A DNA stretch of 64,000 nucleotides from Botryllus schlosseri (lineage: Eukaryota). Both the position numbers and the translations under genes were made by a program. Where the stretch lies: the NCBI GenBank assembly GCA_051294905.1, contig CM119371.1:22258001-22322000 (forward strand), read 5' to 3'. A model generated the notes under the pieces. The model was given only the letters and a program-made list of their open reading frames with translations, did no database searches and was not told the origin of the DNA. Below, piece after piece: positions 1 to 64,000 of this stretch (positions within the stretch are counted from its first letter, which is position 1; each line of letters starts with the position of its first letter).

Positions 1-189
1 GAAATGTGTTATTTCCAGTAAAGTTCGTACTTCGTAGCTGTGTACTACGTTTCGTATGCCTATGCTGCGATACGGCTAATCAAGGTTTCAAGGCTTCCAC
101 AGTGGGAAATAGTATGAAAACTATAATTCTCGTTGAAAAATTAAATTAACTTTCAATGCTGAGGTGGGTATAATTCCAGCACTCGAACT

Positions 190-274
190 AATCTATTTTT
201 GACTACTCGACTCGAACTATTAAAATGAATACTCCTTTCAGATTCGTCTACTCGAATCATTGTGCCCAGCCCTA
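190..274. mobile_element. One end of a TAGGGCTGGGC-type hAT MITE (family G), partial
   Basis: Ends ...actcgaatcattgtgcccagcccta, the reverse complement of the left end of the complete copy at 33418; ACTCGA motifs; other end not found. Confidence 0.7.
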
Positions 275-422
275 TACGCAATACCTACTTGATTGCCCGA
301 GAAAGTAGAGGGACTTCGTAACTGCTCGCCTGTTTTTGTATTTTCTGTATATGTGATACCATCTCCGATAATAGTGCCTCGAAAACTTAAAATCGTTGAG
401 TAGAAGGGGAGTTAGTCTAAAT

Positions 423-1461
423 CAGGGGTGTCAAACATACGGCCCGCGGGCCGCATCCGGCCCGCGAAGCAATTTTGAGTGGATTAAAATAATGCTTATA
501 TTATCCAGCACATTTGTAACAAATGTTGAGATTTTTGCAGGAAATACTTCTATTGAATATTCCCCCAAGACAGCAAATGCCTATATAGCATGTTCAGTTC
601 ATAGGCGACATTATGTTGTTGTTTGCGGTATTCATGGTGTTTGTCGACTACAATGGCCATTTACACAAGGACGAGATTCCATGTTTGATTGCGTAATTGC
701 CGACTGTTAGCACGGCTCACTTCCAGACTTCTGTAAGACACCGCTTACGCGGATGAGATGATGAGGAGGAGCATAGATAATTCTCCAACATTTAGGTTGT
801 TGTCGTTCTGGAGTCCACCCGGATACCACCGACTACGGCGTTGTGGTTTCACTCTCTCTAATTCGAAAACGCTGAATGTGCGCACTGATTTCAGAGTTTT
901 GTGGAAAAACTGAACAAAAAGTAGTTATTCCCATAATAGAAAACGCCAACACGGCACCGATATATGCAGTTTACGTAGAAGATATATATCAGGTACACAA
1001 ATATATAATCCAAATATCAATGATCGCGCTGCTGTGTCACTTTCCACCCAATAGGTCCCCGGACTTTGAGAGAAACCCGACATGCGATTTCATAATAATA
1101 ACCTAAATTCGAACGTCCGTGTTTACAGTTGAATATCTTGTATTCCACACAGCGCATACGCTTGGCTGACGCCCCATTACTAATACAGCAAAGGGAGCAT
1201 AGAAATATGCCAACTTATATATTCGTTAGCGCCACTGTTTTATCGGTTCTTCAACTGTATTCAGCCGAACAATCATAATATTTTTGCCAATTCTATATAT
1301 TGTTCTATGAGCCGTGTATTATCCATATGCTTGATACTAAAATATTTAAGTGAAAAGCAAGGGTAGGAGGTAATATTTTGGAATCAGTTGACTGGTCCGG
1401 CCCGCGGGTGATTTGGAGCCTTGAATCCGGCCCGCGGCGCAATTTGAGTTTGACACCCCTG
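423..1461. mobile_element. Non-autonomous hAT (Buster/Charlie-like) element, 1039 bp
   Basis: 14-bp perfect TIR caggggtgtcaaac / gtttgacacccctg; subterminal ggcccgcgg motifs at both ends; 8-bp TSD gtctaaat (415-422) / gtctaaaa (1462-1469). Confidence 0.92.
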
Positions 1462-1586
1462 GTCTAAAATCTTAATCACCTGAGTAGGTAATACGAGTAG
1501 GCAGAATCTGCTTGATTAGTCCCCTTGACTAAAAATTGGAAGTACTTTTTTACTGACCTCCTCTGTTAAGGCGTTGAGATGGACGA

Positions 1587-1850
1587 TGGGGGTACTCAAA
1601 ACGACTTTTTCCAATTGTACTGGCTACTTGATAAAATTGATGGGTTACCTAAATAAAGGCTGCACGAAAATTTTGGTGCAATTCCAGCTCATGGTGTCAA
1701 AATAAATATAAAATCTTTCAAAAATTTTGCTGATTGCCCCATGAAATTGTTTGGTTGTCCGAAAAAAAAAACGATGCACGGCAAATTTGGATCAATCCCA
1801 ACGATGCACTGACTTCTAAGGCCTTCATTTTCAAATTCGTAAAGTAGTTT
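1587..1850. mobile_element. Diverged fragment of the foldback hAT MITE family
   Basis: ggggtactcaaaacgactttt...tactggctacttgataaaattg...ccccatgaaattg matches the left arm of 28632-29307; boundaries approximate. Confidence 0.7.
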
Positions 1851-1910
1851 TCTCATGTCTTGCAAATCGTCTCAACGTGCCCAACTGCCCACGCCGCTGA
1901 TAGTAATATA

Positions 1911-2305
1911 TAGGATTGCATTTAAAACAAATGGTTGTTTAAAACACATTGTTTTAAACAAAGGACTTTTGAAAATAGAATTGTGTTTCTTCAAGTTGCA
2001 AAATTATGCCGTAATTGTGTAAATACTTTCCAGAAAACATGTTCTATGAGCCTACGGACAGTTATCATCTGATATAGCCCACGTATGGTTGGCACCTTCA
2101 AAATGGTCGGTTCAACAGCTATAGTACGTAGATATTTCGTCAAATGAGCTACATTTACGCTACATTTTCAATTGTCAGTGTCAATCAACTATTACGTCAC
2201 ACTTAAATACTTGGTGACGTCATCGCTTAAAAAAGCATTATTTAAACAAGGGCCTTGTTTTAAACATGCTTGTTTTAAAATGATTTTTGTTTTGAATACA
2301 ACCGA
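1911..2305. mobile_element. Degenerate MITE-like inverted-repeat element
   Basis: Left taggattgcatttaaaacaaa...tttaaaaca motifs are mirrored by ...tgttttaaa...tttgttttgaatacaacc on the right; no clear TSD. Confidence 0.5.
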
Positions 2306-3004
2306 GACACACTGGCGTGATTTCCCATTACCCTACCTCATCTTTACGAGAGGCTTATATGGGAATCCTCATGTAACCTGATTTGAATCGATGCGCGCGC
2401 CAACATGTGTTTTGAAACATCGATTTTCTTACACGAACACAATACATATTCAATTGGAAGCGCGTCAACAGGCTGCGCATTACAACCTTTTCCCAAGTAT
2501 GGTGCGCTATTGACCTTTATGAGATCGTATCTTCCAGTGCTGATTGAACATAGATTGCACGGGTTCAAGGACTCTGAATATGACGGCAGTCGTGTAAAGA
2601 ATGTTCGATTGTATACTATATTGGCTTGAGATCATGTGAAAATGTCGCCGTCCGTAGTGGCGATGCTTTTCATCCGATAAGCGCGCGATTGGTGTAGTAA
2701 AACTCGTTGGAAACATGGGATTATTTTGACCCGGAACGACTCGACTGTTTCCAAGTCATACGCACAACACACGCCCTTATACTGTGGTGCAGTGCGTGAT
2801 ACCGGATTTAGCAAATGTTGACCGGAGCTTGATTCTAATCGGAGTTGCTGTTTGCTTACCTATATTATACTGTCAGGTGTCCGATTTCGTCAGTTTTGTT
2901 AAAAAAAACTGCTATGTCTTACATATAACTGGTCTTAGCAGAGTTGTAGGCTAGTTTTGAATAGTTTCGTACATCAGTTATGCCATTGTGACAAAAGATA
3001 AGTC

Positions 3005-3301
3005 CAGGGATTCTCAACCTGCGGGGCGCGCCCCCTTGAGGGGCGTGAAACATCTGAAGGGGGGCGCGAAGAAGCGGTCACTTGAAAAAAATATTCCTGC
3101 TCGGCGCGAGTTACCTCCAATACACGCGTGTTTCTCTCTATATAGACCCAATTTCATATTTTTTTAATTCTCTCATCAACATTCATAACCGACCATACCA
3201 CCAAACAAGCTGTTGGGGTTGCTAGCATCCCAGTTGGGTTTTGTGATATGACGATAAGGGGGGCCCGAAATTTTTCATTCTCAAAAAGGGGGGCGTGTCT
3301 C
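3005..3301. mobile_element. hAT MITE family C, right end truncated
   Basis: Starts cagggattctcaacc; interior aligns by eye with 53436-53714; right TIR missing. Confidence 0.8.
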
Positions 3302-4573
3302 TATATTAGGCCATAAATCGTTTTAACTTACGCTCTGAATTTCTGAATTTCATATTCAATTTGAATTTGGTGCTTTATTTTTCAAATTGAAGGATAATCC
3401 TTCAGTCTCCTGTGCAATTAAGAATGAAATTGAAATACATTTGTCGAGCCGACCGGAAAGTTGTCGCAGTCCGGCACTGATCTATGTGCCGGCATTTAAG
3501 AACCACTGGCTCAGGGTCAAGCCACATAGTAGTGATGTTGCATTATACGGCAAAGCTGGATTATACTTTCCAGATTTCCATTCCGTCGGTGTTCTAAAAT
3601 GGAAAATCTTGGAAGACCTTTAAGATAGTATTTAGCAAAATATTGGGAGTCGTTTAATGTCGAGAATATTCGTCCGAAATGCTTCCATTTACGGCAGTAG
3701 CAAAATAGTCCTGATTCACCTGCGCATTTTTAATTAGTAGGCCGTACATTTCTCATAAGCTCGCAACTGAAGTACGGGAGAAAATCTATGCATCCGCACT
3801 TATACTTGCTGTATTGGCATTTGTTCGCGAGTCATAGCACGCGAATTAATTCCAAATCCAGCACTCGACTTTGAACATAGCCTATGGGCTGCTGTAATCC
3901 AACTTATGTAGGTAAACACGAGCGCACTCGGCTTTAAACGGACGGCAGGAAAATTTCGGACCTGTTTAGCGTAGCAGGCGGCGCCAGTAGTACCATGTAG
4001 CTGTACCAGTTATTAGGCTTTTGATTTGATGAGTATTGTTTGCCGTTGGAAAAGTGTACGCGGGCTTTTATTGCGCTCGCTCAACATGGAATAATGTTAT
4101 TGTTACGTCATTGTCTTAATAATAATAATTGTATTACGTACTTATTACGTACTAACAGACTTCAACAACTACATTATTCTAGCAGTCTATGCCGGTAATC
4201 TAATTCTAATCTAAGTTGTGATATGTGTCTATGCTATAATTTTAATTCTAATATAATTGTGGATTTATTGAAAATGCTACACGGTACCTGCATAGTGCCA
4301 GACGATCCACGTTTGCATTACAGACTCGTGTCATTCACGTGTTCAGAGGGATGAACTCAGATGTGATTTGAAGTGATTTTGATCTAATTTCTGATATCCA
4401 AACGGATTTAGTAATTCAAATTCTAATATTATTTAGAAACAATTGTGTAGGTGTAATCCTAATTCTGATGTAATTTGAAAAATAATGTAGCTATGATTCG
4501 ATTTGCAGTCTAATTTAGAATAAACTATGTCGCTATAAATCTAATTCCATTATAATTTGGAAAAGATGAACAT

Positions 4574-5190
4574 TAGGGCTGTTCAAAAATAACTTTTTTT
4601 CTCCGATTCAAGCCGGTCACCTCTTAAATCGTCAGGTTGCAGTAGAAAACCTTGCTCACCAAATTTCACTCGATTCCAACCAGTAAAGGCCTCCGCAGAT
4701 CCAATTGAAAATTTTAATTTATTATGGAAAATTAAAAAAAAAAAATTCCAATTTTTTTTGCCAACCCCATGAAATTGTTGAGCTGTCTTCAAAGACGGTG
4801 CAAAACAAATTTGAGTCAATTCCGACCAGTAGAAGCGGAGTTATGTGAGTTTTTCGTTGCTAAATCGCGGATTATCCACCAATCAAGGATAATCCGAGAA
4901 ATATCATCGAAAAACTCACATAACTCCGCTTCTACTGGTCGGAATTGACTCAAATTTGTTTTGCAACGTCTTTGAAGACAGCTCAACAATTTCATGGGGT
5001 TGGCAAAAAAATTTGGAATTTTTTTTTTTTAATTTTCCATAATAAATTAAAATTTTTAATTGGATCTGCGGAGGCCTTTACTGGTTGGAATCGAGTGAAA
5101 TTTGGTGAGCAAGGTTTTCTACTGCAACCTGACGATTTAAGAGGTGACCGGCTTGAATCGGGGAAAAAAAGTTATTTTTGAACAGCCCTA
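4574..5190. mobile_element. Foldback (near-perfect palindrome) hAT MITE, 617 bp
   Basis: tagggctgttcaaaaataac...gttatttttgaacagcccta; ~283-bp inverted arms (mirror ORFs 4583-4819 and 4945-5181 are nearly identical); perfect 8-bp TSD atgaacat (4566-4573, 5191-5198). Confidence 0.95.
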
Positions 5191-8100
5191 ATGAACATCT
5201 TCAAGTTGTCAAATTCTGTGTACCATGAAATCTTTTTATCTACTGGCTATGTTATCAAAGTTGCCAATCGTTCGCCGTGAATGTTATGATTATCGCAGAG
5301 ATATACTGGGGCTTATTAACTATGTGTAATTGATAATAGCTATTGCTCCCAGGATATACTGACCGAGAGCTTGCAGAGAAATGGCCTTTCTGAAATGAGG
5401 TCACGCTGTATTAACCTATAACAGATGTCAGGGTGCTCCGTCGTTAGCGATTCGTGAATTACAGGGGTTATACAAGACCACAGTTTTAGGGTCACAGGCA
5501 ACGCCGCTAGTCAGCACGAGACGCGTTCGGGTTCAGCTGTTCGATTCGGTAATTAGTGACGTAATTTTGTCTGGTGGGCGTACTGGTTTTCTCAATTTCG
5601 TGCCGATTTGAAACAGTTTCTATTGAGGCGATTCAAACACACTCTCCGTCTTCTCATCTCTGTGGCGTCACGGTTTCGTAGTGATGTCACCACTTTCATT
5701 ACCGTAGCGGTCGTGTACTCTCCTGAATTTGGTCGACTTTCTACTCGTCTTCAAACCAGTCGCGCGTAGCTGTGTACGCTTTGCCTATTTACACTGCCTA
5801 CACTAGTGGCGACATTTTTGGCCTACTTAGACTTATATCTACGTTTTCAATGAACTTGATGATTGCCACGTTGTCGAGTGAACTATTCATGATCAACGGC
5901 GATTGGTAACAAAAGTGTTTGATGCTTAGATCAATATAGCTCCTGAAACTACTTACTTTCAAGTACTTTTCGTATACTTCGTTTTCAACTTTTGTTTGTA
6001 CTATGTCTAGCATTGAAGTGTCCTACATTTTGACTTAGGTTTTTTGTTTTTGGCTTCGACTTGTACTATGTCTACCTTTGAAGTGTCCTACATTTCTACT
6101 TGGTTGGTAAGTGAGTAGAATATTGTAGCGTTAGCTCTACTTGTGTGAAAGGCGGTCAGTAATCAAGTACTACTACTCTTTATTTGTACACAAGTATATT
6201 ATGTCTACTTTGCGTTACTTACCAGGATACCAAGGTATATTTCTAGGGTATTCCCGCGTCTACTTGACGGTTTATATGGGCAGAATTACTTGATTTCCAC
6301 ACATTGTATTTCGAAAACTAGATAGTAGTCTTGGTTTAATTTTTCGTCAATTTTATGAGTGAAATCGTCATAGCCCTTGTATTACAGTAAACTGACATAT
6401 GTTCGTTTATCGCACCTATCTGTAGCGTCGTTTAGCGTTAATCACGAATACGCATCCGGGAATTTCAAATGTACCGATCCTTCGGTCAGATCTACTTTTG
6501 AAACTATTCACTTGGTATTTTTCACACCTTCTGTTTCTGGTTCCACTACAAGTGATCTTGGCATATCTCGGAAATGGCTTCGGTACTCTTTATTGTAATT
6601 GCGTTGGGTATTACTGCGTTACTTACACGGCTACTTGAGTAGCGACACGGACTCTTTTGAACTCCTGTGTTTGTACTTGAGCAATATTTATGGCTATTTC
6701 GATCATACCCGGACATTGATACTTATTGTAAGCTCGAATGCGATGACCGCAAAGCGGCAACTGTGGCGTACCGCGTCGATTTGTAACATGACCCGGCGAT
6801 CTATAATCCCGTCTGCTATCATGGGAAATGTAACAATGCCACGGGAATGCAATCAATTTTGGATTACTTCCCGTATTGGTGTAATCACTGACACCAGCGT
6901 CGCTGTATCGCAGTGTCGCGTGTGACGCAAGGTTTGAACCGGCGTGCGTAAGGATCGCGCATGCTAACCGGGGTTCCCACGGCTGCATTTTATCGCGGTT
7001 TGTTGGTAACAGTCAACTCATTCAACTAGCTGCGATTGTGGCCTGCGTTATCGCTTGTCAGTCGCTGTTGGCCTGCGTTATCGGAGATGACATGAGATTA
7101 CTTTGACGAGCTTTCCCGGCTGTCACTGTAGTGTGGGTGCCGTAGGAGCGTAGGTTTTTCGTGTTGTTGACATAAATGAGCACAGATGTATATTTGTATT
7201 TGATAAACACGAATTTGTTGCGAGTCGTACAGGACAAGTGATTCGATCGCGAATCGAAGGTATGAGCCTTAAGTACTATCACTCAGTACTACGTCATAGC
7301 CGTATGAAAGATGTGGAAGTTGAAATATGTACCTTTTATGCCGTCACAGGGAATATGAAGCGAGTTCTATATCACCTTGAATATAAATTGGTGTTTTTAT
7401 ACCATGTCGATTTCATTGCATTTTGTGACAATGCTGTTGGTTGATCATGACGTCACGGATATGTCATATTCACTTCTACTTGACCATTTTTTGCTAATAC
7501 TGGCCCAATTTTTGAACATGTGATTGTATAATGTAGAATTTGGTTTTGGGGTGTGTTTAGAGATGTCTTGCTGATCACGTACTGTCACTCGCACGTGACT
7601 AGAAATTCACGACGTATCTTCATTCCTGAATACTAATCATGACCACTTCGCCCACCTCTGGCATATATTTCAGCGCGTAGATCATGCCAGGCTAGTACGG
7701 TATGGGCCATACTTGATTTATGAAGCGGACCGCAGACCTCCGAGCCTGTAAACCACCACACCGCTACAGGCCATACGCTACACTTCAAGTTCGTCCGCAC
7801 ATCTGCTAACGCCCGCAATTACGCCAATCGGGCGCATGTGATACATCCCATTCAGAGTCACGAATTTGGTGCGTGCAATGCGGGAATTAGCCGTTCGATA
7901 ACCACACACATTACAATAAGGGAATCGAGATGCAGGCAGATTTTATAGCATAATTAGAATGGCACGCGGGGACTATTTCATGCGCATCATATGCCGATAT
8001 TGATCGCTCGCGAAGGTGGTCCTAATCGTTAAACATATGCGCAATTTGCGGCTAGCAGTGCGAGCAACCGCGCGGCGATATTGTACAGAAATAGAGCCAC

Positions 8101-8498
8101 AGTCGAAGGCGGGAGGTATATTTGTAATCTTTTCCTGCGCAGATCGCGCATTCCATTCTTAGCCCGCGTTGATGGAAGTATTCCATCATACACGGATAAC
8201 GTCATACCCCCTCAGGCGTTGCAGCTTAAAAAAAGCAGCAAACCGCGTCCTACTGCGCATGCTACCTTGTGTGCGAGATGTTACCGTAAACATTGTTGAC
8301 TGTATTGCATTTTGGGATTCGCGATTGGTTGTTATTAATACACTTGCGGCGACGATGTGGATGTAAGCAATAAGAGATGAGTGTGGATTTAATGTTCCAG
8401 TCCAAATCTTATTCTGGATTTTACCTCCATACCCAAGTCCAAATCCAAATCTTTAATTCATTTCTGAGCATATGCGAATCCACGTCTAAATTCGGTAA

Positions 8499-9044
8499 TG
8501 GGGCAATTTCTTCAACTTTTGCAACTTTTTTTTACAGCTTCCGTCAGCTTCGTAAATGCGCAGAAGTTATGTAGTATGTTGTTTTAAGCTGTTTGGGGGA
8601 ATCTTAGACTGCACATTTTTGCAACTTTTTCGACTTTTTGTGCAACTTTTTGCAAGTTTTTTCTCGATTTATCATGTAACTTACTTTTCATTGGAACCAT
8701 TTGGCGCCACGTGTAAATAGATCGCTTCATTATTTCACTGTCTTGTAAAATTGAGGCCCTTTCTGATTTGACGTATACGACATCAAAGCTAGGCCGCCTA
8801 AAATTCTATTTTCAACAGGTCAATTTTTCAGGCTATTGATTTTTTTGAAGTCGCCAACACTGAGTTTGCTACAGTTCCGAATCGAGTAACTCATACCGTA
8901 ATAATTTCAAGGAACTTGTTCATGAATGCAACTCTCTAGGGCAACTTTTGTGAAAAATTAATGCAACATTTTACTGCAACTTTAGTGAGAAATAAATGTA
9001 ACTTTCCACGAATTTGACTGCAACAAAAATGTGCCTTTGCCCAA
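8499..9044. mobile_element. MITE family H (GCAACTTTT-rich), inverted relative to 36412-36795
   Basis: gggcaa...ttgccc termini; interior is the reverse complement of the 36412-36795 element; TSD ambiguous. Confidence 0.7.
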
Positions 9045-12000
9045 GTAATGACCCAAAATTGAATCGCATTCGAACTTGATAATGATACGAATTCGCCCGT
9101 TCACATTCAAATCTAGCTACGCCAAAGTCTTAAAATCAAATCTATAAAATGAAGCTTTTTGTTAGCAATGCCGTGCTCGATTTCTCACTGCTCTTATAGA
9201 GTAAGCTTACATGTTCTCGCATGAGCATGGGTTTTGGTTCTAACAGACATGGGTTTAGATATTTTGGCTTGATTTGGATCGGATCTGGATGAAACGGAAC
9301 TCGATTAGGATGATTTCCAGTAAGTGCGTCCACAATTTCCAGGCAGCTTTACAATGAATTTGAGCAATGACACCTGATTTGGATTAGATTCGTCATTTAG
9401 ACGTGAATCAGAATGTTTCCCCGGTAGGACTTCAAAACACTAAATCTGCTCATGCTCATCTACGGCAGCAGTATGTGCGCTTGTAAGTGACTGGCTTTTG
9501 TGTACTTGAAGGGAGTCGCTGGTAGCGATTTTGGTGTCTCATGGAAACCGGCTCATCGACCGCGCTATTTCGAGCGATTGTGACGTACCGTCGCTTTTGT
9601 TTGGGTGCCCATCGGGTCTAAATTTAGCGTTGTTGGCTCGAGTGTTCGCTAATTTTGGACATTTTGATTAATAGCGTTCAGGCATGTTATTTCTATTATT
9701 CCTTCACACTTATCCCGGATGGCTTGTTTCGTTAGTATTCTGCACCAGTGCAATAATAGCAAACGATACCACCCTTGAGAAAACTTCGGTGAAAGCAGAA
9801 TTCTTCCCTCAGTAAAGAAGGGCACATCAGTATTTTGCTTGAATCTCTTTCAAATGACGTCACACTGACCAGTATTATCACGCACTGAAGACTTACGTAT
9901 CCTCGCCACGCAATGTGAAAGCGCAACACTATCTCGTGCTTAATATTAAGTATTAATGCTTCGAGCAATTTTGCGTTTTATCACGCAATCGCAAGCTCTC
10001 TGTCCAATGCTCACCTTCAAATGCTCGGCAGATAACGCGTCGCCCCGGCAACCGACTCATTAAAAAGAGCTTGCTACCGATATCAATCGGGATGTATGTA
10101 TAAATTTTTTCCATTAGAATTCCAGGGATCTTTCATCTGGGATGCACCGAGATTTGAAATCGCAACAAACGTTAGCAATTTGAGCAAACAAAGTAAAATA
10201 ACCGTGTCTATTTGTGGCCAAACGCGTATTCTCTCGGAAAATGGATAGTCTCTGGGGTGACATTTTATATTTTAGCGCGAGTCAGTATGTGGCCAAGCCC
10301 CGTTCATCCCTTAGCCGCAATAAATCCTCGTAAATCAAAACTGCTAGATCCTTATCTCGGCTTCGAAGGATTATAATCTAAGATTAATTTAATCCCCGGG
10401 AATGTCTCGCAACACTGGCTCCGTCCAGTATGTCGTAGTCTCAGGTGGATGATAGGTATTCCAGAAGCTAATATAGAATCGAAGATTAAATCCAAAATAC
10501 CGGGACTAACCGACGATATTAATCATTAGGCGCGCGCGCGTGTTGTCAGATGCTCGCAATTCTAGTAAGTAGAGATTAGCAGATCAGACCGATTCCAAGC
10601 CTCTTGTTCGCTCGCTTCGGTGGTTCGTTCTCAGGCGAATGCTTTATATTGGCTCTGCGAGCGTACAGGTGTGTTCGATTATAGTTGTTGATGTCCTTTT
10701 CGATGTTGTAAAGGTGCGATCCATCGCCGCAGAATGTTGGCCTCTTTTCTGTATAGATTCGGCACAAATTTCTCTCGGATTACTGGCAAAGAAAAGCAAA
10801 CTACTGACGTAATGTTTTTATTTGCTCTCCAAGTCGGCAGTGAAAGACATTTTTGCTGTGGAGAGAGGAGATTCGCTTTTTCAGTCGGTTACAGCAACGT
10901 GCCAGGTTGTGAGCTTTGATGTATTGAGAATGGTGGCGGGTTAATTAGAGTGTAGTTGCAGACAGTATTATCAGGTACTGGCATCTGTACCGTACATTTT
11001 AACAGATATTTGTGTTGTTGTGAAGTGCAGTGTACTGTGGATAGCATATTTAGCGTCGCTAGACGGTCTTATATCGTATACTGTGTATATGATGATGATA
11101 TTCTGAATTTGGAAGTAGCTCTAGTGCTGTTCGGGTGTTTTTACGCCGGCGAATTTGCTTTATCACGCCGAAGCTTGATAATTGATGATTCTGACGACGC
11201 TGATTGATTAACTTTCTGATGTCACAACGGCAATATCTGTGTGTTTAGGTGCGACTGTGATGTCACATTGTCGCCGGTCTCGCGTCAGTCGACGACAGAA
11301 TCGCGTAGCTCTTGCGTGACACCGGTATAGGAAATTCTGTAAACAATATAGTCATCAATTCAACCCCGCTTGAACCAAAGTTACGCTGTGCACATGCCGT
11401 TTTTGCCGTGGCGAGGTACCTTCGATAACGGCAGGTATATACGTATATGAGAAATGAAATATTCATGCCTGATTATGGCGAGTTTGACATTTCGAGAAAA
11501 TTAAGGTCACTTTGAACAGTGCAGTGGCTGTTTTACCGTAATACGAAACGGGGCGTAGCACATATGTCAAAGCCAGGATAATACACCAATGTTAGGTTGT
11601 TAGCTTGTGATTATGCCGTATTCGTGTGCATCATTACCCCAACTGTCTTGTTTGTCGTAACCTCTTGTTATTGGCGGCATCTTCGTGGTTCCTTAGTCAG
11701 AAAGCAGTTATTAGGATCAGCGTACCACAATTACTTTTCCGAATATAGTCGGTATTTTCAAATGCGATTAACGCGTTAAGGTCGGTAACCGTCATTGACC
11801 TAGTCGACTTCTAGTAATAACGAAAATACGCGGTTGTCTTCTTTACTATGCGATGTTGGACTGTATGAAGTGCTATTGTCTCGTGGAGTTATGTTTCAGA
11901 GGGCTCTTACCGGAGAATGATGCCGCGCGTGTAGTGTACATTTTAGTTTACGAAGCGAGGGATTCATTTCTATGATGGTATCAGTCGATTGCTTTTAGTG

Positions 12001-15000
12001 TTGTGACTTACTTCGCTGGGAAATATCCGTAAATGTGCCGTCAGCGCGTCAAAACGGCTTACTTTCCCTACGCCCCGTCGTCTCATTGTTTATTCGGTTT
12101 TGTCAGACGGTTTCGCCGAAATAGTGACTTGTACACCCGGCATATTTTACGTGTGCCAGCCCGGTCTTGAGAAAAGCTTATGTTTGATAACAGGGAGTCT
12201 GGTAGTGCACAGAACTGGAGGCGTTAGTTATTGTCGTAACGTGTACGCAATCAACTTCGGTGATTCATATTTGTATTTTTATGTTTGTTGATCGCATAAT
12301 TCCCCGGGTTGATGATGCAGCCGTACAGCATACTTGGTGCTGTGTAATTGCGCCCGGGGGATATCTTGAACTCTTGAAGCTTTATATATCCCTGAATTGC
12401 GCTGGGTAGATTTTATTTTGTTGGTTGTTCGTTCGTTTATTGTGTTTCTGTGGTATTGTACGAGGATTTAATGTCGTTTGTTGTCATGTTGTCAATAGTG
12501 AAGCAACATCTTTTTACATGGTGTCAAAAACTGACGAAATTAATTTCCGCCGAGGTTGAATCCCTCTTCTCTCTGCATTACTAGCGTCGGGTACAATTCA
12601 AGTGATATGTCACATCATGGAATGGATGCAACGCCAGTTGTGTCGAATCCGTCATTCTTGTTAATAACGCTACTGTCTGTTCGAAACTGCTTATATAAAC
12701 TTCCCTTGTATCGATATATCATAATAGTGACGGATGTACGGCTAGCTAGCTTGTATCCCGTGAGTTCGTAACTTTCCTGTGTCACCTGCATTGAATATGT
12801 TTTCGGCACTGTTACGAGTGAAAGTGTCATTAGAGCTCCACGAAGCAGCTCCTGTATCATCGTAACCGAATATGTTTCGGCAATTACGCCTATGTGTGTG
12901 TGTTGTCTAGTAATTGTGCATTATTCGTGAAGATGCATCTTGCAAATTCGATTAACTGCTAAATGTATGCGACCCCTCGTATAAATCTACTTTACAAATT
13001 ATTCGGTATGTCTCAAACCTTTATTTTCGACATCCGTTTGTAGTAGTTTGGTAAATTTACTTCTCTTTCGACGACCCGTGGCAGCAATACGTCTTACGTA
13101 TGTCACCTCAACTAACAGCTAGCCATCTTTGACACGTCCCCAATTCAAGCGGCCATGCGACTTTGTTGTATCATTCTTTCTGGCGAGTTAGTTCCTCCCT
13201 GATATCGTAGCACACAAAATCGCTGCCTTCCAGCGCACCTTTTCACCCGAGTCAATTAATACATCATCCGAACGCCACAGTACCGTACGGGCCCCGCGTG
13301 AGAAACAGACGATGTCTTAACGGAGTCGCTTTGATGATAATTTGCTCGTCAAATATTCCGCGGTGTTTCTGGCCGCCGAACCGAAATGACCGTGATGGCT
13401 CGTTGGTCTTTTTGGCTGCGGGTATTAGCAAAGCACACCGATTAGATCCATTCTTATGTATCTTTGCGTAGGCGCCTTATTGATGTTGCGCCGGGCCTGT
13501 TTACGTACCGTCTTGAGCGTTTTGAACCTTGACACCAGCGGAATGTTAATAGGCTGGTGACGAAACAAACGTGATTTTAGACTCGACTATGACGTGTGCG
13601 CTCGCCGGTACGAGCCGGTAACGTGGTGGTTGAGGTTTTATCAATAAACATTGGAATTTGTAGCCAGTGGGGTCAATAAACTAATACTTGTAAACTCCAG
13701 TAGAAGTAACGTGAATTTATGCTGCAATACAAGCATAAGTTCCAGTATTTCTTTCGAAGCAGGTAAAGACAACTACTCTAGGCATACTTTTGGTCAAAAG
13801 CGCAACACCGTTATGCAGAAATGGGTTTTCTTTTATCTAGATCAGGAAGGATTGATAACTGGTGCAAGACCTGAAAACTTACTCTAGTGCGATTAAAAGT
13901 CGTTTCGTTAATCCGAACCATAGAGGTACGCGCCGTCTCCGAATTTACTGTCAGATGCCTTTTTTTTTACCCGTGTGTAGGATATCCGTGCTTGGTCCGG
14001 GAGGCACTTTTATGCTTCCAGTGTTAGCTATATTGCTATGGCCATGTGTACTTGACAATAGAAGTATATACTATAACTTAACATAGTACGCCACCCCTAA
14101 TCACGGACTTCGTCGCTTGACATTCGTGCCGTGAGTCACGGCTTCGTGTTGCCTTTGTTGAAGTAACAACATTCAACATCAAACGTACTACAAAGACTCT
14201 CTTTGATTGATTGATTGACAATTGAATGGCCCTTCGCGATTTCGCCATGATATAGCAAAAGCGGATATTGATAAAACAATGACTTGCATAACTATGCTCT
14301 GATTCCAGCTACCTAATTTTCAAATAGGTGTTTGGAGAATCCACCCTTGGTATTCCGTTTCCAGTAGAAGTAGAAATACCTTCGTAAATATCAACTCCAG
14401 TACAAAAAGTAGCGATTTACAAGTAAGTAAACGGAATAGTAAAAAAGTACGCAATTTAGGTTTAGTTAGGCCTAAAAACCGGAATTATTCAAGTAGTTGC
14501 TTTTACCCGACCATAATTGGCCTTCCGAGGTGAAGGGTACTTCGTATGTTGTTCAATGGCGTCGTGCTAGGTCCTAGCGAACTGACACTGATTGTTGAAA
14601 ATGGGATGTACTTTGCTCTGTCCATTGTAAAACAGTTGACCTCGGATATGTACCCCTAACATGAACAGTTCACCATGAAACGTAATCTGCTTTAGAAAAC
14701 CGTTTCTCGCTAGCAAGGTTCCGCAGGTGGAAGCAATGTCAATATTGTCGCGTAAGTTACAAAACACGCGTCAGCAAACGTTTGTACTGTGTCGCACAAA
14801 TGGTCTACAAATAATCGAGTTAGCTTGTTCTTCCTTATTTAGACTGTGTGGGAATATTTTGACGAGATAATGCCGATTGTTGGAGCTGACCTGTGGAACT
14901 GAGAGAATGTTTGCTATGGTACTGAGAGAAGGTTTTCAGTGTCTGTTGAAATACCGAATAACAATAGCAGTTGGTTGTAACATAAGTTATAGAACTTGTA

Positions 15001-15027
15001 GTAATATATATCTTCTCTTAAAATGGA

Positions 15028-15280
15028 AATAATTGAGTAATACCGATCGCAATATGTGCAGTAGTAATCAGGAAGTCTTGCTATCTATTGTAAAATTATG
15101 TAGCTGGGATTTTCGTGAGGCAGAGGCCTAATTTACTATCTTCGCACAGGATGAGGAATAATTGAGTGATACTGATACCCATCGCAATATTATGTGCTGT
15201 TGTAATTAGGAAGTCCCGCTATCTATTTTTAAAATGGGTATCTGGAATTTCCGTGGCATAGCCCCAAATGTACTAATGCT
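15028..15280. repeat. Diverged tandem duplication, period ~129 bp
   Basis: aataattgagt...atcgcaatat...aggaagtc...gctatctatt at 15028 and 15157. Confidence 0.75.
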
Positions 15281-15490
15281 GAAAACAAAACGCATATCTT
15301 GGAAAGGGTTGGGGCAAAAAAGGCGACAGGGAAATTAGTCAGGGCAGAATAGCAGACGTCCGTCATAATTAGATTCACAGTAAATGGTTTTGCCGCGCGA
15401 AAAACGAGATTTATGCCATATTAGCTTATCTTTAATTGAGGTTAACACAGTCGCAAGTATTTTTCTCGAGATCCAAAGCGAGTGTATGCG

Positions 15491-16030
15491 AAAATTGAAG
15501 CATGACGTCACAGTGTAGATGAAGTCATACTGGGCCTACGATAACTTATCGTAGGCCCCGGTCATACAGTAGAACATACTGGATGTAATTGTGATTATGG
15601 CATGATTTCAAACAGTAACCGATCCTCAGAATAAAATTAGGTACGTAAGCGACCGTTCGTCAAAATTGAAGTATGACGTAACAGTCACAATCATATAGCT
15701 GAATACTCTGGATGTATTTGGGATTTCGGGATAGTTTGAAGCAGCGAACTGGGTAAAAGTGGTATATCATCAAAGTATCACCGGTTGAGTTGCGCTTTAG
15801 TTACATTTGAAGGAAATACGTCATAGTGTCGATGATGTCATACAGTCGGATATTCTGGATGTAATCGTTTTTTTTTCAGGGTTCGAAAGGGTCATTTAGC
15901 CCTAAAATAGAATCAGGTAAAAATTCTATATTGACAAGTATTACCCATTGGATTAGGCACAATGGAATTATGACGTCATATAGTTGCGTATTTTGGATGT
16001 AATTGGGATTTGGGGGCATGCTTTGGTAGG
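15491..16030. repeat. Degenerate tandem array, 4 units of ~130-150 bp
   Basis: Recurring tgacgtca...(c/t)tggatgta at ~15579, 15708, 15856, 15994. Confidence 0.7.
15531..15560. mobile_element. 30-bp palindromic micro-insertion with 7-bp TSD (copy 1)
   Basis: gtcatac|tgggcctacgataacttatcgtaggccccg|gtcatac; the paralogous array unit at ~15837 has a single gtcatac. Confidence 0.8.
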
Positions 16031-16584
16031 GATGGGTAGGAAGTAACCTATCGTCAAGCATAGAATTAGGTAATATTTTATATTGTCCAAACTTTACCGA
16101 TTGATTAGTGCGAATTTTTCGAAATGTGAGCAAGTCGTTAGTCAACTCTCGTAAACGTTTTCCGAATTACCACATTATGCATTTCTATTAGCTCGATTAC
16201 GGCCGTCACGAAATCGCCCTAAATATCCTTTATTTACGATCGGTAACGACCGGTTAACAGATGAAAGCGTGATTGGCCTTCACGGTAATTACGCGGTCAT
16301 TGCACAAAAGCGGGCGACATCCGCCGACCCGTTAATCAGCAGCTATAAATTACGTTACCCCAAATCGATCCCGCGCGCTCATACGCGATCGCCGGACCGT
16401 GGCGCGGTTGTATTAATCGTCACAAAGACCGGAGTGCCGAGTACTGAATCGTGCATCTGTGGCTAGACATAACTCGTCACTCCCATGTAACTATATGAGT
16501 TGCTATTACTTGTATATACCAGATAACTACCTTGGTGTAAGGGGCGAATCCAGCCAATTCTAAATGGGTAAGCAAGTCGAACTA

Positions 16585-16717
16585 CAATTCTTATGGAGAT
16601 GCATACCAGGGGTGTAGTGGGTTAGTGTAGTTGGTTATGTTCACGTGTAACAAATTTTTGCGCCTTCGCGAATACGGAAGCCTTTCCACCCCTGGTATAG
16701 ATCTCCATAAGAAATTG
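16585..16717. repeat. 133-bp inverted-repeat element with ~30-bp arms
   Basis: caattcttatggagatgcataccaggggtg vs cacccctggtatagatctccataagaaattg (2 mismatches, 1 indel). Confidence 0.75.
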
Positions 16718-17036
16718 CGTCTTTGTAACGTTCTTCACCCGTTTGAATGGACGCGAAAGCAAACTTTTATGCGCACATTCGGCTATGGTTGAAATCCCCG
16801 AAATGCTACATTTTCGTTTACAAACCTTGGACAGGCGATGGACACTTGACTGTCAGCGACGGAAGACGGTATCTATTGCCTCTGATATATTTTCAATCTG
16901 TTATAGTATACCGGGAATAGTAACTCCATATTTTCATGTCCGTAATGCAATTTTCGTGAAAGTGCTCCTCAATTTAACTTTGAAAATGAATTGGTTCCGT
17001 ATCTACGAATGGCTGTTGTTAGGTTTTGACTCCTAG

Positions 17037-17066
17037 CGAAGGCGGCAGATCAGCAGAGACGAGCAA
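17037..17066 (+). CDS. Candidate 30-bp coding micro-exon of the host gene (EGGRSAETSK)
   Basis: ttttgactcctag|...|gtacgc; phase 2 end would join the 19835 exon in frame; unconfirmed. Confidence 0.3.
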
Positions 17067-17340
17067 GTACGCATTAATTTGTATTTGCCATGGCTCATTT
17101 CCGATTTTGCCTACCTGGATTGCATCTGCTGGACATGTAGTTCCAGGAAATTTATGTCTCAAGTTAATGCAACTTCGAATGAATTGCGGTTCGCAGCTGA
17201 TTATGAACGAGGGTTTGGTCGCGTTTTACGAGAAATGCGGGCTTGAAAATTAGAATCTGTAATCCCTAACCTAATCCTGATAACTGGTACTGGGGATTCC
17301 GACACATTTTTTCCAATTTCGAATCCTCTGACTTTGAGTT

Positions 17341-17400
17341 CATAGAAATAACCAAGATTTAAAAGCCCTCCATAGAAATAACCAAGATTTAAAAGCCCTC
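17341..17400. repeat. Perfect 30-bp tandem duplication
   Basis: catagaaataaccaagatttaaaagccctc x2. Confidence 0.97.
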
Positions 17401-17426
17401 AATTTCACATACATTGGTACTGGTTG

Positions 17427-17457
17427 CGGGGCCTACGATAAGTTATCGTAGGCCCCG
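17427..17457. mobile_element. 31-bp perfect palindromic micro-insertion with 7-bp TSD (copy 2)
   Basis: ctggttg|cggggcctacgataagttatcgtaggccccg|ctggttg; 15-bp arms plus 1 central base. Confidence 0.85.
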
Positions 17458-19029
17458 CTGGTTGCTTCTGCAAACGCACCCGCGATACATTGCAAGGAAA
17501 CAGCACCCCCAGTTTGCTGTAAATAACTCTTGCGTTCTCGGTGTACCGTTGATTACCGACGAAAAAGCCAATTTATCATCCGTTAGTTATCAGACACGCA
17601 TATTTGTACATAACTCGGTCATGCGCCCGACTATTTGATTGACACATTCCGGTCAATAAATTGACGGACATCCGATTACGCGTCCAATAAATAAATTCGG
17701 TTCGCATCAATTCAGTTCATGTACGTACAGTCGTACAAGCGTTAATGACAGATTTAGGGTAAACAAAAAGTCAAGTGCGTATTGGCGTGATGTTGCCACG
17801 CAGCAGGTTTACGTAGTATGTAATGCAACTTACGTTTTAATCGGAGGATTATCCTCGCTTTTACCACCCAGGATCAGTATATAAACTGCTAACTTTGTTA
17901 CGTCACTACCATGATGCTGTTTCGTCATCATTATGCATAATGTAGGATAAAAATTGTCGAATAATCTTTGCTATAAAATGACAGCATGTTGGTGGTAGTA
18001 TATGTGCGGACCTACGCTATGCAGCGTTGTAAATGCGCCTCGCCAGAGTCATAACAAGCTATATCGTCGGAATGAAGCTAATCGTTAACCCAGTAGAACT
18101 GCAAATGACATATTTATTCTGCTGTTAGCGGTGATAGTAATGTTGGCAGACAGTGCTAAGTCCATCGCTATCGTAGTCTGCCTTATGCATCAATAGGGCG
18201 TTGATGAGATTGGCCTATATTGTCGCTGGTCGTTACTGCATAGCGTCTTTTCGACAAGCTGTCTGCCTGTCTGCGACGTTTTAGGGAAATAATTTTATGC
18301 GCTGTAATAGTACAGAACAAGCCAGTGGCTGCGGACTTGTGTGGTTTTCGAGAGCTTATTTTCAAAGTTGGCAGCTCATATCAGGTCAAGTGCAATCGTG
18401 TGCGTCTTCATTGCCTTGTATATGCGTCTGGATGAGCCTTGTGGTTGTTTTAGAGAGCGTGTGATAGGTCAGTTTTAAAGGAGTTTACATAACAAGGATG
18501 TTGCACAGTGGTCCTTGGAATTTTGGAGTAGAGAGGTGCGATGAGGCTTTGTCGCTATTTGTATACATCCGAGAATCCTATCATCGAGGAATCGAGGAGT
18601 AACATGAAGATTTTGCCAATCTTTGAACATGTATTCAACGTCCATTATCTCGTAAAATATGCGTCATAATTTCACGCAAAAACCGGTATGTTTATCATGA
18701 TTGACGACCGCGAAAAAAAACGACAAAAATACAGTCAGAAGCGGGACCGTACAGAGTATTCACTCAACTCCGACTTGGTACTCGGAGTCAGCAGCCAGTC
18801 CGATGTTGGTGACGCTGCGTCACGCTTGAACTAGCGAGAGAAATGTCGGAAGCCACAACAAAGTCGGTCGTAGTATAGCAACGTGACTGTAGCCAGTACT
18901 TGTGGCTTTATTTAGCAAGCCGAGACCGCGATTCGAGAAAAAGAGCGCAAATTTTAAACTCCACCGCTTCCAAAAGACAGTATTACTACCTTTATATAAG
19001 CAGTTTTCAGTGTTATACTGTACAAGTGT

Positions 19030-19690
19030 ATATAAGTCGGAAACCTGTTCGTAGTAGCGAAGATTTATTTCGGTATCCTGTAGTTAAGACTTCCATATGC
19101 GCAAAATGACACGAATTTCATACTCGATCGTCCCGACAAGATAACATTGGCATTTTATACCGACAATTTCTGTGTAATGCTATGTATAAATCAAGAAACA
19201 TATTCGTAGTATGGCGGTTTTACTCATTTAGTCAAGGACTCGATAATATGCGCGTAACTACACGAATTACATACTCCGTCAATGCGAAAAGAGTATATAG
19301 TAATGTTATGCTGACAGCTTTAATTGTAACAGTGTGTAGAAGTCAGAAGCCTGTTCGTAGTATGTATGTTTTAGTTGGTTAGTTAATGCCTCGATATCGG
19401 CCCAAAACGCCACAAATTTCATTCTCCATCACTCCGTAAAAAGATAGTGCTATCTTTACCGACAGTCTTCAGCACACACTATGAAGGTTGAAGTTAGGAA
19501 CCTGTTTCTAGTATGAAATTTCTACGTGTTAGTTGACGCGTACATATGCTCAAATCAAAGCGAATTTTGCACCCCGCTAGTTAGAGAGGACAGTATTTAT
19601 CTTTGAATGCCTACAGTTTTTAACGCCCCCCGATATTCAAGTCAGAAAACTGTTCGTAGTAGTTTAACAAACGGTTTTGTAGTGAGCGCG
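19030..19690. repeat. Degenerate tandem array, 5 units, period 148-154 bp
   Basis: agtcagaaacctgttcgtagta-like motif at 19035, 19189, 19341, 19492, 19640. Confidence 0.8.
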
Positions 19691-19834
19691 CACCGTCAAC
19701 ACTGTCATAATAGCAGTGTCGAAATCGTGCCGGTATTGTCGGTCACATCCGTTCGTATTGTGCGCGCGCGCATTGTTGTCCCACCGCGACATTGTCTCGT
19801 CAATATTTTGAAAGTTCACCCCGTTTTTTTCCAG

Positions 19835-20217
19835 GGAACTATCGGATAACGACACTTCGGACTCGTGCTCGATACACGAAGTACAAATCCAGTGTATAGA
19901 AGGCGCTTTATCGCCTCTCACAGTGCAAGGCAGCGTTTCGTCGGAGTTATTCGCCTACTCGCCGGTCAAAGACACTCGGGATATAACAACGGATATTACT
20001 AACTCACGTACAGCGCCTACAACACCGGCTCCGGCAGTGCCGCGGCCTCCGGATAACGCAGCACAAAATAGCCACGGGATATTATCATCGGCGGACTATA
20101 ACAAAAGCTCGGAATACGCGGTGCCTATGCGTGACATGAAAATAACGACCGTCACCTCCAAACGCGCAGTGCTCGTTAGTACAGGGAGTGAACATGACAT
20201 GGCCTCACCGAGTGCAG
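19835..20217 (+). CDS. Host gene exon A (ELSDNDTSDS...HDMASPSA)
   Basis: ccgtttttttccag| acceptor, |gtatgg donor; open frame extends ORF 19923-20276 upstream; phase 2 in, phase 1 out. Confidence 0.8.
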
Positions 20218-20324
20218 GTATGGTGGCGTGTTTTTGTTCGCAGGTAGTGAAAATAGCTGAAATATACTCGCGTTAGCGATCTATATCGAGAAACAGATAG
20301 AAAGTAAGCAGAGGTGGTCAGTGA

Positions 20325-20809
20325 AATATTGTTCAAAATTTTCTGTTCACCCCATGAAATTGTTAGGTTGTCTACAGAAACTATGCTCACCAACTTTGAC
20401 TCAATTCAAACCAGTGGAAGCGGAGTTACTGTAGTTTAAAAATTTGAATTTGAACAAAATAGTATTTACGGGGGCAAATTCTTTAATCATTTATTATCGT
20501 CCATTACTATGATTTGAAATCTCAAATTTTGAACATCAATACCTTCGTTTCTACTGGTTCGAATTGAGTGAAATTTGGTGAGCATCGTTTCTGTAGACAA
20601 CCTAACAATTTCATGGGGTGAGCGGAAAATTTTGAAAATGTTTTTATTCAATTTTTAAATAATAAATAAATATATTTCCTCTCTCGCAGCAATGCTGCTT
20701 TTGGTTGGAATTGAACCAAAACTGGTGTGCATCTTTTTTTAAGCAACTAAACAATTTTATCAAGTGGCCAGTACAATTTGAAAGAAAAAGTAATTTTTGA
20801 ACACCCCTA
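20325..20809. mobile_element. Foldback hAT MITE, left arm truncated
   Basis: Ends gtaatttttgaacaccccta; internal inverted arms (caccccatgaaattgttaggttgtctacagaaac and its reverse complement). Confidence 0.85.
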
Positions 20810-21321
20810 GTGGTGACGTGTTAATCGTTGATACCCAAGAGTTGAAATGGAAACGACGTCGTAAATCCCCAACAATTGAAAACTGTGGCGTAGGACTATG
20901 GGTTTAAAATCCTAGCCGATTAGTTCGTAGTGCAACCAGCCAAAACCTTCTTGACGACTCCAAAAAGTGGGACTACTCAGTCACTGGCCTCTTGATTACT
21001 ATTTTTACTTAGGATACATAAAACGTACACATTTCTAATCTTCAATCCTGTCCTAGTTGGTATAACGCCGCGAATTCCTGCTAAATCGCAAGCAGAGGTT
21101 GCGATTCCCAATACATCTCAAAGCTGCTTAAAGTGCGAGGGTCTGGAATGCACTGAAGTCACTAATTTAGTAGTTTCAAAAAATATTTGGTCGAAGTGTC
21201 GAATAGTTTTAGTGTCGGATCGAAGGGCTACTTTTAAAATTACAGAGTGCGTCTTGCAAAACGCAACATTAATCGCAACAAATTGGTGCAATTTTCGAAA
21301 ATATATTCACTTACCGTGGTA

Positions 21322-21337
21322 GGGGGGGGGGGGGGGG
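21322..21337 (+). repeat. G16 homopolymer
   Basis: 16 consecutive G. Confidence 0.95.
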
Positions 21338-21508
21338 CTGTTTCAGCCAATCGTTGTGGTAATATCACACCTAAACATGATGGAAACATGATATGTCGTA
21401 ACTACTTTTTATCCAAAGTCTATTAAGCGAGTCGTTTTTCCTAAAGAGATGTAGAGTAGGAGTGGGAGTAGTATAGAATATAATCACTTGAATATGTATT
21501 GCAAGTCG

Positions 21509-21888
21509 TAGGGTTACCACACGTCCTCCTTTGGAAGGATTTATCCTGCCTTTTTCAAGGAATGTCCCCCCTTCGCCCAAATGTCCTCGTTTTTAGCTTA
21601 AAATGCGCCAAAAGACCACGAAATACGGGAGATGTTGACCGAAATGTCGGTTCTTTTTGGATTCGAGTTGGAAAATGCTTTTTTTGCTGTCAACTCGGCT
21701 AATATAAGGTGAAAGCGGGTATTTCGAGAGTCGAATCGGTTAAAATGACCTTTTTTTTCTTTTTTTTGTCAACCCAATGAAATTGGCTGTATAAACATAA
21801 AAATCACCCATTTCGTCATCAGCTACAGTAACATTTGCAGCCTGTGAAAATTGTCCTTCTTTTCTGATCTCAAAATATGGTAACCCTT
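21509..21888. mobile_element. hAT MITE family E (TAGGGTTACCA ends)
   Basis: tagggttacca...tggtaaccctt; TSD gcaagtcg/gcaagaac (5/8); inverted homolog at 61927-62260. Confidence 0.8.
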
Positions 21889-22176
21889 GCAAGAACGCAA
21901 ACCGTACTTGAATATTTCGCGAAAAACTGGAGCTAGGCCACTGCGTTACTGGCCACCTCTCGAATAATATCAAAACAAAGACGCCGCACCTGCAAGAATG
22001 GGTGTTTGGCGGGCGGTAATTTTAGATTTTAAATGCGTCATCATGATGTCATCTAATATTTTGAATCCAGCCTGGTGCGTTTGCCTGCCCATTTAAGTAC
22101 TTCGAAAAATTTGAAGTACTTTATTACTGATCGGCTCTGCTTCCGTATAACGAAAGTTTACGCTTATCCGTGTTAG

Positions 22177-22277
22177 ATCGCAGAGACTCGGTTTACGACG
22201 AGGGCAACACCTACAACGGCGCCGGATACTCGACCATCGAAGAGTACGAAGAGGACCAACACTCCGTGGCGATAAAG
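22177..22277 (+). CDS. Host gene exon B (DRRDSVYDEG...HSVAIK)
   Basis: ttatccgtgttag| ... aag|gttagt; phase 1 in, phase 0 out; GC-rich codons. Confidence 0.85.
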
Positions 22278-22737
22278 GTTAGTTTTGCGTTTGAATTTCG
22301 CAACTTTTTATATAAGGGCTACTCAACGGGCTTACCGCGGACATTTTTAGTGCTAAATACGAACCTTATTTGTCATCGTATTCACATACTGTTTACCGAA
22401 ACCAAATCCATTATCGTTGATTGACTAGCTGCGATTAGGCCTTTTCGAACGTGGATTTCATGAAGAATAATAGATTTAGCATCTGTATGAACAGTGAAAA
22501 CTGTCAGCACTGTCTTCGACTCGCTCCCGCCACTGTAGAACCAAGATTTAAAGAACTAGCAAGAAAGAAAAATGATAACTCTCCGACTAGCTGTAGCTGT
22601 CACTAACAGAAAAAAATTATTCAGGTTATTGATTCTGGTAATATCGCTTTGCATGATTTTGTACATATAGTTATACCGTATTGTATTTGTATGGCGGTAA
22701 ATTATTTCATGAGATTTATTTTTCGGGGGCTCGGAAC

Positions 22738-22920
22738 CAATGCTCCCTCTTTAATTCTTCACGAGTCTGCGCGGATTCACTCACCAACTCACTGCGCGGT
22801 CCCTTGGACAACAGTCCGTAACGACTAAAGACATGAAGGTCATCACTTCGGCTTTTTCGTGCGCAGAGACCGTGTAAGCACTGCGCAATTGCGCACGCGC
22901 CCAGCTTAGAGGGAACATTG
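22738..22920. mobile_element. hAT MITE family F, 183 bp
   Basis: caatgctccctct...agagggaacattg TIR; TSD ctcggaac/gtgggaac (6/8). Confidence 0.8.
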
Positions 22921-24433
22921 GTGGGAACCCCTACCATTTCAAACTAGAAACCCCGTTCTCTTGAAATGCCGAATCTATCTCCAAGGATTCTTCACGTGGT
23001 GTTGAATCTGGTTGGTTGTGTTTTAGTTGGTTGCTTGCGGATTTGGGTCGCAAAGCATTCAAGTTTGACATTTGGGAAGCCCTTGTCTTCTGCATATCCG
23101 ATTATACGCCACACGCACAAATCCTAGTCTTTTTCCAGAATGGTAAGCGTCTGATACAAGCGAAAGTGAATGTTAAAGGTGACAGAGTCGACCAATTCAT
23201 TAAGTCGCTATTTTCATCTCTTTCGCGTGCCTTACTGTCTGCCAGTCGCGGATTGTTGTAATCATATCGTTTTAATGAGGTATCGACAGTCCGGAACCAA
23301 CTTAACAATTAGATGCTTGGCGACGACGCAGCTGTCGTCCGGATTGTGATGTGCCAAGTGTGTTCAGCGGTGTCGGCTTACAGTATTCATACACCATATG
23401 TATTCCTGATTTGTAAGTGATGCTGATCCGAATATTAAATCATATTTGCTAGAGATATCCTGCATTAATTCAAATTAGCCGTAAAATGATGATGATGTTC
23501 GATTTAAGATGTCTCAAACTCGGTGATCTTGTATGAATTCGTTTGAGCAAACGCGACGAATACCGCCCGGCCAAAAATCCGCAAAACCCGTTTACGAACC
23601 CTAGACCGACTCCGTCTCCGGACTAACCCAGTTATTGTTCCACGTGTACAGTATATTGTATAAAAGTGATTTGGCTTGGGTTCATCTCAATTTGCTAAAC
23701 TACAGTCTCGAATCCTTTCTGTTTGCTCTAGATTTCGCAGAGAAATGTCGGTTCTAAACCTTGTAGGTGGCTCGTCAAGTTGTGATGTTGTGCTTGGAAC
23801 CAATTACAGGAAATGTCCGAAATATGAGTGAAATGTATGTTCGAAAGAAGGCATTTTCAGTACGCTTGAAATCGCGAATGTCTTAGATAGCACACCGAAT
23901 TGTGATTTGCTCGAAACCAGATATATCTACACATTCTACAGCTCCAGTTATCTCTTCTCAAAACTCCTCATTACCCGCTAGAACTGCGAATAAAATAACC
24001 TGGTACAGAACTTTTAAAATACTCGTGGAACGGAAGTTAAAAAAGCTCGCGTAGATTGACCGAATTCGGGTACGGCGAATTGTAATTCGCCGAAACCTCC
24101 ACGGTACCGGTCAAAACTTTGTTTTATTTTTAAAATAATGGTTCAAAAATTCAAAAATGTTGAATGAATGAAAATGATGATATCAGGTAGACAGGTACGT
24201 CGTGCCTAATTGTAATTTACATAAAACTCCAGCGTAGCAGCAATAAATGTGTTGGATACAGTTTTACGGACATGTGCGGATCTTGCGGACTTTCGACTGA
24301 GATTGCCAGCGGCGTAATATCTGTGTATGTCATATCATGAGTTGGTGTATCTGCCGCACAAACACCAAGGACATGAATAAACAGCGTGCTATCGCTATTC
24401 CTATGTTTGATAACGGTCGCTTTCGTTTCTCAG

Positions 24434-24884
24434 AGCCCGGAATCGAATGAGCATTCCTACATCCCAGAAGACGTGCAAGAACTCCTAAACGGCCTCACAG
24501 AGTACACGCCAATCAGCGACATAGACAGCGGATTCCACGGCAGTTCCATGGCCCTGCAGTCCACATCGCAGAGGGGGCTATTTGAGTCGAACAATATGAC
24601 TTCGCAAAGCTCCAGTGAAGCCAGCGATTCCACGGCTAGCCCGGCGCCAGCCGGAGACAGCCCAGACGCGTCGCCAAACCGTGGAATATCCGGATCTCCG
24701 GACCGGATCTCGCCGGAGGCCCCGACTCCTGGAGTCGCGGCCAGGGTCGGGTTTTTCGACGCCCGGGCGACTCAGGATAAGCGCGGCGTTGCCTTCGAAG
24801 TACGGAAGCCGTCTGTAGAAGCGAACGGGTTTAGCAATGTGACCAACGTGGCGTCGGTTACGCCGAAAAAGAACACGAATCCGG
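24434..24884 (+). CDS. Host gene exon C (SPESNEHSYIP...KKNTNP)
   Basis: tttcgtttctcag| ... ccgg|gtgagt; lies within the 208-aa ORF; phase 0 in, phase 1 out. Confidence 0.9.
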
Positions 24885-25524
24885 GTGAGTTGTGTCTTTT
24901 TGTGACGTCACACATTGTTTCTGAAATTAATTTTATAATGGTGAGTGATACAGTTTTCTCGAAAGCCTTCGGTAAGATATGTGAAGTCGTCAAATTGTTA
25001 TGTGCTTCCTAGCGTTTGTCGCAGACTTGGCGATTGCATAATTGCACTTTTCTGATTAGTATTAGATTAATTTGAGCGCAATGTCATCAATCTAATTCTG
25101 GTCTAATTCGTGAAATGTTTCTACGTTCCGAGTTTGATTCTAATCTACTTTCTGGCTTTCCTGAAAATGCTACAAGAGAACTGCATAGTGCGAAACGAGC
25201 CAAGCGTGGTGCACACAGGCAATCTTCCATTTTCACGCCAATGAGGACGAATTCTGATTAGATGTGAATTGTATTTGATTTTTGTTGCGTTTCTTTGTAA
25301 TTTGTAATTAAATTTGATTTCCAAGTTTTTGTCAATTCAGTAGTTTTACTTCTAATATAATTCTAATTGTAATCCAATGTCGGAAAGCTGAAAATATGAA
25401 AGTTGTCTAAATGTGCTTTGTAGGTCATGCTCGGGGGTCCGTACGCGGCTTCGGACTTGATATCGATGGATATACTGTACTGCGGTTTATCATACTTAGT
25501 ATCGCCGGAATGTCGGGTGTAGAT

Positions 25525-26244
25525 CAGTGATTCCCAACCGCGGCCCCCAGCTACCCTTCTTCCGACCCCCAAAATATTAAGAAAATCGAGTTATGACAAA
25601 AAAATAAAATTTTTATTTATAAAATACACTTGCTTGTTACGTTCAGTGCTGTTTCGTTCCTGCCAACGGGTATACGCACGAAGATGTTTAATTATTATTG
25701 AGGGGTCCTACCTTTTCAAACACACCTCGCTCGGCTCTACCTGTAAAACTGATTACGTGAGCAGAGAGAGGATAAAAAATTGATGGCAATATATATGCAA
25801 TTCCCGATTCAATCATGAATTACAAAAATTTTTCGCGCTTGGCGCGTCTCGCCTATATAACCTGACTCACTAAATCGACTCGAAAGCAGCATAATTGGTA
25901 GTCCTATAGCTCACGACCGAAGCGTCCGCATAATTTGATAGGTCCGGTCTTTATCGAAAGCTAGTGTCGCACTGATTCCAAAAATACAAATTGAAATCTC
26001 GACAGGGCAATAAAACTACTCCGAAATAGCCAATAAAGGTCAATTTTCGTGAACAATGGGAGCGCAGCAACACAATAACCATAACAATGGCCAATGGCGT
26101 CAAGCGATTGATCGGAACAATGCCAATTTTCATATTTTGATGGCTAGTTTGGCCCCGTTTCATTGCCCTGGTATTCGTGCGGCCCCGACCGTACTCTGAA
26201 ATTCTAAATTTGGCCCTGACACCGAAAAAGGTTGGGAACCACTG
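25525..26244. mobile_element. Non-autonomous hAT (Buster/Charlie-like) element, 720 bp
   Basis: cagtgattcccaacc / ggttgggaaccactg; perfect TSD gtgtagat (25517-25524, 26245-26252). Confidence 0.93.
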
Positions 26245-26897
26245 GTGTAGATCATTCATTTTCGTACTTTTTTCGTCATCGAGCTCGATTTATCGATCAA
26301 TATCTATGTTAGTATCTGGGGCCGTGTTGTAATCGTGGATTACTTTCCCTGTGGAACATGCGCGTTGTGCCTATATTGCGTTGCGGTGAATTCGTCCGCC
26401 ATATACACTTCGACATGCGTTTTATCGCCGTATCGCCGTATCGTCTGTGTTTTCCAGTGTAAAACGCCGTGGATAATCCACGCCGACACCGAATAACAAG
26501 GTGTTAAAATGAATAATGTAACGCCATCCTATTACTCTGCTATCGGGAATGTTCTGCGGCCCGAAATAACAACGTTATTTCGTTCGCTTCCAAGACTTCG
26601 AGTCATACATTTTTCATCGCGCGAAGGAAGGATTAGCGTAGCATAGATTCTCCAGTTGGAGGCGATTATGTCGTCACTCGCGAACCAGCACTGGTCCGGT
26701 TCTGAGCCATCGCTGAATCGTTTACCTCTGTATTTTTTGAACTTTCCCGGTTGTTTCTCGGCTGTTATGATGATGTGATGGGGATGGAGATACTCGAACG
26801 CCCAGGTACTCGAATTTGCTCAGCCCTAATCCCTGGATAGAGTTAATATTATACCTGGATATAATCTGAATTTAATTCTCGATATTCTATGTAACAG

Positions 26898-26986
26898 GGG
26901 TGCCTATTCCGACCCAGACTTATCCTGAGCCCCAGCCAGCGCAAGTTCAGGTCATCACCATGAGGAATGTCTACACGGACGGACAG
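26898..26986 (+). CDS. Host gene exon D (GVPIPTQTYPEP...VYTDGQ)
   Basis: attctatgtaacag| ... cag|gtatta; phase 1 in, phase 0 out; not in the ORF track. Confidence 0.8.
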
Positions 26987-28072
26987 GTATTAATTCAAGC
27001 TTATACTGATTGTCTTTAATTATATGGTTCAAATATCGCGCGATAATTAGAGATTACCCGAAATTATCAATGGCCGGCTTCGGTTGAGAGAAGTTTGCGA
27101 TTGAAAGTCCTATTTTTCAAAGCCAACTCCCTAATATAATTCGCTCCGTGCCCCGTTCGAGTCTCAAGTACATATCTACCTATACTGGCTAGGATTTTCT
27201 CAAAATCAATACTTGTATATTGCAAATTTTTTACAATTTTACATCCTCCCCGATTCAATTTGATGCAGGCCGACTCAAATTTGCCCGAAATTCGTACGGA
27301 AATTTGATATTTTCACGATTTTTGGCGCGCCCAAATCCAACTGAGAAAATTCGTGAATATTACATTCGACTTGATCTGTTTATACTCCAAATCTGTATTT
27401 CCATGCTGTGTCCGTCGATGTAGTCATATTTCTAATAATAAAGTATAATCAATCTCTAGCACAATAGCCGTCTTTACTCTTTGTTAATTTGAATTCCCGT
27501 GGGTTACGAATGCGTATGAAGCAATTTTATTACCAGTCTTCTCGCCGTGTTTGTTTACTTAGCGTTCGACGGACTAATACCGGAATATATTTAATGAAAA
27601 TATTCGTCAGGACCAGCTCCGTAAGATGACAGATGTTGGGTTGAATAGACCATCGCTGTTTGTACCGTAGCCGAAATAGCATTTGGTTGTGCTGTGATGG
27701 AATGTCGGGAATTTAGGACCTTATGTAAAGGGCTTGTCCGATATGTTAAGCGTGGTTAATAATATGGTGTCTCTGTAAGGGCACGGGTTTAACAATAGAT
27801 AACAAATGAGGTATGTAATCCGTTTTTTGATAGGCGTGTTTATTTATGGATTTGCCTATCCTGTGGAGTGCCTTGCGCGCGCTTTTTAATACGGATAGCC
27901 CGTAATTATGATGAATTTAACACGGGTCACTTATTACGGGCTATATCGTGCACCGCAATCATAGTCTTTTTTTATCAATGACGAATGCAATTTCAATATG
28001 CATCCCACTTTAAATCCTGGCCGTTTTAGCTCAGCATACAAAACTTGCAGCAAAATATACGAGTGTTTATGT

Positions 28073-28631
28073 CAGGGTTGTAACCTGTAACCAAGTCACA
28101 AGATTCCGAGTCACAAGTCAATCACACTTTTATGGTTTTGACTCGAGTCAAGTCGAGTCATTTTTAATGCGCCACGAGTCAGTCCGAGTCCAAGTCAGTG
28201 AGTAGAGGGCCGAGTCATAGTATTGTGACTCGAGTCCAAGTCATTGTGTTCGCTGCTGGTTTAGAGTTTAATGCGCTTTAACCCACTTTTCCCGACTCTG
28301 CTCGAGTGATATAGAATGGTTCGCATTCATAATATAGTATTTTTCGTCAGTTTTAACAGTTTCCTGCCCAATTGTCCAAGTATTAGGACTGATGGACGAA
28401 ATACCAACTTTACTGTTCTTCGAAGTTACAATGAAATGTCTGTCTTGGCCGTCCTAATCTCGAGTCGTATTATTTATTCGAGTCGTGTACAATGACTCTA
28501 GTAAAAATCGAGTTGATACACAACTTGACTCGAGTCGAGTCGAATCATTTTACGAATTTGAAAAAATGACTCGAGTCAAGTCGAGTCGCCAAAAAATCGT
28601 GACCCTTGATATTCGACTCGACTCTGTCGAG
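28073..28631. mobile_element. hAT MITE family A (CAGGGTTGTAA end, GACTCGAGTC-rich), right end disrupted
   Basis: Left end and interior match 37017-38675 and 62871-63257; foldback element inserted at its right end. Confidence 0.8.
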
Positions 28632-29307
28632 TAGGGGTGTTCAAAAATGACTTTTTCTCTCAAATTCTACTGGCTACTTAATAAGATCGTTCGGTTACCT
28701 AATTGAAGCCTGCACACCGAATTCGGTTCAATTCCAACCATTAGCCGCATTGCTACAGGAGAAGACGGTTATTTATTTATTATTAAAAAATGAATGAAAA
28801 GAATTTCAAAATTTTCTGTTCGCCCCATGAAATTGTTCAGTTGTCTATAGAAACGATGTTCACCCAATTTGGCTCAATTCCAACCAACGGAAGCGGAGTT
28901 ATTGATGTCGAAAAATTTTGATTTGAATAAATAGTACGGTATTCACGGTGAGCACAATCATAATAGAAAATTCAATAATTGGCCAATGTAAATACTATTT
29001 TATTCAATTCCAAATTTTTTCGACGGCATTAACTCCGCTTCCAGTGGTTGAAAATTGAAATTGAGCCAAATTGGGTGAGCATCGTTTCTATAGACAACCT
29101 AAAAATTTCATGGGGTGAACTGGAAATTTTGAATTTTTTTCATTCATTTCCTCATAATAAATAACAAAAACTTACTTCTCCTGTAGCAATGCGGCTACTA
29201 GTTGGAATTGAACCAAATTTGGTGTGTAGACTTTAATAAGGTAACCTAACAATTTTATCAAGTAGCCAGTTGAATTTGAGAGAGAAAGTCGTTTTCGAAC
29301 ACCCCTA
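28632..29307. mobile_element. Foldback hAT MITE, 676 bp
   Basis: taggggtgttc...gaacaccccta; ~300-bp imperfect inverted arms; perfect TSD ctgtcgag (28624-28631, 29308-29315). Confidence 0.95.
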
Positions 29308-29929
29308 CTGTCGAGCCACTAGCAATATGTTTCCGCGCTAGTACAATGTGGCGAGCAAAGATCTTCGGGCGCCTATAGTAAATTCCGACATCGCGTCGAT
29401 ACAGTTGCAGCGGTTACGTTTGCTCAGGTGAGACGCCGCTAACTTTCTCGAACCGCCGTACACAAGGATTTATTGACTAAGCCATTACCGCCGGGTTAGC
29501 CTGAATACAGCCTCTTTCCAAAGCCGTTTGACAAATGAACACTGTTGTCCAGCCATTGGTGGGAAGTGTAGCAGGCCTTGGGTTTGTGCAGCTGTGCGGT
29601 AGTCGCGCGTATCCGATAACGTACATACTAACCAGTCACCGCATAACTATGCGACAATAGAGTGTGGAATGTAACCTGTTGTTAGCACAATGGCGTTGTG
29701 GAATGCATTTACGGTGCTGTTTTTTAGGCGGGCTTTTGATTCTATTTCTGTTGAACACGGGTAACTTTGAATTGTGCCGGTGTCGCTGTGTTTTTACAGT
29801 TGTATGATGGATATGCGGTGAAACTGAATAGATATGTTGTCAATAAATGTGCGTGCGAGTACATCTGATGTGGATAATATGTCTATTTTCGTGAAGCCAC
29901 CGTTTGACAGGCCGGTCGAAGCTCGGGCA

Positions 29930-30870
29930 AAATTGATTCGCAGCGGAATCGAATCGAACTTCAATATCCGAGCGCGAATCGAATCGATTCACTATTTGGT
30001 TGACAATAAAATACAGCTCATCTTCAAACTCCCGGTGTGTTGAATTTACTTTCGATTGTGTGGTAAATATTGAAAAATACTTGTTTTGGCCTTGATTTTG
30101 GAGTCCGATTCGAATTGGCTCTTGATTGAGTGTGCCCGTAATTAGAATATATTGAATTGGTTCGATTCGGGCGTGTATATTCGAGTTCGATTAGGATCTT
30201 GTTCGTGGATGAACGCGGAGGCAATTTGAGGTGGAATTGGGTATTGTGCTTCATTTATTAACAAAATTCGAAAATAGCGGTTCGATTAGATTCTATTCGA
30301 ACATGAATGTTGGACTGTTGGAGTACGATTAGTACCGGTATGGGATAATTTTTAATTTACCGCACCCCAGTTTTTATACTTCAATTATTAAAAATAATGA
30401 AATATGGCGATTAGGTTCGATTATATTCGAGCGTGAATGTCGGAGTTCGATTCGAATCAGATGTGGTTCGATTTACCCCATCTCAGTTATCATATTTCAT
30501 TCGTTAAAAAAATACAAGATAATGGTTCAATTACATTCTAATATGCTTCTTATATTAAAAACATTCTAAATATTCAAAATTGAGAGTCGATCAGATTCTA
30601 TTTGGTCGTGACTATAGGAGTTCGACTCGAATCGGATGCAGTTCGATCCACCCGTATTCTATTTATGAAAATTATCGAAACATATCGGTTCGATTAGATT
30701 CTATTCGGGCGTCGATGTCGGAGTTCGATTCGAAACGGTTGTGATTCGATTCGATCGAATTACCACTCTGTAGTTATTGCATTTTATTTATTCAAAATAT
30801 TTACAAATGTAGATTCGATTAGATCCTAGCCGTACGTGGATATTAAAGTCAGATTCTAGCCGAATGTGGT
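29930..30870. repeat. TTCGA-rich degenerate repeat block, ~130-bp units in the right part
   Basis: ggttcgattagattctattcg-like motif at ~30279, 30414, 30585, 30687, 30812; no convincing TIR/TSD. Confidence 0.65.
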
Positions 30871-32739
30871 TTGGTTTACCCCAAACCTGGTAGTTGTTAT
30901 CTAATGCTGTCGCTGTAGAAGTGTAAAGTAAGTGCACTAGTCGCTTGAACTGAACCCGTGGCCAAGCCGCAATGCAATCTCCCAGCACCCAGACAGTCAA
31001 CATTTCTCTGAAACATGAATTTTCTACCGGCCGTCAAAACATGCGGTGGCCCGTAATGGGTTAGCGGTCGGCGTGCGTGTTTTCCAGTTAGAATTTGGCT
31101 TTACGGTCATGGCCAATTGGTTTTTTTTCCGACTGTCTGAAATCTGGATATTTTAAAAGATTCTGTAATCTCAATTCGCAAAAGCGCTGCCGTGCCATTA
31201 AAGCATCCATAATCGCTGGCGCTGGGCGCTGTTGTTGATGTAAATAGCACTCGTAAAAGTGAATAGTTCAGCGACTAATGAACTACTCCGATGGGTGTTT
31301 GGGTGGATTTCAAGGCGTGTTTACTATCATCAACCCTCGTTAATGTAACGTGGAAAGTTTGCGGTGCCGTGCTATAGGAAGATAAATGAGGAGATACGGC
31401 GTTTTTTCTGCAAAGATTGGCTCTTTATCGAGATTTAAATATGTTTTAGGCTGTTCTCCCTTTGTAATAAAATTTCCTACCCACAGACATCGGCGTGTTT
31501 CGTGAAATTGGGCTAATAGTCTATTCGTGGTCGTGGGGAACACAAATAGCGATAGTGCGAATTATGACGGACCTAAGCTCGTTTTAAGCTTCAGTCACTG
31601 GACCCTTTAATTGAAATCTACTCAAGTCGTTTCTATCCCTTCCTATCCTTACCCTCCATCAGAAGATTTGGTGTTTTGAATTAATGTAATCTTCAATGAA
31701 TTGTACTGAACCGAACATTATTATTCAACTGTGGTTATATCAATGAAACCACGCATCTCGAAGTAACAGAGGATAAATAACCCCCACGGCTCTATGTGGA
31801 AGCCTCAAAGTGCGAAAAATTGAAAAAGTGTTATCACATTACTAAGATCCCACGAATATTGCTTGCTTTGGAATATGCCGAGTATCCAAAAATATATCTC
31901 GCTTAAGCGTGCAGTACACATACACACGCTCGCGCTGAATGAAATCGATTATTATTATTAATGGGTACGCGATTAGGATTTAACTAGGGGATGTGCAACC
32001 TTTTTGACAAGCGACAAAAACGTAGATAACACCGTGAAACCGCTGGCCCCGGATAGACTTTCTATCAATCATAACGCCTCTATTTCGTTAGGAATTGATA
32101 ACGTTGACGGCGACATCTATCAATACAACTCAGCATCGGATTATTTATAAGGGAAATCGCACGATGCGAATACTTTTGACAAAACATCAATTGCCAAGTC
32201 AGCATGCGCATATTTGAGTGATTATTGATAGCATTATTCTGTGTCTGCACAAAGCCCAATTGAGCTTAGCTCAAATGCTCCTGACTGACCAAGGTGAATT
32301 CGAAATCCCCATTTGAAATATTCGATATATCGGGTACCCTTGTTGCAGCGAAATCCAAACCATATGGCGTGGCGTCTATCTGTATTTGAATTTGACCTAT
32401 TCCGCCGAATATTCCAACCGTGACAGTACGGGGCAAACATCTCTGTAATTTGTAGAGATTACGCAACCCTCCTGGTCTACGTGCGATTCGGCACGGTACT
32501 GTGTTTGTTGGTAATTCTATAGGTTACGTTACGTCTTACCGCTCCTAATCTAATGCGCTTGCTAATTGCTGTAGGAGTAGTTGCACGAAAGTTTCGTTAG
32601 ACCCACGCTGATTAAAATACCCACAGGCCACATCCTAGTAACACAGGCATGCAAAGCAGTCCCCAGTCTTACTTAGCTAGAAGTTCAATATGCAATTGGA
32701 TAATATATTCGTATAGGAATACAGCCTAATATTTTCAAC

Positions 32740-32935
32740 AGACACTCGTGATCTAAAAATAGTACATTGGACTGAAGCGATCTCTCCGATTATCCGACAT
32801 TGCATGCCGATGACGTCATATTTTGTGATACGATTGTTGATATACAATGTTTTTTTCAATTCTCTGACGATTACCCCTGACCAGTTTCAGCCGAGAATGG
32901 CCGTGTTCATTTCAATACGAATATATTTTCCAACT
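32740..32935. mobile_element. Family D unclassified TIR element, fragment
   Basis: tgacgtcatattttgtgatacgattg...tgacgattacccctgac...ttcatttcaata matches 34470-34739 and 58600-59035. Confidence 0.75.
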
Positions 32936-33417
32936 GAAAGCTGTTTGTAGAGGTCAATTCCTATTCAACCTTTTCGACGTTCGGCGAAATACACATGTCT
33001 ATTCATAGACCAGCGGTATTTGCGTTGGCCAGTTTTTGCTTATCGAGCGGAACCGGCTGGTTCCCTGTCACGAGGTGTTAACTTAACCTGGGTTTATCGC
33101 CAAATGCTGCTGTTTACTGGGAAATCCCTGGTTGCGCGGTTTGTTTTGGTTGGCAGCGCGGCGAAAATGCTTTTCTCCGAGCAAGTGTTGAGTGGGTGGA
33201 CGCTTGTTATGCCAAGTGCAATGTCTCGTCTGTAATTTTGCCGGCGTATAGCAGCTTTTCTTCGTAAACGGACTTATGGAAACAGCCAGTGTCGCCCCAA
33301 AAAAGAGTCGTAATGCGCTAAAGATAGCATTTTACAGTCTGCGTATGAAAAAAATGCTGTGCCGCATTTGCTTAGTACAAGGGTCGTGGTTGTTGTGATG
33401 AGTGTATTGTTAGCCAT

Positions 33418-33946
33418 TAGGGCTGGGCACAATGATTCGAGTACTCGAATCTGAATCGAGTATTAATTTTAATGATTCGAGTCGAGTAGTAAAAGACGAT
33501 TTTTTCGAGTACTGAAATTATACGCTCCTCACCACTGAAAGTTGATTTATCAACGAGGAGTTTATCAACGATCAACGAGTTTATGCTAATTTCACTGTTG
33601 AAGCCTTGAAACCTTGATTGGCCGTATCGCAGCATGCGAAACATGAAGTACAAAGCTACGAACGTTACTGGAAATAGCACATTTCCGAAGTCATGATCAC
33701 CCCACAATATTGTCACCAAGTGTAATGAAATCGGTATGGTCGAAAAAAATAACAAAGTATCCTTAATATGATGGATAACAGTCATTATATTCTTTGTGGT
33801 CGCTTAAAAGGTACATATTTGAACTTTGACAAATAATATTCTGCTATGACGTCATAATGAGTGATACTCGATTACTCGACTCGACTCGAAGCATTTTACG
33901 TGATTCAGAATCGAATCACTCAGGTACTCGATTTTGCCCAGCCCTA
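33418..33946. mobile_element. hAT MITE family G, 529 bp
   Basis: tagggctgggca / tgcccagcccta; perfect TSD ttagccat (33410-33417, 33947-33954). Confidence 0.95.
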
Positions 33947-34469
33947 TTAGCCATATAGATTCTGGACGAGCTTGTTATGGATGTGGACGGTGTTGATTAG
34001 ATAAGGTGATTAGGCTGTGTTGCACATGCGATCGCGCTGATTCAATAGATTTCATGATCTGAGTTTGTGAATGGCGGTGTTGTTTTAAAAAAAACGAGGG
34101 TGCGCGATTGCGCATAGTACTAACTATAGTATAATATCCGGATGTTATAGCGCATGTAGATTGTAGAAGCATGTTTTCTTTTTCAAAATCTGTGAACTCA
34201 ATATCGGGATCCGGCTCTGCCAGGTCTAGGGCTGGGCGAAACTAGTAGCTGGGTGATTCGATTTTGAATCGAAATCGTCTGGCAATCGAGAGGTCATGGT
34301 GTCATAACAGTATGGATGACGTGCCAGGGGTCGGATAAATGTTACTTGTAGGCCGCAGTGTTGCCATACCGTCCGTATCTGTAAGATTTGTCGTTCTATT
34401 CACGTGTGATATCTTATAAAAACTGCTTTGTCCTTGTTTATCTTTTTGACTTTTGTGCAAGACTGAAGG

Positions 34470-34739
34470 ATGCGCGTTTGCGAAGTGTGGCAGCCAAGGC
34501 TGTGTCAACAAAAAGAGTGCTCGTGCGATCAAAAAATAGTACATTGAGCGCTCTCGTATTTGACATTTCATGCTGGTGACGTCATATTTTGTGATACGAT
34601 TGCCGATATACAATGTTGTTTTGAATTCTCTATTAGTTGCTGACGATTACCCCTGACGAGTGTCAGCCGAAAATATTCGGGCTCATTTCAATATGAATAT
34701 ACTATTCAATTGTATATTGTAGTTTTCCACCTTCAAGAA
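34470..34739. mobile_element. Family D unclassified TIR element, fragment with one terminus
   Basis: Reverse-complement match to 58600-58830; ends ...ccaccttcaagaa. Confidence 0.75.
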
Positions 34740-36411
34740 ACTGTATTAAATAAATGAAATATATCAACCCCTGGAGGATTTGGCGCTGGTAGTAACCGGG
34801 TTTATTCTGAACTGCGGGAATTCGCTATTCGGGTACGGTGCCCATCCTTGCCAAATGAGGTTTTAGAGGTTTTATTCTCATCTAAACCTGGAATTATTAC
34901 AAGTTCTACGACCACATATACTAATATGCCGATAGCAAATAACCGGTTGAAACCCGACTCCGGCCAAAGCGTCATCTTGTAATACTCCACCCTCATTAAT
35001 CCGTGGGAGCTTATTCGCGTTCGCGTTGCCACCGCAACTTGCAATATCGAACCCGACCAACCCGCGATAATGCGAGCTTGACTTCAAAGCTAATATACGC
35101 GCCGGCAATCGACTTGAAAGAGTTCTCAAGTGGCGCGGTTTAATTCTTATCTAGTAGGCGGCAGGATCCGTGTCTCGCCATCAGTCGCGGCATTAGATGC
35201 ACGCGTGGGAAATTAGAGGCTCCTAGGTTTGGTATGGCGGTTACGTAACGATTTTGACTGTAGCGACTGGAGATCCAAATAGAATTAGGCCTTGGTAATA
35301 TGATTCGAGAACTAGACAGGTGACCAGTAACGACGTACTTCTACCTTTACGGAGTACTCGGTTATATTTTGCCTACCCGCACTTATGCACTGTTGCTCTA
35401 CTTAACTCTTGTGGATATAATTTCGAACTACTTCTACTTTACTGAATAGTTTTATGTTATCAAGCAAAACTAGGTCTAGATTACTTGGAAATCGCCGCTT
35501 CTGCGTGAAGGGTGTAGAAATTTATGGCGATACATTTACCTTTACTTGAATGCCAACGATGAATGAATTAATCGAGCATTAATTTCTCTGCATTATCACA
35601 AAGTGCAATAAAATATTTATGGTATGAACAATAACTAGTAACTATGTATACGTCATGTGATGTAGGGCTGGCTTTATTTTAATAATGGCATCGTAAAAGG
35701 TACATTGTTTACCTTTCCATATCATCTCTGGGTTATATTTCGGGTTCTATATTATATTTTGACATGTACGAGCAGTCAGCACCAGAGTTACCAGCTTGGC
35801 CGTATATAATTCCCCAGTTCCGAACGAAGTGCCAGGTCCGCTGCCACAATCAACCTATGTCTGGCTGTTACAGTTATGAGCACATCCAGATTTCGAGATT
35901 CGACTAATTTCGGCCCCTCAATATTCTATCGTGTATCTGTGATTGTAATCTCGTGACGTGACACAAGCTATCCTAGCACGTCGTCATTTGTTGCGCTGCG
36001 TTCCGCCACATCTGCTGCTCTATCGCGCTATCTCGTCGCTTAGCGATAAGCTACATCGATTGCTTTTTATTGTGGCGATACAAACAAACAGCTCGCTGTC
36101 GAAGATCAGACCATATTTGTAAACAGAAAGTCTTGTTTTGTGGAATCTACCGCGCGGAAGTAATTATTAGGCAATCAAGGTTTTGTGGGAAATAAGCTAC
36201 CTTAGTTGGTGTGTAGAGAGAGTCGATTTTAGGTGTTGTCCAGATGTGGTGAAACTAATCATCGTTGCTCATCAAGTAGAAGTGGAACTAACGCAACAAA
36301 TTTCTACTCAATACCAAGTATAGGCTTCGAGACGTTTTACAGTTATTTGAAGTGGGAGTGGAAAATGAATGGTCTGTGAGTGCTCAAATATGTAATTTTA
36401 AAGGTATTTAT

Positions 36412-36795
36412 TAGGGCAATTATTTGTCGCAGTCAAATCCGTGGCGAGTAGCACCTATTTTTCACAAAAGTTGCATCAAAGAGTTGCATTTTATGGACAA
36501 GTTCCTTGAAATTATTAGGGTGTGAGATACTAGAATCGATCCGTTTTCAAGGCACTGTAGCAAAACCCAATGTTGGCGATTTCAACAAAATCAATAGCCT
36601 GAAAAAATTGACCCAGTGACAATATAATTTTTGGCGGTCTGGCCTGTATTCATGTAATATCAAAAAAGTTGCAAAAAGTTGCAATATAAGATTCCTCCAA
36701 ACAGCTTGAAACACCATACTACACAGCTTCCGAGTATTTAGGAAGCTGCCGGAACCTGTAAAGAAAAGTTGCAAAAGTTGCAAAAACTTGCCCTA
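36412..36795. mobile_element. MITE family H
   Basis: tagggcaa...ttgcccta; possible TSD gtatttat/gtaatttt (6/8); homolog at 8499-9044. Confidence 0.75.
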
Positions 36796-38029
36796 GTAAT
36801 TTTATATGGTAGGTTTGGTTAATGTGTCGCATACACAAGTACAGTTAACCGAAAGTGGCTGCATTGAGACGACATCTTGTATTGTTGCTAAGAGATCTGG
36901 GTTCGCGAAACTATGGTTCCAGATACCACAACACTATTCGTACTCGGCCTATTATAACCCGATTTTCGGGTTTTGAGATTAAAAGATCGTGTAATATCCG
37001 GCGGTAGCTATACACACAGGGTTGTAACCAAGTTGCAAGGTTCCGAGTCGCAAGTCAATCTCAGTTTTATAGTTTCGACTCGAGTCAAGTCGGGTCATTT
37101 TCAATTCACTACCGAGTCAAGTCCGAGTCCAAGTCAGCTAGTAGAGGCTCGAGTCCAAGTCATTATGCTCCCTGCTCAGTTTTCAGTTCCATCCGGTTCA
37201 ACACACTATTTCCAACTATGCTCGAGGGTTATAGAATGGCTCGCATTCATAAAATAGTAATTACCTCAGTATAACAGTTTCTGGCCCTATTTCCATGTAT
37301 CAGAACTGATAGACGAAATACCAATGATGTGTTAACTTTACTATCCTTCGAAGTTACAATGAAATGTCCGTCTAGGCCAGGGGTGGGCAAACTTTTCAGC
37401 TCGCGGGCCGCATTCAACATCTTAATCCATTCGCGGGCCGCACTATATATAATTGGGATTATAAACCAAAATGCAATATTGGTATTTGATTACAGTGAGG
37501 ACGTGGATATAATATATATGCTTATTTAAAACAAACAAAACATTGCTTTGGTGATATCATACACGCGTCAGAAGCAGTGACGTGATTTCATAGGCAGGTC
37601 GACCTCAATGACCAATTTGCCAAAACTATAGAGATGAAAGTCGGTTGTCCCGATTCTTAGAACAGGATTGAAATTTAAATCTGTTAGCAGCGATCTGTTT
37701 ATAGATTTACTAATTCCACTTTTTGGTTCAGTTCCAGGACACACAATGCTGACAGCATCATAACCATGTTAGATTAAACACGCTTCTACTATTTGCAGAT
37801 AAAATATAAATACCCTAAGTCTACGCATAGAACGAATCTATAAGCGCATCACTAAAATAGTTAAAACTGGAGTGGCCAATCTGAAATCACACTCGTGATC
37901 AGAATTATGTCAATCTCGTTTAGGATTTCTGTGATTTTTAGAAGTTGAAACCTTTCAAACTCTGTGGGCCTTGAGATGGTCGAGCCAGAAATTAAACATA
38001 AAATTAATAGAGGAAATATTTACTTAGAA

Positions 38030-38341
38030 CAGTGGTTCTCGAAATTTTTAAGACACGTTCCTCTTGTTATGGTGAAAGATTTCGCGCCCCCTTATCGCAA
38101 TATCACAAAAATCAACCAGGATGCTAGAAAACCCAACGGATAATTTGATGGTATGGAAGGTTACGACTGTGGATGAGAGATTTTTAGATATGAAATGCAG
38201 ACTAATTACAGAGCACTAAATATTAATTGGGGGTAAATCGCGCATAGCGCGAAAAATTTTTTCAGTTGAGCTCAGCTTCGCCCCCATTCAGATGCTTTCA
38301 CGCCCTCAAGTAGAGCACGCTCCCCAGTTTGAGAACCACTG
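38030..38341. mobile_element. hAT MITE family C, nested in B
   Basis: cagtggttctcgaa / tttgagaaccactg; TSD acttagaa/ccttagaa; interior is the reverse complement of 53436-53714. Confidence 0.9.
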
Positions 38342-38345
38342 CCTT

Positions 38346-38512
38346 AGAATTATACTTAGAGAAAGTTTAATTAATCCCTGCATTAATTCGATATTTAGTA
38401 CGCATTTTATTAATATTTTTAATAAGTTAAGAAATATACTAAGAGAAAATTTAATTAATCCCTGCATTAATTCGATATTTAGTACGCATTTTATTAATAT
38501 TTTTAATAAGTT
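38346..38512. repeat. 84-bp tandem duplication
   Basis: Identical 63-bp core at 38366-38428 and 38450-38512. Confidence 0.95.
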
Positions 38513-39266
38513 TCTTTTGGCTCTCGCGGGCCGCACAAAACAGTGTTGCGGGCCGCATGCGGCCCGCGGGCCGTAGTTTGCCCACCCCTGGTCTAGGCAG
38601 TTCTAGTCACGAGTCACGTGACTTGGTTCGAGTCATCACAAAATCGCGACTAAGTCATGAGTCATTACAACCCTGGCTACACATTTACGTGATCCGAAGT
38701 CGGAAGTGTAATCAGGATGCGGTTTGTGTTCTGTGAAAACGCACGCGATTACGCGCGCCATAAGTAAACAGTCAGGGCCTTATATTTGCAGTAGTCGGTC
38801 ACGTTGGAATCTCGCTATTAGCGGGTAAATTCATTATCACGGCCCGGTCGATAATGATTGTAATCACATCGCGGCCTGATGAAAGAGAGCCTTTCCGGAT
38901 TATGCCCAGCAATCGATATCGCCGTAGCAACGGCTGATCACGATCATAACACTGCCGTTGATGATGTCGGGTGATAGGCGTCTGACATGGTCCCTGTAGC
39001 GTGCTTCTAGGAAACGGCCTGGTTTTTTGTCTAATAACTCCTTCAGCTTAGAAACCGCGCCCCTTGATATATAGATACTGTCGATTACGCGATGTAGATT
39101 GCTGTTGTCCCGTGTTGTATAGAAATTCTGTCCTTGATGTGCGGGCGCGATAATATACAGATAGACCAGTTGTTATGACATGTTTATTCGTGAGAGTGTT
39201 GCGAATACCTCCCTTGACAACTACTCTGCCTGTCGCCCTCGCTAACTCTGTATCCTTTCTGAACAG

Positions 39267-39572
39267 AGTATGGCACACCAAAGCCAAAGCGCACCAGCAA
39301 AATCGCCGGGCGGCACCCCAAAAACGCCAACCACTTTGAAAACCCAGCCCAGTACCACCGCGTACCAGCAACAGCCGGCAAAGACTGTCGAAAAACCGCC
39401 TCTGCCTCCGACAAACACGGAACCGGTCACGATGAGACGGCCGCCCGTGGCGGCGATGTCGGACGACGACGAGGAAGACTTGGAAGACGAGCTTGACGTT
39501 GAGAACATTCGTTCGATGGAGGAGCAAATCAAACACACGCAGAGACATCTTGAGTTTTTGCGGGAGCAGCAG
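39267..39572 (+). CDS. Host gene exon E (SMAHQSQS...HLEFLREQQ): Pro-rich, acidic tract, start of coiled coil
   Basis: ctaac branch-like site, atcctttctgaacag| ... cag|gttggt; phase 0 in, phase 0 out. Confidence 0.88.
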
Positions 39573-40344
39573 GTTGGTTTCCGCCGTTGCGTGTACTGTA
39601 CAACAACATATAGTCAGGGCCGCTATTACCATGGATGAAAGGGTAAGACTAGCCCAACAATCCGTGAAATTAGTAGACTGGCGACTAAAAAAACGGAAAA
39701 AGGTAAAGTACATTTGTCCGATCCTAGTTGCACCAGATCCTAGTTTCACCAGATTCTTTTTGGTGAGCTGATGACTGAAGACGAAGATCATCCTTGCTTA
39801 ATTGCTGGAAATACGGGCAAAATTGCCGCACATATGCGCAAAATAAGGACGCAAGTCATCAATGATAAGGGACAATATCGAAACTTTCTTAAAACTGGCT
39901 CATTCACTGTAAATACGTGGGCAAATTAGTGTATTCCGCGTTTTACAGTTTCGCTGCGGTGAAAATAAGGTACCGTAAACGACACTTCCTGATGGCAAAT
40001 TCTGCTTTCAAATCCATTCCAATGGGTGCAAACGAGTTAAATACAGTAATTCTTACTGAGATATATTCAAGGGTTTTATCACCTTTTGCGCTTTCTTGGG
40101 TCTGTGCACGAAAACACAACCTACACCACCACTGGGTTATACATCTAAACTAATGGTGTATATGACTGGTTTTCACCTATTGGAATGCCCGTGAAATCCA
40201 GATATAGTCATTTATCTGATTCACACCCTACGCTACGGTAGATATACGTCGAAATCCACGTTTTCTGTCTAGTCGAGTTCAGTGAAATGTGAGAAATTTA
40301 ACACTTCAGGCTTGTTATTTTACATTTTTCGCATTTTTTATCAG

Positions 40345-40432
40345 GAAAAGCTGAAAAAACGGAAGCAAGACCGCACGAAATACAGAGAAACTCTCAAGAG
40401 AAACTCGACCAACTTCGAACGCTATTCGCAAG
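40345..40432 (+). CDS. Host gene exon F (EKLKKRKQDR...FERYSQ)
   Basis: cattttttatcag| ... caag|gtaacg; phase 0 in, phase 1 out; continues the coiled coil. Confidence 0.85.
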
Positions 40433-41050
40433 GTAACGCAGTTTTACGCGATACTGGGTTCAATCACAGCTATCGCAACAAGGGCGCGAATTCGTTTTGA
40501 AACGCCCCTACCTCGGTATTCAGCGGTAGAAGTGTAGAATGTCTATGTTCACGACGTGGCGCTTGTGTGACGTGATAATGAACGAAAAAATAGCAGTCGA
40601 CTACTTAGGAATTTGATTCCGAATCAAGCCACAGTATGGCAGTACCTCCCATTGCAATGTCGTCATTGTGCGGATGACTCGAAAAGCTCAAGTATCCAAC
40701 TTCAATGCGACCATATATGAAATAATGCCACTACGCTAAATTAAACATAATAATTTGCCACTCTTCGTCGACTGCATCTATTTCATAACGCTTTTACCAG
40801 AATGCTGCGGGTCAAAACACTGTTGAACAGTCATGCCATTTCCACTAACGCAAGAGTAACTTCTCCAATCTTCAGTCGGCTGGCCTGACTCGCGAAAAGG
40901 AAGTACTTGGTAGGACGGATTCCTAAATCGATGATACATTAATCACGTATTTATCCATTTATACAACGAATAAATGGTATTCAATGCAAACTTGAAGTTT
41001 AAAGCATAGGTCCAAAACAGTATTTAAAGAATTTATTACCGCAGTGTACT

Positions 41051-41308
41051 TCAATAGCTGTTGAAGACAATGAGACCTCCGTCGTCGATTAAAGTTGTCG
41101 ACAAGTTCTTTGAACTCTGGATGCATGTCAGATGCAGAAACCTGTTCATGGTCGAGAATGTTTCCTCGCGAATATATGTAGACCCGAACAGAAGTAGTAG
41201 TTTCATGGTCATGTTTCTCAGGTTGGCAAACTGATGTACGCGGGCCACATTATCATGGAAGGCCGGAAAGTGTCTGCGGGCCGGGTCCGGGTCTGTTGCC
41301 CGCCCCTG
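41051..41308 (-). mobile_element. hAT relic: TIR joined to the transposase C-terminal dimerisation motif
   Basis: Minus strand reads LLLFGSTYIREETFSTMN, similar to the hAT C-terminal FGSTYxCExxFSxM motif; ends ttgcccgcccctg. Confidence 0.75.
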
Positions 41309-41743
41309 CACTAACGCATAAGTATTGGTACATTTATTACTACTGGGCCATCCGCAACTTGGCCTCCAATCTAATGTGTGTACGTTAATTCCTCGGAACC
41401 GATGACTCTTTACCTGTTTACGACCGTAATCATACCGATTTAATTACACGCTACAGCACCTGCGCGTTAAATCGTCTCGAAAATCACGATATCCGAAACC
41501 GTGCCTTTTAAAGGCGCGCATTTTAAGCAGGAATTACAGCCTGTAGTATCTCAGATCGTGACGGAATTTCCGTAGCGCCACGCTCTCGTTGTAGTGTCCG
41601 TAACGCTTCGTAACTGTACCGGTGCTCGCACGCGTTCGGGTGGATAAACATTAAACGATCAGCGGATACATCAAAGGGTTTCGGGTTTATTCTTATAGGT
41701 AACATCCTACTATATAGTTCGATATATATACTTTTTTCTACAG

Positions 41744-41880
41744 GATACAACAATCCGCCAGTCGTGACCGGCGGCTTGCACGCTTACCACTCCGCGCAGG
41801 ACCTGAAGCGGGAGGTGTCGCAAAACGGACACGTCGCGCACAAGACGAACGGATCCACTGCGGTTGATAATTCTGGCGCG
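41744..41880 (+). CDS. Host gene exon G (GYNNPPVVTG...VDNSGA)
   Basis: cttttttctacag| ... gcg|gtaagt; phase 1 in, phase 0 out; not in the ORF track. Confidence 0.9.
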
Positions 41881-44308
41881 GTAAGTTACTTATAAGAACT
41901 CTTTTACTTACTTAGTATAAATAGCGTAGAAATAGTCCGCCTACTTTACCGAAGTTGACAATAGGTCTGGTACAGTGTTCTTTTGACCTCGATAGTATTT
42001 GTACAATTCGCAAGGTGGCGCTGGTGAACCGTTATATTACCCTCCTTACTAAAATTTACCAGCAGTTAATTTTTGCGGGCGGATTCAGGGCATGTTCTAG
42101 GCGTTGCTGCACCGCAGCGCGCGCATTTATGACTATAGGACTCGCGATTCCATATCCGGTCACAACTCGAAGTACCGTTATTTATTATGAAGCACCGGTG
42201 ACGCGCTCGTGATTGACTATTCAATGAATTCATTCCATGCGTAGATGTAGAACTCGCATCGTGAATTTCAAAGCAAGAATCTTCATATATCTATATATCT
42301 ATTAACGTGATCTAATTCACTCGTATAAAGGCAAACCAAACGTATCCCTAAACTACTTACTACCTTTCGAAATGCGAATTGTAAAAATCATATCGATTTG
42401 CACAAAAACTGTTTCGGTTAAAGTGGAGATACCGTGAAAACATAACTATACTTCAGCAAATCATGAAACTAGGCAAACTTCATTACCAACCTCCTCTGGT
42501 TATTACGTAAGCGGTAATTTCTGCACGAAAGCCCTAATGGACCGCCCAGCTTATACGTTACATTAGCGATGGTATGCTCGACACGTTCTGGGTGCGTTTA
42601 AACTTTAAAGTATTGCGTTTCAAGAGTCGTTCGCGATAATCCCGTAATGTTTTCCGGCGGAACTTACCAGACGCTGGTTTATCTCCTTCGATTTCGCCAT
42701 GCTGGTTACGTTATACTGTTGTGGAGTCTTATTTTCTTTATGGAGGTGAGGAATTTGTGACATGATGATGTTTAGCGATGTCTTCGAAGGTATTTGTTGG
42801 TTTTGTGTTTCGAATTTTGCCGCTGGCAATTAGCGACTTCGAATAGTGTATGTTGGTTGGAGCAGTTGGTCGCAACCTTTTTAGCTTACGGACAGGTAGA
42901 ATTTCGAAACAAATCTTGTTCACCGGTGAACCTTCTTAATCAACTTGAAGCATGAACTAATTATGACAAAGTATACAGCTCTATGAAGCCTATATTAGAA
43001 ACTTAGTTTGAACGAGATATTTGATGCTGCCTTTTTGATATTACGCGTGTTATACCTGGTTCCATTGAAGGTACTGCAAGGTGAAGTCCTGTTACTAACT
43101 ATCAATTTGATCATGATTGTTCGGTGTCTTTTGAAAGAACCGTGATTATGCTGTTTGTTAGCCTCCGTAATACCCCAAATGTGGACAAGTTGTGTTGTCC
43201 AAAGGTAACGCATGATGATTAAAAGCCTTCTTATGTTTCATATATGCCCTGTAAGCTAATTTTATGCAGTTTGGCAAAAACTTTCATAATTGAGACGCAG
43301 ATTAAAGTGGAATTAGTTCGTGAACTGTACATCACGTTAGAAAGCGTTCCCAATTAGGTTTGAATTACGTTCGAAAGTCGGCGTTTCATTTCCCCATTTC
43401 GTGGCCTCCAAGCCTCACAGCTCGCACCAAACCCTCCAAGGCCACTAGCCACTAACAAACGGCTGCAAGATTGTCACATCGATTCTGTAATTAGAGTAAT
43501 CGCTGGAAAATTACGGCCAGCGCGCCACAGATGCGCTCGACAGACACCGGTATTGACATCGCCAAGCTAGTAGGGTTGTGGTCGCAGTGATAATTTTTCT
43601 TTTACGCGGAATTTAAAGATAAGTTAGTGTACTGTTGCTAACATGGCATTTCCACGCGAATTATGTGTCCAGCTGTATTTTGTAACGAATTCGACACCGT
43701 TCACGGGCGATCTATCTCTTCTCTGATCTGCGCGGTATGGTACGGTGAGAGTTTTAGATGAAAGACGCTTCGTGTTGACAGACCGGCACGTTGTCGGGTG
43801 CCACCTGTCGCGATTTTCGCGCCAATATCGATCGCGCACTTGAGCCGCGTCCGTGGCGTTGATGGCGGCGTTGCGACGCGCGCGAAGTAGCGTCTAGGGT
43901 AGGTTGAGCGTACTGGTAGATCTGCTGCTACGATCCAGCACAGGCGATCAGAAACGAAGTACTTGCACTTTGTGGGAGTACTCAAATAGGTTGGACCTAA
44001 ACGCGTCCTACATATCTTAAGCTCAAGGGTATGATGCTGAACTACTTCTACGGTTAATTGAAAATTTCCATTTGTTTAGGCAAAACTATGTCATTGGCTA
44101 CTTACTTCTTTACTAGGCTACTATTGCTACTTCAAGTCTGCTGGGGATTTTGGACTACTTCGATCTCCCCTTCAACTTTGTATTCATTTTTCGGTTTGTA
44201 ATTCTACTTAACGATTATCAGTTTTTTTGACAAATGTCGGTTTGGAATATTTCATTTTTTACTTAGTCGAAATCGCCAACTTCTACTTCTCAATTTTCCG
44301 TCTGTTAA

Positions 44309-46519
44309 CCCTTTGTGGACTGAATATATTCTCTATGGTTGGAAAAATTATTTCTATGCGTAACTTAAATTGTTTTAACTCAACTTAAACATTGGTCAAC
44401 AAAATTTAAATTTTTCCTTTATTATTTATTATTTTGAATGTTTGTCGCAAATTTGCGACATCAGGCTTTCGCGACAAAAAATCGAAACAAAACACGTCAA
44501 TTTTGACAATTGAAATTACTGGTCAAAATTAGCAAAAAAGTTATAGTTTTTGTTCAGGCACAGCTGTACATGACATTTGACACATTTTATAACAGGTTGT
44601 TCTTCATAGTTATGTCTCTTGCATCTCTGTCTGGTGTCCATGGAAGGGGTGTGACCCACTTGGTCACGTTGGGGTGGGCTTTGTTGGTCCTCTTTTCTTT
44701 TTCTTATCATACTCCTGCTGGATACAGAGAGATGCCCTCCGACTTTTTCCCCTGTCACTAATTTTCCATACTTTACCAGGTATTCTGCATATAATTTGGA
44801 GCAAGCAGACATTTTTGCATCTGTTTCGGAAATTGCACAAAAACACAGTCCCATCTGTACAGCAATCAACTATTGGCGACAGCAAGATCAACCAAATGAC
44901 GTACAATTACATGTATAGTATGTTTTTGAGCGGATACATGTTATGTAATAAGACAAATAGGCATCCAGAAGATCAACCTCCCCCATAAATGAATTGTACT
45001 GTTCGGCAATAAATGGGTAGTCGACCTGTGAGCGTTACTTCGTTTCCGGTCCCATCTTTCAATTTTACTAACAGAATTTGCTTTGACAAAGGTACTGGCC
45101 AGTATAACACTGCGATTGTCATACCACTTTACTGCCCAAATACTAACGCCGTCCAGAGAAACCTCCTTTACTTCAAATCTCACTCTCCTTGTCCTGAAGT
45201 CTGTGCCATTACTGAATTGACAGCCACACAGTATGTTTGATCGCACAGTTCCTACTGCAAAAAATCACATGTGAGATGAACTATATGAGCAAGAAAGATT
45301 TGATCTGCTTCCATCGATCTCGGGACATGATATCAGAAACTTTATTATATCTAGTATCATTGGCCCATTACATATAGGATCTAGGCATTTTCACGATAGA
45401 CATATGCATGCAACATCCTAAGTCTTTTTCAATATCATCTCCAGTCATCTGTATTGCCTTCGTTGGATTTGAACGGCAAATAAATTGCTCTCATAAACAA
45501 TCCAGTCCAGCAATTCCACTCCAACAAAATATTCGAAAGATGTGTGCGGAGAAGAAATAGAGTACAGTCACTGTCGAGCAATTCTGCCTTCCATATAGGA
45601 AAATAGTAGCCAGGGATCTTTCCGCCTTGAATTGTTTTCCATATAGGTTTTCGTTTCGGTTCTTGCGGTGTACATGCAATTGACCCGGTGTTTTCCCTTT
45701 CTCTACTTTTGAAAACACGATTGAGGAATCTTCATCAGATTCATCGGGAGAAGAGGATTCACCCGAACTCATTTATCACATAGCAGCATAAGTTGCTGCA
45801 GTAGAACGTTCTTCATCGTCAGAATCACTGCCACCATCTTTACTGCCTTTCCAGTTTACCGTCACTTGATGAGTGATTTTTCCCCATAACAACATCTGGT
45901 ATCCATTTTTGCAACAGCAATTTCTGATTGAAATTATTGAGAATATTTGTTACCTTTTTAGCACTATTCTAGAAGTTAGTTTACATATTCGTTGTCATTA
46001 TGTGATGTATCAAGGCACTTTCTTGTCTCGTGAAGTTGGTGAATCTATTCCCCTCTTTTCTCACGTAAATACCTATTCCATTTGGAAATATTTCAGTAGT
46101 AGGAATGTTGTCAGAATTTACCAACAAAGGGCTAATGATGCAAATTCGCATCACTCCCCATTTTCAACTTTGCCAAGAAGACTTACACATTATTGATCCA
46201 AAACACTTCTGGCTATGTGATTTATGGTGTAAAGAATCCTATACATATTTTTCTGAACGAATATACTCACCAAATCATTCGACCGCGGAGCAACAAAGAA
46301 CGTGGGTCCACTGACTTCACTCAGACATGCCAATGCAATAAACAACGTCCGGGACACCCACCTTTCACTCCAAACACTCTATTTTAAAAGGCGCCAAAGG
46401 GAAGTTCGGAATGTATACTTTCTGCGACGGCCGTCGTGGCCGTGTCAAGTATGAGTGAAGTCAGTACAAAATGATGTAATTCGGTATGTACCGAATTTGT
46501 TACGCTCGTCCACAAAGGG
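44309..46519 (-). mobile_element. piggyBac transposon, internally deleted and degenerate, 2211 bp
   Basis: 12-bp perfect TIR ccctttgtggac / gtccacaaaggg; TTAA at 44305-44308, ttgg at the other end; transposase relics on the minus strand. Confidence 0.92.
44516..45800 (-). pseudogene. piggyBac transposase pseudogene
   Basis: Motifs VKMPRSYM*W..TRY...IMSRDRW, AVGTVRSN, VKWYDNRSVILASTF, YNSFMGEVDLLD, RDQVGHTP and C-terminal CVKCHVQLCL; stops and frameshifts; central catalytic region missing. Confidence 0.9.
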
Positions 46520-47990
46520 TTGGAAAAACTGAACCCGGGCAACTTGCCTTTTTGCTGACTTGGAGATCGCTAGTACTTTTCGTACTTCTTTCTATCTTGA
46601 CTTTCTTTTTTCTAAATCCGAATCATAGGACCTAAGCCGACGGCCACAACATTGCCAGAAACCGCGCAGTCATCCGAGCTAATCAGACGACTTTTAGGCC
46701 AGATTAGACCCAGAAAACGTAGCTTTATAGTTACGTGAAAGTCGCTAATTCTGCTTGTACTTTGGAGTTTACAATGTTAGGGAGACATTATTTTCCGTGA
46801 TTCGTTTTGTTTGACTTATTGTAACATACTTCATGTCGCTTTCATGCGGTTGCATATAAACTTCCAACGAAAGTAGATGTATGATACGCGTCAGTGCATC
46901 CATATGTCAGTAAGTTTTGCTACGGGCGCCACATCTCGTGAGAAGGCCATGTTTATTTGCTGGCTTCTCGCTTGCGTGATAATTCGCGGGTGTTCGCGAT
47001 CGCGTGGCTGCCTTTTGTGTTTTCTTACCGCTTGTCACACGTTCTAAAGGCCCGGTGTTGGTTTATATAGATCCCAGATTCGGGCCGTCTCTATTACGGG
47101 TGTGTTATGGTGGAAGATGTTTGGTGTTTGTTTTTTCTGCGTGTTTTCATTACGATTTACGCGTTGATTCGCAGGGGTGTTAGCTTGCTTAGATCACAGC
47201 GTGCGGTTTGAAATGTTGATTTAATATTCTCGGGACATTCATTCGCAGTTGTAAGGCGTGGAGCTTAGGGTAAATTTAGTATGCAGCAACGGCGTTAATG
47301 TGATGATTGTGCTGGCTTTTTTCGGGCTGATGAAGTTACGTCATGGATACGGCGTTGCGTTGTGCGCGGGTGGAATTCGTGGGGTACGGGCGATTACACG
47401 CCTCCGATAACACACGCGATTTGCCTTTATCCGTGAAATTGTCTCACGCAATAGTTTTTCGATGTGATGCGGGGTACGGCTGTGGTAGCTCGGTGACTGT
47501 CTACAGGTGGCTGAGTGCAGTATAGGGTGTATACTGTATAATGTACAGGTAGGTAACAGTTGCAGAAGGGTGATGAAACTGGTGTGAATTACTTGTGGTA
47601 ATTGCGTTGAACTGGAATGATTCACTCAATTGAATGGCATCTCGAATGTATTTTAGCGGTTTTGCGTAATCCCGTCAATTAACGCGCTTGAGATAATGTA
47701 AGCAAACTCTCCCGTCAGCCGGATATTTCTGTGAGCGCCCGTTTTTAGCGACTTGCCTCTTCCACAAGCTATTTCGATGTCGGTTCTTTACGTCAAACGC
47801 AGTGTATACTTGATAAAAACGTGATATTTCGGGGATATCAGTCGCGGTTCTTGTTGGTGTCAAGCCGGACATAAGCATCTTATATTACTAGATAGCTGGT
47901 AGACGCACTGGTGTGCTCTTATCACGCGAAGCTTGCTTGGAATATGGTTAGACAGGGTATTAATTACACAACTGCTGATGTTCGTTATAG

Positions 47991-48490
47991 TTAAGGCTTG
48001 GCAAAATCGAGTGTTCGGAGTATTCGATTCCGAGTCGAACATTAAGCTCCGGTAGAGTCAAGTTTTCGAGCACCTACTTGAGTATTACGTCATAACGGTA
48101 ATCATGACTTGAAAGGTTGAGATAGGCATCTTTTAACGATCAGAAGGAGAATGCCGCCGGTTAGACCTCTAACAAAATAATTTCCCATTTGGACCATGAA
48201 AATTTTGTAGCGCTTTGCGACGATTTTGATGATCAATCACTTATGGACAGAAATGTCGTGTCGGAATATCCGTAGCCTTGTGCGACATGATTTTGGGTTG
48301 TCCGAGGCTCCAGCGGTTGAAACAGGGCGCTATAGTATACTATAGTTTGGTTCATGAAATATTACTGCTGATCGAAATGCGAATATTTTCGTTGGGCCTA
48401 CTCGAAAAAGTCGACTCTCACTACTTGAATCATTACAATTGATACTAGACCGGGTTTCGAGTACGGTACAGGAATCATTGTGCAGAGACT
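47991..48490. mobile_element. Diverged copy of hAT MITE family G
   Basis: taaggcttggcaaaatcgagt...ttcgattc and gaatcattgtgc resemble the two ends of 33418-33946. Confidence 0.5.
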
Positions 48491-48915
48491 TGAGTCTAAA
48501 TGAGTCACACCGGCGATTGTACGTTACAGTATGGGTAGAGATCTTTCGTGGGTATGGATTTGGAGGAGAGACGCCGATGATATCGGCCAAGTTGTGTATC
48601 GAAGACAGATATCGCCCTCCATGTTACATAGCTTGGGAGACATTGCCTTCGCACCTGCGCACACAGATAACGCGGAGTATCTACTAGCTGTTATCTTGTA
48701 TATTGTGTCTTTAGATGCGCGGGCAGGAAATAAAAACTTGAAGCGCAGGGCAGTTATAATGAACGCACATAGTTTCGAGAAGTCCCCGTAAATTAATACA
48801 CTGGTGCGAACGAAGCACTCGTCCAGTCGCATGCCTCGCTGTTTCATAACGCCAGGTCTCTACTCTCTAGTTCTTAGTTGGATAAGCTTAGTTCAAGCCC
48901 AGATCCCGTTAAGCT

Positions 48916-49120
48916 AAGCCTGCTCTAATTCGCAGCCTCTGAATGGCAGATCAGCAAATAACACTGCGCTCTATTGTGACGGATGACTCGATTCGTCTTT
49001 ACAGTAGCCCCGTAGTAGCAGGCCAAGCCTGGTGCTGTAATCAGCAGCCTCTGAATCGCAGCTAGGCAAATAACAATGTGGTCCATTGTGACGAATGACG
49101 GGAGAACGGATAAACAATGT
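48916..49120. repeat. Diverged tandem duplication, period ~112 bp
   Basis: gcagcctctgaat.gcag...gcaaataaca...attgtgacg.atgac at 48932 and 49044. Confidence 0.8.
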
Positions 49121-50084
49121 CTTGAGCGTAATAGAATGAGTGTGATGGCCATCAACCGCAGCCTAATAATGAGTTGTATGCAATGTATAAAACTGTATGC
49201 ATTTGCATTTTCCGCACATAGTATTGGGAGTTTGTCAAAAGTGGTTGGTTGGTTACTCACCACCTCATGATGATGTTGGTACACTTCATACTTTGGTTCT
49301 CTGAAGTTGAGCCCAAATTAGCTTAATATTGATGCCCAGACTCGAATGTAATACAATGTAGCCTTTTATCATAAAGTAAAATATGTTGACTTGGTTATTT
49401 TTATCAATTTGATCCAACTCTTTGGCTGGTGTCCGCTGCACCCTATGTAGAGAAGAGAGATTTGGACTTGTGAAGAATATATACACAATATCCGGCATTA
49501 TGTTATGGAATTTCGCATAGCATAGCCCGTATCACGATTTCAGCGTGTAATTTTGAATAATATTGCATTCCTCTGCCAATTTCGTGTTCGCCTCTGACGT
49601 GATATCAGTTAATTTGGTGATTTGTGCCAAATTTCGGAACCGGATCAACCCATCGGACCTTGAAATATTGGCAATGCAGCCTCGCTAGTCGCTATTATCA
49701 TGCCGCTTTTATTTGTCTGTATTTAAAATATATTATGACTGTGTACAAATGATACGTAAAACGTCAGAGCTCACGAACTTTCAAGTCTAAATCGCATACT
49801 TGTTTTTCGTTTTAAAGTTTGTTTATCGTTGTGATAAATTTTGCGCCGACTAATACTTGACCGGTCTGATGTTTATGGCTGTGCGGCACCTTGAAACGAT
49901 TTTGATTTACGGTATTGGGCGAACTATATTTATTGCTCGTTACGAGTTTTGTGGCTCGGATACCAACAGCGGTTGTCGCAAACATGCCACTGCGTTACTT
50001 GCGGGCTATATGGGATACGAAAATGTAAACTTCAATTCAACCCGACTACCGATACACCGCTAGCAGAATCTCAGTTGCACGCAC

Positions 50085-50525
50085 ATCTGTCGTCTTCATG
50101 TGAGCATAGCTTAGTAAAAACCATGTGATTTATAGGAGCTGCAAAATCTTCAGTTTGCAAATGCATTCCACATGTATGCGCGGCAGTGCGGCACGCGCCC
50201 TGATACTATTTCAAATACTCATCAAATGCAATATATTCCATGTCAACTCGATGTTAGTATATCTTGGTAAATACGATGTAATTTATGGGCGTTGCAAAAT
50301 CGCCAGTTTAAAACTGCTTTCCATATGAATGCGTTGCAGTGCAGTGCTCGCCATTCGGTTGACACTATTCTCAAAGACGCATTAAAACGCAAATTCCAAG
50401 CACATGTTTCATCTTCATGTGAGCCTGTCGTAGTAAATGCGATGTAATATTTATGCGCGTTGCAATATATTCTCTTTGAAACTGCATTCCATATCTATGC
50501 GTGACCCTGCAGTACTCGCATACTA
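50085..50525. repeat. Degenerate tandem array, 3 units of ~153-166 bp
   Basis: t(a/g)gtaaa...atgt.at...gcaa...tgc.ttcca at 50112, 50265, 50431. Confidence 0.75.
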
Positions 50526-51688
50526 GGAGTGAATCTACAGCTGTAAGGCTATGTCACCGCATGTTACATTCATAGTGTTGTCTACGAATTACTTTTTAGT
50601 CTACATAACATCAGAATTAGTGGGCGCTCTGAGTTCAAATCAGGACATTAGCGATTGCGTAGACTTTACCGACCGTATACCGCGGGCCAATCCGCCAATT
50701 CCAATACTTTGCCCGCGTCTGATGTTGGGCTTTTTCGAGGATATCATGCCCTAATCGGACCGGGCATAGGAAAGTATATTTGGGAGCTTAGAGTCGGATT
50801 ATGCCGACGCGGGTGCTTTCAGTGGAGTTTACTCAGGCGAGGACCCCCTGCGTCGGAGGGCCTGTGTCTGATGGGCGATTATGACGTCTCGCGAAAAGCA
50901 ATTCATGTCTATCTATATATGTATTGCGTCATAAATACCACGAATTTTGGTAGTGTCAATTTCTATGAACTCTGGCTGGTATTGCTAAAAGTCCTCGCAT
51001 TTGTAAGTATAAAATAGTCATTTCGCGTTGGCAGCAATTCGGTTCAATAGCCTACCGTCTTCAATACGATTCTTTATTCGCTGCGTGTGTTGTAAATACA
51101 TGAGTTGATATAGGTGTCCGACTGTCCGTATACTATTTACCAGCTCAACAGCATAGCGTAGGTTGCAAACCAGGCCATCGCGATTTTGTGGTACTAAATC
51201 TTGCTTTCACACTCATTTCAATGTGTGAAAACGACTCGAATACACCAATCGTTATGCAGATATATCCTATATGTGGGTTGGGTTCTACCTTTGTGTGTCA
51301 CCTTTTCGCCATCTCCTTGGGTAGAACACGATTACAGAATCTATTATACTCCTGGCTTATAGCCCCACATGAATTGCGCGATATACCTCATATGCGCTCT
51401 ACGCTATTGTGGAAATATTCAAAAACACGATTTTTGTGTACAGTGTTGTTATGCAATTGAAGAATACATTGATACTGAAATGTACCCGAATATTTACGGC
51501 CTACAATCGTCAGGGATGTAGTGGTGTAGATTTAGCGCATTGTGAAGTGTAATTAGATGAGTGAAAATCTTTGGGAGTATTTACAGGATTTTCACCATGG
51601 CGTAGGGTGAAAACCAGTCCTATCACGTGTACATTTACAGTACAGATGGTTTAATAGTGGCAGAGTGACCGCAGTTACTTTTCAAGAG

Positions 51689-51750
51689 TTCCTTGGAGGT
51701 AGAGAACTTTAATATAAAATTGAAATGAACCCGAATATTTTCGGCTGACA
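51689..51750. mobile_element. Family D terminus fragment
   Basis: ttccttggaggtagagaactttaatata...gaaatgaacccgaatattttcggctgac. Confidence 0.65.
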
Positions 51751-52554
51751 ATTACTTTTCAGTGATATTGCTGCACCATTAATGAACCGCATTCGTTTCA
51801 TCGAATGAAAGAGTGGTTCGCACAGGTTCGTAGGGTATTTAGCTGTACTGCTCTTCTGCGACATGTATCACTCTCGCTGCGCCTTTGTCCTACGCCGCGC
51901 TTAGCGCGGGTTTTATCCGCAAAGCCAGGCACCTTATCAACTCTCTCACGCAGGCCGATGTAGCGCATTCCTGCCGCGAGACGCCGTGTCTCGCACGCAC
52001 GGCTGAGCGGTGTCGAAAGTGTCAATGGCACCTTTTATTAGGAGACTGGTTTGTGTGCTGCGCTTTCTTGGCGGTGGGCTGCGTGTCGTTAGGGTTGAGG
52101 TAGGCGACGGATGGATGTTAACGTGAAATAGGATAGGTGGTAGCGTGTGGGTAGGTGATAATGATGTAACGTTGCTCGCTGCTGTAATGCGGTTGTGTGA
52201 GTGTCGCGTGTCGGGGTCTGATGCTAATACAGGCGTGATTTATCGGTTATGCTTTGCGTTTGTGACAGGGAATATTTTTCGCAGTGTTTGGCTAGGAGTG
52301 GAAATTTTACTACCGCCTTACGCCTTTAAAATCTGAGGATTATCATGCTTTTACGAATGACATTTATGGCGAATTTACTATGTCCGTTTTAACTGATGGA
52401 CAGACAGAGAGATAGATAAGAAGCATATTTACGATGATAAAGTATTTCTGTGAACTAACTATCGGAGAGACGACCTTTAGGTAGTAAAGTCAGTCGATCA
52501 CATATAATCATGATAATACATAGACCTTAATTCACATTACAAATTAATGAGAGC

Positions 52555-53387
52555 TTCTTGGAGGTTTGGAACTTCAATATACAGTTGAATAATGTATTCA
52601 CGTTGAAATAGACCCGAATATTTTCGGCTGACAGTCGTCAGGGGTAATCGCCAGCAAGTAGTAGAGAATTGGAAAAGTGTAATGGAGTAATGTAATGAGT
52701 AATATTAATAACGCTATAGATACGCTCATGTGATGAGTATGATATTATATCTGAAAAGATTTTCAGAGGTATAGCACTTTAATGTACAATTGAATCTTGA
52801 ATTCACATTGAAATATAATTGAATATTTCCGTATGGCACTCTTCCGTAATCTTCAGCAACTAGTGGACAATTGAAAGAAATTTGCATGATACGACTGTTC
52901 AATGTTGATATATGCAAAGGTCTATTCAATTTTTCTAGTGCAGTGGTTCCCAACGTGGGCGATATCGCCGCGATTTGGCGGCCTAGGGGAGCGAAAATGA
53001 CGAAGGGAGCGATAGGGGGCGAAAATGGACAGAGGGCGACAGGGGGCGAAAATAGCGAAGGGGGCGATGACGCGTCAAAAGTCAAAACGGCTGACCTTTT
53101 TTTTTGGTCAACCCACACGGAAATTCAGTTGCAAAAGTGTCAAATTCCACATCGAGCCGAAAAGTTTATCTTTTTTTTTAGTCAACCCGCCGGTGATTAC
53201 AGTTTGTATGCCCATTTTTCGGTACACAAAATTTGGAGGGCGATGATCGGTGTTGAGCTTGAAAAGGGGGCGATTGGTCGAAAAAGGTTGGGAACCACTA
53301 ATCTAGTGCATGGTTGCTGACGATGACCCCTGATGAGTGTTAGCCGAAAATGTTTGTGTTTATTTCAATATGAATATAACATTCAAT
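52555..53387. mobile_element. Family D TIR element interrupted by a hAT MITE
   Basis: Left ttcttggaggt...cccgaatattttcggctgac..gtcaggggtaatcg; mirrored right arm tgacga..acccctga.gagtgt.agccgaaaat...atttcaatatgaatat. Confidence 0.8.
52941..53300. mobile_element. hAT MITE, 360 bp, with GGGGCGA internal repeats
   Basis: cagtggttcccaac / gttgggaaccacta; TSD ttctagtg/atctagtg. Confidence 0.9.
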
Positions 53388-53435
53388 GATTCTATACATA
53401 TTATGACGTATTTACGGTTGTAAGACTGCCCAGAT

Positions 53436-53714
53436 CAGTGGTTCTCAACCTGGGGGGCGCGAAGAAGCGGTGAGCTGATTTTTTTTCGCGCTTTGCGTGA
53501 TTTACCTCCAATTCACGCGTGTTTCTCTATATCTAGATCGAATTTCATATTTTTGAATTCTCTCATCAACAGTCATAACCTTCCATGCCATCAAACAATC
53601 TGTTGGGGTTGCTAGCATCCCGGTTGGATTTTGTGATATGACGATAAGGGGGGCGCGACAATTTTCACTATCACAAAGGGGGGCGTGTCTCAAAAATAAG
53701 GTTGAGAACTACTG
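53436..53714. mobile_element. hAT MITE family C, 279 bp
   Basis: cagtggttctcaacc / ggttgagaactactg; TSD gcccagat/cactagat (5/8). Confidence 0.85.
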
Positions 53715-54532
53715 CACTAGATGAAACAAGTACGGTAACTTCACAAATTCAAAATCATGATCACGAAAGAACAAACGCTTACGTAATTTTAAGTCGACAT
53801 AGACAATCTTTGCATTGTTGCGGACATATGTTGTACCGTTTTGCATTGCGGTTTATACTAGTAGCATTATGAACCCGAATTGATGATCCTGAATAATGAT
53901 TACATGGAATCTACTATGGTACAGTGCGAATCGAATTTTCGGTGTCATTATTCTCACGGGTTTCGTGTAGACACGTCGGATGTGGCAATGTCGATAATAA
54001 TGCGTAATGTAGATGTTCAGTAACGTTATCTCGATTAGGTGAGAAAATCGTGCGTAAGTGCCTCCGCGCGTGATATCGTGGCGCGAATGTAATAGTGATC
54101 CGAGCGTTATGCGGCGTGCCGAAAATCGCAACATTTTAAAAGCGATGTTTCGACGACAACTCGATTTCACGGCTATTTTTCAATTTGAGAAGGAGTTGTT
54201 ATTTAAATCGCAGGTATCTGTAATTAAATCCAGCGAAATCAGTCGAAGTAATTCGGGTTTTACGGGCATTGCGTTGCGTTTTTTTCGACAGATGCCTAGA
54301 TCCCGGAATGATGGTGCATTTACGCGCAGACGCTGTGAATATTTGATAGCGAGAAGTGGTGGATGAGAGCCGTACGGAATTGAGAGCATTAGAAGGGCTG
54401 AATGACGTGCGCAGGTTCGGGTTGCGTATCGTCTTTCTGAGCCTTTTACCGATGCTGTTGATGCAGCGGAAATGCGGTGTTTAATTATGCGGGGGTATTT
54501 GAGTGCTTAGTGCGTTTTACCCTGCTGAATAA

Positions 54533-54800
54533 GCACGGTAGCTTGTGGTATTCTGTCGTGTATAGTGGTGCAGTTTCTGTTTACACCATTGGCAGCGATA
54601 TTTCAGTTTTAGGTGCGTTATTCCGAGTTGAAAAGTCCATTAGCTTCTGGTATTATTCGTACGATGTATGGGGTGTAAGTTTTGTTTCGACCATTGGCAG
54701 GAATATTTCACTTCTATTCGAATTTTGCTGCGTTGAATAGGCACAGTAGCTCTTGGTATCTTTTCGCACGAAACATGAGGGTGTGAACTCTGTTTCCACC
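54533..54800. repeat. Degenerate tandem array, ~3 units of ~103 bp
   Basis: tagct..tggtat...gttt.tgttt..accattggcag at 54533, 54635, 54741. Confidence 0.7.
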
Positions 54801-56094
54801 TCTTATAATTCAATGCTAGGCGTATATCAGTGAGTAACGTAATCTTTGATAAAATGTATGGATATGGAACCAATTACCACCCCTTATCATGGTATTTCAT
54901 TGGTCTGTGATTTTCGGGGATCCGTACCATCGCATATAACTGATATGCAGTAAAATATGTGTGTGGGTGATATGTCATTGCCATTCCCGCCGTGGCGATT
55001 ATTTTTGAGTTATATCTGTAGTTGAATTGATAAACTCAACAGTACAGATGCGATACTGACCCTAAAGCTGATATCCGTTGTGTTCCAAAATGTATCGGGC
55101 CTGTTACAAATACCCAATAGTTTCTATACAGTATAATAAAATATTATATTAATTATTCTTTCGATATTTACAAGCTCTTGGCATATTGGGTTAGCCTTGC
55201 AATGCATAAACGTGTAAGGTTCGTCTATATCGCTGTAGAGACACGTTGTGAAGTCACGGAAGGATTGTAGACGAATTATCTTTTTGTTCGACACGTAGGC
55301 GAAAATTCACCTGCTATTTGGTTGTCTTGTGGGCAATAATAAATGTTAATCACTGTTGCACATCTCGGCGCTAAACACCGAATACTGGATCCGTGAATCA
55401 TTGAAAACACTCATTGGCATTCTGATGTGAATGCGTTAGTTAGATATCCGATTTCCGTAGGCGAGAGATTATTCAAGTCTTTACCGCTTGCATTACGGTA
55501 AAGCAATGTTTTCACATCGAAATCTGTGCCTTTCTTTGCGAAATCCACCAGTTCTTCCAGCATACGCGATGCGACGACTTTAATTCGATTACTGATTTTC
55601 GGATTTCACCCGGTGCCCGGAGTCTAATCGCATTTTCACAGTTCCCGCTGTGTCCCGATGTCGGCCGATTATGTCTCAGATAAACGGCCATTTGAGCTCG
55701 TAATGTGACTGAAAAGTCTGGTTTTTATCGCTAGCAGCATTGTTCTGTGTGGCGTTTATGCAAAAGTTGAGCGACTCTGTGTTACTTAAAAGGTTTCCCG
55801 CTAGCTAATGATAAGACGACTCCTTTGTTGGGTTTCCTGCGAGGTCTAACGCGAATGCGATACTCGTTATTTTGATAGTTCCGTATTATTTTCGACAGGA
55901 ATCGTTACGATATCCGTAGCTTTTACAGTTTTAGTTGTTTGATATTATCGGGAGTACAAGCTCGCAATGTTGTATCACCAGGTAAACGCGTTCATGAGAT
56001 TACTATATAAGGTTTTGTAAGTACTGTAACCATCGAGGTGTAATCCATATAAATAAGTGCAATACGAACTCGAACTCGGAAGTATTCGAAGATA

Positions 56095-56320
56095 TTCTTG
56101 GAGATGCAGAACTTCAACATACAATTAAATAGTATATTCGTATTGAATCGTAGCCGAATGTTTTAAGCCGACACTCGTCAGCAACTATAGTTAAGAATTG
56201 GTGATACGATTGTTGATATGCAATGTTCTTTACAATTCTCGACTAGTTGCTGACGATTACCCCTGAAGAGCGTCAGCCGAAAATATTCCTGCTCATTTCA
56301 ATATGAATATACTATTCAAT
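56095..56320. mobile_element. Family D short copy with both arms
   Basis: ttcttggagatgcagaacttcaa... and ...gacgattacccctgaagagcgtcagccgaaaatattc...atttcaatatgaatatactattcaat. Confidence 0.75.
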
Positions 56321-56535
56321 CGCTCGGAAGTAGCTTGCAAATGTGACCGTATTTCAAAATTGTCCGCCTCTGGCTTTAAAACATAACCAATTAGTCTTTC
56401 ACTGTAAACATGTGTGGAAAATAGATGTATTTATCAGATTTCGTAGCTTGTAGCGTGCGCATTATGTGTGGATTGAAGAATTGAGTCAATTGGCCTATGT
56501 GGCAAAGTCCGTCAAACAGTGTAATTCTGTTTCAG

Positions 56536-56675
56536 ATGCCAGCGATCGCGAACGTGAACCCGGGATTCGGACGACCTTTGTCGGCTCAGCATGTGACGTC
56601 ACAAAGCCCGTGGAACGGCGGGCACGACGCCAATCACCGGAGGAACCCGTCTTACACGGAAGTCGAAACGGCTAG
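56536..56675 (+). CDS. Host gene exon H (MPAIANVNPG...YTEVETA)
   Basis: aattctgtttcag| ... ag|gtaaga; phase 0 in, phase 2 out. Confidence 0.85.
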
Positions 56676-56799
56676 GTAAGAATCGCGACGTGCCATAACT
56701 GTTTGAATTAAAAACGGAGAATGAATGTTTTGAAAAGGGTAAGTGGTTTTAAAAGTCGATTTGGTCGGAGGTGGTGTACTTCGTAATGACAGATGATAC

Positions 56800-57240
56800 T
56801 GCAAATCACAGATGTTCAAAATGAATTTTTATTTTACAAATTTTTGCGGCTATTTAATGAAGTTGCTAGGTTTGTTATGAAAGAATTGCACACCAAATTT
56901 GTCTTAGCACCAACCAGTAGAAGTGAAGTTATAGGAGTCGAGATTTTAAAGACATTGTATTTTTTCAAATTTCACTGTCTACCCTATGAAATTGTAAAAA
57001 TTGTCGAAAGAAACGATGCAGAGCAAATTTGGCATGTTTCCGACTGGTAGACGCGACGTTATTGGAGTTGAAAATTTTGGATTTAAAGGAATATTGTATT
57101 TACGGTGGGTAATCTCAGAATTAGTGATGCAAAACTCAAGTAAGCTCATTTCTACGGGTTGGAATTGTGCCAAAGTTGTTTTGCATCGTGTTTGTAAACA
57201 ACTTGACAATTTAATGGGTTAGCCAATAAAATTTGAAAAA
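56800..57240. mobile_element. Highly diverged foldback-family remnant
   Basis: cacaccaaatttg, ccagtagaag.g.agttat, ccctatgaaattg and aaacgatg motifs shared with the foldback copies. Confidence 0.55.
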
Positions 57241-58286
57241 AGTTCAATATCTTTTCTTGACTTTCTTCTTGACTCCCAGGGCCTATTCAGTAGCATAAAA
57301 ATCTAGCCACTTGACCAATACATGAACCGTGATAACCTCGCAACGGAGTTTCACTGTCCGAGGTCACTTCAATTCGGGGTGGATGCGTCGTATAAATTTC
57401 ACGAGGTCCCCATTATTTATGTATGCCGCTATCGTCCGCGATGAATAAATCATCGCGACATTCGCACTTCATATTTTGCGGGCAGTAATAGTATAGGATT
57501 AGGTTTTAATGTCAGAGGTGGTCGGGTCGGTAATGTGAAAAAGTGTCGATAAATTCACATCAATCTCGGCATACTTCGCACTATGCATCTCTCCTGTAGC
57601 ATTTTCAGGAAAACCAGAATACTAATTGGGAGTAGTATTAAAATTAGAGCAAAAAATATCTCTAAAGTAGGCCGTGATCTCACTAATTAGATAAAAATCA
57701 CAGCAAAGAAGCATTTCGCTGTAGTTCAAAGGCTCCCAACCATTTTGACACCGTTGGTCCCCTTTGAAAATTTTGAATATACCTTCAAACCGTCTAAGAT
57801 ATTTGAAAAACATCACTCTAAATGAAAAACTTGCGTATACCAGTAAAGTGGAGTGGCTATAAAGATGATAAATTTGAAACTTAATTTTCATCAAATTTCT
57901 GCTGGTCTGGAAAATATTCATGTCACCTGGAAATGGCTGATTGCCCCGTATTATCCAGCTATCAGAGTCTGCCTGCGCCTTACGACCGAAATGTTGTCCC
58001 AAGTTCATAGGTAGATTCACTATGTCTCACCTACACGGTATGACTTCGAACGAAGTTTGTTCACAGTCCGTGAAATACATGATCGCAATGTTTGGTGTTT
58101 AAAATTTCATTTCCGAATCACGTTGTCTTGTCTTCACGGCACCGGCGTGTTTTGATGAGTCAACATTCGCAACACTGGATAGTATTATTCATTGGCGAGC
58201 ATTGTTGTCGAAAACATCCAATTGTTTTTGAAACATACGCCTTATTGTCATGTCTCGCGGTTCCGACGATTTGACTCAATTTCCAG

Positions 58287-58435
58287 ACAGGAGATTCCGA
58301 AGAAATCCGACAAAAAACCGGTTTTCAGAAGGCATCAGGACAAGGATGACATCATCATGTCTTCGGACCTGCAAGAGCAGCTGGCCGAATTGGACAAGTG
58401 CATAGCGGAGCTGACGACAAACATGGATATCCCAA
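58287..58435 (+). CDS. Host gene exon I (RQEIPKKSDK...LAELDKCIAELTTNMDIP)
   Basis: gactcaatttccag| ... ccaa|gtagga; phase 2 in, phase 1 out. Confidence 0.85.
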
Positions 58436-58599
58436 GTAGGATTGGTTACTGTGCTGGTATAGTGGCTATGGAGCTAGGTGGCTTTTTCCTATAAAGACAC
58501 AGGCTGCCGTTAAAGATGGCCCAAATCGAACACTGCCAACTGGATTCACATACTGAAAATTTGGCTCGAATCGAATCGCCGCGTTGAACAGTATTTTAC

Positions 58600-59035
58600 A
58601 CTTGAGCAGCATATTCATATCGAAACGAACCCGAATATTTTCGGCTGGCATTCGTCAGGTGTAATCGTCAGCAACTAATAGAGAATTGGAAAGAACATTG
58701 TATATCAACAATCGTTTCACAAAATATGGCGTCACCAGCAGGAGATTTCGAATACGAGAGCGTTCAGTGTACTATTTTCAGATGGTACACGAACTGCTTT
58801 TGTTGGCACAGCCTTGGCTGGTGTATTGTGATAAATGTCGACTCCAAGGCACACAAATGAGACTGTGAACGGCCCCTCCCAACGACGCGAAATCTGTCGT
58901 CTCGATAATTTGTCGCACGAGCTGGATGTTTGTTGGATAACGATTGCCCCTGACGAGTGTCATCCGAAAATATTCGGGTTCATTTCAATATGAATATATT
59001 ATTCAATTTTATATTGAAGTTCTGTACCTCCGCAA
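58600..59035. mobile_element. Family D TIR element
   Basis: Inverted arms cccgaatattttcggctg..a.tcgtcagg / cctgacgagtgtcatccgaaaatattcggg; right end ...aagttctgtacctcc. Confidence 0.8.
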
Positions 59036-59324
59036 TCGCAACTCGAAGCGATTCGCGCTGTGAAAAGCGAGGACTATTGCATGTAACGAAATAATAATAA
59101 TCATGCTCATGGATCACCAATGATCTATCAGCGTGATCGTCGCATTGGCTGAAGCAGCGAGAATGTAGAGTTTTTGAAGGCTTAAACTGGAGCCTAAAGA
59201 TAGTTGTTCACGTGATTGGAAAGCCATGGAAACCTCCCCATTCCAAACCGGTTTTAGTTATCAGGGTCGTCTTTTTCTGTCGACTACAAGCGTTTCGATT
59301 CTGAGTTTGCTGCTATTGATTCAG

Positions 59325-59406
59325 GTCCGAGGGAGTCTGTAGACACGGAACCTACGCCGCCAAAGCAGCAGCTTCATAATTCCCAATCACCTCCGTCCAA
59401 TACAAA
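59325..59406 (+). CDS. Host gene exon J (SPRESVDTEP...SPPSNT)
   Basis: ctattgattcag| ... caaa|gtgagt; phase 1 in, phase 2 out; not in the ORF track. Confidence 0.8.
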
Positions 59407-60095
59407 GTGAGTTATATTCTACTTGAAAGAGACCTGCATTTTCGCCCACCAATGCCTCTCGGCATGTTTCCGTCAACCCAATCCGCCGCCTTCTATGTTC
59501 TCGCCCCATTATGACACAAAATTGTGCGCAGTTGCTTAAATCGCCTTTGGAATTGTTATCAGTGAATTCGGCAATTTGTGATTGTGGCACTTGGCTGACC
59601 TTGATACTTATCTTAAATACCCCTACCCCGTAGGCGGGCGACTTCTCCAGTCGGCGGGCCGGATATACGAAAATGAAGTACTTAACGGTCCCGATTCCTA
59701 AATCGATACAGTAACCGTATTTATCCACATATACAAGGAATAAATCGTGTATAATGTGGATTTTAAGTTGAAAGCATTGAGGCCTAAACCGTATTTAATG
59801 GATTTACTGCTTCTAGTATCTCAAATACGTTTTAATTTCTTGATAGAAAAATGCAGATAGGGTTTTACAGAGAATTCAAAAAGGTGTCTTGGTGAACATT
59901 GTTCGAAACCGTCCCTTATTTCTCATTCCCTAACATCAACAAAAGCAGCACATATTAACAGTACAATTCACTGCTTTCAATTTAGAAATAGAATTATTAC
60001 GCGGTAGAATACAGCTAAAAGTTTTTTGACTCGGCTCCCAAATGTATTCTCTGCTTCTCATTTGACTAACGGAGAGAAATAATCGCCCACCCCTA

Positions 60096-60235
60096 GTTAG
60101 ATTGTTAATTTTCATGGTCGAAAATGTGTGCACACCTGTCTGTAGACCTGAACGAACATAGCATGTAGTTTCAAGGCCACCTTTCTCTGACCGCGTGCCA
60201 CATAATCATAAAAGCCGGGAAACTGTCTGCGGGTC
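60096..60235 (-). mobile_element. Second hAT dimerisation-motif relic, paralogous to 41051-41308
   Basis: ttcatggtcga.aatg, tgtagacc.gaac and gccacat.atcat..aagcc...tgtctgcggg are shared with 41140-41280. Confidence 0.6.
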
Positions 60236-60346
60236 GCTCAAAATCTCTTCGTGGGTCGGATACTCTGTTACTCTGATACGTTGTGTGTTGGCGACGCAGT
60301 CGACCAGGATCCTTATATTGCATTACCACCGTTTCGTCCGTTTCAG

Positions 60347-60462
60347 CCTTTCGCCCCCGATCCCCAGCCCGCCGCGCCGGTCCAAGAGCAGCTTCGACTC
60401 TTACAAGCGCCTGTCGCACGATTTCGACCCTACCTCGCCACGGAAAAGTTCCACGGACCCAA
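60347..60462 (+). CDS. Host gene exon K (NLSPPIPSPPRRSKSS...KSSTDP)
   Basis: cgtccgtttcag| acceptor in phase 2; putative donor ccaa|gtacgg (3' boundary less certain). Confidence 0.75.
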
Positions 60463-60591
60463 GTACGGACCATCTGTTTTATCATTTGTACTTGAAGGCA
60501 AAGCTGGACAACTACAGAAATTTCAACTCATTCCAATATCAAGTCAGAGGCCATTCTCGCAAACATGAGAAGGCCAAAAATGTCTGTACGC

Positions 60592-60810
60592 TAGGGCTCT
60601 TCAAAAATGACTTTTTTTTCTCTCAAATCGTACTGGTTACTTGATATGATTGTTAGGTTACCTAATTTAAGCCTACACACCAAATTTGGTTCAATTCCAA
60701 CCAGGAGAAGAAAGTTTCTACTTACTATATAAAAATAAATAACAAAAAATTTAAAAATTTTCTGTTCACCCCATGAAACTGTTAGGTTGTCTATAGAAAC
60801 GATATTCACG
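60592..60810. mobile_element. Foldback hAT MITE, left arm fragment
   Basis: tagggctcttcaaaaatgacttttt...caccccatgaaactgttaggttgtctatagaaacgat. Confidence 0.8.
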
Positions 60811-61218
60811 AAATATTTAAGTTCAAAGGGATACCATTTCGGGTCAAATCATTACTGTTTCGTCACTGTTTTCAATTCGAGAACACCGTTTGGATACTAC
60901 ACTAGCCCTAATGCAGTCCATACCACAGTGTCAGTTATGAGAGCACCTCGTAGGTGTTTCTTATCTAAGCTGTTTTTCGAAAAAGAAAAAAATAATGCAA
61001 GTGCAAAATCTCAAATTCAAATCGTGTTTCCTGCGTGGCTGTATTCGTAATCCAGTATCCTTTGAAGGCGAAGTCCTGCCTGTAGTCTTGACGTCATGAG
61101 ATGATCTCTTACGTTATAGTGCGATATAGAATTTTAAGATACGCGAGACGCGGTATCCAATCTGCGCTGTGGTATTGTATGTTGCTTTTTGCCTTTTATC
61201 TAATTAGCTTTTCCACAG

Positions 61219-61283
61219 CGTGGATGTTTAAGTCACTGTATCGCGGTACACAGCCAACGCGGTATATAGTGAAGATGCCGTAA
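61219..61283 (+). CDS. Candidate terminal coding exon (T-WMFKSLYRGTQPTRYIVKMP*)
   Basis: ctaattagcttttccacag| acceptor is phase-1 compatible with exon K; an alternative acceptor near 61431 is also possible. Confidence 0.35.
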
Positions 61284-61926
61284 TGCGGTTATCTCGTAAT
61301 TACGGGCATTCGTATTGCGTAAGTGGTAGCCAGACGCCCAGACTTGACCTCTTCCGTGAGCCGTGATTCTGGTTATCCGGGCGATACGCGTCGGTTTTAA
61401 CGGTGGCTTTTAGCTTTCCGTGGATTACTGCAGATCCTCTGTGCATCGACGTAAGGGAATGTGGATATTTTTGACCATATTTCTTTCAATGATGCACTTT
61501 GTAACAATGCCGCGGTTGAATCACGCTTACACAGATGCCATTTCCGTTTCGTATGTTGCGACACCACCAATCTAGGTTTCGAGGCCTCCACTGAGGAAAA
61601 TAATATGAAAACTAGAATTCCCGTCGATAATTTTGCTCTTAAGAAGGATTCTCATACACACTCACACGATTCGTACGGTTAATTCGCGAATCATCACGAC
61701 TATTACTCGATTCGATTCCGAGCCGATGCAAGTATTCGGGTGCCACTGGTTGCGACTTCACTCCGACTTGAATTATCCAAATAAGTCCGCCTTAAGAGAC
61801 CGCGCATTAAATAATGGCCACAGTCGACTCGTGTATATAAACCTGTCGTTGCGGTTTGAGGCAATATTGCGAGCCGGTCGCTACTGAACTGAAACATCGT
61901 TTTTATGATCATGAACATCATACACC

Positions 61927-62260
61927 TTGGGTTACCAAATTTTGAAATCGGGAAAGCAGGACACCTTTTCAAAATTTTTAGACTAAAAAAAGAAAAGGTA
62001 AATACATTACCGTATGTTCTGTCACATTATGAGGAAAAAAGGTCAACTTTCCCGTTCAGCTCCCGAAATACCCGCCTGAGCATTAGTTCAGTGCTATTTT
62101 ACGGTATCTCGGTTGGAATTTGCCCTATGTTTAACCAAAATTCTCAAAAAAGAGTACAAAATCTCAAAAAAAGAGGACATTTAGGCGTCCTCGGAGGAGA
62201 TTGTCAAAAACCCGATAAAGGAAGACGAATCCCCCTAAAGGAGGACGTATGGTAACCCTA
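61927..62260. mobile_element. hAT MITE family E, opposite orientation to 21509-21888
   Basis: ttgggttacca / tggtaacccta; TSD catacacc/catatacc (7/8). Confidence 0.88.
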
Positions 62261-62870
62261 CATATACCTAGTATCTTGGTTTCAAAGCTCCAGCATTGAC
62301 AAGAAAGTATCGCGACCACAATTTTCGTTCATAGACTAACAAGGAGTGTTTATTTCGGTACCGACTCGAATCACCAAAATTGGTGCTAAAGTCCATATAG
62401 TTACGACCTAGCCATATTCCAATAGTTATTGCGAATAATTCCAGAACTGACTAGAAATATGTAGATGTACACATACGAGGCATCCTTGAAGCCTGTACGC
62501 ACAGCGTTTTGCGGCGTTGATAGAAGTTCGTAGATACTAATTATCCTACTTTTCCCCCTGTATTCCTAGCGCGCCAAAATTATAGCTCTTAGCACGCTTC
62601 GTTAATTGGATTATGAGGATATTCGGCGGATTGTAGCTACGTTGCTCATACTTAGTAGGACTTAGCATTAGACGGCCGACTGTGGTTCTGGCCCGTTTAA
62701 CGTGTATAGAATCGAACCGACGATACGTGAGTTAATGTCAGAGCTGTGTTCGGCTGATTGAAGGTAGCGTGACAGGTGTTAAAGTTTCAGGCATAAAATC
62801 AGCATTGGATGTAGTAAAAGTGTTAGTCGTTGTTTATAAGTCTGAAAATAGCTGCTCATAAGGTAATAAT

Positions 62871-63257
62871 CAGGGTTGTAATGACTCGAGTCGCGATTTT
62901 TTGGTGTCTCGAGTCGATCTGTGTATTGACTCGACTTGTACTCGAGTCATTGTGCGTGACTCGATCCAAGTCACATAACTCGAGACTGGAACGGCCAGGA
63001 TAGACAATTCATTGTAATTTCGAAGAATAGTAAAGTCCACCACGTTATTGGTATCTCTACGATATTATGAATGCGAGCCATTCTATATCCCTCGAGAAGA
63101 GTTGAAAATGGGTTGAACAGAATCGAACTCGAAACGTAATAGTTAACATAATGACTCGGACTAGGACTTGACTCGGTGGTGAATTGAACATGACTCGACT
63201 TGACTCGAGTCATAACTCTTAGAAGTGAGATTGACTTGTGACTCGGTTGCAACCCTG
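62871..63257. mobile_element. hAT MITE family A, opposite orientation
   Basis: cagggttgtaa / ttgcaaccctg; interior is the reverse complement of 37017-37377; TSD not recognisable. Confidence 0.82.
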
Positions 63258-64000
63258 GACGAAACCTCTTTGTATACGTGAGAAGTAGAAGTATTTGGTC
63301 ATCGAGTATGAGCACCTATGTAATATAAAGAGGTCAATTCATGCGAATGAAATTATTACTCTACCAAATATTTGTCACGAAATTCAAATCTGTTGTCAGC
63401 AAAGATTAGCGTTTCCATACAAATCCTATTATTAACCGCGTAAACAGTAGCTGGGTGGTCCGATACTACAGAACAAATGTGTGTATTGCTTATTGAGTAA
63501 GATGTCGCGATAGGCAACCAATTGGCACCGCCAGTCGCGATTCAACAGGACCGACTGAATCTTTGAATTTCAAATACACGGCTCATGTATTCGCTGCATT
63601 CCACGGTGTGTTAAAGGTGACACGTTGAAGCTATCGGCCTTGACCCTGCCTTGTTTTAGATAGCGTCTTGTTTCTGCTGATATTTTGCAAACCTGGGTTT
63701 TTATCTTTTCAAAGACAATTCACCTTGTCGAGTTTTAATCGATCACGGGCTTACCGACGCGGAAACATTGTATATTTTCAAAACCGGGATTAGCAAAGAA
63801 AACGCATAACGTGATAACAGTGCCATATTTACGTTAAAACAGTGAATCACGCCGCGCGGTCCATGGGAAAACCAGCGCTTGTACGGCAGTACACCCCAGA
63901 TCTCGGCCGCAGTATCTAACGTGCGTACTGATGCGGCGCTAAGAATGCGGCCTGTGTTTGATATATCAACATGTATCCAAGTTTAGAATCTGAGAATAAA

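What the first reader, a model, noticed from the sequence alone, without database searches (positions are those of the whole stretch)
17420..17464. Candidate ultra-short mobile element: 31-bp perfect palindrome with a perfect 7-bp TSD
Seen: ctggttg|CGGGGCCTACGATAA-G-TTATCGTAGGCCCCG|ctggttg. A second copy 1.9 kb away has an unrelated 7-bp direct repeat and the complementary central base (C instead of G), so it is in the opposite orientation. Established: even very small MITEs such as MADE1 are about 80 bp; 7-bp TSDs are uncommon and typical of P-superfamily elements such as Galileo and 1360/Hoppel, whereas the other readable TSDs here are 8 bp (hAT) or TTAA (piggyBac). Inference: a shared 1-nt centre in two independent sites suggests the 31-mer itself is mobilised, as two abutting 15-bp TIRs, by an unidentified transposase that is not encoded in this window.
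Basis: partly seen in the sequence, partly recalled or inferred. Interest (0 to 1): 0.78.

Follow-up and report, generated by a model that had tools for sequence, protein, structure and literature searches.

The report
Transposon excision scars, not a micro-transposon
The two 31-base palindromes boxed in by short target duplications are most likely scars left when a P-element-like cut-and-paste transposon jumped out and about 15 bases of each end stayed behind; this is a known kind of scar, not a new ultra-short mobile element.

Summary
At 17427-17457 there is a perfect 15+1+15 palindrome between two exact copies of ctggttg. A second copy lies at 15530-15560, with one changed base and centre C.

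Both are real insertions. Neighbouring repeat units and a multi-copy, about 92% identical contig lack exactly 37 nt at site 2, with 7 ambiguous bases.

Contigs of one public sample show the 31-mer at many loci. In each run, 13-20 contigs with mostly unrelated flanks break exactly at 17427 and 8-15 at 17457. Some copies differ at the centre: the middle base is missing, or 3-11 filler letters sit between partly duplicated arm pieces.

This is the pattern of Drosophila P-element excision. The transposase cuts 17 nt inside each end. End joining then leaves TSD + 14-17 nt + 14-17 nt + TSD, with recurrent palindromic junctions and templated fillers (PMC7776569, PMC2895639). A 7-bp duplication fits the 1360/Galileo branch of the P superfamily (PMC3698922).

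I therefore read these as excision scars (about 0.7). A mobilised 31-mer is unlikely (about 0.08).

No full-length element or transposase is in the window, so P-superfamily membership is untested.

The scan had already noted the same kind of scar from other families on other pieces of this genome.

The parts
17420..17426 (+). left copy of the 7-bp target-site duplication (ctggttg), site 1
   Evidence: contigs from other loci lose their match exactly before 17427
17427..17441 (+). left arm: the outermost 15 nt of one transposon end (CGGGGCCTACGATAA)
17442..17442 (+). junction base G: base 16 of one end, or the outcome of a G-G mismatch or a 1-nt fill-in
   Evidence: some contigs show 'left out 1' at 17443
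17443..17457 (+). right arm: the outermost 15 nt of the other transposon end, inverted
17458..17464 (+). right copy of the 7-bp target-site duplication (ctggttg), site 1
   Evidence: loose ends start behind 17457
15524..15530 (+). left copy of GTCATAC, site 2; its last base is also the first base of the palindrome
   Evidence: the joint 15523->15561 skips 37 nt with 7 ambiguous bases
15530..15560 (+). second scar: 15+C+15 palindrome with one changed base at its outer left end (CT where CG is expected)
   Evidence: D10, I2
15561..15567 (+). right copy of GTCATAC, site 2
15837..15843 (+). empty site in a paralogous repeat unit (unit 3): GTCATAC present once, no palindrome
   Evidence: alignment A1
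15975..15981 (+). empty site in a paralogous repeat unit (unit 4): GTCATAT present once, no palindrome

Best explanation
Each palindrome is the scar of a cut-and-paste DNA transposon that inserted here, made a 7-bp target duplication, and later excised.

The proposed mechanism follows the Drosophila P element. The transposase cuts one strand at the element boundary and the other strand about 16-17 nt inside the terminal inverted repeat. Each donor flank therefore keeps a long 3' single-stranded tail made of the element's own end. Host end joining then joins the two tails almost at full length. The result is TSD + 15 nt + 1 nt + 15 nt (inverted) + TSD.

The centre base is G or C according to which tail supplied base 16. 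Alternatively, two identical 17-nt tails ending in AGT overlap by 3 nt around a G-G mismatch, and the base depends on how that mismatch is resolved. This would give exactly 31 nt.

What is shown: insertion with a TSD, empty paralogous sites, many loci with the same 31-nt boundaries, and varied junctions in some copies. What is inferred: the long staggered cut, a P-type transposase, and the full-length parent element. Some copies may also have multiplied passively inside a host repeat.
For: The structure is exact: a 15+1+15 palindrome with a 7-bp TSD.

It is an insertion. Two units of the same local repeat carry the target 7-mer once with no palindrome. A multi-copy, about 92% identical contig skips exactly 37 nt between 15523 and 15561, with 7 bases fitting either side.

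It occurs at many loci. In each run, 13-20 contigs carry loose ends before 17427 and 8-15 behind 17457. The loose-end consensus agreement is 0.42-0.46, against 0.38-0.45 expected for random flanks, depending on contig number. Between 37 and 84 contigs per run fit both sites. The summed depth at 17443 is 187-350 times that of the exact own-locus contigs.

The junctions vary. The middle base is missing in 4-10 contigs per run. Joints carry 3-11 filler letters between partly duplicated arm pieces, for example a filler that repeats ACGATA from the arm itself.

There is a direct published parallel. The P element has a 17-nt staggered cut (PMC7776569). P{wa} repair junctions read 8-bp TSD + up to 17 nt + filler or microhomology + up to 17 nt + TSD. 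They include recurrent perfect palindromes of 30 and 32 bp and templated insertions (PMC2895639).

7-bp TSDs are those of 1360 and Galileo in the P superfamily (PMC3698922).

Other well-studied superfamilies leave little or no element-end sequence. hAT, Mutator and Transib make hairpins on the flank, and piggyBac makes them on the element (PMC5499845).

The consensus of the 7 nt to the left and to the right of the palindrome over many contigs agrees at 6/7 (X1) and 5/7 (X4). This hints at 7-nt duplications genome-wide.
Against: No full-length element with these ends and no transposase is in the window. The P-type parent is therefore inferred.

Most of the depth that could be laid across the centre (86-92%) has the same 15+1+15 form. 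This is more uniform than the Drosophila junction spectra. Laying favours near-identical copies, and passive amplification inflates this class, but the uniformity is also what a mobile unit would give.

An odd-length palindrome cannot come from perfect microhomology. It needs a blunt 16+15 join or a mismatched overlap.

The contigs come from a single sample, probably the one that was assembled, so nothing is known about polymorphism between individuals.

The cleavage chemistry of several other superfamilies is unknown. Dada, for example, has 6-7 bp TSDs (this last point is from my own knowledge).
Confidence: 0.7

Rival explanations
1. The 31-mer is itself a mobile element, an ultra-short MITE made of two abutting 15-bp inverted repeats. 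A transposase encoded elsewhere cuts it out and pastes it in.
For: It has perfect ends and a TSD. It occurs at many loci with the same 31-nt boundaries and mostly unrelated flanks, and one architecture dominates among the copies that could be laid. Two copies lie within 1.9 kb.
Against: Centre variants and filler-bearing junctions exist. Recurrent identical scars are documented from excision of a single P insertion, so uniformity is not diagnostic. In the P element the transposase binding sites lie inside the element, beyond the terminal repeats (PMC7776569), and a 31-mer has no room for such sites. Pairing two ends that lie 1 bp apart on stiff duplex DNA is sterically hard; this is inference. 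Part of the copy number is explained by a host repeat that carries the scar (records 7 and 19).
Confidence: 0.08
2. The palindromes are extreme internal-deletion remnants. After excision, the gap was partly refilled from a sister copy and the nascent ends were joined (synthesis-dependent strand annealing followed by end joining). Only the tips of the element remained. This could happen with any cut-and-paste superfamily and needs no long staggered cut.
For: The TSD and both element tips are retained. Interrupted repair synthesis followed by end joining is the commonest outcome of P{wa} repair in wild-type flies (PMC2895639). It is the accepted route to deleted non-autonomous elements; this last point is from my own knowledge.
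Against: Such breakpoints should scatter over tens to hundreds of bases. Here both sites, and most laid copies, keep the same 15-16 nt per end, just under the 17-nt limit set by a P-type cut.
Confidence: 0.12
3. The palindromes are only passengers of a larger repeat. One ancient event was copied when the surrounding repeat multiplied, so the two sites are not independent events.
For: The stretch 15351-17694 is itself multi-copy, with a related contig at 17-20 times the own-locus depth. High-depth contigs match 13 nt of left flank plus 29 nt of copy 2.
Against: The two sites have unrelated flanks and different duplications. The multi-copy consensus contig lacks the site-2 insertion. Dozens of contigs have unrelated flanks. 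This rival explains some of the copy number but not the origin.
Confidence: 0.04

Closest known systems
Drosophila P-element excision footprints (donor-site end joining after the 17-nt staggered cut)
   Same: The layout is TSD, then up to 17 nt of each inverted terminal repeat joined head to head, then TSD. Palindromic junctions recur, and some events carry filler letters templated from the arms (PMC7776569; PMC2895639 Tables 1-3).
   Different: The TSD is 7 bp, not 8. The junction has an odd length (15+1+15). The scars sit in an assembled genome at many loci rather than being recovered in a genetic screen. The end sequence is unrelated to the fly P element. The parent element and its transposase were not seen.
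1360/Hoppel and Galileo (P-superfamily families with 7-bp TSDs)
   Same: The duplication is 7 bp (PMC3698922).
   Different: Those families are described from Drosophila. There is no sequence similarity to test and no transposase here. As far as I found, their cleavage stagger has not been measured.
MITEs (miniature inverted-repeat elements such as MADE1, BuT5 or Anopheles P-MITEs)
   Same: They have inverted ends and a TSD, lack coding capacity, and occur in many copies.
   Different: This unit is 31 nt with no internal sequence at all, well below the sizes reported for MITEs (about 80 bp upward; own knowledge). Variation is concentrated at the junction. Nothing shows that the short form itself moves.
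hAT excision footprints
   Same: They are small palindromic remnants between TSD copies.
   Different: hAT makes hairpins on the flanking DNA, so its footprints are built from flank bases, not from 15 nt of element end (PMC5499845). Its TSD is 8 bp, as in the hAT-like MITEs of this window.

Membership tests
P-type excision scar (process) | Both copies of the target-site duplication are kept, at the length typical of the superfamily (7 or 8 bp) | tested here: met
   Site 1 has an exact 7 bp on both sides. The boundaries are fixed by the loose ends at 17427 and 17457. Site 2 has GTCATAC on both sides and 37 extra nt.
P-type excision scar (process) | The retained material is the outermost 17 nt or fewer of each end, in inverted orientation | tested here: met
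   Each side keeps 15 nt, plus one junction base. That these are the ends of a real longer element could not be shown in the window.
P-type excision scar (process) | Independent sites differ at the junction (variable trimming, microhomology, templated filler) | tested here: inconclusive
   One search shows centre-deleted copies (7-14% of the depth) and at least five filler-bearing joints. Only summary tables from the contigs of one sample were available, and the 15+1+15 form dominates.
P-type excision scar (process) | An empty-site allele or paralogue shows that the sequence was inserted | tested here: met
   Alignment A1 and the joint that skips 37 nt with 7 ambiguous bases.
P superfamily (membership of the parent element) | Full-length copies with the same ends encode a P-type transposase (THAP finger, RNase H fold with a GTP-binding insertion) | not testable with these tools
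   There is no such element or ORF in the window, and no tool could search this genome. Earlier notes of the scan report P-type transposons elsewhere in the genome. I did not check them.
P superfamily (membership of the parent element) | The 5' strand is cut about 17 nt inside the terminal repeat | not testable with these tools
   This is inferred only from the 15-16 nt retained per end. It needs a biochemical or scar-census test.
MITE (mobile short element) | Terminal inverted repeats and a TSD, in many copies with unrelated flanks | tested here: met
MITE (mobile short element) | The short form itself transposes (new insertions of the short form; internal sequence that the transposase can bind) | not tested
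   No data from several individuals were available. By analogy with the P element, the binding sites lie inside the element beyond the terminal repeats, and the 31-mer has none.
hAT footprint | An 8-bp TSD and a footprint made of flank-derived bases | tested here: not met
   The TSD is 7 bp and the shared 31 nt are element-derived, being the same at two sites with unrelated flanks.

The most novel reading that the evidence does not exclude
The 31-mer is a genuinely mobile unit, the shortest known eukaryotic transposable element. It would have no internal sequence and would be moved as two abutting 15-bp ends by a P-type transposase acting in trans, perhaps pairing ends from two different copies.
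Probability: 0.07. Interest if true: 0.8.

Novelty: new member of a known kind. Interest (0 to 1): 0.3.

Why it matters
If the reading holds, scars of this kind are a natural record of where a transposase cuts. The retained arm length reports the stagger of an enzyme that nobody has purified. It would suggest that the unusually long P-element stagger is also present in an animal far from flies.

The scars also show that this family was active by cut-and-paste and that its donor sites were repaired by end joining.

In practice, 30-40-bp palindromes between 7-8-bp duplications should be annotated as excision scars, not as miniature transposons.

It is not a new kind of system, and the scan had already seen the same thing from other families in this genome.

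Tried and rejected
- **Longer element in the window.** I searched for one with the same ends. The 15-mer at up to 2 mismatches gives only the four arms. The 13-mer at up to 3 mismatches is at chance level, 15 hits against 11.6 expected.
- **Transposase in the window.** Only six ORFs reach 130 aa, and none has a Pfam match.
- **Scan for elements with inverted ends and a TSD.** It finds only hAT-like elements with 8-bp TSDs and nothing with 7 bp.
- **More scars of other families in the window.** The one further candidate (33437-33488) is a local repeat of a TCGAGTA motif and was rejected.
- **Metagenome scan.** A search for the two arms with a 0-30-nt centre gave 0 hits. I did not use the second scan, because a 15-16-mer alone would drown in chance hits.
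- **Earlier findings by sequence.** Blank.
- **Kimbacher et al. 2009 on Ciona P elements.** The paper is not held.
- **Literature on genome-wide fossil P-type scars.** The search found no such study. This is not proof that none exists.
- **30 nt + 8-bp TSD (hAT-like) reading of site 1.** Rejected, because contigs from other loci share the sequence from exactly 17427 to 17457.
- **Empty site for copy 1.** Not obtained. The related multi-copy contig replaces 17179-17463 with 195 other letters.

Full report
**1. What is there**

At 17427-17457 the window holds a perfect 31-nt palindrome. It has a 15-nt arm (CGGGGCCTACGATAA), a centre G, and the arm's reverse complement. Exact copies of ctggttg lie directly on both sides, at 17420-17426 and 17458-17464.

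The arm occurs four times in the window at up to 2 mismatches, against 0.06 expected. These four hits are the two arms of this site and the two arms of a second site at 15530-15560.

A script looked for short palindromes flanked by direct repeats of 7 nt or more. It found only these two sites, and none in ten shuffled windows. A second script required exact 7- or 8-nt repeats around an insert with inverted ends. It again found site 1 and none in twenty shuffles.

The second site differs in three details:
- Its centre is C.
- Its outer left end reads CT where CG is expected.
- Its flanking repeat GTCATAC overlaps the first base of the 31-mer.

Site 2 therefore adds 37 nt, while site 1 adds 38.

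**2. Both are insertions**

Site 2 lies in one unit of a local repeat of about 130-150 nt. Two other units carry GTCATAC or GTCATAT once at the homologous place, without the palindrome (15837-15843 and 15975-15981, alignment A1).

I laid the contigs of four public runs on 15300-17700. All four come from one sample, probably the one that was assembled. A contig about 92% identical to the window covers 15351-17694. It has 17-20 times the depth of the exact own-locus contigs. It skips exactly 37 nt between 15523 and 15561, with 7 bases that fit either side. That is an empty site.

For site 1 no empty site was obtained. The same contig replaces 17179-17463 with 195 other letters.

**3. The 31-mer occurs at many loci, and its centre varies**

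All figures in this section come, unless stated otherwise.

- In each run, 13-20 contigs match up to 17427 and then run on into unlike sequence on the left. Another 8-15 do the same behind 17457.
- The consensus of these loose ends agrees at only 0.42-0.46. Random flanks give 0.38-0.45, depending on the number of contigs. Most of these loci are therefore unrelated.
- The breaks lie exactly at 17427 and 17457. The shared unit is thus the 31-mer, and the site-1 duplication is 7 bp, not 8.
- Between 37 and 84 contigs per run fit both sites.
- The summed depth at 17443 is 187-350 times that of the own-locus contigs. The tool warns that this is not a copy number. Part of it comes from a host repeat that carries the scar: a 47-nt contig at 24 times own-locus depth and a 197-nt contig at 46 times. 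Both match 13 nt of left flank plus 29 nt of copy 2.

Not all copies are alike:
- In 4-10 contigs per run the middle base is missing (7-14% of the depth).
- At least five low-copy joints carry 3-11 filler letters between partly duplicated arm pieces.
- One filler repeats ACGATA, which is taken from the arm itself.

The 7 nt to the left and the 7 nt to the right of the palindrome, taken as consensus over many contigs, agree at 6/7 (X1), 5/7 (X4) and 3/7 (X2). This is a hint that 7-nt duplications are general.

**4. Mechanism**

The anatomy matches the scars of P-element excision in Drosophila.
- P transposase cuts the 3' strand at the element boundary and the 5' strand 17 nt inside the terminal repeat. 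This leaves 17-nt 3' tails (PMC7776569).
- After excision the donor ends carry 17-nt non-complementary tails made of element sequence (PMC2895639).
- The end-joined donor sites listed in that paper read 8-bp TSD, up to 17 nt of one end, microhomology or filler, up to 17 nt of the other end, then TSD.
- The same junction recurs from one insertion. The 14+AT+14 junction, a perfect 30-bp palindrome, was isolated 14 times. The 15+TA+15 junction was isolated 5 times. Many junctions carry insertions templated from the tails.

Two sites with the same junction architecture therefore do not need a mobile 31-mer.

An odd-length palindrome cannot come from perfect microhomology. It fits either of two routes:
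- a blunt join of 16 and 15 nt; or
- two identical 17-nt tails ending in AGT that overlap by 3 nt around a G-G mismatch, which gives exactly 31 nt.

In both cases the centre becomes G or C regardless of the element's orientation. This step is my inference, and it predicts that bases 16-17 of the full repeat are G and T.

**5. Which transposon**

A 7-bp duplication is that of 1360 and Galileo in the P superfamily; the P element itself makes 8 bp (PMC3698922).

The other well-studied superfamilies do not leave 15 nt of each end. hAT, Mutator and Transib form hairpins on the flanking DNA. piggyBac forms them on the element. Tc1/mariner makes simple double-strand cuts (PMC5499845).

The window contains hAT-like small elements with exact 8-bp duplications and TAGGG-type ends. 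It contains no element with the palindrome's ends and no recognisable transposase.

Membership of the parent element in the P superfamily is therefore untested. "Works like a P-element scar" is well supported. "Is a P element" is not shown.

**6. Rivals**

- **A mobile 31-mer.** It would explain the many loci and the dominant uniform form. It does not explain the junction variants. It also has no room for internal transposase binding sites such as the P element has. I give it 0.08.
- **An extreme internal deletion by interrupted gap repair.** This is possible for any superfamily. It predicts scattered breakpoints rather than 15-16 nt on both sides at both sites. I give it 0.12.
- **Passive copying inside a host repeat.** It explains part of the copy number but not the origin. 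I give it 0.04.

The two scars lie 1.9 kb apart although the family is sparse. This fits the local hopping known for P elements (PMC7776569). It is only an inference from two sites.

**7. Earlier notes of the scan**

Before I opened them I had recorded the scar reading. The notes then showed the following:
- Other agents had read 34-bp (17+17) and 38-bp palindromes with 7-8-bp duplications, on other pieces of this same genome, as P-type excision scars.
- One note calls the organism a sea squirt. The runs I saw are coded, and I could not verify this.
- P-type transposons are reported elsewhere in the genome.
- One note on this window points to the built-in empty site at copy 2. I tested and confirmed that one.

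The others are leads that agree with my reading. They are not independent evidence.

**8. Limits**

- No tool could search this genome outside the window.
- The read-laying tool allowed one call and returned truncated summary tables from the contigs of one sample. Polymorphism, exact copy number and the full spectrum of junctions remain open.
- The metagenome scan for the palindrome with a variable centre found nothing.

**Verdict**

The interpretation as a self-mobile ultra-short element is not supported. The best reading is a pair of excision scars of a P-like transposon family. This is a new member of a known kind and of modest interest.

Noticed in passing
window 15000-16100: Array of diverged repeat units of about 129-151 nt. 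Copy 2 of the palindrome sits in one unit. A variant unit carrying the palindrome at the same place seems to be amplified elsewhere in the genome (contigs at 24-46 times own-locus depth).
   Followed up: partly
window 15351-17694: The whole stretch that holds both scars is itself a multi-copy repeat. A contig about 92% identical has 17-20 times the depth of the exact contigs, and it diverges from the window at both of these coordinates. No inverted ends or TSD were seen at these borders.
   Followed up: partly
window 17341-17400: An exact tandem duplication of a 30-nt unit lies 26 nt to the left of scar 1. Its relation to the scar, if any, is unknown.
   Followed up: no
window 16588-16713: 36-nt inverted arms (83% complementary) with an internal CCAGGGGTG motif. 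There is extra contig depth, and 7 loose ends at 16585 in one run. It is probably a small multi-copy MITE-like element.
   Followed up: no
window 4574-5190, 28154-28573, 28632-29307, 33418-33946: Small elements with inverted ends and exact 8-bp target duplications. Three begin TAGGG(C/G)TG, which is hAT-like; 28154-28573 begins CGAGTCATTT. The first (4574-5190) is almost a complete foldback.
   Followed up: no
window 17427 and 17457 (flanks of other loci): The consensus of the 7 nt next to the palindrome over many loci reads GT...A. on both sides in most runs (one right-side consensus reads GC). This may be a weak target-site motif for the family.
   Followed up: no
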